Shown piece after piece: positions 1 to 64,000 of a DNA stretch of 64,000 nt. How positions within the stretch are numbered: the first letter of the stretch is position 1; every line of letters starts with the position of its first letter. The stretch is taken from assembly GCA_019746225.1 (NCBI GenBank), contig JAIESE010000011.1, forward strand, positions 7 through 64,006, given 5' to 3'. Under the pieces are notes generated by a model that searched no databases, was not told where the DNA came from, and saw nothing but the letters and a program-made list of their open reading frames with translations. A program made the position numbers and the translations under genes. Source of the DNA: Alphaproteobacteria bacterium. GTDB taxonomy: Bacteria; Pseudomonadota; Alphaproteobacteria; Paracaedibacterales; VGCI01.

Positions 1-345
1 TTATACGTTAGCAATTTGGCTTTTGCCATGTCCGATTCAACTTTAGAAGAGTTGTTTGGATCCGTCGGTCAAGTTGTGTCTGCAAAAGTAATCACGGATC
101 GTGATACTGGACGCAGCAAAGGTTTCGGTTTCGTTGAGATGTCAACAGACGCAGAAGCTGCCGATGCAATTGAAAAATTGAACGGTACAGAAGTTTTGGG
201 ACGCGCGATTGGCGTTTCTGAAGCTCGTCCACAACAACCACGTGAAAGTCGCGGTTTTGGTGGCGGCGGTGGAAATGGTGGTGGCCGTGGCGGCCCTGGT
301 GGACGCAGTTCCTCCGGTGGCGGATACAGCCGTTCCGGCTTCTAA
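1..345 (+). CDS. RRM-type glycine-rich RNA-binding protein (5' end off window)
   Basis: The frame is open back to nt 1. LYVSNL (RNP-2-like) precedes the track's TTG at 16. KGFGFVEM is an RNP-1 octamer. The C-terminal tail is Gly/Arg-rich (GGGGGNGGGRGGPGG). A hairpin terminator follows. Confidence 0.85.
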   Translation, partial: LYVSNLAFAMSDSTLEELFGSVGQVVSAKVITDRDTGRSKGFGFVEMSTDAEAADAIEKLNGTEVLGRAIGVSEARPQQPRESRGFGGGGGNGGGRGGPGGRSSSGGGYSRSGF

Positions 346-370
346 TTTTAGAAGTTTAAACGAAATGACA

Positions 371-401
371 AAGAGGCAGGATTTTTCCTGCCTCTTTTTT
401 T
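371..401 (+). terminator. Rho-independent terminator after the RRM gene
   Basis: 10-bp stem aagaggcagg / cctgcctctt, loop attttt, followed by a T-run. Confidence 0.75.
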
Positions 402-448
402 ACATTCTAACGAGCCGAACAGCCAGATTATCTTTCAGCCCCTACATG

Positions 449-742
449 TTACCACCGAGGATACTGATAAGGAGACTGATAGGGTTGATTATAACGATAC
501 TGTCGATGGTATCGATACTGTTTGGGTGGATAATATCTATGGCAAGGGTCCCCATATGCCCGTCGATACCATTTACATCCTTTGGAACATGGATAGTTGC
601 GACAATACCCATAACTATTCCGAATGAGCAAGATATCTCCATCTTTATAGGAATGAACAGGTGTTTGATACCCCGTTGCATCTGCTGAGCCAATTGTTAA
701 TAACCCTAATGCCCCAACAATAAAAATATTTCTTAAAAGCAT
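449..742 (-). CDS. small secreted Tyr/Arg-rich, 4-Cys protein (hypothetical)
   Basis: Start trimmed to the internal ATG at 742, which is preceded by GGGAGAT (SD). The signal-peptide-like N-terminus is MLLRNIFIVGALGLLTIGSADA. The mature part is low-complexity (QYRYHRQYRYNQPYQSPYQYP). I recognise no homolog. Confidence 0.45.
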   Translation of the reverse strand: MLLRNIFIVGALGLLTIGSADATGYQTPVHSYKDGDILLIRNSYGYCRNYPCSKGCKWYRRAYGDPCHRYYPPKQYRYHRQYRYNQPYQSPYQYPRW

Positions 743-900
743 GGCATATCTCCCAAATTCATAACTCTTCACTCCATAAGATAGGATTTTTTAACTAAGT
801 TTCAATACCTGTTGAAGATTGTCTTGAACAACAGGCCTTCTATAGGCCATAAATAGGCCATGAACTTACAAGAATACTCACCAATTAAAGAGGAAAAGAA

Positions 901-1722
901 ATGACACAAACAGCATCAAATACTGGATTAATGGCTGGCAAGCGTGGAATCGTCATGGGACTTGCAAACGATCATTCGCTTGCCTGGGGAATATCAAGGC
1001 AACTAGCGGCTCAAGGCGCCGAGATTGCTTTTACTTTTCAATCTGAAGCCTTAGAAAAGCGTGTTCGCCCTCTTGCCCAATCTCTTGGATTCGACTTTGT
1101 CCTCCCTTGTGACGTGGGCACCGAAGGCGACATCGCTCGCACATTTGCTGCTCTTAAAGAAAAATGGGGCACGATTGACTTTGTCGTCCATGCCATTGCT
1201 TACGCAGATAAGGAAGAGCTTAAAGGAAAATATGCGGAAACCTCACGCAAGAACTTCCTGAATTCCCTCGACATTTCTTGCTATTCCTTTACAGAAACCT
1301 GCCGTGAGGCCGCCAAATTGATGCCAGATGGAGGCAACATCATCACCTTGACCTACCACGGTGCGCAACGAGTGATGCCCCATTATAACGTCATGGGCAT
1401 TGCAAAAGCCGCCCTTGAGGCCAGCGTGAAATATTTAGCGGTCGATTTTGGGGGTCAAAACATTCGGGTCAACGCCATATCAGCCGGTCCTGTCAAAACC
1501 CTGGCAGCATCAGGCATTGGTGACTTTCGTTATATTTTGCAATGGAATCAATACAACTCCCCCCTCAAGCGTAATACCACCCTTGATGATGTCGGGGGTG
1601 CAAGTGTTTATCTCTTAAGCAACCTTTCCAGCGGTGTGACAGGGGAAATTCATTATGTGGATAGCGGTTACCATGTCGTTGGCATGAAAGCCGTGGATGC
1701 CCCGGATATAGCCACAGTCTAG
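901..1722 (+). CDS. fabI: enoyl-[acyl-carrier-protein] reductase (NADH), FabI
   Basis: 273 aa. N-terminal dinucleotide-binding loop GIVMGLANDHSLAWGI. The YNVMGIAKAALEASVKYLA Tyr/Lys active-site region and overall length are typical of FabI. Confidence 0.9.
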   Translation: MTQTASNTGLMAGKRGIVMGLANDHSLAWGISRQLAAQGAEIAFTFQSEALEKRVRPLAQSLGFDFVLPCDVGTEGDIARTFAALKEKWGTIDFVVHAIAYADKEELKGKYAETSRKNFLNSLDISCYSFTETCREAAKLMPDGGNIITLTYHGAQRVMPHYNVMGIAKAALEASVKYLAVDFGGQNIRVNAISAGPVKTLAASGIGDFRYILQWNQYNSPLKRNTTLDDVGGASVYLLSNLSSGVTGEIHYVDSGYHVVGMKAVDAPDIATV

Positions 1723-1841
1723 GCTCATGCCCAAGTAAACTAAAGAGCTATCCCTAGACTCTCGCGTTTGTTAAGGAAATGGTAAGGCGAATTAAGATAT
1801 CTTTGTCCTATAACCTGGCTTTTTAACATCGGGAGTCGTCA

Positions 1842-3587
1842 ATGCGTCGCTTTATTACGGGTATTTTTGCAACTCTAGGGGCATTTACCTTTATTTTTAT
1901 AGTAGCCTTTGGTTGGTCGGCCTACCTTGCCTCTTCTCCCACGATACCATCCGCATCCCCTACTGAAGCTATTGTTTTGAACCTATCCTTAGGCGATCGG
2001 CTCGCTGAACAACCCAGTAATCTCGGGATTTCTTCGCTTGTGCTGGGGCGTCCCCTTTCCGTTTACACAGTGGTTTCTGGTATCATTCAAGCTACCAAAG
2101 ATAAGAATGTTTCTGGGATTTTGCTAACCCTTGAAGGGAATGGTCTACAAATCGCAACCATTCAAGAAATTCGGGCGGCCCTCAAGAATTTTAAAGCGGC
2201 AGGAAAATTCATATACACCTATACGGATACATTTGGTGAGCTCTCTAATGCCACAAAAAGCTACTATCTTGCAGCAATATCCTCAAAAATTTGGGTGATG
2301 CCCATGGGTAGCTTTAACATCAATGGATTGTTCTTTGAAGCCCCATTTGCCAAGAAGGCCTTGGAAGACTTGAAAATTCGTCCCCAAGTTGGTCGCCGTG
2401 AGGAATACAAGGGATTTATTGAATCTTTGACAGAAAGTGACTTTACGGGCCCTCACAAAGAAAATATGCAGCGCATTCTAAATTCTCTTGCCGGCCAAAT
2501 TATTGCAGATGTGGCGGCTGATCGGGGATTAGAGATCGAGGAAGTCAAAGGCCTTATCAACACAGCCCCCCACACCCTCAAAGAAGCTTTGAAGACAAAA
2601 ATGATCGATGAGATCGGCTATAAAGACCAAGTCAAAGAGAGCATCGCCAAATTAACAGGCAAGAAACCAATCTACTATGACTTTGAAGCCTACGCCCAAG
2701 GTATCCCTGATTTTTCAAAAGGTGAGAAAATTGCCATTGTGTATGCCGAAGGAACAATTGCGCGTGGAAAAGCGGTCCAAAACCCTCTCATGGATGATGC
2801 AATGATTGATGCGGTTGAAGTTGCCAAAATCATACGTGAATCCGGTGAAAACAAAGACATTAAAGCAATTATCTTACGCATTGACTCAGGTGGAGGTAAT
2901 CCGATCGCCTCTGATTTAATTAACCGGGAAGTCAGTCGCTTGAAAACCAAAAAACCTGTGATCGCCTCTATGGCAGACGCTGCTGCTTCTGGTGGTTATT
3001 ATATTGCCAGCAATGCCCGAAAGATTGTTGCCCAACCTGCTACAATTACGGGGTCCATTGGAGTCTTTTCAGGTAAACTTGTCACCCAAGAATTTTGGGA
3101 TCATTATGGAGTGCACTGGGGTGATGTAAGCTATGGAACCAATGCAGCCATGTGGTCAACAAGTACAGTCTTTTCTGATGAGGGCAAGAAGAAATTTGAA
3201 CGACATTTAGATCATGTCTACACCACTTTCCAAGAACAGGTCGTCAAAGGTCGTGGCCTTGACCCTGAGAAAGTACACCAAATTGCCAAGGGACAAATCT
3301 GGACTGGTCTCGAGGCCAAAGAAAATGGCCTTGTTGATGCGATCGGTGGGCTCATGATGGCGATTGATATTGCAAAGAAGGAGGCTGGGATTGCCGCTGA
3401 TGCCCCCGTTACCCTTCTTCAACTCCCTGCCCCCAAATCATTTGTGGACGTGATGTTTGACCGGAATCGGAATACCGAGACCGCAATATTTGCCCGGTAT
3501 CCGACTTTACGTATGATTTTGAAACGCCTAGATGATATCTTCTCGACCCCAAGTGTTGAGATGAAAGTGAATCTGCCAAAACCATAA
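1842..3587 (+). CDS. sppA: signal peptide peptidase SppA (67K type, peptidase S49)
   Basis: 581 aa. N-terminal TM segment and two tandem S49-like halves. The DSGGGNP and AASGGYYIA motifs are characteristic of SppA. Confidence 0.85.
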   Translation: MRRFITGIFATLGAFTFIFIVAFGWSAYLASSPTIPSASPTEAIVLNLSLGDRLAEQPSNLGISSLVLGRPLSVYTVVSGIIQATKDKNVSGILLTLEGNGLQIATIQEIRAALKNFKAAGKFIYTYTDTFGELSNATKSYYLAAISSKIWVMPMGSFNINGLFFEAPFAKKALEDLKIRPQVGRREEYKGFIESLTESDFTGPHKENMQRILNSLAGQIIADVAADRGLEIEEVKGLINTAPHTLKEALKTKMIDEIGYKDQVKESIAKLTGKKPIYYDFEAYAQGIPDFSKGEKIAIVYAEGTIARGKAVQNPLMDDAMIDAVEVAKIIRESGENKDIKAIILRIDSGGGNPIASDLINREVSRLKTKKPVIASMADAAASGGYYIASNARKIVAQPATITGSIGVFSGKLVTQEFWDHYGVHWGDVSYGTNAAMWSTSTVFSDEGKKKFERHLDHVYTTFQEQVVKGRGLDPEKVHQIAKGQIWTGLEAKENGLVDAIGGLMMAIDIAKKEAGIAADAPVTLLQLPAPKSFVDVMFDRNRNTETAIFARYPTLRMILKRLDDIFSTPSVEMKVNLPKP

Positions 3588-3671
3588 GAGGAATCTGTTG
3601 ATTGGTTTGTCGACAAAAGCCAACAGGTCCTCTATGATTCATTAGATGAACACTGAATTTGGAGTGCCCAA

Positions 3672-4229
3672 ATGGCTCTTACCCCCTCTTTCATGATCCC
3701 CTTAGGAACGGTCGCGCCAGATTTTAAGCTCCTAAACCCCCTTACTAATAAAATTGACTCTCTTCAGGATCTAAAATCCCCAAAAGGGACCGTCGTCATG
3801 TTCATTTGTAATCACTGCCCGTTTGTGATACATGTCCTTCCTGAGCTGTTAAAGCTCACAAAATACTACGGTGAACAAGGGGTTTCCTTTATTGCCATCA
3901 GTTCAAACGATCCTGTCTCCCATCCCCAAGATGGACCATCCCACATGGCCGAGCTTGCCAAATCCCTCAATTTCACGTTTCCATATCTCTTTGATGACAC
4001 CCAAGAGGTCGCCAAAGCCTACGAAGCGACGTGCACGCCCGACTTCTTTGTGTTTGATGGCGCATTAAAATGTGTATACCGGGGACAACTGGACGATTCA
4101 CGTCCCAACAACGGCGTTCCGCTTAGCGGTCAAGACCTTCGTTCGGCCCTCGATGGTCTATTGTCGAGCAATCCGATTTCCCCAGAGCAAAAACCCAGCA
4201 TGGGATGCAATATAAAGTGGAAAAATTAG
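3672..4229 (+). CDS. thioredoxin-fold redoxin (AhpC/TSA-like thiol-disulfide oxidoreductase)
   Basis: 185 aa. CNHCPF redox motif in a thioredoxin-like context (VVMFICNHCPFV ... FIAISSND). Confidence 0.7.
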   Translation: MALTPSFMIPLGTVAPDFKLLNPLTNKIDSLQDLKSPKGTVVMFICNHCPFVIHVLPELLKLTKYYGEQGVSFIAISSNDPVSHPQDGPSHMAELAKSLNFTFPYLFDDTQEVAKAYEATCTPDFFVFDGALKCVYRGQLDDSRPNNGVPLSGQDLRSALDGLLSSNPISPEQKPSMGCNIKWKN

Positions 4230-4353
4230 CAGTTTTTCGAATTAATTTCTTGACATAAGCTGCCAATAACGTTAGACAAAATAGGTACGTGTCTTTTCAT
4301 GAACGTATCATGAGAAATATATATTGTCCTTTATTTTTGGGAAAGTGACCCCC

Positions 4354-4668
4354 ATGTTTGCAGTGATTAAAACCGGTGGTAAGCAATATACCGTCCACGA
4401 AAATGATGTTCTTTGGGTTGAGAAGCTCGAAGCAGAACCAGGTACTTCCATTGATTTAACCGACGTTTTAATGATCGGCGATGGTAAAAATGTAACCGTT
4501 GGCAAACCAACGATTGCTGGTGCTAAGATTAAAGCAACAGTCGTTGAGCAAATGCGTGACCGAAAGGTGATCATCTTTAAGAAGAAGCGTCGCCACAACT
4601 ATCGTCGCAAAAAAGGACATCGCCAACATTTGACTGTTTTGAAGATTGAGAAAATTGTAGCAGCGTAA
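4354..4668 (+). CDS. rplU: 50S ribosomal protein L21
   Basis: [14 protein letters not shown]... is the canonical L21 N-terminus. Start trimmed from the track's 4324 to the ATG at 4354. Confidence 0.95.
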
Positions 4669-4700
4669 TAGTCTGCTCCACAGGATATAGGAGATAAGTA

Positions 4701-4970
4701 ATGGCACAAAAAAAGGGTGGTGGTAGTACCAGCAACGGACGCGACTCAGAAGGTCGACGCCTTGGCGTTAAGAAATTTGGACAAGAACATGTTTTGGCTG
4801 GCAACATTATCGTTCGCCAACGGGGCACAAAATTCCATCCTGGCAAGAATGTTGGCATGGGTAAAGACCATACCTTGTTTGCCTTGATCGAAGGTGTAGT
4901 TGAATTCAAGCGCGGTCAAAAGGATCGCTCATTTGTATCTGTTCTACCCGCTTCATCTACAATCCATTAA
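4701..4970 (+). CDS. rpmA: 50S ribosomal protein L27
   Basis: [27 protein letters not shown]...[15 protein letters not shown] is the canonical L27 sequence. It lies directly after rplU. Confidence 0.95.
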
Positions 4971-4984
4971 ACTCTAAAACTCAA

Positions 4985-5019
4985 CCCCCAGGTTGATTTT
5001 TTAACCTGGGGGATTTCTT
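4985..5019 (+). terminator. Rho-independent terminator after rpmA
   Basis: Stem cccccaggtt / aacctggggg, loop gatttttt, tail atttctt. It ends 4 nt before the next start codon. Confidence 0.65.
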
Positions 5020-5022
5020 AAA

Positions 5023-5553
5023 ATGATTACCTTTCGAAAAGCAACTCTTCCCGATCTTCCCCTGCTCGATTCCTGGCTCCAAAAGCCTCATGTGAGAGAA
5101 TTTTGGGACAATAGTGAACGTCAATACACCAACATGAAAAACTATCTTGAAGGCACCAAACACATCCATGACTATTATATCGGGCTCATGGACGGGGCAC
5201 CCTACTGCCTCCTGTTAACATGCAATGAGACCATAGAACCAGATACCCCCCTTCCTTACCTCCCCTATCTCTCGAAAGACCGCAACATCCACTCCCTTGA
5301 TTTCATGATTGGGGAAGAGGCATATTTGAGCAAGGGCTTTGGTCCCCAAACATTGCAGGCGTTTTGCTTATACATACAACAGCATGATCCCTTAAGCACC
5401 CGCTTTATTATTGATCCCCAGAGCAACAACCCGCGCGCGATTCATGTGTATGAAAAGGCGGGTTTTCAAAAGGTGGGCACCTTTACTCCTGAGGAGGGAG
5501 AATTTGCCGGCATATTAACCCATATCATGGTGAAGGACTTGGAAATAAAATGA
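5023..5553 (+). CDS. GNAT acetyltransferase of the AAC(6')-Ib-like (Acetyltransf_8) type
   Basis: 176 aa. From memory, ITFRKATLPDLPLLDSWLQKPHVREFWD and IDPQSNNPRAIHVYEKAGFQKVG align with the AAC(6')-Ib motifs (LRLMTEHDLAMLYEWLNRSHIVEWW; DPSPSNLRAIRCYEKAGFERQG). The substrate is not established. Confidence 0.7.
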   Translation: MITFRKATLPDLPLLDSWLQKPHVREFWDNSERQYTNMKNYLEGTKHIHDYYIGLMDGAPYCLLLTCNETIEPDTPLPYLPYLSKDRNIHSLDFMIGEEAYLSKGFGPQTLQAFCLYIQQHDPLSTRFIIDPQSNNPRAIHVYEKAGFQKVGTFTPEEGEFAGILTHIMVKDLEIK

Positions 5554-6398
5554 AAAATAAGTTATACAACATCTTTGTTTTGATACTGATCGCAGCCGCT
5601 TTCAATTTCTCCCACGGCGCTGAAGGTACGCAGCCGCATTCTGGCCTTGTCGTGAAAAGAAACCATGAGATTATCCTGAACATCGGAAAGACTAAAGAGC
5701 GTCACGCCCCCTTTTCCACCTTTAAAGTTCCCCTAGCCCTTATGGGGTTTGATGCAAAAATCTTAGAATCGAAAGATTCCCCAAAATGGGCCTTTCGGGA
5801 AGAATATGAGAAGAATTTCCAAAGCTGGTACACTCGGGAAAAGGGGTTGGAATATCATTGGTGTGAAGACCACACTCCCCTAACGTTCATGAAAAACTCA
5901 GTTGTTTGGTATTCCCATCTCATTACACAAAAGCTGGGAAAAGAGAAGTTCGAGGATTATGTCTCAAGGCTCAACTATGGAAATGGCAATGTTTCGGGAA
6001 CACCTGGAAAGGACGACGGTCTCTTCAACAGTTGGCTCGGGACTTCTCTCGAAATCTCTCCCATAGAGCAGGTTGAGTTCCTTGAAAAGCTTCTCGCTAA
6101 CGAGCTTCCGTTCTCCAAGGACGCCATGGAAAAGACAAGAGAGATTATGGATCGCGACGAGGCCTGGGATGGCTGGAAGCTATACGGTAAAACAGGTGGT
6201 GGCAGCGGGGGCAATGGATGGTTTATTGGATGGATTGAAAAGGACGGAGAACGGCTCGTCTTTGCTCAATACCTTGATAAAGCAGACCCAGGTCTTGATT
6301 TGACGGGACTGCCTGTTCATAAATCCGTTGGCCTCACTGCCAAGGAAATAATCAAACGAGACGTCTTGAAATATTTGGGCGTATCGGGGGAGAAATAG
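5550..6398 (+). CDS. class D (OXA-type) beta-lactamase-like protein
   Basis: 282 aa with a signal peptide. All class D boxes are present in order: STFK (PFSTFKVPLAL), SxV (NSVVWYS), YGN (LNYGNGN), KTG (YGKTGGG) and the WFIGWIE box. The start overlaps the upstream stop (ATGA). Confidence 0.85.
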   Translation: MKNKLYNIFVLILIAAAFNFSHGAEGTQPHSGLVVKRNHEIILNIGKTKERHAPFSTFKVPLALMGFDAKILESKDSPKWAFREEYEKNFQSWYTREKGLEYHWCEDHTPLTFMKNSVVWYSHLITQKLGKEKFEDYVSRLNYGNGNVSGTPGKDDGLFNSWLGTSLEISPIEQVEFLEKLLANELPFSKDAMEKTREIMDRDEAWDGWKLYGKTGGGSGGNGWFIGWIEKDGERLVFAQYLDKADPGLDLTGLPVHKSVGLTAKEIIKRDVLKYLGVSGEK

Positions 6399-6413
6399 AG
6401 GCGTCTGAAGACA

Positions 6414-6447
6414 CAAAAAAACCGGGGAAAACCCCGGTTTCTTCTAA
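6414..6447. terminator. bidirectional Rho-independent terminator between convergent genes
   Basis: An A-run precedes the stem aaccgggg / ccccggtt (loop aaaa), and T-rich tttcttct follows. It sits between the beta-lactamase-like gene (+) and rpmG (-). Confidence 0.75.
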
Positions 6448-6463
6448 AACAAATATTACTGTC

Positions 6464-6631
6464 TTATTTAATCTTCGTCTCTTTAAACAAGACGTGCTTA
6501 CGAACCACTGGATCATATTTGCGAAACTCAAACTTCTCAGGCTTCTTTCGTGGATTTTTTGAAGCCACATAAAAATATCCCGTATCCGCTGTGCTGAGCA
6601 TCTTAATTGCGATCGTTGCTGCTTTAGCCAT
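6464..6631 (-). CDS. rpmG: 50S ribosomal protein L33
   Basis: Not in the ORF track (55 aa). My manual reverse-complement translation is [55 protein letters not shown], a canonical L33. AAGGAG sits 8 nt upstream of the ATG. Confidence 0.9.
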
Positions 6632-6682
6632 AATTTATACTCCTTTAAATAAGTGTGGATCTGGGATCCACACCACAATATC

Positions 6683-7192
6683 TTAACGTTTAGAGAACTG
6701 GAAGCGACGACGAGCTTTGCGTTGACCATACTTCTTACGTTCAACAACACGACTGTCACGCGTCAGGAAGCCTTCATGCTTCAAGACAGGACGTAAATCC
6801 GGCTCAAAGTATGTTAAGGCCTTGCTGATGCCATGACGAACCGCACCGGCTTGACCGGACAATCCACCACCAACAACCGTACACCAAACATCAAACTGAC
6901 CGCTGCGATTGGCAACCTGCATGGGTTGAGCAAGCATCATCTGTAAAACAGGACGTGCAAAATATTGGGCACTTCCTTTTCCATTCACAACAATTTGACC
7001 TTTACCTGGTTTAATCCAAACACGGGCAATGGCGTTTTTACGCTTTCCCGTTGCATAGGAGCGCCCTTGGGCATCAATCTTTGGGAGAACTGGTTCACTT
7101 GGATTCGCGTCTGCACTCTTTGCAGTCGCAGCTGTCGGTGTTTCATTAACAGCCGTTTTCAAATCTTCTAAAGCAATTTTTTCACGTGCCAC
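6683..7192 (-). CDS. rpsI: 30S ribosomal protein S9
   Basis: 169 aa, ending ...[12 protein letters not shown]. It has an N-terminal extension before the conserved [11 protein letters not shown] core and lies downstream of rplM. Confidence 0.95.
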
Positions 7193-7194
7193 GA

Positions 7195-7659
7195 TTATAT
7201 ACTCCTTTTATTCTTAGGATTCAGGGCCGCAACATCTAAGTTCTCAGGGTTTTGACCAGCGTGAGGATGGGCTGCACCTGCATAAACTTTCAAATTTCCC
7301 ATAATTTGACGCCCGAGAGGGCCACGAGGAATCATCCGCTCAACGGCTTTTTCAATGACGCGCTCTGGGTGCTTTCCTTCAAGAATCGTCCCAACAGCGC
7401 GCTCTTTAATACCTCCAGGATATCCTGTGTGCCAGTAGAACTTCTTGTCTTTGAGTTTATTGCCCGTCAGCTTCACTTTTTCTGCGTTGACGATCACAAC
7501 ATTGTCGCCGCAATCTACGTGAGGCGTAAACGTAGGCTTGTTTTTCCCACGCAAAATGTTCGCAACGACCACGGCGAGGCGACCCAAAATGAGGTCTTGC
7601 GCATCAATGAGAAGCCACTTCTTCTTCACATCTGCTGGTTTTATGGAGATTGTCTTCAT
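7195..7659 (-). CDS. rplM: 50S ribosomal protein L13
   Basis: 154 aa. [18 protein letters not shown]...YWHTGYPGG is the canonical L13 sequence. Confidence 0.95.
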
Positions 7660-7818
7660 TTAATTTCTGTCCATTTTATTAACACATTGATTATGGTTTA
7701 GGACATTTAAGGTGTCAGGTCAAGCGTAAAATGCTTTGTTTTCATGGTTTTTTGGACAATGGTATTATAGTACCATAAATATCTGGTCTCTCAATATATT
7801 CTGAAAATTGGGTCTTTT

Positions 7819-7856
7819 GGGACGCGAACAATCTTAATGTAAGATTCACGCGTCCC
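7819..7856 (-). terminator. nested stem-loop downstream of the 1108-aa gene (possible non-canonical terminator)
   Basis: Outer stem gggacgcg ... cgcgtccc encloses an inner stem aatctta / taagatt. There is no U-run on either strand, so the function is uncertain. Confidence 0.35.
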
Positions 7857-7882
7857 TAAATTCACATTGTCCGCTATATTTA

Positions 7883-17533: not shown

Positions 17534-18433
17534 TTACTCTTTTCCCACTCTTACAATTTCCCAATCAAGCGCGACACCACTGGTCTCAAAGACGCGGCGT
17601 TTTACCTCTTCTCCTAAGGATTCTAAATCATTTGCTGTTGCTTGGTCCAGATTTAACAAGAAATTGCAATGTTTTTCGGAGACTTGAGCATCCCCTATTT
17701 GCAATCCTCGACATCCAGCCGCATCAATTAACTTCCAGGCTTTTTGTGAATCTGGGTTCTTAAATGTACTTCCTCCCGTACGCCCCCGGATGGGTTGGCT
17801 TCTTTCGCGCTCAAGTAATATGGCATCAATAGCATCGCCAATCTTTTGAGGATCCTGCCCGGGGATACCTTTCAAAACAGCTCTTGTAACAATCCAACCG
17901 TCTTTCATATTTGTGTGACGATAGGTCATTTCCAATTCTTGAGGCGTTAAGCGATGATGCTTCCCCTTAGGATCTAGAACATCTGCATAAACCAAAATAT
18001 CTTTGGTTTCGTTGTCGTAGGCGCCTGCATTCATGCGCACGGCCCCGCCAATTGTTCCAGGGATTCCCACCAAAAACTCGAGGCCACCGACGCCTGCATC
18101 TCGGCAAGTTAAGGAAACGGTTCGATCAAGGCACCCAGCCCCTACAAAAATAAGATCGTCTTCGATCCGTATATCTGAAAATCCTCTGCCCAACCGAATA
18201 ACAACACCTGATACACCCCCATCTCGAACCAAAAGATTTGACCCCGCCCCAATGATTGTCACTGGAATTTCTTGAGGCTTATGGGATAAAAAATTGGCCA
18301 AATCCTCTTCATCTGCCGGGCGAAACAGAACATCTGCCGGACCACCGACGCGAAACCAAGTTTGCTCAGCCAACCGTGCCTCAGGGGCATAACGGCCCCG
18401 AATAGCGGGGAGTTGATCCTGCCACTGCTCCAT
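17534..18433 (-). CDS. murB: UDP-N-acetylenolpyruvoylglucosamine reductase
   Basis: 299 aa. The FAD-binding N-terminus (TWFRVGGPAD...GAGSNLLV) and the C-terminal SEKHCNFLLN are typical of MurB. Confidence 0.93.
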   Translation of the reverse strand: MEQWQDQLPAIRGRYAPEARLAEQTWFRVGGPADVLFRPADEEDLANFLSHKPQEIPVTIIGAGSNLLVRDGGVSGVVIRLGRGFSDIRIEDDLIFVGAGCLDRTVSLTCRDAGVGGLEFLVGIPGTIGGAVRMNAGAYDNETKDILVYADVLDPKGKHHRLTPQELEMTYRHTNMKDGWIVTRAVLKGIPGQDPQKIGDAIDAILLERERSQPIRGRTGGSTFKNPDSQKAWKLIDAAGCRGLQIGDAQVSEKHCNFLLNLDQATANDLESLGEEVKRRVFETSGVALDWEIVRVGKE

Positions 18434-19909
18434 TCAGTTCGCCGCCTTGAGCGGGCTTTTGAGGGCTTCCAATTGATCCGGCAACGTTGCCGCCCACTGG
18501 GTGATGTTCCCCGCTCCTAAACACAAGATCATATCGCCTTCCCGAGGGCCCCCTGGAAATGAAGAATAAGATAAAGCCGCAAGATTTTGGGGATCCGTCA
18601 ATTCTTGCACCTGAAGCCCAGAAGAAGCTTTGATCGCATCCACCAAATGGCCAGATGTTGCACCCTCAATGGGAGATTCCCCTGCCTCGTATACGGGTGC
18701 TACAAGAAGAGCATCCACACCCTCAAAACAGGTGACGTAGTCCGCGAAGAAATGATGCAGGCGGGTATATCGATGGGGCTGGACAACAGCCAGAATCCGA
18801 CCCGTTGTCGCTTGACGGGCAGCGGCCAAGACTGTTTTGATTTCAACGGGATGATGGGCATAATCATCAATCACGGTGATGCCAGCGCCAACACCTGTTT
18901 TTGTAAAGCGCCGCTTAACGCCTGCAAATCCGGCAAATGCCCGGCGAATAACATCATCCTCGAAGCACAATTCTTGAGCAAGTGCAACCACAGCTAACGC
19001 ATTTTGAACGTTATGTTGCCCCATCATGGGTAAGAATATATCCTTAATTTTTCGAGGAAGGACGGAAATGGATCCCTTGGCTAAAGCGCGATGTGCCAGT
19101 GCTGCTGGCGTTGCAATTTCAATATCGAAAGTCGTTCCTTCTGGGCTTTGACGTAGATTTACAGCCCGAACATTCGCATCATCCGTAAACCCATAAGTCA
19201 TAATACGCCGATCCGACAATTTGGGGAGAAGCGCCCGGACTTCATCATGGTCAAGACACATAATGCCCAAACCATAGAAGGGAATACGCTCAACAAAATC
19301 AACAAAAGCTCGCTTCAAATGGTCAAAACTATCATAAAAATCCATGTGCTCTGGATCGATGTTAGTGACAACTGCAATCGTTGCTGGCAGGCGTGTAAAA
19401 CTGCCATCCGACTCATCGGCTTCAACAATGATCCATTCCCCCTTACCAAGGCGGGCATTGGTTCCATAAGCATTGATGATGCCCCCATTCACAACCGTTG
19501 CATCGAGATCAGCCGCATCAAACAATGCCGCCATCAACGATGTCGTCGTTGTCTTTCCATGGGTTCCAGAAATGGCAACGGAGAGCTTAAAGCGCATCAA
19601 TTCGGCCAGCATCTCTGCTCGACGAATCACTGGAATTCTTTGATCACGGGCTGTTTGAAGTTCGATATTGGACGATTTCACACCAGAAGAAACAACAATG
19701 ACTTGGGCGCCTTGAATATTGTTCGCCTCATGCCCAATGGTAATCACAATGCCCATTTGGCGTAATCGCTGAATATTCGCATTTTCTGCAATATCACTGC
19801 CCCGCACCTCATAGCCTAAGTTATGAAGAACTTCAGCAATGCCGCTCATTCCAATGCCACCAATGCCAATAAAGTGAATGATTTTAACGGTATGGGGAGG
19901 AATGCGCAT
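18434..19909 (-). CDS. murC: UDP-N-acetylmuramate--L-alanine ligase
   Basis: 491 aa. IHFIGIGGIGMSGIAEVL and the Mur ligase P-loop SGTHGKTTTT. Confidence 0.95.
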   Translation of the reverse strand: MRIPPHTVKIIHFIGIGGIGMSGIAEVLHNLGYEVRGSDIAENANIQRLRQMGIVITIGHEANNIQGAQVIVVSSGVKSSNIELQTARDQRIPVIRRAEMLAELMRFKLSVAISGTHGKTTTTSLMAALFDAADLDATVVNGGIINAYGTNARLGKGEWIIVEADESDGSFTRLPATIAVVTNIDPEHMDFYDSFDHLKRAFVDFVERIPFYGLGIMCLDHDEVRALLPKLSDRRIMTYGFTDDANVRAVNLRQSPEGTTFDIEIATPAALAHRALAKGSISVLPRKIKDIFLPMMGQHNVQNALAVVALAQELCFEDDVIRRAFAGFAGVKRRFTKTGVGAGITVIDDYAHHPVEIKTVLAAARQATTGRILAVVQPHRYTRLHHFFADYVTCFEGVDALLVAPVYEAGESPIEGATSGHLVDAIKASSGLQVQELTDPQNLAALSYSSFPGGPREGDMILCLGAGNITQWAATLPDQLEALKSPLKAAN

Positions 19910-20039
19910 AAGCTTCTGAAACCTTTTTTGGAATATAATTGACCTATCTATTTGGTAGCAAACTTTACCCTATTTGCGCAAGCATTACAGCAAACAAATA
20001 TACTTCAAATTTTACTTTATTTGTTGAGTTTTGAATGTA

Positions 20040-21119
20040 TTAGAACAACCCCTCGACCATTTGGGCGAGCTTTAGGGCAGCATCGGGTTGCCCGAAGTGA
20101 TGCATTTTGTCTGCCATAACCTTTAATCCTTTGGGGTCTGTCATGGCACTCACCAAAAGCTCTTGCAGTTTTTGTGACGTAAACCCTTTTTCTAATACAA
20201 CCCAAGCGGCTCCACTATCACTCAAGCTCATTGCATTGGCTTGCTGATGATTGTCCATGGCATACGGATAAGGAACAAGCAATGCAGGGCGCCCGGATAC
20301 CCCCAACTCAGCCATAGTAGATGCACCTGCACGGGCAATGATGAGGTGCGCTGCGCGCATTCGTTGGTCAACGTCCTCAAAAAACGGCTTCAATTCTACG
20401 GATATCTCTGATTTTTCATAGGCCGCCTTCGTCATTTCTAAAAATTCAGGACGACACTGCTGCCAAATAACTAAGCGCCCGCGAAGATTCGGAGATAAAT
20501 CGCACAAAGCTTTTGGAATCACATCAGAAAAAATGCGTGCTCCTTGACTGCCCCCAATGATGAGCAACCGAAACGGCTCCTGCCCATTCGATGGTTCGTA
20601 AGCATGATCTCGAATCGCCTGAATGGATTGACGAACCGGATTGCCCGTGTAAACGAGTTTGTCCTGAAAAGCATCCGCGAACTTTACGTGTACAAAAGCA
20701 ACGCCGATGCGCTTGACAAAGCGTGCCACCAAACGATTGGCTCGCCCAAGAACCGCATTCTGTTCATGCAATGCTGTTGGAAGACGCATCACATATCCTG
20801 CCAAAACTGCAGGGAGCGATGGATATCCCCCAAACCCTAATACAGCTGAAGGGCGCAACCGAATCATATGAACTATAGCCAAGAAAAAGCTGAGAGCTAA
20901 GCCAGCCCCAAGAACAAGCGGCGCCAAGAGTCCCCGCCCCTTCCAAGCAGGCAGAGCTATAACTTTGGAAACACCGGCAGCTTGTTGAAAAACTTGCCCC
21001 CGATGGTCCGTCATGATCACGACCTTATACCCGCGCTCATGTAACGTTTGTGCCAAGCTCAACGCCGGAAAAACATGGCCTCCTGTGCCGCCGGAGGAGA
21101 GGATGATGGTCTTTGTCAT
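20040..21119 (-). CDS. murG: UDP-N-acetylglucosamine--N-acetylmuramyl-(pentapeptide) pyrophosphoryl-undecaprenol GlcNAc transferase
   Basis: 359 aa. The GGTGGHVFPALSLA N-terminal motif and GT28 architecture. Confidence 0.95.
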   Translation of the reverse strand: MTKTIILSSGGTGGHVFPALSLAQTLHERGYKVVIMTDHRGQVFQQAAGVSKVIALPAWKGRGLLAPLVLGAGLALSFFLAIVHMIRLRPSAVLGFGGYPSLPAVLAGYVMRLPTALHEQNAVLGRANRLVARFVKRIGVAFVHVKFADAFQDKLVYTGNPVRQSIQAIRDHAYEPSNGQEPFRLLIIGGSQGARIFSDVIPKALCDLSPNLRGRLVIWQQCRPEFLEMTKAAYEKSEISVELKPFFEDVDQRMRAAHLIIARAGASTMAELGVSGRPALLVPYPYAMDNHQQANAMSLSDSGAAWVVLEKGFTSQKLQELLVSAMTDPKGLKVMADKMHHFGQPDAALKLAQMVEGLF

Positions 21120-21219
21120 AAAGAATTCCTATCTCGTGGTTTCGATGGCTCATTGTAGTAACCCCCCTTTCCGGCGTCAAGGAACAGGCCACGATCTGAC
21201 CTATTTGACGTGAAAAAAC

Positions 21220-21248
21220 TTGACGCACCCTCAAATAACTCTTATAGA
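21220..21248 (+). promoter_or_regulatory. sigma70-like promoter candidate for the orphan gene at 21284
   Basis: TTGACG (21220-21225), a 17-nt spacer, then TATAGA (21243-21248), 36 nt upstream of the ATG. Sequence pattern only. Confidence 0.4.
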
Positions 21249-21283
21249 TTTCCTAATTCACGAAAAAACAGAAAGTATACAAA

Positions 21284-22111
21284 ATGAACAAACATATCGC
21301 CCATATTTTCTCTTATACTTTTCTATTGGCCAGCCCTTTAATGGCAATGGAAGAACCAATAGATGTTCCAGACTCAGACAAAATCAGCATCACTGGGCTC
21401 AAGAGAGAACATGTTGTTCAAGCCCTTTGGGTCAACGCTTCCGGAACAGGGAATGCAGAGATTGCCCGAGCCTATATGCCAACAGCAACCTTCCCGCTGC
21501 CAACGCAAGAAGAGGCAAGACAATTCTCAAGCAAGTCAACCGGAAGTTACTTTATGGGACGAAAAATGCCCATCGCTTTTGGAGAAGATTCCTTTGGTGG
21601 GTACGGATATAATATGAACCACGGTCCCAATCGCGCCCAAAAAGTCATCGAAGCTTTAAGGATATTAGCTGAAAAAGGAGATGTTACGGAAGCTGCCCTT
21701 AAAAAACTCTACGTACCTGTATTGGATGAAGTCCTTAAAATTGAATGGGCGAAAATGAATGCCCTAATTGCTAAGGGGGAGATGGAAAGGACGTTTCCAA
21801 TGCATACGAATCTCACGGCTATAAAGGATGCGGACTGTGTCGGCCTCACCATGGCGATGGATCTTAATGGCGAACAAACGAAGGGAGCCCAAGAATTTGC
21901 TAAAGGATTAGCAGGACATTACATGGGCAGAGGCACAAATACAACCCAAACGCCTGCTCCCACACCAACGACAACGCCCCCTCCTCCTTCAACCAAGGAA
22001 GATGCCGTTTCCACACCACCTTTATCGAATAAATTTGAGGAGGATATGAAAGCTGGCCTCCAAGGCATGTTTGGGGGAAAAAGCGAAAAGAAGAAAAATA
22101 TTAAGAAATAG
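21284..22111 (+). CDS. orphan secreted protein with Pro/Thr-rich linker and basic tail (hypothetical)
   Basis: 275 aa. Leader MNKHIAHIFSYTFLLASPLMA|MEEP. C-terminal TQTPAPTPTTTPPPPST linker and a KSEKKKNIKK tail. Inserted in the dcw cluster in the opposite orientation. Confidence 0.7.
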   Translation: MNKHIAHIFSYTFLLASPLMAMEEPIDVPDSDKISITGLKREHVVQALWVNASGTGNAEIARAYMPTATFPLPTQEEARQFSSKSTGSYFMGRKMPIAFGEDSFGGYGYNMNHGPNRAQKVIEALRILAEKGDVTEAALKKLYVPVLDEVLKIEWAKMNALIAKGEMERTFPMHTNLTAIKDADCVGLTMAMDLNGEQTKGAQEFAKGLAGHYMGRGTNTTQTPAPTPTTTPPPPSTKEDAVSTPPLSNKFEEDMKAGLQGMFGGKSEKKKNIKK

Positions 22112-22141
22112 GACAGTATAAGAAGAGGTGGGGCGAGAGCC

Positions 22142-22582
22142 CTACCTTATTTCCTTTATCATCTGCACGATTGGACGTCCAAGCCCTTGCCCTGGATCTG
22201 TCCAACTTCCAAGGAGATACCCTAATTTCTGATAGAACCCTTGCGCTTCTGCTCCTGCGTTTGTAAGAAGCCTTTTGATGTTTTTATCCCTGGCAAAGAC
22301 TTCTACTGCCGCGAGCATTTTGGAACCAATCCCCTTATTTTGATACGCAGGTAAAATCGTAACGAGTCGAACAGCTGCTTCGTTTTCTTGAAGCAAATCT
22401 AAACGAACCACTCCAACAGTCTTTCCGTCTTTCAAATACACAAAATTGAAATGGTGGGGATTCCGATCGCCCTTATGAGCACGGTCATAAGGAAGGCCCT
22501 TAAACAAGATGGCTTCCCGAATCTCATGAACAGGAAGCAAGTCCTCTTCAGTAAGACATAATTTGAGATCGAATTCTTCCAT
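22142..22582 (-). CDS. GNAT family N-acetyltransferase
   Basis: About 146 aa from MEEFDLK (an alternative start at 22606 would overlap ftsW). Acetyl-CoA motif QNKGIGSKML and C-terminal FYQKLGY. Lies between ftsW and murG. Confidence 0.75.
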   Translation of the reverse strand: MEEFDLKLCLTEEDLLPVHEIREAILFKGLPYDRAHKGDRNPHHFNFVYLKDGKTVGVVRLDLLQENEAAVRLVTILPAYQNKGIGSKMLAAVEVFARDKNIKRLLTNAGAEAQGFYQKLGYLLGSWTDPGQGLGRPIVQMIKEIR

Positions 22583-22583
22583 A

Positions 22584-23846
22584 TCACAGAATCTCTGCCG
22601 CTCCATGGCGACGGCGAGTAAGCGCAAGAACCATGCCCATAGACATGGCCAGCGCCAAAAGGGAAGACCCTCCATAGCTGATAAACGGCATGGTCATCCC
22701 TTTGGTTGGGATAATGTGCAAGGTGGACGACATATTGACCAACGCTTGACTGCCAAATTGAATGATCAGCCCACATACCGCCAAGATCACAAACAGGCTA
22801 CTTTCATGCATAACCCGCAAGAAAGATCGCACAACGATAAAGGCAAATAAACCAACGACGACAGTGCATAACACAAGCCCAAACTCCTCACCTGCCACAG
22901 CAAAAACAAAGTCAGCGTGGGCGTCGGGAATATATTTCTTTACCGTCCCTTCTCCAGGACCCCGCCCGAGCAAACCCCCATTCATAAAGGCTTCTAGAGA
23001 TTGGTGAACCTGATAGAGGTCGTGTTTGGGATCCCCTGTTGAGGGGTCCAGGAATTGATCAATACGTCTAGCCACGTGGGGAAAGAAAAAATAGGAACTG
23101 ACCAATCCAAAGATCCCCATACCCGCCACGAGCCCCATCCAAAACAGGGGCATACCGGCTATAAACAACTGCCCAATCCACGCAGCGGTCGTGACCACCG
23201 TCATTCCTAAATCTGGTTGCATCATCAACAAGAGAGCAAAAAATCCGAGCAAAGCGCAAGATATCACCATACCTGGGAAACGGGGGTTACGATAGCGCTC
23301 TGCCAGCATCCAAGCCACTAAAACAGCAAATGCAGGTTTGACAAACTCTGAAGCTTGCATAGAGAAACTCCCAATGCTTAACCATCGCCTGGCACCTTTT
23401 ATTTCCATACCATTTGTGATCGTCAAGGCGAGCAAACAAAGACCCAAAATATAGACGAGTGTTGCCAGTCTTCGCGTTTGGCGCGGGGTCATGAGAGATG
23501 TTGCAACCAAAATAAAGAGCGTCGGAATCATCATAATGAGATGGCGCTTCACAAAGTAAAACCCGCCCAAATTTAAGCGGTCAGCAACTGGAGGGATTGC
23601 CGCAAAACTTAACAGAATACCAATGCCCATTAAAATAGTGATGGCACCCAAACTCCATCGATCAACGGTCCACCACCAGCGACCTAAAATACTGGTATCG
23701 CGGCGGGAAAAAGTATAGTTCTTCGGCTTTACAGATGATGCTTGGGCAAGAAGAGGGATATCTGTGAGCTCAGCCGGCTCAATCAACGGCTTCAAGGTTG
23801 GTTCACGACGGGACCAGCGTTTGTCTGAAAAAGCACCTTTTAACAT
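22584..23846 (-). CDS. ftsW: peptidoglycan glycosyltransferase / lipid II flippase FtsW (SEDS family)
   Basis: 420 aa, polytopic. SEDS motifs (QPDLGM, FAVAGEEFGL, PTKGMTMPFISYGGSS). Confidence 0.93.
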   Translation of the reverse strand: MLKGAFSDKRWSRREPTLKPLIEPAELTDIPLLAQASSVKPKNYTFSRRDTSILGRWWWTVDRWSLGAITILMGIGILLSFAAIPPVADRLNLGGFYFVKRHLIMMIPTLFILVATSLMTPRQTRRLATLVYILGLCLLALTITNGMEIKGARRWLSIGSFSMQASEFVKPAFAVLVAWMLAERYRNPRFPGMVISCALLGFFALLLMMQPDLGMTVVTTAAWIGQLFIAGMPLFWMGLVAGMGIFGLVSSYFFFPHVARRIDQFLDPSTGDPKHDLYQVHQSLEAFMNGGLLGRGPGEGTVKKYIPDAHADFVFAVAGEEFGLVLCTVVVGLFAFIVVRSFLRVMHESSLFVILAVCGLIIQFGSQALVNMSSTLHIIPTKGMTMPFISYGGSSLLALAMSMGMVLALTRRRHGAAEIL

Positions 23847-25193
23847 TTATGCCTCCAAAGACTGAACAAGTTGGCAGAAGACTTCGCCCCGGTGTTCAAA
23901 GTCTTGAAATTGGTCAAAACTTGCGCAAGCGGGCGACAAGAGAATGACGGGATTATTCGCCCCATCCGCTAAAGCCTGACGAAAGGAATCCTTCACCGCA
24001 TTTTCCATTGTTCCCGACTTTGTATATGGCACTTTTTCCTCCAAGGTTGCAGCGAATTGATCTTGTGCGTCACCTATCAAGAAAGTATGCACAATTTTGG
24101 GAAAATAGGAAGCCAGGGAATCAATACCATCACTCTTTGCTTTTCCGCCTGCAATCCAATAAATTTTGTCAAAAGTGGCAAGAGCCTTGGCCGTTGCATC
24201 CGCATTTGTTCCCTTACTGTCATTGATAAAGGTAATGCCGCTTAAATTCCGTACCCATTCCTGGCGATGGGCCAATCCCGGAAAGGTTTTCATGGCATCC
24301 ACAATATCGTCTTTCGCAAGTCCTAAAGCGCGACAAACACCATAGGCAATAGCTGCATTTTGGAAATTATGAGTCCCTTTTAAGGTGGGCAAGGAAGAGA
24401 GCTCAAGGACGCGACCGAATCCATCCAACAACCACCCCTCTTGACCATAAATTCCCTCGTCAAGGGGCCGTGTCACGGAGACAGGTACGGTGGATTGTAT
24501 TTTTGAAATTTCCTGCCAAACGGAATCAGAAAAAGCGTCATCTACCCCAATCACGGCTGTCTGCTTCTGGTGGATCGTTTGGAAAATTCGTTTCTTCGCA
24601 GCCACATAATTTTCCAAAGAACCATGGCGATCCAAATGATCCGGCGAAATGTTCATCCAAGCAGCCACATCCAAATCCAACGGACCAAAAAGTTCTAACT
24701 GATAAGAGGAAAGCTCGAGAACATAGGTCCCAGCATCTGGCAAATCGAGCATCGGCGTGCCAATGTTTCCACCTACTTGAGCATCCACACCACAGCTTTT
24801 TAGAATATGCCCCACAAGGGCGGTTGTTGTGGATTTTCCGTTTGTTCCTGTAATGCCCACAAACCGGGCGTCTGGATGAGCAGCTCTCAACAAATCACCA
24901 TCCCCAATAATGGGAATCTGCCTTTGACGGGCTTCTTGTGTCAACGAGTGAGGTGCTGGCAATCCCAAAGGAATGCCGGGACTTTGAATGAGCGCTGCCA
25001 CTTGACCCCAAGGAATTTCAGGGACAACAATTGCCCCTACTTTTTCTGCTTCAGATACTTTCGAGGAATTATCGTCAACGGCGATCACAGATGCACCCCT
25101 CGCCAACAACCATTTCAGAGTTGAGAAACCAGATCGGGCGAGGCCCAAAACCACATATGTTTTTCCACAAACCGGGAACCAAGGACGCATCAT
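23847..25193 (-). CDS. murD: UDP-N-acetylmuramoylalanine--D-glutamate ligase
   Basis: 448 aa. Mur ligase P-loop GITGTNGKSTTT. Syntenic position. Confidence 0.93.
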   Translation of the reverse strand: MMRPWFPVCGKTYVVLGLARSGFSTLKWLLARGASVIAVDDNSSKVSEAEKVGAIVVPEIPWGQVAALIQSPGIPLGLPAPHSLTQEARQRQIPIIGDGDLLRAAHPDARFVGITGTNGKSTTTALVGHILKSCGVDAQVGGNIGTPMLDLPDAGTYVLELSSYQLELFGPLDLDVAAWMNISPDHLDRHGSLENYVAAKKRIFQTIHQKQTAVIGVDDAFSDSVWQEISKIQSTVPVSVTRPLDEGIYGQEGWLLDGFGRVLELSSLPTLKGTHNFQNAAIAYGVCRALGLAKDDIVDAMKTFPGLAHRQEWVRNLSGITFINDSKGTNADATAKALATFDKIYWIAGGKAKSDGIDSLASYFPKIVHTFLIGDAQDQFAATLEEKVPYTKSGTMENAVKDSFRQALADGANNPVILLSPACASFDQFQDFEHRGEVFCQLVQSLEA

Positions 25194-25388
25194 CTTGTTA
25201 TAAGTCCTGAAAGACGTTCGTAGCCAATATTCTATATAAAATAACCTAACATACCATTCTTATTTCATAAAAGGCCATAGAAATTACAGTTTTACTTCCC
25301 ACCTCGTTATTACTATGAAGGGATATGACAAAAATGATGATTTTTACCAAAAGCCATAATTTTAAGACTCCTTTAACAAACTTGGCTT

Positions 25389-25955
25389 TTAGCCTTTTCT
25401 TAATTCCACCAGAAGAACATTGACTTTATCTATATGACTTGATGATTTTGCCTTTTCGGCGAGGACCTCTAAACAAAATAGAAATTCTTTTTTCGAGTCA
25501 AATGACATGAAACCATGAAAATTGAGACCGGTATCCTTTTTATAGGTTAAAATATATTTTTCTACATCTCCCTTGCGTTCAATTTTGCTCTCAAAACACT
25601 CAGGGCCTTCGGGTGTTGAAAAATATAAATCATATAGTAATTTTGCTCTGCGATTCAAAAGCAGTTCTTTATCAATGGGAAAGCTCGATTTTGAATTAAC
25701 CTTATTATCTAGTTTATTTCCTACAAGAACTAAAACTGCTGATGTCCTGCGAATCATTCTTGAGGAAGTTTCAGGCTCCTCCTCCGACACAGCGGCTGAA
25801 TTCGTCAGTAATGCATTCAGCGTCTGAGAGGCGGTCAGTTCTTGGGGAAGCACTCTTGCAATGTCATCAAATGGCGTTCTACGTCCATCATCCATGCCAA
25901 AGCTACCCTTAGCTAAACCAAACCCCATCAGAATTCCGATTAACTTTTTGCCCAT
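25389..25955 (-). CDS. orphan secreted protein (hypothetical)
   Basis: 188 aa. TGGAGA SD. Leader MGKKLIGILMGFGLAKGSFG|MDDG. AT-rich. Inserted between mraY and murD, flanked by ~120 and ~195 bp of non-coding sequence. Confidence 0.6.
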   Translation of the reverse strand: MGKKLIGILMGFGLAKGSFGMDDGRRTPFDDIARVLPQELTASQTLNALLTNSAAVSEEEPETSSRMIRRTSAVLVLVGNKLDNKVNSKSSFPIDKELLLNRRAKLLYDLYFSTPEGPECFESKIERKGDVEKYILTYKKDTGLNFHGFMSFDSKKEFLFCLEVLAEKAKSSSHIDKVNVLLVELRKG

Positions 25956-26076
25956 AACAAGTCTCCAGTGTTATATGAAACATATACTTTTTGAAATTTC
26001 GCTTTAATGCGAGAAAGCTATATCACCTTTTGACGGAGATCCAGATGTGATTAATCAGAATATTCAGCTTTTCTCA

Positions 26077-27165
26077 TTACCGCAGCTTCAGCGTCGAAAG
26101 ACCGATCAGTGCTAAAATACTGGCAATAATCCAGAAGCGAACAACGATTGTTGGTTCTGGCCAGCCCTTCTTCTCGAAGTGGTGATGAATGGGTGCCATC
26201 AAGAAAATCCGCTTCTTTGTTAATTTGTAATAGCCCACTTGCAAGATAACGGAGACCGCCTCGAGCACAAACAATCCCCCAATAATAAAGAGAACAAGTT
26301 CGTGTTTGGTGATGATACTGATCACCCCCAACGCCCCTCCGGCCGCCAAAGATCCTGTATCCCCCATAAAAACTTTTGCAGGGGGAGCATTAAACCACAA
26401 GAACCCAAGCCCTGCCCCAATTAGTCCACCCCCAAATACGGCTAACTCCCCAACCTGGGGCACATGATGGAGCTGTAGATAATTGGAAAACACAGCATTA
26501 CCGACAAGGTATGATATTAAGGCAAAACAGCTCATGGCGATCATCACAGGTACAATGGCTAGCCCATCTAACCCATCTGTTAAATTCACCGCGTTCGAGG
26601 CGCCCACCATAACGCAGATGGCAAATACATAAAAAAAGAGACCTAAGTGAATCAGATAATCCTTGAATATAGGTACCGCAACGGCTCCTTTTAAACTTTC
26701 TGTCGACAAATCTAAAATAAAGTAAGTGGCAATGCCAGAAATAAGAAGTTGTCCTAAAAACTTTCGCTGAGCGGATAGCCCTTTGCTGCTGCGTCGGGTG
26801 AGCTTTAAATAATCGTCCCTGGCCCCAAGAGCCCCAAAACCAAGCGTCACGATGAGAACAATCCATATGTAGGCATTAGATAAATCAGCCCAAAGAAGTG
26901 TGCTAAAAGTCAAGGCAAGAAGGATTAAACTTCCCCCCATTGTGGGAGTTCCCTTCTTTGTCAACAAATGGGACTCCGGGCCATCTTCCCGAATGGGCTG
27001 CCCCCGACCTTGTTTGCTTTTTAGCCAATCGATGATGGGCTGGCCAAGCAAAAAACTCAAGATAAGAGCTGTTAAAATTGCTCCGCCCGTGCGAAACGTT
27101 AGATACCTGAAAAGATTAAAGAACCCAATTTCCCCTGCATAGGGGACTAAAAAATAATACAGCAT
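26077..27165 (-). CDS. mraY: phospho-N-acetylmuramoyl-pentapeptide transferase
   Basis: 362 aa, polytopic. [13 protein letters not shown] and [11 protein letters not shown] motifs. Confidence 0.95.
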
Positions 27166-27188
27166 ATTTTATGGACCCTCTAACCCTT

Positions 27189-35901: not shown

Positions 35902-36843
35902 ATGAGCCACTATATGTCACAATTTTTCTTGTGCTTAACCTTTCTTCTTTCTCTGATTACCCCTCAAACCGTCGGCATGGAAGATTTTAGCCTTTATGCC
36001 GATAAAGCAGAAGCCCTAAAAACTAAAATTTTCCCAGGTAAGATTTTGGTCGATAGTCATGACGGAAAAACTTGTATTGACTATGCATCCGCAATCGTTC
36101 TGGGCCAGCCTGGGGAAACCCGAACAAGAACTGTTCTGAGTTGTGCTCATGTGATCAATGAGTCCAGAGAAAAAGACCCTCAATGCGTCTTTTGGTTTCA
36201 AGATCATACGGGGAAACTTCATTCAATTGAAACGGTTTCTCCTCTGTCGAGAGGGCCCATTATTGATGAGAAAAAAGATGTTGGGGTATTCCGGCTTTAT
36301 GATTTCATTGACTGCAATCCGTCTGTTGTCATATCACCGGAAACCTCAAAGTTGACAACTTTATCAACATTAAGTTATGGATGGTACTTCGATCCCAATA
36401 CCTACACTGTTTGGAATACAAAGCGCAAAACACCGTTCTGCGTTGAAAGTCAATTTCAGTTTTCTAAGAACACTTTCGTTCAACGATTTGAAGCTGATCG
36501 CGCAGTCCAAATATCCACAAAAGATATACCCGAAAAGAGATGCTTCGATCTTGGAAAACCTGGTTCCCCACCTCAAACCTGTTTGTACAGCAGTGGTTCC
36601 GCCTGGTATACGATAAACGGTGATACCATTACTCTTGCAGGCATAACGTCGACCATCAGCAATGTTGACCCACGTGATATTGCGGACTTTTCATTCGAAA
36701 CCCGACTGCACACCTCTAACTTTATGTTCTTTGGAATGGAGCGAACCTGTGAAGTGTTTAAACTCAGAAAAGTGCGTACTTTTGAGAATACCTTAACTTC
36801 GCTTGGGCACCTTTGTGAATCTATTTATGATCTGTGCAAATAA
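35902..36843 (+). CDS. orphan secreted protein with chymotrypsin-fold serine protease signature
   Basis: Start set at the ATG preceded by TAAGGAGG. Leader MSHYMSQFFLCLTFLLSLITPQTVG|MEDF. Candidate triad (track-ORF numbering) is H93 (LSCAHVI), D136 (KKDVGVFRL) and S241 (YSSGSAWYTINGDTITLAGITS). The His-Asp spacing is 43 aa. Confidence 0.65.
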   Translation: MSHYMSQFFLCLTFLLSLITPQTVGMEDFSLYADKAEALKTKIFPGKILVDSHDGKTCIDYASAIVLGQPGETRTRTVLSCAHVINESREKDPQCVFWFQDHTGKLHSIETVSPLSRGPIIDEKKDVGVFRLYDFIDCNPSVVISPETSKLTTLSTLSYGWYFDPNTYTVWNTKRKTPFCVESQFQFSKNTFVQRFEADRAVQISTKDIPEKRCFDLGKPGSPPQTCLYSSGSAWYTINGDTITLAGITSTISNVDPRDIADFSFETRLHTSNFMFFGMERTCEVFKLRKVRTFENTLTSLGHLCESIYDLCK

Positions 36844-36850
36844 AGTGGTT

Positions 36851-36884
36851 TAAAAAATCCCCCAGATCTCATGATCTGAGGGAT
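36851..36884 (-). terminator. Rho-independent terminator after the WH2-protein gene
   Basis: 12-bp stem atcccccagatc / gatctgagggat with one mismatch, loop tcat. On the minus strand it is followed by tttttt. Confidence 0.65.
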
Positions 36885-36923
36885 GTAAAAATTCATACTC
36901 TTTTTAGTTTTGTTCGCGAGTCA

Positions 36924-39047
36924 TCACTTAGGTGGCACGACCTTCCTAAGTTGTTTGCCTTTTTGAATATCACCAAAGAGTGCTGCAGGCGGCCTAATTG
37001 GCGCATCGTTCGCGGCAGCCCCGGGAGCACCATCACCACCTGGCGGAGGGGGAGGAGGTGGAGGAGGAGCACCATCACGTGGGGGATGAGCACCATCACC
37101 TTCCTCTACTTCTTTGGGGTGAGCTTTAAACACTTTACCAAATTTTCTTCCACCAGCAGGCGCCACTTTAACATGCTCAACTTCTTCTTTGCGAGGGGTA
37201 AACATCTTTATAATGATATGTCTGTTAGCCGGAAGAAGAGGAGTGTACAAATGGGGGTTAGCCTGAAGTGCACGAAGTCTATCAACAAGATTCTTGAAAA
37301 AGATCTGATCTGGCAAGTCACCCTTCGTTGCAATATGTATTGAAGCCAAGTGATAGACTATGGCCTCCAATTCATCCAAAGGTATGTTAACATAGTAACT
37401 GTTCACTTTGCCAAAATCCCCGCCAGTCAATTCTAATTTTTTATAATTATCATAATCAAATGTTAGAAGAAGCAAAAATGGACTTGTTTGTGCTTTTTGT
37501 TCATCAAAGCCCTTTGGATCCTTCTCCTTTGCTGGGGGTTTTAGATAATGATCAAAGCGGTTTTGCTGTGCATGGTATGTACGCAGTATTTCCTCTTCAA
37601 GCTCATGATAATCTATTTCCTTATCATCTTTGAGTCTTGTAGCAATAAAGCCTGCAGCTTCTGCTTTAACACGTCCAGGAATTGCGACTTTCACCTCTTT
37701 CCCATCTACCACTTTATCATAAGCCGTATGGAGGACTTCATTGAGAAGTCCTGTGACTTGGGTTGGATCATATTTTTGAAGTCTACGCTTTCTAGTAATA
37801 TCTACGTATAGGGCTGCTAAATCATCTAAAGTCGCATACTTAAGATAACCCGCAAATGTTGGAGCATTGTTCTTCGACCACGTCGGATCTCTTAATTTGT
37901 CTTTAGCTGTATAGACAAGAACCAAAATGGGATGTTCCTGAAGAAATGCTTCGTCTGGCACTTTTCCCAATTTTGCCAGAGCGGCTTCACCTCTAGGAAT
38001 TATAATTGTAGTCTCATTATGAGCAATTCTTCTATTGTTCATCTTCACAAAGTATTCTTTTAATCTTCCCTGCTCTTGAAGGTCCCCAAAAAGTTTTATT
38101 AATTGTTCCTGACGGACAGAACCATTCTCAGAATTTGCCAATTCTACTGAATAAAGATCAATTAATTTTGAAATATCTTCATCCCCTGGCCTCTCAAATA
38201 AGAACTCTTCTAAGCCATCTTTAAGACGTTTAGGGTCAATCTTGGGAGTTTCTAAGACAGCCTTAATGTCACCCAGAGCCTTCTCAACCGCCGCAGATGA
38301 TGCGGGTGCAGCAGCGCCTCCAGCCTTAAGAAGAGCAATCTCCCTACGAAGTTCATTAATGATGGCATCTTTTTCATCCGCACTTAATGGCTTACCGCCT
38401 TCACCACCTGTCTTGGCATTCGCGAGCCTTGCTTCAAGATCCTGAATTTTACCTTCAAAGGCTTCCTTTTCAGCTGCACCCATCCCACCATGACCGCCAG
38501 CAAGAGACAATTTTCCTGTCGCTCCTTGGGCTCCGCGCGCTCTTTGAATCTCTCCTTCAACGTGTTCAATTTCTGCTTCCAACCCTTGGAGTTGTTCAGC
38601 AGACAAGGCTCTGCCCTCTTGATTCACCTTTCTCCGGTGAAATCCTTGCAACTCATGTAGGTGTGCTTCTAAATGAGCGAGCGCATCATGAGCCCGGGGG
38701 GAGCCCATGGTGGCTTCCCCTTTACCCTTATCTCTTCCTCCTTGGGACACTTTCTGTCCTTGACCCCTTTTACCACCGCCAGTGATGAGATCATTGTATT
38801 CTTGGACCGCTTCTGGTGCATCTCTGTAATCTCTTGGCCATTTTCTTATAATTTGCTTTGCTTCTTGATCACCACTAGCCGCTCTTGCTTCTAATTCGTG
38901 AAAGGCCCTATTTGACTCTGGCCGAGTAGCACCTGGTATGGATACTGGAGTTCGCCCGCCCCTTTGCATAGAATAGGAAGGATTTTCACTTAATATTAAA
39001 GTCACAAGACTTGTTGCAACCAACATTGAAATCTTAAATTTATTCAT
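36924..39047 (-). CDS. secreted coiled-coil protein with C-terminal polyproline + WH2 actin-binding motif (effector candidate)
   Basis: 707 aa. GGAG SD. Signal peptide MNKFKISMLVATSLVTLILSENPSYS. An N-terminal Gly/Glu/Lys-rich coiled-coil region is followed by a central domain I do not recognise. The C-terminus is GAPPPPPPPPPGGDGAPG...PPAALFGDIQKGKQLRKVVPPK. Confidence 0.8.
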   Translation of the reverse strand: MNKFKISMLVATSLVTLILSENPSYSMQRGGRTPVSIPGATRPESNRAFHELEARAASGDQEAKQIIRKWPRDYRDAPEAVQEYNDLITGGGKRGQGQKVSQGGRDKGKGEATMGSPRAHDALAHLEAHLHELQGFHRRKVNQEGRALSAEQLQGLEAEIEHVEGEIQRARGAQGATGKLSLAGGHGGMGAAEKEAFEGKIQDLEARLANAKTGGEGGKPLSADEKDAIINELRREIALLKAGGAAAPASSAAVEKALGDIKAVLETPKIDPKRLKDGLEEFLFERPGDEDISKLIDLYSVELANSENGSVRQEQLIKLFGDLQEQGRLKEYFVKMNNRRIAHNETTIIIPRGEAALAKLGKVPDEAFLQEHPILVLVYTAKDKLRDPTWSKNNAPTFAGYLKYATLDDLAALYVDITRKRRLQKYDPTQVTGLLNEVLHTAYDKVVDGKEVKVAIPGRVKAEAAGFIATRLKDDKEIDYHELEEEILRTYHAQQNRFDHYLKPPAKEKDPKGFDEQKAQTSPFLLLLTFDYDNYKKLELTGGDFGKVNSYYVNIPLDELEAIVYHLASIHIATKGDLPDQIFFKNLVDRLRALQANPHLYTPLLPANRHIIIKMFTPRKEEVEHVKVAPAGGRKFGKVFKAHPKEVEEGDGAHPPRDGAPPPPPPPPPGGDGAPGAAANDAPIRPPAALFGDIQKGKQLRKVVPPK

Positions 39048-39150
39048 CTTATCTCTACTCCATTGGGTTCATCGACCTACTGTCAGCATAACAGTGAATG
39101 ATTAGCAATTTATTAACATAACTGTAAAACAAAGTTTTTTGAATTTAAGT

Positions 39151-39177
39151 TTAAGAAAAGAGCCATTCCAGGCTCTT
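39151..39177 (-). terminator. Rho-independent terminator after the OMP gene
   Basis: Minus-strand stem aagagcc / ggctctt, loop tggaat, followed by ttcttaaac. Confidence 0.55.
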
Positions 39178-39192
39178 TCCTCCTCCTAAAGG

Positions 39193-39966
39193 CTAGAACA
39201 AATAAGCAAATCCAATTGATCCGGCATAAATTTTTGGTTTGGCTGTATAACCGAGTGTCGTTAGCCCCGGCGTTCCATTGGTTGTTGTAATGGCATCAAC
39301 AAAATTCTTTCTTCCATAATTTACGCCTTTGAAATCCAAGCTTACTTTGAAAGATCCCATCTGCTTTTCAAAGCCAATCCCCCACAACAACCCTGTGAAA
39401 CTCTTGTTTGTTCGAACCGTAGATGTATTCGTGTCGGGGATACCCACATCTTTTGTCATTGACCGTGTTATGGAGAAATTACCAACATCAAGACCCGCAG
39501 ATATATAGACCGTGTAAGTTTGGTAAAATTTATAGCCTGCTTTCAACAAAGCTCCATAAAATGACTTTCTTTGCAATAATGAGCTATAGGTTCTGTTATC
39601 GGCTGGAACTGGAAAGTTATCCACATAATTAACTCTAAATGTAGATTCTCTATCGCCTTTCCCAATATAGATTTCAGGGGCTAAATAAAAAGGTAGAGTT
39701 GGAATGTTCCAAAGAATACCTGTCATCCCAGTGATAACTGTCCCCTTATTCGATGAAGGAAATGAAGATTTATCGGCAAACACTCTATTTTCTTCTGGCG
39801 CAGCATTGACGGCAAAGCTATCACTGTGAAATCCACTAAGCTGTTCAATACCCCCTGACACGCCTGCATAAAATTCCACAAGTTTTGGGCAAGGGGTGGC
39901 TTGCGCAGTCTCCACCATTCCATATCCACACAAGGCTGCTACAATAAGTGATAATTTACGATTCAT
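39193..39966 (-). CDS. outer-membrane beta-barrel protein (OmpA-like/Omp25-type barrel)
   Basis: Signal peptide MNRKLSLIVAALCGYGMVETAQA. Alternating beta-strand pattern with a C-terminal ...IGFAYLF ending in Phe. The start could be 39981. Confidence 0.75.
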   Translation of the reverse strand: MNRKLSLIVAALCGYGMVETAQATPCPKLVEFYAGVSGGIEQLSGFHSDSFAVNAAPEENRVFADKSSFPSSNKGTVITGMTGILWNIPTLPFYLAPEIYIGKGDRESTFRVNYVDNFPVPADNRTYSSLLQRKSFYGALLKAGYKFYQTYTVYISAGLDVGNFSITRSMTKDVGIPDTNTSTVRTNKSFTGLLWGIGFEKQMGSFKVSLDFKGVNYGRKNFVDAITTTNGTPGLTTLGYTAKPKIYAGSIGFAYLF

Positions 39967-40324
39967 AAGGACCCCCATCAATAAACTAAAATTATACTAA
40001 AAGTTTCTATAATTAGCTTAAGAATGATTATACCCTTTGTAAAGAGGGTTAGTGATTAGAAGAAATGATCGTACTTCACCAGAACATTAGCTGAAACACT
40101 CATTTATTGAGAAAGAACCTTTTATTACTATTGTGGCTATTAGATCACAATATAATAATTTATAGGGAATATTACATTCGTAATGAAGTTATGAAGAGTC
40201 ATTCAAATAGGTAGCACAGAATAGTGAGTACCGATCTTCACTTCCCTTGCGCTTTGTTGAATAACAGCTCTTATCTAACCTTTACCAACGATCCCCTAGC
40301 CTCGTCAGCGACACCCGGCGTCTC

Positions 40325-42397
40325 CTACCCCTCGATCTTAGAAAAATCTGCAACCAGTGATGTTTCCGTTACAAATTTACCTAAAAGTTGCAAGCGATTC
40401 TGACGCACTTTAGGATCTTCATCATTGATCTTCAGCTCAAAGAAGGCATCAACTTCTGGCCTCAAGGCGGCTAACTCTCTCATGAGTTTAACATAATCAT
40501 GGGTCTTTAAAGCTTCTGCTCGAGTTATGTGAATTTTCTCTAACCTCTTGTAAAGATTTAATTCCTGAGGTTGAGAAGGTAAAGTATCATTATACTGGCC
40601 ACCTGTATATTGTATGCTATCTCTTTTCTGTTCCTCCTGCAGGATCCCATTGGCACGTCGGAACCCAGCGAGCAATGCTTGACCATCCTTCGTTTCAACA
40701 AGATCTTGTAAGGCTTTTGCGCGATTTGTAATGACCCAGATGTTATCATGGCTATAGTCTTCCCGGCTGCCCTCAGTCACGGCTGTGACATAATCATGGC
40801 GAATGCCCTCAGCGCGTAAAGCCACTTTCAAGCGGTCGATAATAAAATCGAGAACAGTTTTCGTCAAATCAGCCTTCAAAGAAATGCCTTGATTCGTATA
40901 GCCAAGAACCGCCGCATCACATAAAGGTTCTAGTTGAAGCTTTTCCAAGTCATTCTCACGGATCAACCGTATGATTCCCAAGGCCGCACGACGCAAAGCA
41001 AATGGATCCTTGGATCCAGTCGGTTCTTCACCAATGCCAAAGAACCCGATCAAAGAATCCAGCTTATCCGCCAACCCCAAGGCGATGCTCAAGGGGGCAC
41101 TGGGACAAGAATCATTGGGCCCTTGAGGCTGATAATGTTCACGTATAGCTGCCGCGACATCAGGAAATTCGCCTTGGGCGGTTGCATATATCTCCCCCAT
41201 TACCCCTTGAAGTTCCGGAAATTCACCAACCATGGAAGTGAGCAAATCTGCCTTTGCCAAGGTAGCGGCACGCGTCTCTGCGTCTGGAGCTCCTTGAGCG
41301 GTCATCAGTATTTTTAGGCGGGCGCATTTCTGGTCAAGAGTTCCAAGTTTCGCTTGGAAGACGATGGTGTTGAGACGCCTTGAAAACTCTTCCAACGGTA
41401 TTTTTACATCATGATCAAAGAAGAATGCCGCATCACTTAAGCGCGCCCGCAATACCCGCTCATAGCCCGCAATCATTTTCGTTCCACCATCAGCCCCTTT
41501 TGTATTGGCAATGACGCCAAAGTAAGGGGCAATCTTGCCGTCCTTATCCATGACGGTAAAATATTTTTGATGGACCCGCATGGACGTGGATAAAACCGCC
41601 GGCGGCAGACTCATGAACTGGGACTCGATTTTCCCCAAAAGCGGAACAGGATACTCCACCAATCCGGCCACCTCTTGAAGTAGACCTTGATCCGGCTGAA
41701 CATGAAGCCCCTTTTGATGGGCCGAGGCTTCCAGGCCTTCCCAAATAAGGGTTTGGCGAACTTGATGGTCTAAAATCACAAAGGCCTTTTCCAATTTTGC
41801 TTGATAATCGGCAAACGATGAAACCTCAAACACGTCTGGCTTCAAGAACCGATGACCTTGGGTTGTATTACCCGTAACAAGCCCCATGGTCGGCAATTCA
41901 AAAGACAAAACTTTACCCCCAAATAGGGTGATCACAGAGCGCACAGCGCGGACCCAGAATTGGGATTTGGCCCCCCCTTCCAACGCCCAAAACATGGACT
42001 TCGGCCAAACAATTTTTGAAAATACAGCTTGAACGATTTCTGGCAAAACATCTTGAGTCTGCTGGGATTGCGTTTCAATGCGGGCATAGTAATAGCCGTC
42101 CCGTTGTTCGCAAGCCTCTAAGGTTGTCCCAGCTGCTTTTAGAAACCCTTGAATCGCGCCTTCTGGTGCCCCAACTTTGGGGCCCCTACGATCTTCTATG
42201 GTGCCTTTCGTTGCTTCTATTAAGTCTCTTACAACGCCCACCAATCGCCGTGGCGTAACAAAAGTCTCTATTCCAGAAAAGGTGAGGCCACGGGCTTTAA
42301 GTTCATCTTCCAATATTTTCTTTAAATCATCACTTGCCCGAAGTTGCATGCGCGCTGGAATTTCTTCGGAAAAGATTTCAAGGAAAAATTCAGCCAT
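40325..42397 (-). CDS. glyS: glycine--tRNA ligase beta subunit
   Basis: Start trimmed to MAEFFLEIFSEEIPARMQ, the canonical GlyS N-terminus. ~690 aa. Directly downstream of glyQ. Confidence 0.93.
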   Translation of the reverse strand: MAEFFLEIFSEEIPARMQLRASDDLKKILEDELKARGLTFSGIETFVTPRRLVGVVRDLIEATKGTIEDRRGPKVGAPEGAIQGFLKAAGTTLEACEQRDGYYYARIETQSQQTQDVLPEIVQAVFSKIVWPKSMFWALEGGAKSQFWVRAVRSVITLFGGKVLSFELPTMGLVTGNTTQGHRFLKPDVFEVSSFADYQAKLEKAFVILDHQVRQTLIWEGLEASAHQKGLHVQPDQGLLQEVAGLVEYPVPLLGKIESQFMSLPPAVLSTSMRVHQKYFTVMDKDGKIAPYFGVIANTKGADGGTKMIAGYERVLRARLSDAAFFFDHDVKIPLEEFSRRLNTIVFQAKLGTLDQKCARLKILMTAQGAPDAETRAATLAKADLLTSMVGEFPELQGVMGEIYATAQGEFPDVAAAIREHYQPQGPNDSCPSAPLSIALGLADKLDSLIGFFGIGEEPTGSKDPFALRRAALGIIRLIRENDLEKLQLEPLCDAAVLGYTNQGISLKADLTKTVLDFIIDRLKVALRAEGIRHDYVTAVTEGSREDYSHDNIWVITNRAKALQDLVETKDGQALLAGFRRANGILQEEQKRDSIQYTGGQYNDTLPSQPQELNLYKRLEKIHITRAEALKTHDYVKLMRELAALRPEVDAFFELKINDEDPKVRQNRLQLLGKFVTETSLVADFSKIEG

Positions 42398-42399
42398 GG

Positions 42400-43281
42400 T
42401 TACGCGCCCTCCTGGGTCGTGTTGACCCATATGTCACAACAACCCTTGGCTAATGTTCGCACACGCCCGATATAGCTTGCGCGTTCGGTTACACTAATCA
42501 CACCCCGAGCATCCAGAAGGTTAAACAAATGGCTGGCCTTGATACATTGATCATAAGCTGGCAAAGCCAGGTTCAGCTTCAATAACGCGGTGCATTCTTG
42601 TTCAGCGTCTTTAAAATGCTGGAGCAAAAGGGTCGTATCAGCATGGACAAAGTTATAAGCAGAAAACTCGATCTCGCCGCGCCGAGAGACATCCTTGTAG
42701 GTGAGCTTTTTGTCCCCATCCGCACCGTTCCAATCCAATAAAAAGAAGTCATCCACATTTTGAACATTTAGGGCAACGCGTTCTAAACCATAAGTAATTT
42801 CAACAGGCACGACGGCGCACTCAATGCCGCCCACTTGTTGAAAGTACGTAAACTGACTGATTTCCATACCGTCACACCAGACTTCCCACCCCAAGCCAGC
42901 AGCACCCAAGGTTGGACTCTCCCAGTCATCTTCCACAAATCGAATATCATGATTTTCAATATCGATCCCAAGATATTTCAAACTATCTAAATAGAGTTGT
43001 TGGCAGTCGCTGGGACCAGGTTTCATGATGACTTGAAATTGGTAATAATACTGGGTGCGATTTGGATTTTCCCCATAGCGCCCATCGGTGGGGCGGCGGG
43101 AGGGTTGCACGTAAGCAGCATTCCAAGTCTCAGGTCCAAGCGCCCGCAACGTCGTGGCTGGGTGAAAGGTCCCCGCCCCCACTTCAACATCGTAAGGTTG
43201 CAAAATCGCACATCCCCAATTGGCCCAATACTGTTGTAAATCCAGGATTATTTGCTGAAATGACTTCGGCTTTGATGCCAT
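42400..43281 (-). CDS. glyQ: glycine--tRNA ligase alpha subunit
   Basis: 293 aa. [24 protein letters not shown]...GAGTFHPAT is the canonical GlyQ sequence. Confidence 0.95.
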
Positions 43282-43488
43282 CTTAAACCTCGAGTTCGAG
43301 TAGCTGTTGTACTTCCTTTTAACCTAGTCAAGCGGAGGATAAGGGTCAAGGAGAATCCAAATATTGAATTTATTAAATCAACTTGAGCAAATTTCCTTGA
43401 GAAAATGGATCTTTTCTTGACATTTTAGCATTTTTATATATTTTCAAAGGTAAATAAATTCCAAAAATTTCTTCTGGAGGTTGCTAAA

Positions 43489-44637
43489 ATGAACCATATA
43501 CCCCACATCAATCGGAGACTTTTCAACGTACTGGTCTGCCTTTCTTTCTCCATGCTTTTTATATTGTCTTCCAGCATTAGTGGAATGGATTCAACTGAAA
43601 AACGTGTCCTCATTCAACTTCCGAATGCTTCTCAGAAATTTAAGGAATTTTGTGTCGACCCCAATTTAAGAACCTTACCAGAAGTTAAATTTCGTGAAAA
43701 ACTCCTTAACCTTGCAAAGGAAGGAGATGCCTCTGCTGCCCATAATGTTTGGCATCGATGCAAACATTTGTCCTTGGAGGAGCAAGTAAAGGAACTGCGA
43801 AAAATTGCCTCTGAGAAGAATCCCTATGCATGTAGCGCTCTTGCATTTTGTCTTTCCGACTTAAAGAACCCTGAATGCCTAAAATGGTTTCGTATATTTG
43901 ATTTGAATCCGACAGAAAAGGATCCCGAATTTCGAGGGAACTATGCGTTAGCAATCCTCCATTTGAAACACCCTTTAGAGACGGAAGGCCTTAAAGAGAT
44001 TTGGAGACTTCTGAAAGAATGGCAAGAGGTTGATGGTAAAGAGTCTGACCGTTATCTTGGCGAAATATATAAACTTCTCACTTCAACTGCTGTACGAGCA
44101 AAAGAGAAAAAGTTTATCTGCGATCTATACATGTGGGGGAGAGCGAAAAATGATGTCCATATTTATGCTGGCATATTGGAAGCTATAGAAAATACTGAGT
44201 ATGCAGACATCATCATTCAAAGAACGCAGGAAGTCCCATTCGTAGTTTACAAAGGAGCTGGCCTCAGTAACCTCGAACGATTCAATAAACTAGCCATCGC
44301 TTATGTGACACGTAATGCTGGTAATAAGGAGACTGTGAAAGATATCGTGGGCGGAAATTTGGGCGGCTTGCTGCAAGATCCTGTCGTGAGGGATATTCCC
44401 AAGAAGCCAGAAAATGCGAAGTATTTTAAAAACTTTGACCTCATGGCACCCTCAGAAAAGCACTTGATATCTTGGGCGCGTCTTATCATCAATAATAGAG
44501 GTCATCGTGCCAAATTAGTTGACGTATCTGACCGAAAACTCGCGGTTCAAGACATGGCCTCTAATATTAAGCCTGAAGTCCTTCAGGATTATGTTGTCAG
44601 CGCCTTTAAGGAGATTTTCGCCATCGATGATGACTAG
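43489..44637 (+). CDS. orphan secreted protein with degenerate Sel1-like/TPR-like helical repeats (hypothetical)
   Basis: 382 aa. GGAGG SD. Leader MNHIPHINRRLFNVLVCLSFSMLFILSSSISG|MDST. Helical segments such as LAKEGDASAAHNVWHRC and IASEKNPYACSALAFCL resemble Sel1-like repeats. Confidence 0.65.
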   Translation: MNHIPHINRRLFNVLVCLSFSMLFILSSSISGMDSTEKRVLIQLPNASQKFKEFCVDPNLRTLPEVKFREKLLNLAKEGDASAAHNVWHRCKHLSLEEQVKELRKIASEKNPYACSALAFCLSDLKNPECLKWFRIFDLNPTEKDPEFRGNYALAILHLKHPLETEGLKEIWRLLKEWQEVDGKESDRYLGEIYKLLTSTAVRAKEKKFICDLYMWGRAKNDVHIYAGILEAIENTEYADIIIQRTQEVPFVVYKGAGLSNLERFNKLAIAYVTRNAGNKETVKDIVGGNLGGLLQDPVVRDIPKKPENAKYFKNFDLMAPSEKHLISWARLIINNRGHRAKLVDVSDRKLAVQDMASNIKPEVLQDYVVSAFKEIFAIDDD

Positions 44638-44713
44638 GGTTAAGAAAGTTAAGATTGACTTGTTCTGACTCCCCAGGTTTACGCCATCGGGGAAGTTGGA
44701 TATACTGAATTCC

Positions 44714-45292
44714 ATGACTGAACTTCCCCTCCTGGCCGTTGCAAACTTTACCCAAATAAAAGGCGGAAGACATTTATTTGAGAATTTGTCATTTGAAGTA
44801 ATGGCTGGCCAACTGGTTGTTATAAAGGGCCCTAATGGATCCGGCAAGACGACGCTCCTTCGCTGTTTGGCTGGGATTCCGGATGCCTATCCGGGAATCA
44901 TCAAATCACCTGACATAACCACAAGCTATGTGGGGCATTTAAATGCTTTGAAACCACGTCTCACTGTTTACCAAAATCTTCTCCAGCAAACCAGCGCTAC
45001 TCTTGATCAAGTGACAACAACCTTACGGACCAGGGATTTGTTGCCACTACAGGATCGGGAAGTGCGCACCTTATCTGTCGGACAAAGACGTCAAATTGCC
45101 CTGGCACGGCTGCCTTTATCGGGTGCTAAACTCTGGTTAGTAGATGAGCCAACTACCCACCTTGATGCGGCCGCAACCGCGCAATTCTGGTCTACCCTTG
45201 AGGCGCATCTCACCGCAGGCGGCGCTTGTGTCTTAACATCTCATACCTCTGTTCCTTTACCTGAAGCAACCGTGGTGACTCTTGATGAATAA
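44714..45292 (+). CDS. ccmA: heme exporter ATP-binding protein CcmA
   Basis: Walker A GPNGSGKTT, ABC signature LSVGQRRQ, Walker B LWLVDEP. The short (~190 aa) length is typical of CcmA. Alternative TTG start at 44696. Confidence 0.88.
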   Translation: MTELPLLAVANFTQIKGGRHLFENLSFEVMAGQLVVIKGPNGSGKTTLLRCLAGIPDAYPGIIKSPDITTSYVGHLNALKPRLTVYQNLLQQTSATLDQVTTTLRTRDLLPLQDREVRTLSVGQRRQIALARLPLSGAKLWLVDEPTTHLDAAATAQFWSTLEAHLTAGGACVLTSHTSVPLPEATVVTLDE

Positions 45293-45920
45293 TATCGGGC
45301 GACAAATATATGAAGAGCTGAAGCTGACCCCTCAAGCGGTTGCCCACGTTTTGCTGGTATTCTTGAGTCTGATCGTCGCCTTTGGCGTTTTGTCCTCCAA
45401 CCATCCAAGTATGTGGCAAACCTTTTTGCCCACGCTCTTAATGGGGTTGAGCTACGGTGTCATCAGCTTGAGCCTTGACCAACTCTTTCGCGAAGACTGG
45501 GAGGATGGCACCCTTGAATGGCGGATGAGTCAGAATACCTATTTAGAAGGTTATGTGTTTGTCAAAATCCTTGCCCATTGGATTCGCCTTGGGCTCCCCC
45601 TCACGATGATCGTCGGCCTCATCACCAGCTTTGGATCCCTTCCGCTTGTTTTAGGGGTGGGGATGACAACCTTGTCTCTAACCTTCCTCGGGGCCATCGC
45701 AAGTGCGTTGTGTCTCAACTGTAAGAGCAGTTGTTCAATTCTATTGCCCCTCCTAACCCTCCCCCTTGGGATCCCCATGATGATCGTGAGCATGGCAGCC
45801 GTGGCGGATCCAACCGCTGGCATGACTTCTTACTTTGCGATCCAGTGCGGTCTCTCATTTATGAGTGTTGCCTTATCCTTGATCGCCTGCCCGTTTGCTT
45901 TACGTTTAACCTTGCGATGA
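45282..45920 (+). CDS. ccmB: heme exporter membrane protein CcmB
   Basis: 212 aa, polytopic. Includes FREDWEDGTLEW. The start overlaps the ccmA end. Confidence 0.88.
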   Translation: MMNNIGRQIYEELKLTPQAVAHVLLVFLSLIVAFGVLSSNHPSMWQTFLPTLLMGLSYGVISLSLDQLFREDWEDGTLEWRMSQNTYLEGYVFVKILAHWIRLGLPLTMIVGLITSFGSLPLVLGVGMTTLSLTFLGAIASALCLNCKSSCSILLPLLTLPLGIPMMIVSMAAVADPTAGMTSYFAIQCGLSFMSVALSLIACPFALRLTLR

Positions 45921-46907
45921 TGTCGGTGTGGAATGAATGTGAAGACCCCCAACATAATAATCCACAGGGTTATCCTCTTGCCAATTGGCTTTGCCATCGC
46001 GTAAAAGCCGCCCGTATTCCGTGAGAGCGACCCGATGTTCTCTTGTATCGGCGTCCGTACTGATAAAAGCGGGCCTTTGGGCATGAAGATCTGTAAGCGA
46101 TGCTAAATTCCAATATAAATCTAAATCATTCATCCTATCCAGGTGTTTTTGGTTCCCCATGACAGTGCCGATAAGAAAGTTTGCCTTCACAGAAGGGGTC
46201 TCCAGAGGATAGGCTTCCAGCAATTCGGTCTGGCAACGCGTTAACCCCGAATTTGAAGAAGGGCGTCGTTTTTGAAAATCCCGAAACCCTCTTTGAAACT
46301 GCGTCGTGTGTGGGATAGCAAGATATGCTTCAATACTTGCAGGGTTCGTGGATGTTATGGCTTCCCATCCCTTGATGAGCAACTCTATTTCGTCATGATC
46401 GAGCGTTTTTGGAAGAGGGGATTCTTTCATTCCTTGCGGTGAAATAACCCCCCAACTTATAACATCCTCGGCCTTCCCGTTGATGATTTGGGTCTCACTT
46501 CTTTTCACCATTATTTTTTCAATCGGCAAAGAATACAAAGTGAAAAGACGGATCAAAAAAGCAAGGAGGAGGTTCTCATGAAATCCCAAAGATACCCAGA
46601 CAATCACTTTATCATGAACATTCATAAGACGGATAAATTCCGAACTTGGAAGAGGTGTTGAGGGGCTCGTCCCATCCCGATAACTAAATAAAGGTATAGA
46701 ACCTAAAGCCTCTATCCAATGAGTAATGTCCTCTCTCCCTATGTAATGATGCATCCCTTCCAGAAAACCCTGAAAGGCTTTTTCATAGCCCTCATAGCTA
46801 TCTAAATCATGGAGAGGCCCATGAAACCCTTGAGCAAAAGCGATGACCGGCGCATATCCGGCCTGGATCATAGACCCCATGGCGCTTTCCCCAAAACAGA
46901 TTTGCAA
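45906..46907 (-). CDS. hypothetical protein, DUF1835-like N-terminus
   Basis: 333 aa. The N-terminal LQICFGESAMGSMIQAG resembles the hIxFGDSAAGxL start of DUF1835 proteins (from memory, unverified). Its 3' end overlaps the ccmB 3' end by 15 nt (convergent). The start codon is uncertain: TTG at 46907, with an AGGAGG further upstream. Confidence 0.55.
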   Translation of the reverse strand: MQICFGESAMGSMIQAGYAPVIAFAQGFHGPLHDLDSYEGYEKAFQGFLEGMHHYIGREDITHWIEALGSIPLFSYRDGTSPSTPLPSSEFIRLMNVHDKVIVWVSLGFHENLLLAFLIRLFTLYSLPIEKIMVKRSETQIINGKAEDVISWGVISPQGMKESPLPKTLDHDEIELLIKGWEAITSTNPASIEAYLAIPHTTQFQRGFRDFQKRRPSSNSGLTRCQTELLEAYPLETPSVKANFLIGTVMGNQKHLDRMNDLDLYWNLASLTDLHAQRPAFISTDADTREHRVALTEYGRLLRDGKANWQEDNPVDYYVGGLHIHSTPTSSQG

Positions 46908-47056
46908 TGAATTTGAAATCGTGACCTCCTATGATTTAAAAATCAAGTTTACGGTATCGAAAATATGGGGTTAGGTCAATTTTTAGAATTTTAAATTCAT
47001 TTTCTCGCTAACGGAAAGCTCTAGCAATTCCCTTAAAATTTTGGCATAGATGGGGT

Positions 47057-47800
47057 ATGACACAACACTTTTCGCATCCCACTTCTCTTCTGATGAGGGC
47101 ACAAGCCCTTCTCCCTTGGGCCACAGGCACAGCGGCCATTTTTGGCCTCTCTGGTCTTCTTCTGGCCCTAGTCTTTTCTCCGGCTGATTATCAACAAGGA
47201 GAAAGCGTACGTATCATGTATGTTCATGTGCCCGCTTCCTGGGGAGCCTTATGTGCTTATACGGTCATGGCCATTTTGAGTGGCTGGGGTTTTGTGACGC
47301 GAGCCCCGATATGCCATATCATGACAAAGGCGATTGCCCCGGTTGGCATGGCATTTACGATGATTAGCCTCGCAACAGGTTCCATCTGGGGAAAGCCGAC
47401 CTGGGGGGCTTGGTGGGTATGGGATGCGCGTCTAACATCCATGCTGTTCCTCCTCTTTTTGTATTTCGGATATTGGGTGCTGGTTCATATGTTCGAAGAT
47501 GAGGAGAAGGGATTATCCGCAGGAGCTGTCATCGCGCTTGTGGGGTGGGTTAATGTACCCATCATAAAATGGTCTGTCGATTGGTGGTACACCCTTCATC
47601 AACCGGCAAGTTTGTTACGCTTCGCAAAGCCGGCCATTCATTGGTCGATGCTTGCCCCTCTCTTGTGCATGGCCGTCGCCTTTGCGTCTTATGGATTGGC
47701 GATTGCGATCCTTCGCTTTCGAACAGAGCTAACCCGTCGCAAAATCGAGGCGCTTCAAATTCGCAGAACCAAGAGACCCCAAAAAAAGGAAGCAGCGTGA
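47057..47800 (+). CDS. ccmC: heme exporter protein CcmC
   Basis: 247 aa. The WWD motif WGKPTWGAWWVWDARLTS and flanking conserved His residues. Confidence 0.93.
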   Translation: MTQHFSHPTSLLMRAQALLPWATGTAAIFGLSGLLLALVFSPADYQQGESVRIMYVHVPASWGALCAYTVMAILSGWGFVTRAPICHIMTKAIAPVGMAFTMISLATGSIWGKPTWGAWWVWDARLTSMLFLLFLYFGYWVLVHMFEDEEKGLSAGAVIALVGWVNVPIIKWSVDWWYTLHQPASLLRFAKPAIHWSMLAPLLCMAVAFASYGLAIAILRFRTELTRRKIEALQIRRTKRPQKKEAA

Positions 47801-47952
47801 TGGATTTGACTTCTCCCCATATGCCTTATATCCTTGGGGCTTTTGCCGTTACGCTCATCACTCTCATGCTTCTCACGTTATGGAGTTTTCAGGCCGACCG
47901 CAAAGCCATGAGTGACTTGGGAAAGTGGAAGTCTGATGAAGCCGAAGCATAG
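47800..47952 (+). CDS. ccmD: heme exporter protein CcmD
   Basis: 50 aa, found within a longer track ORF: MDLTSPHMPYILGAFAVTLITLMLLTLWSF.... A single TM. The start overlaps the ccmC stop (TGATG). Syntenic position. Confidence 0.75.
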   Translation: MDLTSPHMPYILGAFAVTLITLMLLTLWSFQADRKAMSDLGKWKSDEAEA

Positions 47953-48370
47953 GCGTTTTTGGTATTTATCTCTCATTGCCTTGTTTCTCGGAGGCGCCAC
48001 CCTTGTGGTGCTGACATCGCTGAATGATCATCTCTTATTTTTTATGATGCCGTCCGATGTGGTGGCGAAGAACCCGAAGACAACCATTCGCTTAGGGGGA
48101 TTGGTTGTAGCAGGCAGTCTCAACCGACAGGACCTTCTCATCACTTTTAAGGTCACGGACGATAAACACACCATTCCGGTTGCTTATAAAGGCATTGCGC
48201 CGGATCTTTTTCGAGAGGGACAAGGTGTCGTGGCACAAGGCGTTTGGGTGAATGGGGTGTTTCAAGCCACCCATCTGTTGGCCAAACATGACGAAAATTA
48301 TATGCCGAAAGAAATTGCCGAAAAGCTGAAAGAAAATGGTCGTTGGCGACCAGCGGAGAATCGCTCATGA
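47936..48370 (+). CDS. ccmE: cytochrome c-type biogenesis heme chaperone CcmE
   Basis: Start trimmed to MKPKHRRFWYLSLIALF. Includes IRLGGLV...V.F.VTD and the heme-binding His context LAKHDENYMPKE. Confidence 0.92.
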   Translation: MKPKHRRFWYLSLIALFLGGATLVVLTSLNDHLLFFMMPSDVVAKNPKTTIRLGGLVVAGSLNRQDLLITFKVTDDKHTIPVAYKGIAPDLFREGQGVVAQGVWVNGVFQATHLLAKHDENYMPKEIAEKLKENGRWRPAENRS

Positions 48371-50607
48371 TATTCGGCTATGCAGGTCAAGCCCTCCTCG
48401 GGATTGCTTTGGTGTTGGCGGGCTTTCAAGCTTTTGGACCCGCTCGCCTCGATGCCCCCCATCGCCTTGCCTATGGACAAGCTCTCTTTCTGTTCAGCGC
48501 CTTTATGCTGCTCACTTATGCTCACGTGACGGATCAATTCTCACTTTTGTCCGTGGTCCAGCATTCCCATACCGCCAAACCGTTGCTGTACAAAATTTCC
48601 GGCGTTTGGGGAAATCACGAAGGGTCGATGCTCCTCATGGTTTTGATTCTTGTCGTCTATGGAGCGGTTGTTGCACGACAAGTCAAAGGCATTGATGCTC
48701 CCTATTCCCTCGCGATACCCCTCATGGGGTTGATGAATTTTGGGTTCCTTCTCTTTGTGGTGATGGCTTGCGACCCCTTTGCGATTGCAGACCCTATCCC
48801 GTTGGAAGGTCAGGATTTGAATCCCCTTCTTCAAGACCCAAGCTTAGCGATTCACCCCCCCATTCTTTACGCCGGCTATGCAGGCTTTTCAGTCCCGTTC
48901 ATTTTTTCTGTGGCAACGTTAATTCATGGCAAAATGCCTGAGACTTTCGCGTCTCTCATGCGCCCCTGGGTACTGGTTGCCTGGACATTCCTTACTCTTG
49001 GGGTTGGTCTTGGAAGTTATTGGGCCTACTACGAGCTGGGATGGGGCGGTTGGTGGTTCTGGGATCCTGTGGAGAATGCCGCGCTCATGCCCTTTCTCAC
49101 AGCCACCGCTTTGGTGCATGCGGTATGTACTTTAGCGGTCACAAAATCCCTTCGGTTATGGACCCTATTCTTGAGCATTTTAACATTTGCTTTATGTCTG
49201 TTCGGCACGTTTTTGGTGCGATCCGGCCTTCTGACCTCCGTACATAACTTTGCTGTTGATCCGGAACGCGGCGCGTTCATTCTCATCCTGTCCTCCTTCT
49301 TGATGTTGCCAGCCCTTGGCCTCTTCCTCTGGCGTTTGAAAGAGATGCGTTCACCCATCCCAACAACACCCGCTTCAAGGCAAGGTCTTATTCTCATGAT
49401 GACCTTGATTCTGGTGACAGGTACGGCAACCATTGCGCTTGGCACCCTTTACCCGCTGATTTTAGAAACATTTGGTCTCAAAATTACGGTGGGTGCTCCT
49501 TATTTCAATGCGACTTTTGTACCCATGATGTTGCCCTTGCTCGTCCTTCTGGGCTTGGGCTTGTGGTATAGCTGGGCGGGTCAAGGACTTAGCCCCTCCT
49601 CCTCAAAATGGCTTCTGCCTATTGTGTGTTTGACCTTCCTCAGTGTTCTTGTTGCGTATTATGGTTTTGGGGTGTGCCATGTCCTCGGACTTGCCGCATT
49701 CATGGGCGCCGTCTGGTCGATTTTGGCAACAGTGGCATACGCCATTAAGAAAAAGAAAATACTCTCAGGCACTATTTTTGCCCACCTTGGCATGGGGGTA
49801 GCGATTCTGGGAATGGTGGGATCGAGCTTAGGCGAAAAAGAGCTCATTACCGTTGTTAAAGTTGGTGATAAAGTTGCCGTTGGTCCAGTCTCTCTCACTC
49901 TTCTTAACGTCATCGACAAGGATGGTCCAAATTACAAGGCGCAACGCGCTATCCTTAAAATCAATCCAGATGGTCCTCTTCTCACGCCTGAGAAACGCTT
50001 GTACTGGACGCAAGGGGTGATTCATGGAGAGTCCGCGATTCGCTCCGTTGGATTCGGGAGATTGCACCATATTTATGTAACGCTTGGTGAAGCATATGAA
50101 GGCAAAAAATGGAGCATCCACGCCTATTACAAACCCTTCATCAATTTGTTGTGGATTGGGATTCTTCTTATGGTATTTGGCGGGATCTTGGCTTCTCGCA
50201 AAAGATTCCGAACCTTGAAAAGGGTATTCCCTATGATGATGATTCTCTTGCAGCCAACCATATGCATAGACGCCCATGAGCAACTCGCGAATCCCGATCT
50301 AGAAGAGCGCGCACGGGCTTTGAGTCAAGTGATTTTATGCCCAACTTGTCAAGGTCAACTCGTTGATGGCTCCCCCGTTGAAGCAGCCATTCAGGTGCGA
50401 CGGGATATTCGAGACGCCTTAAAACAAGGCCAATCGGACGATCAAATCATGAAATCTTTAAGCGCTCAATATGGCCCTCAAGTGATCATCACCCCACGCA
50501 AAGATTGGTCCACTTCCGTTTTGTGGTTTGGTCCGTGGGCCATTTTCCTATTGATTTTCGGGCTCTTCCTCCATAAGAATCGTCAAAAGACACAAAAGGG
50601 AGATTAA
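48367..50607 (+). CDS. ccmF: cytochrome c heme lyase CcmF fused in frame to a CcmH (CycL)-like module
   Basis: The start overlaps the ccmE stop (ATGA). WWD motif GWGGWWFWDPVENA. After ~620 aa of CcmF the same frame continues into MMMILLQPTICIDA...LCPTCQGQ...TM (CcmH-like, LRCxxC-type motif) with no stop codon. Confidence 0.88.
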   Translation: MIFGYAGQALLGIALVLAGFQAFGPARLDAPHRLAYGQALFLFSAFMLLTYAHVTDQFSLLSVVQHSHTAKPLLYKISGVWGNHEGSMLLMVLILVVYGAVVARQVKGIDAPYSLAIPLMGLMNFGFLLFVVMACDPFAIADPIPLEGQDLNPLLQDPSLAIHPPILYAGYAGFSVPFIFSVATLIHGKMPETFASLMRPWVLVAWTFLTLGVGLGSYWAYYELGWGGWWFWDPVENAALMPFLTATALVHAVCTLAVTKSLRLWTLFLSILTFALCLFGTFLVRSGLLTSVHNFAVDPERGAFILILSSFLMLPALGLFLWRLKEMRSPIPTTPASRQGLILMMTLILVTGTATIALGTLYPLILETFGLKITVGAPYFNATFVPMMLPLLVLLGLGLWYSWAGQGLSPSSSKWLLPIVCLTFLSVLVAYYGFGVCHVLGLAAFMGAVWSILATVAYAIKKKKILSGTIFAHLGMGVAILGMVGSSLGEKELITVVKVGDKVAVGPVSLTLLNVIDKDGPNYKAQRAILKINPDGPLLTPEKRLYWTQGVIHGESAIRSVGFGRLHHIYVTLGEAYEGKKWSIHAYYKPFINLLWIGILLMVFGGILASRKRFRTLKRVFPMMMILLQPTICIDAHEQLANPDLEERARALSQVILCPTCQGQLVDGSPVEAAIQVRRDIRDALKQGQSDDQIMKSLSAQYGPQVIITPRKDWSTSVLWFGPWAIFLLIFGLFLHKNRQKTQKGD

Positions 50608-50609
50608 CA

Positions 50610-51272
50610 ATGCTTTGCGCCTTCGATTTTGATGGAACACTTGCCGATAGTCGGAATATCTATTACAAAGCTCTAAAATTACATAGCGCCCAAGAGGGCT
50701 TAAAGATTCCGTCACACGAAGATATGGACACGGTTTTTGGCAATCCGTCCCCCCAAATAATTTTTGACGGTTGGGGAGATAGGGAAAGCTTCAAGAAACA
50801 TCTCCTCACCATATATGGAATGACCGACGACCTGATTTGTGATGACCCCTCAGGCATGCCGCTATATGAAGGAATTCAAGATCTTTTGAAGGACTTGAAC
50901 AAGGATTTTGTCTTGTCGATAGTGACGTCTCGGTCCTTAAGGCCGATTTTGTCTTTGATCCGTCACCACAAGATAGATTCTTACTTTCAAACCATTCGAT
51001 CTGATCAAGATCTCATTGACCGAGGCTATCGAGGAAAACCGCATCCTGACAAGCTCAATTGTGTTTTGAAGGAGATGGAATCTCAGCCCGAAAAGGCTGT
51101 TATGATCGGAGATACGTTGATGGATATGGCCATGGCAAAGAGTGCGGGCGTCAAAGCCATCGGCGTTTCCTGGGGCTACCATGATGAAGCGATTTTACGC
51201 GCGCATGGGGCAGATGATGTTGCAAACACGCCCGAGACGTTAAACCAGATGATTCGTGGGGTTTTGCGTTAA
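50610..51272 (+). CDS. HAD-superfamily hydrolase (phosphoglycolate phosphatase-like)
   Basis: 220 aa. Motif I FDFDGTLADS, motif II VTSR, motif IV GDTLMD. Confidence 0.8.
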   Translation: MLCAFDFDGTLADSRNIYYKALKLHSAQEGLKIPSHEDMDTVFGNPSPQIIFDGWGDRESFKKHLLTIYGMTDDLICDDPSGMPLYEGIQDLLKDLNKDFVLSIVTSRSLRPILSLIRHHKIDSYFQTIRSDQDLIDRGYRGKPHPDKLNCVLKEMESQPEKAVMIGDTLMDMAMAKSAGVKAIGVSWGYHDEAILRAHGADDVANTPETLNQMIRGVLR

Positions 51273-51327
51273 CCAGAAGTTTAGACATCATCTTGTAGAA
51301 TCCTAAAAAAGAGGATTGAGGGGCACG

Positions 51328-52038
51328 ATGATTACGATTCGAAGAGGTTCTGAGCGCGGTTCCACGAAAGCGCCGTGGCTCGACAGCAAACATACTTTTA
51401 GCTTTGGAGCCTATTATGATTCAGAACATATGGGGTTCGGAACTTTGCGGGTCATCAATGATGATAAGATTGTCCCCGGAGAGGGTTTTGGAGCGCATTC
51501 CCACAAGGATATGGAGATCATTACTTACGTTTTGGAAGGCGCCGTAGAACATAAAGATTCTTTAGGCACAGGTTCTGTCATTAAGCCGGGAGAAGTACAA
51601 TTGATGCGGGCAGGGTCTGGCATTACCCATAGTGAATTCAACCCCTCACAAGAGCACCCCACACATCTCTTACAAATATGGGTTCGACCTGACCAAGAAG
51701 GACTGACCCCCTCGTATCAACAAAAGAATTTTTCAAACATACGTACACCCAATCATCTCACCATGCTTGCCTCCCCGACAGGACAAGAGGAGAGCCTCAT
51801 CATTCATCAAGACGTCACACTCTATGTTCTTGATTTATGGCAGGGAAAATCCTTCTTTTTTCCGACCAACCATGGAAGAATGCTATGGATTCAAGTGGCT
51901 CGAGGGTCCGTTTTCATAGGGGAACATGAATTGACTCAAGGAGATGGGGCTCAGATTGTCAATGAACCATCCCTTGAATTTGTAGCAGATGAGACGGCAG
52001 AGATCTTGATTTTTGATATGGCTGCCTCAGCCGAGTAA
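51328..52038 (+). CDS. pirin family protein
   Basis: Start trimmed to the ATG after GAGGGG. Cupin His cluster GFGAHSHKDMEIITYVLEG...H. ~236 aa. Confidence 0.85.
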   Translation: MITIRRGSERGSTKAPWLDSKHTFSFGAYYDSEHMGFGTLRVINDDKIVPGEGFGAHSHKDMEIITYVLEGAVEHKDSLGTGSVIKPGEVQLMRAGSGITHSEFNPSQEHPTHLLQIWVRPDQEGLTPSYQQKNFSNIRTPNHLTMLASPTGQEESLIIHQDVTLYVLDLWQGKSFFFPTNHGRMLWIQVARGSVFIGEHELTQGDGAQIVNEPSLEFVADETAEILIFDMAASAE

Positions 52039-52069
52039 TCTTGATCAAGGAACCGCCAAGATCATAGGT

Positions 52070-52510
52070 CTAAGATTTTGTCTTCTTTTCCACAACCAAC
52101 ATAATGCCCTCAACACCCACAACTTTGACGATGGATCCAGCGGGAAGATCTGGTCCTTTAATGCGCCATTTTGAGTCGGCAACGTTTACATGCGCTTGTC
52201 CATTTTCGATTGGAACATCCAACACGATGGTCTGTCCCACATACTGTTGTCCTCGACGATTAAGGGTCGATGGTGTCTCAGAACTTCCTTGAAAGCGAAC
52301 AAACTTACGTCCCAATATTGTAACCAAAAGAGCCAACGCGCCAAACATCGCCAATTGCGCAGCGACAGGAATGAGGGGGAATAAAAATGTAAGCCCGCCA
52401 AGAATGAGAGCTGTTATCCCCACCCAAAGGAAGAAGGCGCCGGGAGCCATGACTTCTAAGGCTATTAAGCCAAAACCCAAAACGACCCAGTGCCAATACG
52501 CTAACATCAT
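52070..52510 (-). CDS. NfeD family membrane protein
   Basis: 146 aa. Two to three N-terminal TMs plus a C-terminal OB-like domain (GQTIVLDVPIENGQAHVNVADSKWRIKG). Overlaps the upstream SPFH gene by 4 nt. Confidence 0.8.
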   Translation of the reverse strand: MMLAYWHWVVLGFGLIALEVMAPGAFFLWVGITALILGGLTFLFPLIPVAAQLAMFGALALLVTILGRKFVRFQGSSETPSTLNRRGQQYVGQTIVLDVPIENGQAHVNVADSKWRIKGPDLPAGSIVKVVGVEGIMLVVEKKTKS

Positions 52511-53520
52511 GCGGATTCTCCTAAGGAAGGAACGCTACTTCTCGGTTTTTTGCTTGAAGGTGTCGCTTCTTGCTTTTGCGAAGAAAATGCTTCCTTTGCA
52601 ACTTCCGCAATGCCAGCGATAGAGCCAATCACGGAAGATACTTCCATGGGCATCAACAACATCTTTTGGTTGGGTGAATTGGCAAAAGCATGCAATGCCT
52701 CGACGTATTTTTGCGCTACGAAGTAATTAATGGCTTGAACGGACCCTTTGTTAATCGCAACAGAAACATCTGTTGTCGCTTTCGCTTCTGCTTGAGCCAA
52801 ACGCTCACGCGCTTCCGCATCTCGTTGGGCGGATTCACGGCGTCCTTCCGCTTCCAAAATCATAGATTGCTTCATCCCTTCCCCTTTTAGAATACGGGCT
52901 TGACGATCACCTTCGGCGGCCAAAATTGAGGCTTGACGTTCACCTTCGGCTTCCAGAATCAACGCGCGCTTATCACGCTCCGCCTTCATCTGTCGGCCCA
53001 TGGAATCAATCAAATCTCGAGGCGGCTTAATGTCTTTAATCTCAATACGCGTCACCTTCGTTCCCCAAGGTGAGGTCGCTTCATCAACAACGGTCAAGAG
53101 GCGTGCATTTATCTTTTCACGGTGAGAAAGCAGCTCGTCCAAATCCATCGACCCCATCACGGTACGAATATTTGTCATGGTTAAGTTAAGAATCGCATTA
53201 CTGAGATTGGCCACTTCATAAGCAGCTTTTGCAGCATCCAACACCTGATAAAAGACGATGCCATCTACCGTGACGGCGGCGTTATCTTTCGTGATGACGT
53301 CTTGGGAAGGCACATCAAAGACAGCTTCCATCATATTGATTTTTGCCCCAATTTGGTCAACGATGGGCACAATCAAGTGAAGACCAGGTGACAGTGTGCG
53401 CGTATAGCGGCCGAATCTCTCAACCGTATATTCGTATCCTTGGGAGACGGTACGCACGGAGCGTGCCACAATCAAAATCGCCAATAATCCAAAAATACCT
53501 GCTATCATTTCACCAGTCAT
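52507..53520 (-). CDS. SPFH/band 7 (stomatin-like, QmcA-type) protein
   Basis: 337 aa. N-terminal TM. The SPFH core (VSQGYEYTVERFGRY...DVITKDNAAVTVDG) is followed by an Ala/Glu-rich coiled coil. Confidence 0.88.
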   Translation of the reverse strand: MTGEMIAGIFGLLAILIVARSVRTVSQGYEYTVERFGRYTRTLSPGLHLIVPIVDQIGAKINMMEAVFDVPSQDVITKDNAAVTVDGIVFYQVLDAAKAAYEVANLSNAILNLTMTNIRTVMGSMDLDELLSHREKINARLLTVVDEATSPWGTKVTRIEIKDIKPPRDLIDSMGRQMKAERDKRALILEAEGERQASILAAEGDRQARILKGEGMKQSMILEAEGRRESAQRDAEARERLAQAEAKATTDVSVAINKGSVQAINYFVAQKYVEALHAFANSPNQKMLLMPMEVSSVIGSIAGIAEVAKEAFSSQKQEATPSSKKPRSSVPSLGESA

Positions 53521-53612
53521 AATTTTTTCCCTTTTCTTTATTTATACAAGCGAACTATACCATGTTTTATTGATTTTTTGTATTTATATTTATGATGATT
53601 TACAAAATACTG

Positions 53613-54245
53613 TTATGCAGCGCCCCAATATCGAACACGTCCCGTATCAACATGTACGAACTCGGTATAACGCCCAACCCCGCCAGCGCGCAAAGATTTG
53701 GCCGCCCCTTGAACCTGCTTTAAGGTCCGTCCGGGGACATAAACATCAGCCGCTTTTCCATAAATATGCTGACTGACTTTGGCAACGCCACGGCTCCTTG
53801 AATTCAACATCTTATTCGTTTTTGGATCCCGATATCCTGAAATCAAGTGGAACGTTTCAGACGTTTCCAGTTTCTTTTGAACCTTGTGTAAGATGTGCAG
53901 CAAGTTGCGATCAATCTCATGGATTGTGTTGGTGCGATGATCGCGAAACAGCTTGTTAATATCCTTTAAGGCTGCCAGGTCATAATCCCCATCCACCCAG
54001 AAGGTACACTTCTTGATAGACTCACCCGTGTGACGATTATAAAAGCTTAAAAACAAGTCTTGTCCTTTTTTTACTGGGAGCAAAGAGTGAGGAGCAATCA
54101 GTGTCTCACCTGATAATTTTGGGATCAAAAGAGTTGGTGCTACAGCAAAGGAAATCCCAGCCCCGCTTGCCATTTTCAAAAAATTACGCCGACTTAAGAT
54201 GGATGATTCTGATACATTAAGTTGCGCAGATTTTTGATGCACCAT
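53613..54245 (-). CDS. YcbK/DUF882-type peptidase M15A-like protein (Tat-exported)
   Basis: 210 aa. Twin-arginine leader SRRNFLKMASGAG. SGYRDPKTN...SQHIYGKAADV...HVD metal-binding pattern. Confidence 0.8.
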   Translation of the reverse strand: MVHQKSAQLNVSESSILSRRNFLKMASGAGISFAVAPTLLIPKLSGETLIAPHSLLPVKKGQDLFLSFYNRHTGESIKKCTFWVDGDYDLAALKDINKLFRDHRTNTIHEIDRNLLHILHKVQKKLETSETFHLISGYRDPKTNKMLNSRSRGVAKVSQHIYGKAADVYVPGRTLKQVQGAAKSLRAGGVGRYTEFVHVDTGRVRYWGAA

Positions 54246-54370
54246 TCGAACGCCTTTTTATATGTTTCAGTTGTTTTCATTGTAGGACAACTCAGCAGAT
54301 TTGTCAATTTTTGGAAAGACAATACAGAATAAATTTGGTTACACAACCTGTGAAAACGCCCTAACCAGGA

Positions 54371-55006
54371 CTATCTGATCTTCTTTTCCCCTGCCAAGAT
54401 CACGGAAACAGCTTTTGCCAATTCGTCCGGCGGTGTCGTATGGGGAAAGGATTTCATAAAATGTCCTTGACGATCCATGAGGTAAATCAACGTGCTATGA
54501 TCCATCAAATAATCCGCCATCGTTCCATCCGGCTTGGCTTTGGCGGCATACACCTTATAACTTTTTAAGACCTGATCTATTTCGGGAGACGTTCCTGTGA
54601 GCATCATAAATTTAGTGTGAAAGTTCGTTGCATATATTTTAAGGCTCTCGACCGTGTCGCGCTGCGGGTCAATCGTCACAAATATTGGCACCACGTCATC
54701 CAGATCCCGCCCCAAAGCTTTTAGAGCACCCGACATATTTTCAAGTCCAAGCGGGCAAATGTCGGGACAAAAACTATACCCAAAATAAATGAGAAGGTAT
54801 TTTCCCCTGAATTCGGAGGTGGATCGCCTTGCGCCGTGCTGATCGGTCAGGGTAAAGTCTCCCCCGATCTGCGGCAACCCCTGACCGGGCTGATCATGAA
54901 CGGTGACAACCGCTTGGTCTTTGAGCTGGTGATATATCAACCAAAAACACCCCAAGCCCACACTTAGAGAAAGCACTGCCAAGCTGATAAGTCTTTGTTT
55001 TTTCAT
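54371..55006 (-). CDS. SCO/SenC family copper chaperone
   Basis: Start trimmed to the ATG after GGGAGG. N-terminal TM. CPDICP motif and a distal His (MDHS). Confidence 0.88.
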
Positions 55007-55641
55007 GTCAAACCTCCCTAATTCAGTATTAGCACACCCAATCAACCAATGCCCCTATATAATTTTGGCATATTTCCCATGCGGCAATAAGTTAAAAAGT
55101 ACACTTTTTAGCATATTTGTTATACCGGATTTGCAGATCATTTTGCCATCATAAATAATTGAATAATTTAAATTAAATATTTATTTTTTAAAAATCAATT
55201 TTATCCACAATTTTATTGTCTGAAGGTGTTGATTTTTAATTTCGATAGTGTTTATATAACAGGCAGCGGGATGCGTCTTAGTGTCGCACTTAAATTAAGA
55301 ACCTGACAAATTAAAACAAAAAAAGCAGGTTGCTTAATTTCCCGCCCCTATAAAACGCCAAAGACGACGAACAAATACAAGCGTTCTTATAGGGCCTAAA
55401 ATACTGAAAATAAAAAGAAAGTTGTATTTTAAATTTTTATTGCAAATACAAACAAGTTTAAGACTTAGCGTTTCACTTTTTAGTGCTCGCATTTAATTTT
55501 TAAACCTACTCCTCATTTTTGCAACAAATAAGAAAAGAAAAAGAAAATGCAATTAACTCTTGATAACAAGCCCTTTAGGAACCTGAACATGTGTGATTTT
55601 GTCGCATCTTCAATTCCTTCCCTAGTCGTCTTAAACAATCC

Positions 55642-56577
55642 ATGCAGTGGGGCGATTTGATCTCATTATTTTCAACAACCTTTGCAGCTTATTTGCCCCT
55701 CCCCTGGATGGGCACTCAAGAAACTGCGGTTGTTGTTCCTTTGTCTCCCCTCGTGATGGTCGCTGCTGCCTTTATCATCTTCCTCCTCGCATTTGCAGCT
55801 TACGCCTTGAAGATGTCTCAAAAAGTAAATCAGCTAAACCTCGCTTTGAACGTCACACAACTTGCCCTTGCAAAAGAACAAAGGATGGCCACTTTTGGCG
55901 CTCTTGCTGCTGCTGCTGCCCATGAACTTGGCTCCCCTTTGAGTACAATTTCTTTAGCGGCTAAAGACGTTTTATCGACCCTTTCTCCGGATAGCCCTCT
56001 GCGGGAAGATGCACAACTCATCGTCAGTCAAAGCGAGAGATGTGGTACAATCCTGCAAGACCTCTCCCGCAGCATGAATCCTGATCCTGAAGAGCCTCAA
56101 CAAGTGCTGCCCCTATCCGCCCTTATTGAACTTGCAGCTGGCCCTCATAAACTGCCTCACATTGAGCTGATCATTACTAAAGAGACACCAGATCCAGAGC
56201 CACTTTTCACGGTCACACCGGATATCCTCCATGGTTTGGGCAACGTTCTTCAAAATGCTTTCCAATTTGCAACCTCTAAGGTGCGTGTTACCTTACAATG
56301 GGATAAGGACCACATTGAAGCCGCCGTTCATGACGATGGTCGGGGATATCCGGAGGAGATTTTACACCGCCTTGGAGAACCAAAGCCTCATGGCAACAAA
56401 GAATCGAAGGTCGAAGGAGGCCGAAAAGGTGGCCATATGGGTCTTGGCGTCTATATTGCAAAGACTTTATTGTCGCAGCGACAAGGTGAAGTACATTTTT
56501 CAAATGACGACGGTGCTCGCTGTTTGATAAAGTGGCCTGGAAGTATCCGGGTTGTGAATTTTGAAAAGAAGGATTAG
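55642..56577 (+). CDS. RegB/PrrB/ActS-like sensor histidine kinase, N-terminally short
   Basis: 311 aa. H-box AAAAHELGSPLSTISL, the SERCGTILQDL redox-box-like Cys, and an HATPase_c domain (GLGNVLQNA, HMGLGVYI). Only ~90 aa (1-2 TM) precede the H-box. Confidence 0.8.
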   Translation: MQWGDLISLFSTTFAAYLPLPWMGTQETAVVVPLSPLVMVAAAFIIFLLAFAAYALKMSQKVNQLNLALNVTQLALAKEQRMATFGALAAAAAHELGSPLSTISLAAKDVLSTLSPDSPLREDAQLIVSQSERCGTILQDLSRSMNPDPEEPQQVLPLSALIELAAGPHKLPHIELIITKETPDPEPLFTVTPDILHGLGNVLQNAFQFATSKVRVTLQWDKDHIEAAVHDDGRGYPEEILHRLGEPKPHGNKESKVEGGRKGGHMGLGVYIAKTLLSQRQGEVHFSNDDGARCLIKWPGSIRVVNFEKKD

Positions 56578-56668
56578 GATAGCAACAGTTTAAGAGAATT
56601 AGATTTTTTTAACCACTTAAGGCCTGTTTTGGAAAGGGGCCTGAAAGATCCAAGAGAGGAATGAAACC

Positions 56669-57217
56669 ATGTCTCAAACCGACTGTACCCTCGAAAAATC
56701 ACTTCTTATCATCGATGATGATGCGCCGTTACGCGAACGCCTCGCCAAAACAATGGCCAAACGCGGCTTCACTGTGTCCACGGCAGACAGCATCGCTCAG
56801 GCCCGCGCTTCCATAAAATGGAATGTCCCCAACTACGCCATCGTTGATTTGAAATTAGGGGACGGATCCGGTCTTGAAGTGGTTGATGAAATCCATGCCG
56901 CCAACGATAAAGCCCGCGTCATTGTCTTAACCGGTTATGGGAACATCGCCACCGCCGTCACAGCCATTAAGCATGGCGCCACTGATTATTTGCCAAAACC
57001 GGCCGATGCGGATGCTATAGAACGCACCTTGATGAATATGGGACCTGACCTTCCGCCACCGCCAACCAACCCAATGTCTCCTGACCGCGTTAAGTGGGAA
57101 CATATTCAACGCATCTTCACAGAATGCGGAAATAATGTGTCAGAGACAGCGCGCCAATTGAAAATGCACCGCCGGACTCTCCAGCGCATTTTGGCCAAGC
57201 ACGCGCCACGCGGTTAA
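56669..57217 (+). CDS. regA: RegA/PrrA/ActR-type response regulator
   Basis: 182 aa. Receiver domain (LLIIDDD...VDLKLGDGSG). The highly conserved C-terminal HTH NVSETARQLKMHRRTLQRILAKHAPR is typical of RegA/ActR. Confidence 0.9.
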   Translation: MSQTDCTLEKSLLIIDDDAPLRERLAKTMAKRGFTVSTADSIAQARASIKWNVPNYAIVDLKLGDGSGLEVVDEIHAANDKARVIVLTGYGNIATAVTAIKHGATDYLPKPADADAIERTLMNMGPDLPPPPTNPMSPDRVKWEHIQRIFTECGNNVSETARQLKMHRRTLQRILAKHAPRG

Positions 57218-57246
57218 GGTGAAAACTTTTTCTTAAATCCTATAAC

Positions 57247-59931
57247 CTAATCAATACCCCCACCTTGCTTCTTCTCAAACCGCGCTTTGAATTCAGGACT
57301 TCTAAAGTCATCGGCATTGTTTATGGGCGACTGGAATTGTAGAACCCGCGAGCCTTTTCGCCACAAACTGCTCCAGGCTTTACTCATCATAATTTGGCCC
57401 TGTTGTGCATAGCTGACATCAAGGCTTGATAAATAGGCGCTATGATCCGAGATCACTTTTGTGCGAAAGCTTGCAAGCAAAGCTTTATTCAGCTCTGGTT
57501 CAGTCTCAGCGAAACCGTTGAGGCTCTCCCATTTTTGGCAGTACCAAACTAATTCTTCTCTTTCCTTATCCCAGGCCCACTGAGGTTTGTCCTCTTCGAC
57601 TTGTTGTTGGTAATCTATGATAACAGCGGCAATATGAGGCTCGGTTTCAAATCTATAGCTGTCTACATAACTAAAATAATCATCAATCGTAAATATTTTT
57701 TGCTCCTGATCAACACCCTTTTCACCCAAGGGCGATACACCACTCCCTCGCCACCTTAATCGTTCGCCAAAGATAATTTGAAATTTTGGATCCCTATAAT
57801 TATCGACAACATTGATGAGTGATTTGCCCTCTATTGCCCGCCCTACTTTACGAGCTGCACTCTTCGTAACGAGATGAATTGAATCTTGAAGTCCTTTCAA
57901 TCCAACCCAACTCGACGATTGACTGAGATAGGCACTAAAATCTGTGACGACCTTCTTTCTAAAGCTTTCAATCCATTCCTGCTTTAGGGCAGCACGATAG
58001 CCTTCTGAAACATCTGCTAAACCATCAATCATCTTCAAAATTTTCCTAAATCTTTTTAGCTCTGTTTTTTCACGTTTCCAGTCCCAATTGGAGTCTTGTT
58101 GTGAGCAATTCTCGCTACAGTTTATAATGGCAGGGCCAATTCTTTTATCTTCCTCAAACAGGGCTGTTAACACAAGATCAAGATATTCCTCAGGATTGTA
58201 AAATCTTTGGTAGGTTTGAAGGTCAATTTTATCAATATCACTAGAGCGATCTGGCTCAAAATCCCCAAGAGCAGATGATCGAGGCGTTAATAGGGGAACA
58301 CTGGGCACCAATCCAATACGAGAATCAGTTGGTTCCTCATGAAGAGGGGATACCTCGAGATGCCCCTGAGAGGATCGCAACTCACGATCATCCACCTCTC
58401 CTAACAAACTTTGTGCCTTACGCATATACCCCGTATAAATCCCAATATGCCCACGGACTTCTGTCACAGCATCACTGAAACATGGAGTTTTATCAAAGAA
58501 CTCTCCTGTAAATAGATAATCTCGCACCTTTTCTTTAGCTGAGGTTTTTAATTGATTCCAATACCCCGCTTGTCCATTAATTCTGGCGTGAACTTCTTTT
58601 TGATAGACAAATTTCAACCGAGAACGTTCTTGAAAGGCACTATACTCCGCCTCATCAATGGCGTTAAATAATTGCTCTAAAGAATCATTACGTTGAGTTT
58701 TCAATCGATGGGCTATTTTGAATTTCCAAATAAATAATTTGTTTTGGATCTGAAAGAGTGTGGTCAACAGAACTTTATAGGTATCCAAGAAATTGACTTC
58801 TTCCTCCCAAGGGTAGCTTTCTTTTGCAAGCCTTCCATTAAGAGCAAGTTGTTTGGCCATAAAGAAGTGATCTTTACGAACCGCTTCAGCAAACTTCTCT
58901 GCTCTTTCACGATCTGAGAGGGCGGGCTGCTCAACATATTCTTTTAACGATTCATAGTCTTCCTCTACCCTCCTTTGAGCAATGGCAACCAGCTCTGAAA
59001 AAGATCGAGGATCCTTAGCATCAGCAAAATAATCAGCAACAGTATTAGCGATATATTCTTGGACCCTTGAAGATCGACCAAGATTCACCCGTTGAGCGCA
59101 CGATTCTGTATGAAAGGCGGCTTGAAGTTCTAAATATAAAGCGTCAAGACTCCAAGTCGCATATTGAGTTTCAAAAGGGCTTTTCTCACCGCCTGTATTT
59201 CTTTGGTATTGAATCACCCGACAATCATCTACAATATAGTGCATCAAATCATAAAGCGATCGAAGCCCAAGAGACCGTGTCCACCAAAAGTAAAGCTCTC
59301 TTTCACTATTCACTAAGAACTGTCCCATAGTCCCATTAATTTTTATTCTATCTTCTTTTGTTATGAGTTCTGCAGCCCTAACGGCTTCTAGGCGCATTAC
59401 ATGGGCTCGCAAGCGATCAAACCCAATATCAGTCCATCGATTCGCTTGTCGTAACGCTTGCAGATATTCAAATCTCTCAAGGCGCTTTATAAAATCACCT
59501 TGTGCAATTTGAAAATCCCCTAATAGAGACCTTTTCAGGCTTTCATAGCTTTGGCTTCCCCATGAATAGAAACGATAACCCGTATGAATAAGAACCTGAT
59601 CAATGGGAGCTACATTCTCTTGAAACAAACCATCTGCTTTGCCTTTGAAGGATTCAAATGCGTCTTTTAACGTACTTTGCAAGAGCTCTGGAACCATTCC
59701 CTCGGCCATTTTCTCATCAACAACCCAAGGTCTGGGAAATACACCGATAGGAACAATATCCTTTTCATAACTGCTAATATTCAGGAAAGGCTTGTCAAAT
59801 TCACCGTGAACAACTTCACGCCGTTTCGCTTCTACCTCCATTGGAAACGTAACCCGGGGTCCTAGCTGAGGCTCACCTGACAACCCTCCAGTTATGACCC
59901 TTAAAACTTCTAGAAAAGCAAAATCAGTCAT
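57247..59931 (-). CDS. large orphan protein with internal C-terminal duplication (hypothetical)
   Basis: 894 aa. AAAGGA SD. No signal peptide and no motif I recognise. There are two degenerate ~150-190-aa repeats (EEDK...W.W.KE..EL...F[RK][KT]KV[VI][TS]D[FH]SAYLS...F[RK][DS]P[KE]F). Confidence 0.7.
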   Translation of the reverse strand: MTDFAFLEVLRVITGGLSGEPQLGPRVTFPMEVEAKRREVVHGEFDKPFLNISSYEKDIVPIGVFPRPWVVDEKMAEGMVPELLQSTLKDAFESFKGKADGLFQENVAPIDQVLIHTGYRFYSWGSQSYESLKRSLLGDFQIAQGDFIKRLERFEYLQALRQANRWTDIGFDRLRAHVMRLEAVRAAELITKEDRIKINGTMGQFLVNSERELYFWWTRSLGLRSLYDLMHYIVDDCRVIQYQRNTGGEKSPFETQYATWSLDALYLELQAAFHTESCAQRVNLGRSSRVQEYIANTVADYFADAKDPRSFSELVAIAQRRVEEDYESLKEYVEQPALSDRERAEKFAEAVRKDHFFMAKQLALNGRLAKESYPWEEEVNFLDTYKVLLTTLFQIQNKLFIWKFKIAHRLKTQRNDSLEQLFNAIDEAEYSAFQERSRLKFVYQKEVHARINGQAGYWNQLKTSAKEKVRDYLFTGEFFDKTPCFSDAVTEVRGHIGIYTGYMRKAQSLLGEVDDRELRSSQGHLEVSPLHEEPTDSRIGLVPSVPLLTPRSSALGDFEPDRSSDIDKIDLQTYQRFYNPEEYLDLVLTALFEEDKRIGPAIINCSENCSQQDSNWDWKREKTELKRFRKILKMIDGLADVSEGYRAALKQEWIESFRKKVVTDFSAYLSQSSSWVGLKGLQDSIHLVTKSAARKVGRAIEGKSLINVVDNYRDPKFQIIFGERLRWRGSGVSPLGEKGVDQEQKIFTIDDYFSYVDSYRFETEPHIAAVIIDYQQQVEEDKPQWAWDKEREELVWYCQKWESLNGFAETEPELNKALLASFRTKVISDHSAYLSSLDVSYAQQGQIMMSKAWSSLWRKGSRVLQFQSPINNADDFRSPEFKARFEKKQGGGID

Positions 59932-59952
59932 ATAAAATTATCCTTTCGTCTC

Positions 59953-60588
59953 TCACTCCATTTTTGCAGCTTGAGAAGCGACACTTCCTTTTATCGTTGC
60001 AGATTCTTGAATGATTTTTGCAACGTAATACGAATTAATCAGAAGCGGCAAGTTCTCCACAACGGCTCGAACAGTAGCGTAAGGAATGGAATAGAAACTA
60101 TCGCATGAATGAAAGAACGAGATTGCCATTCCCCCGAATGTAACCGCCCCAATCCCCCAAATGTATTTACTTGAAGTAATTCTTTGTTTAATAGAAGGCG
60201 GGTCTTGCTTAATGACACTTGATATTTGTTCCAGTTGATTCTTGAGATCCTGCTTATGGCCTGCCTCTAGCCTCGTCAGAGCCTCTTTATGTCTTTCTTC
60301 TTGAGCTTTTAAATTTTCTAACAGTGCAGCTTTAACAGTTTCAATTCTTTTCTCGTTTTCGCCTTGATTTTTGTCTAACAAACCTTTTACGAGGGCTTCA
60401 AGTTGAGGGTCTAGAACTACTGGCTTTTCTTTTTGAGGGTCTAGAACTACCGGTTTTTCTTGCTGAAGAACACCTTGTCCTCCTGCCCCACCCTCTCCTT
60501 CAACTTTCTCTACTCCCAAAAGGGGTTGCAAAAATACCATCAGAATCAAAACACCAAGCGCCGCCTTTACTGCATTTATTATTCTCAC
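59953..60588 (-). CDS. orphan membrane/secreted coiled-coil protein with 10-aa tandem repeat (hypothetical)
   Basis: 211 aa. AAGGAGG SD with a GTG start. N-terminal hydrophobic leader. Includes GEGGAGGQG and EKPVVLDPQK/EKPVVLDPQL. A coiled-coil segment and a C-terminal hydrophobic segment IWGIGAVTFGGMAISFF. Confidence 0.65.
   Translation of the reverse strand: MRIINAVKAALGVLILMVFLQPLLGVEKVEGEGGAGGQGVLQQEKPVVLDPQKEKPVVLDPQLEALVKGLLDKNQGENEKRIETVKAALLENLKAQEERHKEALTRLEAGHKQDLKNQLEQISSVIKQDPPSIKQRITSSKYIWGIGAVTFGGMAISFFHSCDSFYSIPYATVRAVVENLPLLINSYYVAKIIQESATIKGSVASQAAKME
60403..60462 (-). repeat. 2 x 30-bp direct tandem repeat inside the CDS
   Basis: ttgagggtctagaactactggcttttcttt / ttgagggtctagaactaccggtttttcttg, 27/30 identical. 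In frame (10 aa per unit). Confidence 0.9.
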
Positions 60589-60624
60589 AAGAACCTCCTT
60601 TTCCTAAAACACGCTTTTCATATT

Positions 60625-62427
60625 TCAATCACACACAATCCCGTTGGCCTTCGCATACTCAAGCAATTGGGGTCGAATGCTTGGCTGTGCAGGGATACAA
60701 ACATCATTCACAAAATCCGAAACCTCAATGTGGGTCATGCTTCGAATCATGTTTTTAACAAGCGGCACAGAAGCCGCGGACATAGATAAGGTTTGATACC
60801 CAAGACCAATGAGGGCCAAAGCTTCCAAAGGTCGGCCAGCCATTTCCCCACAGATGCTCAACGGGATTTGGGCGGCTTCACACTGATTTTGAATCAACTT
60901 CAAGAAGCTTAAAAATGTGGGCGACAACACGTCGTACTGTGCAGACATTTTGGGGTGCTCTCGATCAATGCCATAAAAAAATTGTAACAAATCATTACTG
61001 CCAACAGATAAGAAATCTACATGCGGAAACAACTGTGACAACTGGCAAACAAGGGAAGGTACTTCAATCATCGCGCCCAATCGAATGGATGTTGGAATCG
61101 GCTTTCCTTTATCACTCTCTTGCGCCATTTCATCTTCAAGGACATCTCGTGCGGCTTTAATTTGGCTCACCTCAGCAACCATTGGCAACATCAGCGTAAG
61201 CTCGCGGCCGGCACTGGCCCGAATGAGGGCTCTCAACTGATGTCTGAGCAAAGTTGGGCGATCAAGAATTGCGGCTGTTGTTCTCTTGACCATACTTGGG
61301 TTTTCAGATTTGACACGTTCGAGGTAGGGTAATACTTTATCCCCTCCAACATCCAAAGTTCGAAAAACAACAGGGTAAGTGCCGCTGCGATTTAAAATTT
61401 CTCGATACAACTTTGTCTGCTCTGCAACATTAGGGAGTTTGGGTTGCATCATAAAAGGAATTTCGGTTCGATAGAGACCCACCCCTTCGGCACCTGCCGC
61501 CTCAATGTAATCAACATCTTCCACCAAGCCAGCATTTAACTGCAAAGAAATCGAAACGCCATCCAAAGTGCAGGCGAACAAGCCGGCCATGGTTTCGCCC
61601 TGTAAATCACGGGTGCGCTGCTTATTTCTCAAGGTTTTTGTATCATATCGACGCAAAATCTCTTCGGGGGGACGAATAAATACGTACCCCTCATTTCCAT
61701 CCACAAGAATTGAATCCCCTGGATTTATTTCACACAAAAAATCCTTCATACCACCTACAACAGGAATCTCTAAGGATCGAGCCACAATGGCGACATGAGA
61801 CGTCTGGGATTGTTCTACAAGAAGGAGTCCCGCAAGGCGTTCTCGGTCATATTCCAACAACTCAGCAGGCCCTATGCGGTCAGCCACAAGAATCATTGGG
61901 TAATCCCACTTGCCGCGCTCAAAACTCTTCGTGCTCCCTGTCAAATATCGCTTTAAGCGAAAAGAAAGATCTTCAAAATCAATAATCCGAGCATGCCACA
62001 GAGACTGCTTTCCCTTCTTGGTGAATTTCTCTTGGATTGACTCCATCGTCCGATCAACCGCATCTAAAGCCGACAATCCATCTTGCACTTTTTCTCGCAG
62101 TTGACGCTGCCAACCTGGGTCATTGGCAAGGAGTAAGTAGACATCCAGGATTTCGCGTGATTCAACTTCAAATTGGATTGGGGACATCGAAATCGATTGC
62201 CTAAATATAAGAGACTGAATTTCATCAGTTAAATGTGTCAAAGCGCGTTCCAGACGAAACAATTCTTTTTCTTTAGATTTTCCTTTGAATTCATGCCGAT
62301 CCGCTGGATTCTTCGCTCCTTCAGAATGATGGATGACCGCCCGGCCTAAACCAACACCTGTATTGAGGCTGATCCCCTCCACTTCATGGGGGAGTGAGAC
62401 CCACTTTTCAGCGCTATTGTCTGTCAT
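60625..62427 (-). CDS. ptsP: phosphoenolpyruvate--protein phosphotransferase (PTS enzyme I; no GAF domain)
   Basis: 600 aa. AGGGAG SD. Phospho-His region SQTSHVAIVARSLEIPVV. PEP-utilizer TIM barrel (GLYRTEIPFM, FLSVGSNDLLQF). The N-terminus starts directly with the EI N-domain. Confidence 0.88.
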   Translation of the reverse strand: MTDNSAEKWVSLPHEVEGISLNTGVGLGRAVIHHSEGAKNPADRHEFKGKSKEKELFRLERALTHLTDEIQSLIFRQSISMSPIQFEVESREILDVYLLLANDPGWQRQLREKVQDGLSALDAVDRTMESIQEKFTKKGKQSLWHARIIDFEDLSFRLKRYLTGSTKSFERGKWDYPMILVADRIGPAELLEYDRERLAGLLLVEQSQTSHVAIVARSLEIPVVGGMKDFLCEINPGDSILVDGNEGYVFIRPPEEILRRYDTKTLRNKQRTRDLQGETMAGLFACTLDGVSISLQLNAGLVEDVDYIEAAGAEGVGLYRTEIPFMMQPKLPNVAEQTKLYREILNRSGTYPVVFRTLDVGGDKVLPYLERVKSENPSMVKRTTAAILDRPTLLRHQLRALIRASAGRELTLMLPMVAEVSQIKAARDVLEDEMAQESDKGKPIPTSIRLGAMIEVPSLVCQLSQLFPHVDFLSVGSNDLLQFFYGIDREHPKMSAQYDVLSPTFLSFLKLIQNQCEAAQIPLSICGEMAGRPLEALALIGLGYQTLSMSAASVPLVKNMIRSMTHIEVSDFVNDVCIPAQPSIRPQLLEYAKANGIVCD

Positions 62428-62634
62428 TTATGACTCCCTTGAACGAGGTGCCACGACCTTTGCCTTTGTTTCCCTGCCTGTCGGACTCAAGTTCATATTC
62501 ACTTTACCATAAATTTTAACAAATCTTGAGCAATTCTTTAAGATATGCTCTAAGAATCCTTGTAACACGATTGGTTGATTCCTATATAACAACTATAAAG
62601 GTTATTTGTATTGAGTTAAATGATGGAGGTAAAA

Positions 62635-64000: not shown

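Follow-up and report, generated by a model that had tools for sequence, protein, structure and literature searches.

A probably promoterless gene pair for an AAC(6')-related acetyltransferase and a class D beta-lactamase homologue between two ribosomal-protein operons of an alphaproteobacterium

Chromosomal class D enzymes of the 'alt' branch (OXA-1/OXA-9/OXA-18/OXA-45-like), compared here through Legionella Lpg1618, the Agrobacterium class D enzymes (PDB 6NHU, 6V6N) and blaD of amoeba symbionts, are single-domain proteins with a signal peptide, the boxes STFK, SxV, YGN and KTG, a Trp in a long omega loop and GWFxGW, and they occur in protist-associated bacteria. A class D beta-lactamase is listed among the genes that amoeba symbionts have exchanged laterally (Wang and Wu, 2017; PMC5751055), and in general biological terms such a gene in this setting is therefore no novelty; a literature search for Lpg1618 gave no match. 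AAC(6')-Ib, -Im and -Ie and the AAC(6') of Legionella pneumophila (PDB 3F5B) are Acetyltransf_8 proteins with the motifs W..xH..E(F/W)W, D-x-x-I/L and (I/T)DP..N.RAI..YEKAGF. In clinical integron/IS26 arrays of the type aac(6')-Ib-cr - blaOXA-1 (- catB3), an AAC(6') gene lies directly 5' of a gene of the OXA-1-like branch; these are separate cassettes, 342 nt apart in one example, with attC sites and mobile elements. Clinical cassette genes have no promoter of their own and rely on one further upstream. In the arrangement rplU-rpmA-GNAT(-obgE), a GNAT of ~180 aa belonging to Acetyltransf_3 (RimJ/RimL-like) stands directly 3' of rpmA on the same strand.

In the current study, we analyzed a gene pair in a 64-kb window, by which we mean the whole 64,000-nt stretch of DNA under study, that resembles each of these systems in part. 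The second gene encodes a protein with all of the 'alt' branch features named above and the same fold (target TM-score up to 0.88), but it shares only 33-39% identity with the solved relatives in a structure-based alignment, scores under the NCBIfam equivalog cut-off and belongs to a Paracaedibacter-type clade without a characterized member. Furthermore, its homologues are stand-alone genes, whereas it is joined by an ATGA overlap to an upstream GNAT gene. The product of that gene resembles the AAC(6') enzymes in Pfam family, fold, motifs, length and acidic pI (5.4), but its identity to them is only 23-30%, and several substrate-contact positions of AAC(6')-Ib appear to be replaced. Gene order and the lack of own promoters recall the clinical array; in contrast to that array, the pair is chromosomal, its genes share 4 nt without any attC, and it has diverged in step with ribosomal genes. 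The post-rpmA arrangement is matched in position and strand, but the likeness of its GNAT to that of the window is only marginal, no obgE follows, and close relatives with the same backbone have no GNAT at that position. We consider it reasonably probable that the pair is a lineage-specific, chromosomal, promoterless accessory operon that would supply an exported beta-lactamase and an acetyltransferase of the AAC(6') lineage, expressed by read-through from the ribosomal-protein operon upstream.

Layout and distribution of the gene pair

An earlier note on this DNA had placed the two overlapping genes between ribosomal-protein operons, and both sets of ORF coordinates, the overlap and the setting proved exact, with rpmG as the immediate downstream neighbor, then rpsI and rplM (Table 1). 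Neither ORF is a chance one: homologue E-values of 1e-119 to 1e-191 and Pfam matches show that both are real genes. No second copy of either gene was found in the 64-kb window; the pair is 5-27 kb from a complete dcw cluster that includes ftsI. The host is a Paracaedibacter-like (Holosporales-type), uncultured, amoeba-symbiont-like alphaproteobacterium that is probably associated with protists.

Table 1. Features of the locus in window coordinates (gene coordinates of the related locus L169 plus 700 give window coordinates)
Feature	Position	Strand	Description	Basis
rplU (ribosomal protein L21)	4354-4668	+	first gene of the upstream rplU-rpmA operon	ORF list; Pfam Ribosomal_L21p on identical gene in L169
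rpmA (ribosomal protein L27)	4701-4970	+	stop TAA 4968-4970	ORF list; L169
rpmA intrinsic terminator	4985-5019	+	12-bp stem, 4-nt loop (4985-5012), ATTTCTT tail	
GNAT N-acetyltransferase, Acetyltransf_8	5023-5553	+	176 aa, AAC(6')-Ib/Im/Ie-related, predicted cytoplasmic	ORF list
ATGA stop/start overlap	5550-5553	+	translational-coupling signature	
Class D (OXA-type) serine beta-lactamase homologue	5550-6398	+	282 aa, putative signal peptide and motifs	ORF list
Putative OXA-like signal peptide	5550-5618	+	about residues 1-23	read from sequence
OXA-like motifs	5715-5726; 5898-5906; 5976-5984; 6033-6035; 6189-6197	+	STFK; SVV; YGN; W162; KTG	
Bidirectional terminator hairpin	6416-6443	.	serves OXA gene and convergent rpmG	folding energy, conservation
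rpmG (ribosomal protein L33)	6464-6631	-	last gene of the convergent operon	translation; Pfam Ribosomal_L33, L169
rpsI	6683-7192	-	convergent ribosomal-protein operon (6683-7659)	ORF list; L169
rplM	7195-7659	-	convergent ribosomal-protein operon	ORF list; L169

The GNAT-OXA pairing was found only in the window's species and in one 92%-identical relative (L002), which has the same ATGA overlap. A protein identical to the window's RpmA is encoded on 22 contigs, and the 10 listed places show the same arrangement wherever the contig reaches past rpmA. When both proteins were used as tblastn queries, the genes were adjacent at 0 of 80 GTDB loci with OXA-like genes and at 0 of 80 JGI metagenome loci with GNAT relatives. 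The pairing represents one lineage-specific event, not a unit that recurs. Relatives share the backbone fabI-sppA-rplU-rpmA-[X]-rpmG-rpsI-rplM-ftsZ, in which the slot [X] holds a hypothetical gene of 152 or 186 aa; in some relatives the downstream part is altered, with an IS200-type transposase or other genes after rpmA. A repeat element common to the slots of the relatives L179 and L186 is absent from the window. Separately, a GNAT gene lies 2 kb downstream of an OXA-like gene at L087, and at L081 the two are 3.6 kb apart on opposite strands.

Comparison of the window with L002 gave dN/dS values of 0.16 for the GNAT gene and 0.125 for the OXA-like gene, indicating that both are under purifying selection. 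The dS of the pair (0.29-0.32) is in line with the values for rpsI and rplM next to it (0.26-0.31), so the pair has co-diverged with its backbone. The module is a real, conserved, lineage-specific accessory operon made of known kinds of enzyme.

Properties of the two encoded proteins

The class D character of the second protein, together with its signal peptide and complete set of boxes, had been proposed in the earlier note and is borne out by motifs, fold and clade. All boxes are present (S56-T-F-K59, S117-V-V, Y143-G-N, W162, K214-T-G and G-W224-F-I-G-W228) and are invariant in 36 family members of 42-92% identity. The N-terminus, MKNKLYNIFVLILIAAAFNFSHG/AEG, is Lys-rich and then hydrophobic, and with its SHG/A junction it reads as a putative Sec signal peptide. 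Pfam Transpeptidase matches at 129 bits. The best NCBIfam match is bla_class_D_alt (223.2 bits vs. a cut-off of 280), bla_class_D_main scores 141.4 vs. 250, and the best named family is OXA-18-like (175 vs. 540); the protein thus stays under every curated NCBIfam threshold for class D or a named OXA family, although such thresholds are operational and not mechanistic. An identical protein is named a class D beta-lactamase by NCBI. The AlphaFold model (pLDDT 91.5) matches Legionella Lpg1618, OXA-45, the Agrobacterium class D enzyme, OXA-57 and OXA-1 at target TM-scores of 0.81-0.88, and the best 50 Foldseek matches are class D enzymes without exception (50/50; target TM 0.74-0.88). By sequence and Pfam, the protein is soluble, has one domain and is not fused to a BlaR1/MecR1 membrane protease. 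Relative to the solved enzymes, two loops that line the active site differ: 12 residues are inserted between motifs I and II, and the loop after KTG is 11 residues shorter. In a neighbor-joining tree the protein nests with P. symbiosus and alphaproteobacterial MAGs; to judge from this placement, the clade is common to Paracaedibacter-like and other protist-associated bacteria. The second gene would encode a Sec-exported periplasmic class D serine beta-lactamase with Ser56 as nucleophile and a presumably carboxylated Lys59 buttressed by Trp162, which would hydrolyze beta-lactams and shield the organism's peptidoglycan machinery.

The first protein matches Pfam Acetyltransf_8 (PF13523) at 77.3 bits against a threshold of 27, and its 12 NCBIfam matches are all AAC(6') families. 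Their scores are 41-57 bits vs. cut-offs of 250-450 (AAC_6p_set_A, 56.7 vs. 280; TIGR04431, 55.1 vs. 260; AAC_6p_Ie_fam, 49.1 vs. 340; AAC_6p_Ib, 48.1 vs. 400), so far below the cut-offs that membership of the AAC(6')-Ib family is not supported. The description 'AAC(6')-Ib-like' in the earlier note is therefore apt for fold and core motifs but not for family membership. The closest structures to the model (pLDDT 92) are AAC(6')-Ib, -Im and -Ie and the Legionella AAC(6') (TM 0.73-0.79), which a family profile also puts first. Alignment and family invariants show that equivalents of Asp115 (D93), Asp152 and Trp49 of AAC(6')-Ib are kept. The equivalents of D100 and Y65 are also present, and those of E73, Q91, Y93, W102 and W103 are replaced in a pairwise HMMER alignment whose loop region has lower model confidence; we take Asp115 to be the catalytic residue and these five replaced positions to be aminoglycoside contacts. 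The family has an invariant EFWDN motif of its own. Apart from the closest relative (63% identity), near relatives (P0124-P0126) are 49-51% identical. At the 80 metagenome loci, GNAT relatives have other GNATs, NUDIX, APH and glyoxalase/bleomycin-type proteins as operonic neighbors, which gives these neighborhoods a flavor of small-molecule detoxification. We propose that the product of the first gene is an N-acetyltransferase of the Acetyltransf_8 / AAC(6')-Ib-Im-Ie lineage that works in the cytoplasm and uses acetyl-CoA, with an aminoglycoside-like amine as the most likely substrate and N-acetylation as the candidate reaction.

Terminators and expression of the pair

The hairpin behind rpmA, CCCCCAGGTTGA-TTTT-TTAACCTGGGGG, has a folding energy of -22.8 kcal/mol (z = -3.7) and is followed by ATTTCTT; the GNAT start codon lies 10 nt past the stem and 3 nt past the T-rich tract. 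For this gene, the sole purine-rich sequence resembling an SD, GGGGA (5009-5013), lies within the right arm of the hairpin, as the earlier note had it, and sequestration by so strong a structure points to poor GNAT expression. The second hairpin, AAAAAACCGGGG-AAAA-CCCCGGTTTCTT, downstream of the OXA-like gene (-19.5 kcal/mol, z = -4.1), is kept in L002, L179 and L186. Similarly, the rpmA hairpin is kept in L002, with compensatory shortening, and is present in L179, which has no gene pair. Since relatives without the insert share them, both flanking terminators predate it.

A crude sigma-70 consensus scan of the plus strand (3638-6607) gave no promoter-like site; because it was equally blank upstream of rplU, the blank result for the pair is weak evidence. 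An Rfam E-value scan of 3500-8000 found no known leader RNA or riboswitch ahead of the GNAT gene, with two sub-threshold chance matches only. Read-through from rplU-rpmA is the likeliest source of expression, because both terminators predate the insert and no room is left for a separate promoter. The dependence on read-through of the rpmA terminator proposed in the earlier note fits this anatomy of shared terminators, a 10-nt gap and no promoter-like site, and we infer that expression would be low and constitutive. The same-strand stop/start overlap, a signature of translational coupling, is kept in L002. The GNAT C-terminus has three extra residues (EIK) relative to the orthologue in L187, and the underlying bases are similar to the native 5' UTRs found in front of stand-alone OXA homologues. 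We consider it probable that the OXA gene, whose clade is native to the host's bacterial family and whose chromosomal location varies among lineages, was joined straight to the 3' end of the GNAT gene in the window lineage, giving rise to the ATGA overlap. The pair fills a slot of variable content that is bounded precisely by the pre-existing rpmA and rpmG terminators, and OXA translation would be coupled to, or begun just behind, the GNAT stop.

Other explanations and significance

The gene order, which matches clinical aac(6')-Ib-cr followed by blaOXA-1, the compact promoterless build like that of cassettes, and the IS200-type transposase in the post-rpmA slot of one relative could mark the pair as a recently acquired mobile resistance unit, either a cassette array or a transposon remnant, and as an environmental source of clinical aac(6')-Ib-blaOXA arrays. 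We regard this as highly improbable. A search of 4600-6800 for direct or inverted repeats and attC-like structures returned just the two backbone terminators, and an integron or transposon origin was rejected; since the genes overlap by 4 nt, no attC or cassette boundary can lie between them. The absence of cassette boundaries noted earlier is thus upheld, no attC, flanking repeat or integrase having been found. Foreign composition was likewise rejected, the GC content of the pair (0.45-0.47) being that of its neighbors, and both the co-divergence with the backbone and the nesting of the OXA protein in the host family's own clade speak against recent arrival. The best plasmid relatives, OXA-1 and AAC(6')-Ib, are only 38 and 30% identical, which excludes a direct reservoir link, and the idea raised in the earlier note of an environmental reservoir, taken as the progenitor of the clinical arrays, fails on this point. 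It is scarcely credible that a strong terminator has left the genes stranded as silent relics, a reading that would draw on the hairpin and U-tract immediately upstream, the sequestered SD-like sequence and the blank promoter scan: two lineages with ~8-9% nucleotide divergence both retain the two ORFs intact, with dN/dS values of 0.13-0.16, and the catalytic motifs and ATGA overlap are fully kept.

A more serious alternative, possible though not likely in our judgment, is that the GNAT is a translation- or ribosome-linked or other housekeeping acetyltransferase in a post-rpmA 'GNAT slot' and that its junction with the beta-lactamase gene is incidental. The earlier caveat that a GNAT after rpmA is common in alphaproteobacteria holds insofar as we verified rplU-rpmA-GNAT in Paracoccus and Sphingomonas, but those proteins belong to a different subfamily, which puts the caveat mostly beside the point: they align with the window GNAT at 22-24% identity over 63-68 aa (BLASTP E = 0.001-0.02), their dominant Pfam family differs (Acetyltransf_3), and the window GNAT is not orthologous to them. 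However, the closest relative also lies downstream of rplU-rpmA, behind an arfB-like gene and hence beside a ribosome-rescue factor; the GNAT position may therefore be older than that of the OXA gene, and this rplU-rpmA-arfB neighborhood hints at a translation-linked role instead of resistance. The missed AAC(6') thresholds and the apparently changed substrate contacts point the same way. On the other hand, relatives with the shared backbone lack a GNAT in the slot, rpmA flanks 0 of the 80 metagenome loci with GNAT relatives, the neighbors of those relatives suggest small-molecule detoxification, and all of the closest solved structures are AAC(6') enzymes. For the second protein, a non-hydrolytic role as a beta-lactam-binding, sensor-like or peptidoglycan-related periplasmic protein with the class D/BlaR1 sensor fold is improbable. 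Consistent with such a role, scores stay under the curated class D cut-offs, BlaR1 and MecR1 sensor domains also match (111 and 78 bits), the clade-specific loop changes are close to the active site, and the family is kept in bacteria with an obligate intracellular life, which may or may not meet beta-lactams. However, the protein is predicted to be soluble and secreted, without a transmembrane or metalloprotease domain, and its class D score is twice that for BlaR1 (223 vs. 111 bits). In addition, no member of the clade departs from any of the hydrolase motifs or from the Trp that stabilizes carboxylated Lys, and structure comparison ranks beta-lactamases first, among them several OXA types that have been characterized as enzymes.

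Under the preferred reading, an accessory operon for a beta-lactamase and an AAC(6')-lineage acetyltransferase, the locus adds a divergent class D clade with two altered active-site loops in Paracaedibacter-like and other protist-associated bacteria, as well as an AAC(6')-related GNAT family. It does not reveal where the clinical aac(6')-Ib or blaOXA genes came from. It is a clean natural case of promoterless accessory genes wedged between two ribosomal-operon terminators, and it could serve as a simple model of expression by terminator read-through.

A further possibility, very unlikely in our view, is that the rpmA terminator and the GNAT start form an attenuator that senses translational fidelity. 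Aminoglycosides provoke stop-codon read-through errors. A ribosome that passed the rpmA stop would melt the hairpin, blocking termination and freeing the sequestered SD, and would be released exactly at the start of the AAC(6')-like gene, switching on the acetyltransferase/beta-lactamase pair. Beyond the rpmA stop codon, the frame is open for 16 codons, across the whole hairpin, up to a TAA (5019-5021) that ends 1 nt ahead of the GNAT start codon (TAAAATG). In L002, a 2-nt indel notwithstanding, the frame runs on for 15 codons until a TAATG in which stop and start overlap. Such a frame through the hairpin is seen in these two related sequences only, and stop codons are common before the GNAT ATG because the sequence there is AT-rich. 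In the more distant L187 a stop closes the frame early after rpmA, and in L179, which lacks the pair, rpmA ends in tandem TAATAA stops.

Organization and expression of the gene pair

The acetyltransferase (GNAT) gene, the class D beta-lactamase-like (OXA) gene, the ATGA overlap between them and the GGGGA embedded in the upstream hairpin were all found where the earlier note had placed them (see table). The pair lies between two terminators, with 10 nt on the left, separating the GNAT start from the 3′ end of the rpmA hairpin stem, and 17 nt on the right. The rpmA hairpin is common to the window and L179, a relative that shares the backbone without the pair, and the rpmG hairpin is common to the window, L179 and L186 (another such relative), indicating that both terminators predate the insert. 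The stem energy of the rpmA terminator is -22.8 kcal/mol in the window vs. -15.4 in L002, a 92%-identical relative carrying the same pair, and -15.3 in the insert-free L179. Since the window's stem is the stronger one, there is no sign of terminator weakening that would favor downstream expression.

Features of the pair and its ribosomal-protein flanks (window positions)
Feature	Position	Strand	Remark
rplU	4354-4668	+	ribosomal-protein operon upstream of the pair
rpmA	4701-4970	+	downstream of rplU
rpmA terminator hairpin	4985-5012		12-bp stem, ATTTCTT tail; -22.8 kcal/mol, z = -3.7
GNAT ORF	5023-5553	+	176 aa
OXA-like ORF	5550-6398	+	282 aa; ATGA overlap with the GNAT ORF
Second hairpin	6416-6443		bidirectional terminator, also serving convergent rpmG-rpsI-rplM; -19.5 kcal/mol
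rpmG	6464-6631		convergent to the pair
rpsI	6683-7192		convergent to the pair
rplM	7195-7659		convergent to the pair

Because the space 3′ of the hairpin is too short for a separate promoter, transcription of the pair would most likely come from read-through of the rplU-rpmA terminator. A consensus scan, which is crude and thus weak evidence, gave no promoter-like site over + strand positions 3638-6607. The GGGGA is the sole SD-like purine run available to GNAT and is located in the right arm of the hairpin stem; sequestered there, it would leave GNAT poorly translated. A weak GGAA lies 7 nt upstream of the OXA gene and could serve it directly, and OXA translation may also be coupled through the ATGA. 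In both the window and L002, the rpmA frame past its stop codon runs open across the entire hairpin and ends just at the start of GNAT. Stop-codon read-through of rpmA could in principle relieve termination and bring ribosomes to GNAT, an idea we consider highly improbable since it is based on two sequences that are related to each other and lie in an AT-rich context.

The encoded proteins and the clinical array

The first gene encodes a GNAT that matches Pfam Acetyltransf_8 at 77 bits. Among solved proteins, it comes closest in both sequence and structure to AAC(6′)-Ib, -Im and -Ie and to a Legionella AAC(6′) (23-27% identity, TM 0.73-0.79). Equivalents of the catalytic Asp115, Asp152 and Trp49 of AAC(6′)-Ib are kept, and several other substrate-contact positions of that enzyme are not. 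All 12 of the 12 NCBIfam GNAT matches are AAC(6′) families, yet they score 41-57 bits vs. cut-offs of 250-450. The description of the protein as AAC(6′)-Ib-like is thus borne out for subfamily, fold and core motifs but not for family membership: given the sub-cut-off scores, the low identity and the changed substrate contacts, it is AAC(6′)-like in architecture and cannot be classed as an AAC(6′). It is a divergent new member of a known enzyme kind, and would acetylate an amine substrate, possibly an aminoglycoside. Relatives of the GNAT reside in operons with mixed small-molecule enzymes (other GNATs, NUDIX, APH, glyoxalase). At L006 (4921-6947), a relative with 52% identity sits in a tight NUDIX - Acetyltransf_1 GNAT - Acetyltransf_8 GNAT - glyoxalase/bleomycin-resistance-type operon and overlaps the next downstream gene by 4 nt, which is a different "detox-like" context of the same GNAT family.

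The OXA gene is likewise a divergent new member of a known enzyme kind. Its product matches Pfam Transpeptidase (129 bits); among NCBIfam models, bla_class_D_alt, a generic one for class D, scores best (223 bits vs. a curated cut-off of 280), and the protein falls far under the own cut-off of each named OXA family. The full class D set is present (STFK, SVV, YGN, omega-loop Trp, KTG, GWFIGW), and these motifs are invariant in 36 relatives with 42-92% identity. Its AlphaFold model has a pLDDT of 91.5 and aligns structurally with Legionella Lpg1618, OXA-45, OXA-57, OXA-427, OXA-1 and the Agrobacterium class D enzymes (TM-score on the target, 0.81-0.88). Relative to the closest solved sequence, 12 residues are inserted between motif I and motif II, and the loop after KTG is 11 residues shorter. 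With the typical Sec signal read directly from its N-terminus, the protein would be exported and would hydrolyze beta-lactams via Ser56 and carboxylated Lys59, which may protect the bacterium's own peptidoglycan machinery.

The gene order is the same as in the clinical aac(6′)-Ib-cr-blaOXA-1 array. There, however, each gene is a cassette of its own on mobile DNA, with 342 nt between the two in one example, whereas those of the window overlap. On plasmids, the best relatives of the two proteins share 38% (OXA-1) and 30% (AAC(6′)-Ib) identity with them. Therefore, the pairing in the window is independent and analogous, not a progenitor, and the proposal of an environmental reservoir, read as a source of the clinical genes, was not upheld.

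Distribution and history of the pair

The order rplU-rpmA-GNAT-OXA-rpmG/rpsI/rplM is present in the window's own species, where an identical L27 protein occurs on 22 contigs and the 10 listed share the arrangement wherever the contig runs past rpmA. The same arrangement occurs in one wastewater contig, L002, with proteins 90-92% identical. The OXA homologues of Candidatus Paracaedibacter symbiosus and of another lineage are stand-alone genes, beside priA and atpF, respectively. Among 80 GTDB species loci that carry an OXA-like gene, not one has a GNAT adjacent upstream; 80 metagenome loci that carry a GNAT relative likewise show neither an OXA-like gene nor rpmA in their flanks. Across these loci, the GNAT-OXA pairing is not a recurrent unit; the operon is lineage-specific and occupies a slot of variable content between operons for ribosomal proteins. 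Relatives whose L21 protein is 88-91% identical retain the backbone fabI-sppA-rplU-rpmA-[X]-rpmG-rpsI-rplM-ftsZ. In L178-L180, X is a 152-aa hypothetical gene on the opposite strand; in L186, it is a hypothetical gene of 186 aa. Where the downstream backbone has changed, L185 has an IS200-type transposase after rpmA, and L181-L184 have other genes there. A ~70-nt repeat (…CCAAGCTTTGCTTGGAAGCGAGGCTTATTATCTGGAATCCAGG…) lies in the post-rpmA slots of L179 (4585-4665) and L186 (4545-4625) in opposite orientations, suggesting a MITE/REP-like element; a search of the window did not find it.

Neither flanking repeats nor attC were found around the pair, and its GC content is that of the neighboring genes. 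Relative to L002, dN/dS is 0.16 for GNAT and 0.125 for the OXA gene, and dS is 0.29-0.32 for the pair and 0.26-0.31 for rpsI and rplM. The low dN/dS and backbone-like dS indicate that the pair has been under selection and has co-diverged with the backbone since the split from L002. The earlier note had cautioned that a GNAT after rpmA is common in alphaproteobacteria. The order rplU-rpmA-GNAT does occur in Paracoccus and Sphingomonas, but the GNAT there is an Acetyltransf_3 of marginal similarity. Beyond L002, the GNAT most similar to the window's (63% identity) is at L187, in an organism whose L21 protein is 78% identical. Since that GNAT also lies 3′ of rpmA, the gene may have been located there prior to the arrival of the OXA gene. 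The window's GNAT has three additional C-terminal residues, EIK, whose coding bases are similar to the leader sequence that natively precedes OXA homologues standing alone (window ggaaataaaATGAAAAA vs. P. symbiosus gaagataaaATGAAAAA), a likeness consistent with a later GNAT/OXA junction. The order at L187 (1758-3519) is rplU-rpmA-terminator-arfB-like-GNAT, with beta-lactamase absent. Its arfB-like protein (140 aa) has an RF-1 domain with GGQ, so that in this one lineage the GNAT family is associated with a gene for ribosome rescue.

Proteins identical to the window's belong to a MAG (NCBI/JGI) labelled Alphaproteobacteria bacterium, and P. symbiosus is the nearest named source of an OXA-like relative (65% identity). 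More distant relatives occur in Odyssella, Midichloriaceae, Jidaibacter, Megaira, Caedibacter, Berkiella, Legionella, Chlamydiales, Simkaniaceae and Babeliales, as well as in Agrobacterium and Xanthobacter. In an NJ tree, the window's protein falls inside a Paracaedibacter/alphaproteobacterial-MAG clade, far from the outgroup OXA-1. Class D beta-lactamase is already among the genes reported as exchanged between amoeba symbionts (Wang and Wu, 2017; PMC5751055). An OXA-like gene with 54% identity at L015 (2503-3219), from a MAG labelled Chlamydiales (JBGSSB010000154.1), encodes a protein that the NJ tree nests within the alphaproteobacterial clade, the explanation being either transfer across phyla between bacteria that associate with protists or faulty binning. 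At L037 (4181-5684), on the Candidatus Megaera polyxenophila chromosome, an OXA-like gene of ~40% identity divergently adjoins rplU-rpmA; a class D gene thus lies beside this ribosomal operon in a second, independent case, probably by coincidence.

Other genes near the pair

A complete dcw cell-division/peptidoglycan cluster (ftsZ, ftsA, ddl, murC, murG, ftsW, mraY, ftsI and others) occupies 11442-33220 (-). It is broken by two + strand ORFs without a Pfam match, at 13418-14302 (294 aa, GC 0.31-0.40) and 21284-22111 (275 aa). Between rplM and ftsZ lies an ORF of 1108 aa (7883-11209, -; GC 0.35-0.40 vs. ~0.45), also without a Pfam match. In L179 and L186, rplM is directly followed by ftsZ with no such ORF between them; the ORF looks like another lineage-specific insertion and possibly encodes a symbiont effector-type protein. 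An AhpC/TSA-family thiol peroxidase gene (3672-4229, +) lies between sppA and rplU, a position from which it is absent in the backbone-sharing L178, L183 and L186. The gene is also present in L002 (88% amino acid identity, dN/dS 0.06), and in the window a promoter-like site, TCGACA-17-TATGAT, is found near it at 3610-3638.

Follow-up and report, generated by a model that had tools for sequence, protein, structure and literature searches.

Behind a gene for Enzyme I, two orphan genes follow on the minus strand of a 64,000-nucleotide stretch of alphaproteobacterial DNA, here called the window. A first-pass annotation presented the three genes as a possible module that links nitrogen-PTS signalling to the orphan pair. 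The question raised by this locus is whether the pair belongs to Enzyme I or forms a unit of its own.

Layout of the locus

Three minus-strand genes of 600, 211 and 894 aa, separated by gaps of 36 and 21 nt, were recovered as first annotated. Genes were located from the open reading frame (ORF) list, and the surrounding features are as follows.

60625..62427, minus strand: Enzyme I gene, 600 aa (ORF list)
59953..60588, minus strand: small orphan gene, 211 aa, GTG start (ORF list)
57247..59931, minus strand: large orphan gene, 894 aa (ORF list)
60589..60624, minus strand: 36-nt gap between the Enzyme I and small genes, holding the Shine-Dalgarno sequence of the small gene
59932..59952, minus strand: 21-nt gap between the small and large genes, holding the Shine-Dalgarno sequence of the large gene
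62428..62619, no strand: divergent intergenic region of 192 nt, 5′ of the Enzyme I gene
57170..57186, minus strand: terminator-like hairpin about 60 nt 3′ of the large gene stop, inside the 3′ end of convergent regA

A Shine-Dalgarno sequence was read for each of the three genes, in agreement with the first annotation: AGGGAG 5′ of the ATG of the Enzyme I gene, AAGGAGG 6 nt 5′ of the GTG of the small gene and AAAGGA 5′ of the ATG of the large gene. Scanning of the window revealed no terminator-like sites between the genes. Folding against shuffled sequences gave no structure for the 21-nt gap (z +0.27); in the 36-nt gap a weak A/U-rich hairpin overlapping the Enzyme I stop codon is possible (−12.5 kcal/mol, z −1.7, 9 of 200 shuffles equally good). 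This hairpin carries no U-run and is therefore not an intrinsic terminator.

The 192-nt region, bordered by an orphan gene with a signal peptide that starts at 62620 on the plus strand, probably holds the operon promoter. Promoter-like matches in this region were no commoner than in shuffled sequence, and TTAACT-16-TATAGT (62619..62592, minus strand) is therefore a candidate. At the other end, the hairpin at 57170..57186 folded no better than shuffled sequence and could at most possibly mark the end of the transcription unit. With a divergent region upstream, convergent regA downstream of the large gene and terminator-free gaps, the genes have the appearance of a single transcription unit. The suggested co-transcription is also supported by the gene order in the loci of the close clade described below.

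Enzyme I and the distribution of the orphan pair

Pfam domains PEP-utilisers_N, PEP-utilizers and PEP-utilizers_C were all present in Enzyme I, and the catalytic motifs were intact: the His motif TSH (His211), NDL at 478 and CGE (Cys526). The protein scored 381.8 bits against TIGR01417 (cut-off 341.7) and 367.9 bits on the PtsP model versus 301.5 bits on the PtsI model. In its three catalytic domains and its His and Cys motifs it resembles alphaproteobacterial EI-Ntr (PtsP) of Caulobacter, Sinorhizobium, Rhizobium and Brucella. Unlike EI-Ntr, it scored below the curated PtsP cut-off and lacked an N-terminal GAF domain in the Pfam search. With an in-frame stop upstream, the ORF cannot be extended and has no space for a GAF domain. 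This domain, which defines EI-Ntr, binds glutamine and alpha-ketoglutarate (PMC2937029, PMC2405797, PMC4848567, PMC13104625). Given its absence, the label ptsP calls for a qualification.

All Enzyme I proteins linked to the orphan pair for which the N-terminus was read (the window, the P0004 contig, L001, L004-6, L022 and L029) were without the GAF domain; the closest Enzyme I genes lacking the pair, outside the clade, encode it. The nearest named genes, at ~42% identity, were from Caedibacter varicaedens, Holosporales UBA9215 and three Alphaproteobacteria metagenome-assembled genomes (MAGs), and GAF-bearing Holosporales PtsP proteins are the nearest relatives. In Alphaproteobacteria, ptsP is located downstream of lysC (review, PMC13104625). 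The same position was found for Enzyme I in relatives of the window: the order lysC-NMO-ptsP occurred with GAF in L008-L010 and L012, and lysC-NMO-Enzyme I without GAF in L005, L022 and L029. By domain content and position, Enzyme I derives from alphaproteobacterial ptsP through loss of the GAF sensor domain. An orphan pair 3′ of the gene is described for none of the known ptsP loci, in which respect the window differs from them.

The small and large genes were adjacent and on the same strand, with a gap of 3-38 nt, in all 13 distinct loci examined. These loci form two deeply diverged clades, a close one including the window (with L001, L002, the P0004 contig, L004-6, L022, L028, L029 and L030) and a distant one (L003, L007, L023/24, L025 and L026/27). 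Judged by profile search between the clades (E 1e-17 to 4e-4), the large proteins of both are homologous. For the small proteins, homology covers the C-terminal region, the only part alignable between the clades (hhalign probability 93.3%, E 2.7e-7, 77 columns).

Enzyme I lay directly upstream of the pair in the 8/8 loci of the close clade with upstream sequence, at a distance of 17-53 nt in six of them and about 175 nt in L001 and L028; both flanks of the three-gene block were rearranged within this clade. Adjacency to ptsP did not extend to the sister clade, where Enzyme I was next to the pair in 0/5 loci, or to five scanned Holosporales-type genomes (those of the nearest named Enzyme I genes listed above), where the pair was absent within 8 kb of Enzyme I/ptsP. 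From these counts the linkage is taken to have arisen once, in the ancestry of one clade. On gene order, the conserved unit is the pair, and its linkage to Enzyme I is indistinguishable from inherited synteny. The proposed link to nitrogen-PTS signalling is weakened by this distribution and stays hypothetical.

The family is very rare, with 19 matches among 1.84 billion representative proteins. Searches of Pfam, NCBIfam, PHROG, PADLOC and PDB gave no match above noise for either orphan, viral contigs gave no match to the pair, and profile searches of Pfam, NCBIfam and PDB revealed no likeness to PTS components. Between the window and L004, identity was 91% for RegA, 72% for SenC, 59% for Enzyme I and 27% for the large protein, and the small proteins had no BLAST match. 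From this pattern, both orphans are real genes, constrained yet fast-evolving.

Architecture of the two orphan proteins

The following features were assigned, the first five in the large protein and the others in the small protein.

59878..59928, minus strand: conserved amphipathic helix at the N-terminus, aa 2-18, with a proline motif (L-x-P-x4-P) after it
58414..58959, minus strand: core module, cryptic third copy, aa about 325-506 (hhalign against module A)
58246..58377, minus strand: disordered linker, aa 519-562, pLDDT < 50 (AlphaFold2 model)
57754..58239, minus strand: C-terminal module A, aa 565-726 (BLASTP, hhalign, module HMM)
57265..57708, minus strand: C-terminal module B, aa 742-889 (BLASTP, hhalign, module HMM)
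60514..60588, minus strand: signal-peptide-like leader, aa 1-25, ending at an LLG/VEK junction (sequence reading)
60400..60459, minus strand: near-perfect 30-nt tandem duplication, aa 44-63, EKPVVLDPQK + EKPVVLDPQL
59956..60246, minus strand: conserved C-terminal region, aa about 115-211 (hhalign and hydropathy)

The internal duplication noticed at the C-terminus of the large protein was confirmed by BLASTP, in which aa 581-732 and aa 750-893 were 28% identical over 152 columns (E 5e-18), and by hhalign of the family alignments of modules A and B (probability 99.7%, E 2.2e-25), and the module HMM placed the two copies in agreement with the proposed boundaries. Three of the motif pairs first aligned by eye were in register; the pairing of FEEDKRIG with VEEDKPQW was not, as statistical alignment matched FEEDKRIG to FETEPHIA and VEEDKPQW to SQQDSNW. 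The core module aligned with module A (hhalign probability 95.3%, E 2.2e-8), and by this alignment is a third, older copy, more divergent and with about 30 aa inserted. Conservation in the distant clade is highest in this module; members of that clade match profile positions 265-520. Family members have between 0 and 2 C-terminal modules, and duplication took place twice independently; module B of the window is traced by sequence comparison to a duplication event ancestral to the lineage of the window, P0002, P0003, P0006 and P0011.

No signal peptide was found in the large protein, as first annotated. Its AlphaFold2 model, based on a 17-sequence alignment, was all-alpha with disordered linkers (pLDDT 76.1, pTM 0.67). 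The fold search proposed for the orphans gave no match, either with profiles against PDB or with Foldseek on the large-protein model against PDB and BFVD. In the model, the amphipathic helix, whose hydrophobic moment of 0.50 was reached by 1.1% of shuffles, does not pack onto the body (pLDDT about 42); it is a candidate docking or membrane-binding element.

Between its leader and a conserved C-terminal hydrophobic hairpin/tail, the small protein has a charged, coiled-coil-like middle part. Most homologues share a G/AEK-type junction at the leader, and the 30-nt duplication falls in the variable region. The C-terminal region carries a PPSxxQxIxxxKY motif, a TM-like helix (IWGIGAVTFGGMAISFF, aa 143-159), another helix that is semi-hydrophobic, and a tail with K-I-I-Q-E. 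Leader and hydrophobic C-terminal region were present in 9/9 small proteins scored for hydropathy and, on reading, in three further ones (L028-L030). The only matches of the small-protein profile in PDB, all sub-threshold, were classical coiled coils. These properties fit the earlier description of a membrane protein paired with a large cytosolic protein. The C-terminal segments are moderately hydrophobic (Kyte-Doolittle 1.4-1.8 and 0.7-1.6), and a K/R cluster precedes the first of them, contrary to the positive-inside rule for the orientation proposed below; the topology is uncertain.

Interpretation of the locus

The best explanation, held with confidence somewhat short of even, is a composite locus in which ptsP is joined by a separate two-gene cassette whose products would form a membrane-tethered scaffold complex. 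The small protein would be exported via a Sec-type signal peptide, with its variable coiled-coil region presumably in the periplasm and its hydrophobic hairpin/tail as inner-membrane anchor. The large protein would be cytoplasmic and all-helical, with an N-terminal helical domain followed by the three modules of ~160 aa joined by disordered linkers. Interaction of the two is proposed: the small protein may dock the large one with its conserved C-terminal region, perhaps via the amphipathic helix of the latter, giving a membrane-tethered complex in which the repeated modules would serve as a multivalent scaffold. A scaffold role is the default reading for a helical repeat protein without catalytic motif. 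Gene structure, repeats, conservation pattern and GAF loss are thus observed, and topology, physical contact and scaffolding are inferred.

In general architecture the small protein is like membrane-anchored coiled-coil/repeat scaffolds such as Caulobacter PodJ and TipN (hydrophobic anchor plus coiled coil) and like chlamydial Inc proteins with their bilobed hydrophobic domain, and the likeness extends to a large, helical partner or domain with repeats. Homology to PodJ, TipN or Inc proteins was detected neither in sequence (Pfam, NCBIfam, PDB) nor in fold (Foldseek against PDB and BFVD).

It is unlikely that the pair serves host interaction, with an intracellular, Holosporales-like bacterium secreting the large protein as an effector and the small membrane protein dedicated to its export or anchoring. 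The nearest named Enzyme I relatives are indeed from Holosporales endosymbionts, an ankyrin-repeat gene lies near one distant-clade locus, both orphans are lineage-restricted and far faster-evolving than the adjacent genes, the modules vary in copy number, and Ser/Pro-rich disordered tails with K/E-rich C-termini occur in several members. Against this, neither a secretion system nor a secretion signal was identified, and the pair is vertically inherited at core chromosomal positions (ileS/lspA, thyX/kdtA, murC, ptsP) in two deep clades. Moreover, conservation is highest in the N-terminal domain and core module and lowest in the C-terminus, which P0021 lacks and where signals for type IV and type I secretion usually lie.

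Rather unlikely, too, is a complex acting as partner of the GAF-less Enzyme I. The pair could replace the regulatory input of the lost GAF domain, for instance if Enzyme I were tethered or sequestered at the membrane, or could be an output under PTS-Ntr phosphorylation control. TmaR (YeeX), a small coiled-coil protein, sequesters E. coli Enzyme I at the cell pole, which is a precedent for control of Enzyme I by localisation; TmaR shares no sequence similarity with the window orphans and is a small soluble protein, whereas the window has a membrane protein and a partner of about 900 aa. The intact order in the close clade despite rearranged flanks, the mostly short gap behind Enzyme I, the lack of a terminator between the genes in the window, and the absence of GAF from the cassette-linked Enzyme I proteins read at the N-terminus, with its presence in the nearest cassette-free ones, speak for such a partnership. 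It is weakened by the five distant-clade loci without an adjacent Enzyme I gene, by the wide gaps of L001 and L028, which leave space for a separate promoter, and by the lack in the pair of any sequence feature resembling a PTS component. GAF loss and cassette linkage are, besides, one shared event each in one clade, and their coincidence therefore counts as n = 1.

An accessory or mobile function (anti-phage defence, toxin-antitoxin pair or prophage remnant) is disfavoured as very improbable: the cassette has no assignable function, its GC and GC3 are below the window mean (z −1.4 to −1.8) and a transposase gene lies two genes downstream in L001, but PADLOC, PHROG and viral contigs gave nothing above noise, several other window orphan genes are similarly low in GC or GC3, and the flanks are core housekeeping genes with synteny stable over the clade.

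Under the composite, membrane-tethered scaffold reading, the Enzyme I gene is alphaproteobacterial ptsP at its ancestral lysC-NMO-ptsP position, having lost its GAF sensor domain in an uncultured Holosporales-related clade with the catalytic His and Cys motifs retained. The rare, lineage-restricted cassette directly 3′ of it is the true conserved unit, not dependent on ptsP as neighbour; in the window's clade it would have been inserted once behind ptsP and is probably co-transcribed with it. As the order has stayed intact in 8/8 loci despite changed flanks and GAF was lost in the same clade, there is room for a possible functional tie to Enzyme I.

Layout of the locus and its Enzyme I

The three minus-strand open reading frames were recovered exactly where the first-pass annotation had placed them. 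The spacing of 36 and 21 nt was confirmed by reading of the sequence, as was the claim of one Shine-Dalgarno site per gene, each purine-rich and correctly spaced. The features of the region are as follows.

62620-64000, plus strand: divergent orphan gene of at least 460 codons, signal-peptide-like N-terminus (MMEVKLIKFAMLLSCLLVSTWTFA...), running past the end of the window, no Pfam match
60625-62427, minus strand: Enzyme I gene, 600 aa
59953-60588, minus strand: small orphan gene, 211 aa, GTG start
60400-60459, minus strand: near-perfect 30-nt tandem duplication inside the small gene, encoding EKPVVLDPQK and EKPVVLDPQL
57247-59931, minus strand: large orphan gene, 894 aa

The intergenic region 5' of the Enzyme I gene measures 192 nt. 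At the other end, regA is convergent with the large gene, 29 nt separating their stop codons. Hairpins had been said to be lacking between the genes; this held for terminators, as a consensus scan returned no terminator-like site, but a weak A/U-rich stem without U-tract is possible in the first gap, across the Enzyme I stop codon (z -1.7). Folding against shuffles gave no structure in the second gap (21 nt). Given the short gaps, no terminator between the genes, a divergent gene upstream and convergent regA downstream, a single transcription unit would therefore be the simplest reading. In most relatives, the position of the divergent orphan gene is occupied by lysC and NMO, the latter being the gene between lysC and ptsP at the ancestral locus.

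Enzyme I carries the complete three-domain set, consisting of PEP-utilisers_N (PF05524, E 2e-16), the mobile His domain (PF00391, E 1.2e-17) and the PEP-binding C-terminal domain (PF02896, E 4e-80). It passed the TIGR01417 (PTS_I_fam) cut-off of 341.7 with 381.8 bits. The motifs QTSHVAIVAR, with His211, and ICGEMAG, with Cys526, are intact. In the literature, EI-Ntr (PtsP) is defined by an N-terminal GAF domain, and alphaproteobacterial ptsP is placed 3' of lysC (PMC2937029, PMC2405797, PMC13104625). In contrast to GAF-bearing EI-Ntr, the window protein is without GAF and did not reach the equivalog cut-off of NF008283 (EI-Ntr/PtsP; 367.9 bits, cut-off 583), with only model positions 204-718 matched. 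The PtsP model outscored the PtsI model, the protein scoring under both curated cut-offs. Pfam scanning detected no GAF, the N-terminal sensor domain of PtsP, in Enzyme I of the window or of three related loci (L001, L004 and L022), and the window ORF is the longest possible, with no N-terminal extension.

The nearest named relatives of Enzyme I, approximately 42% identical, belong to Caedibacter varicaedens, Holosporales bacterium UBA9215 and Alphaproteobacteria MAGs. These proteins are of ~765 aa, and the three that were scanned as controls (L008, L010 and L011) have a clear GAF domain (E 1e-12 to 6e-16). The order lysC-NMO-ptsP was found in four of the five nearest relatives (L008-L010 and L012). 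At loci related to the window locus, the order is lysC-NMO-Enzyme I, with an Enzyme I of 597-610 aa without GAF; Enzyme I lies downstream of lysC in L005, L022, L029 and the contig encoding P0004, a homologue of the large protein. Because the relatives' locus thus corresponds to lysC-NMO-ptsP elsewhere, Enzyme I of the window is, as judged from gene order and sequence, a ptsP orthologue, its GAF domain having been lost in one clade. Neither lysC nor NMO was found anywhere in the 64 kb of the window, where the divergent orphan gene has taken the place of the lysC-NMO part. The window thus carries a variant form of the alphaproteobacterial locus, in which ptsP is joined by a very rare orphan pair.

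The orphan pair in related loci

Genomic context was read for all members of the family that could be located. Loci were assigned to a close clade, the window's own, with a large protein 25-53% identical to that of the window, or to a distant sister clade (15-17%). The close clade comprised the window, L001 (large-protein homologue P0003), the P0004 contig, L004-6 (P0009), L022 (P0006), L028 (P0010), L029 (P0008) and L030 (P0007). All eight loci had Enzyme I, small and large genes in this order on one strand. Locus L002 (P0002) also has the pair, but the contig breaks off 56 nt before the small gene. The distant clade comprised L003 (P0014), L007 (P0020), L023/24 (P0016), L025 (P0018) and L026/27 (P0021). 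In each of these five, a small orphan gene (162-205 aa) lies immediately 5' of the large gene, and no Enzyme I gene was found near the pair. Their neighbours are unrelated: a peptidase with ileS/lspA, EipB with an RHH gene, RamC_N and thyX with kdtA, Host_attach, and murC.

The gap between small and large genes is 3-38 nt in every locus; between Enzyme I and small genes, six loci have 17-53 nt and two have ~175 nt. Since both clades keep the pair and Enzyme I accompanies it in the close clade only, with gap sizes in agreement, the conserved unit is the pair of small and large genes, not the triad. Its linkage to Enzyme I represents a single ancestral arrangement, confined to one clade. The proposal of a functional unit of ptsP and both orphans was supported in part, the triad being conserved throughout the close clade but not in the distant one. 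In the suggested survey of co-occurrence, five Holosporales-type ptsP loci in GTDB had no homologue of either orphan within 8 kb.

Within the close clade, the triad is intact while both flanks have been altered. The window and the P0004 contig have insertions on the upstream side; on the downstream side, several genes have been gained or lost, among them one of 93 aa, one for a glyoxalase and one for a transposase. The 93-aa gene, without Pfam family and well conserved (61% identity between L001 and L022), is located 3' of the large gene at the following positions and is absent from the window and L004, where regA adjoins the large gene.

L001, 7085-7366: 93-aa gene
L022, 8129-8410: 93-aa gene
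L028, 4292-4573: 93-aa gene
P0004 contig: 93-aa gene

Both orphan genes evolve much faster than their neighbours. Between the window and L004, identity was 91% for RegA, 72% for SenC, 69% for the M15 peptidase and 59% for Enzyme I, compared with 27% for the large protein; the small protein was undetectable by BLAST. GC and GC3 of the pair are low (z -1.4 to -1.8). Horizontal transfer was considered on account of this low GC and set aside, the value not being diagnostic, as comparably low GC or GC3 is seen in several other orphans of the window. The window represents ordinary chromosome, with the dcw cluster, glyS, ccmF and a Band 7 gene; scans of its 64 kb returned no tRNA genes and no Rfam family at the gathering threshold. 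The senC-regB gap (55046-55641, ~600 nt) is strongly AT-rich, with a GC of 0.30 in the 55000-55499 bin versus 0.45 for the window, and L004 has a similarly long gap at the same place. Other features of the window are listed below; neither of the two orphans is related to the 894-aa protein.

7883-11209, minus strand: large orphan gene, 1108 aa, directly 3' of ftsZ, no Pfam family, low GC
36924-39047, minus strand: large orphan gene, 707 aa, no Pfam family, lowest GC3 of the window
48343-50607, plus strand: apparent CcmF-CcmH fusion, a 754-aa ORF with Cytochrom_C_asm, CcmF_C and C-terminal CcmH

Architecture and rarity of the two orphan proteins

The claimed C-terminal duplication of the large protein was verified by BLASTP of aa 556-747 against aa 748-894 (152 columns, 28% identity, E 5e-18) and by profile-profile comparison of family alignments (probability 99.7%, E 2.2e-25). 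A module HMM delimited the copies at aa 565-726 and 742-889. Three of the four motif pairs in the original alignment were retained; the fourth was out of register, FEEDKRIG pairing with FETEPHIA rather than VEEDKPQW. The same profile matched a third copy, the core module, at approximately aa 325-506 (probability 95.3%, E 2.2e-8), with the motifs F..A...D.F..AKQ.ALN, NW..E...L..YK, SY.K and S...K.R.YL..GE.FDKT in the same order. Added to the C-terminal duplication, this match therefore indicates that the 894-aa protein is built from three copies of one ~160-aa helical module, the oldest copy having an insertion of ~30 aa.

Features common to the large proteins are an amphipathic helix at the N-terminus, followed by a proline motif and predicted to be unpacked in the AlphaFold2 model, a helical N-terminal domain, and the core module. 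C-terminal modules differ in number: two in the window, P0002, P0003, P0006, P0009 and P0011; one, followed by Ser/Pro-rich tails, in P0004, P0007, P0008, P0010 and P0013; and none in P0021. The latter, of 551 aa with N-terminal domain and core module only (L026, 711-2366; L027, 2576-4231), illustrates the family in its minimal form. A neighbour-joining tree of modules points to two independent duplications, one ancestral to the window, P0002, P0003, P0006 and P0011 and the other in P0009.

Hydropathy was scored for nine small proteins (window, L001-L004, L007, L022, L023 and L025), and those of L028-L030 were read directly. On reading, all twelve start with a signal-peptide-like pattern of positive residues, a hydrophobic core and small residues at positions -1 and -3, most with a ...G|AEK-type junction. 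A variable charged region, weakly resembling classical coiled coils, is accompanied by the motif PPxFxQxIxxxK and by two helices, one TM-like and the other less hydrophobic. The architecture is the same in both clades, and the C-terminal ~80 aa are homologous between them (hhalign probability 93.3%, E 2.7e-7). The tandem duplication at 60400-60459 reflects recent expansion of an in-frame repeat within the variable region.

A word-indexed search of 5.8 billion clusters returned three relatives besides the large protein itself, and a profile search of 1.84 billion representatives matched 19 proteins, 10 of them at E < 1e-30. The small protein matched only itself as a single query in the word-indexed search, and a nine-sequence profile matched only four family members. 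Pattern scans for the large protein in GTDB genomes, metagenome contigs and viral contigs gave no relative, and no paralogue of either orphan was found within the window. Pfam, NCBIfam, PHROGs and PADLOC detected no family above noise in the two orphans of the window and in distant homologues; in a Pfam scan of all 17 family members that admitted E values up to 1, each weak family appeared in one member only. Sequence searches of the PDB with the large profile, the small profile and the two-module region gave noise or generic coiled coils only.

AlphaFold2 modelling of the large protein from a 4-sequence alignment was unusable (pLDDT 42); with 17 sequences, pLDDT rose to 76. The Foldseek check that had been proposed yielded no relative of the latter model in PDB or BFVD (best E 0.3, TM-scores ~0.1). 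Matches to GPCRs, tape-measure proteins and other long-helix proteins were treated as meaningless. Taken together, the orphan pair is a very rare two-protein family without recognisable fold or domain, with a module duplicated at least three times.

Possible roles of the pair

The tight pairing of a small protein, predicted to be Sec-exported and anchored, with a signal-less helical repeat protein leads us to suggest a two-protein complex at the inner membrane with a scaffold role, a reading to which we give somewhat less than an even chance. The pairing has survived deep divergence and is seen at several chromosomal locations. The small protein would be anchored and docked through its conserved C-terminal region, its large partner might dock by way of the N-terminal helix, and the repeated modules may form a multivalent scaffold. 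Polyanion binding by the modules was rejected, as their charge is not consistently basic (pI 4.9-9.3).

Secretion of the large protein as an effector would suit a likely host-associated lineage and the fast evolution and variable tails of the family, but is argued against by the core-genome positions of the genes and the poorly conserved C-terminus; we consider it unlikely. About as doubtful, or slightly more so, is a tie between the pair and Enzyme I function. The triad is intact in eight of eight close-clade loci and GAF loss coincides with linkage of the cassette; however, triad and GAF loss are each a single event in one clade, and the pair clearly works at other loci that have no Enzyme I gene beside it. 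Defence, toxin-antitoxin or prophage functions are very improbable, PADLOC models having matched at noise level only (E 0.0014-0.035), in coiled-coil regions of small proteins.

EI-Ntr is thought to sense nitrogen status via its GAF domain. Speculatively, and with little expectation on our part, the membrane-anchored small protein and the three-module helical protein could have replaced GAF as partner in this uncultured clade related to Holosporales, forming a tether that would bind the GAF-less Enzyme I, with PTS-Ntr phosphorylation set by an envelope or periplasmic cue instead of cytoplasmic glutamine and alpha-ketoglutarate. An intact ptsP-type Enzyme I without GAF at the ancestral locus implies that GAF input is dispensable or replaceable. 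The GAF deletion of this clade fits the remark in a 2026 review that the GAF model is not validated in all bacteria (PMC13104625).

The first-pass observation was thus confirmed and extended, a third copy of the module and loss of the GAF domain being added to it, and its interpretation was supported in part. If the pair binds Enzyme I, it would represent a new route feeding signals into the PTS; if it does not, it would be another membrane complex specific to a lineage of Alphaproteobacteria that are poorly sampled and probably associated with hosts. In both cases, the gain consists of the correct unit, the pair and not the triad, and of the module boundaries.
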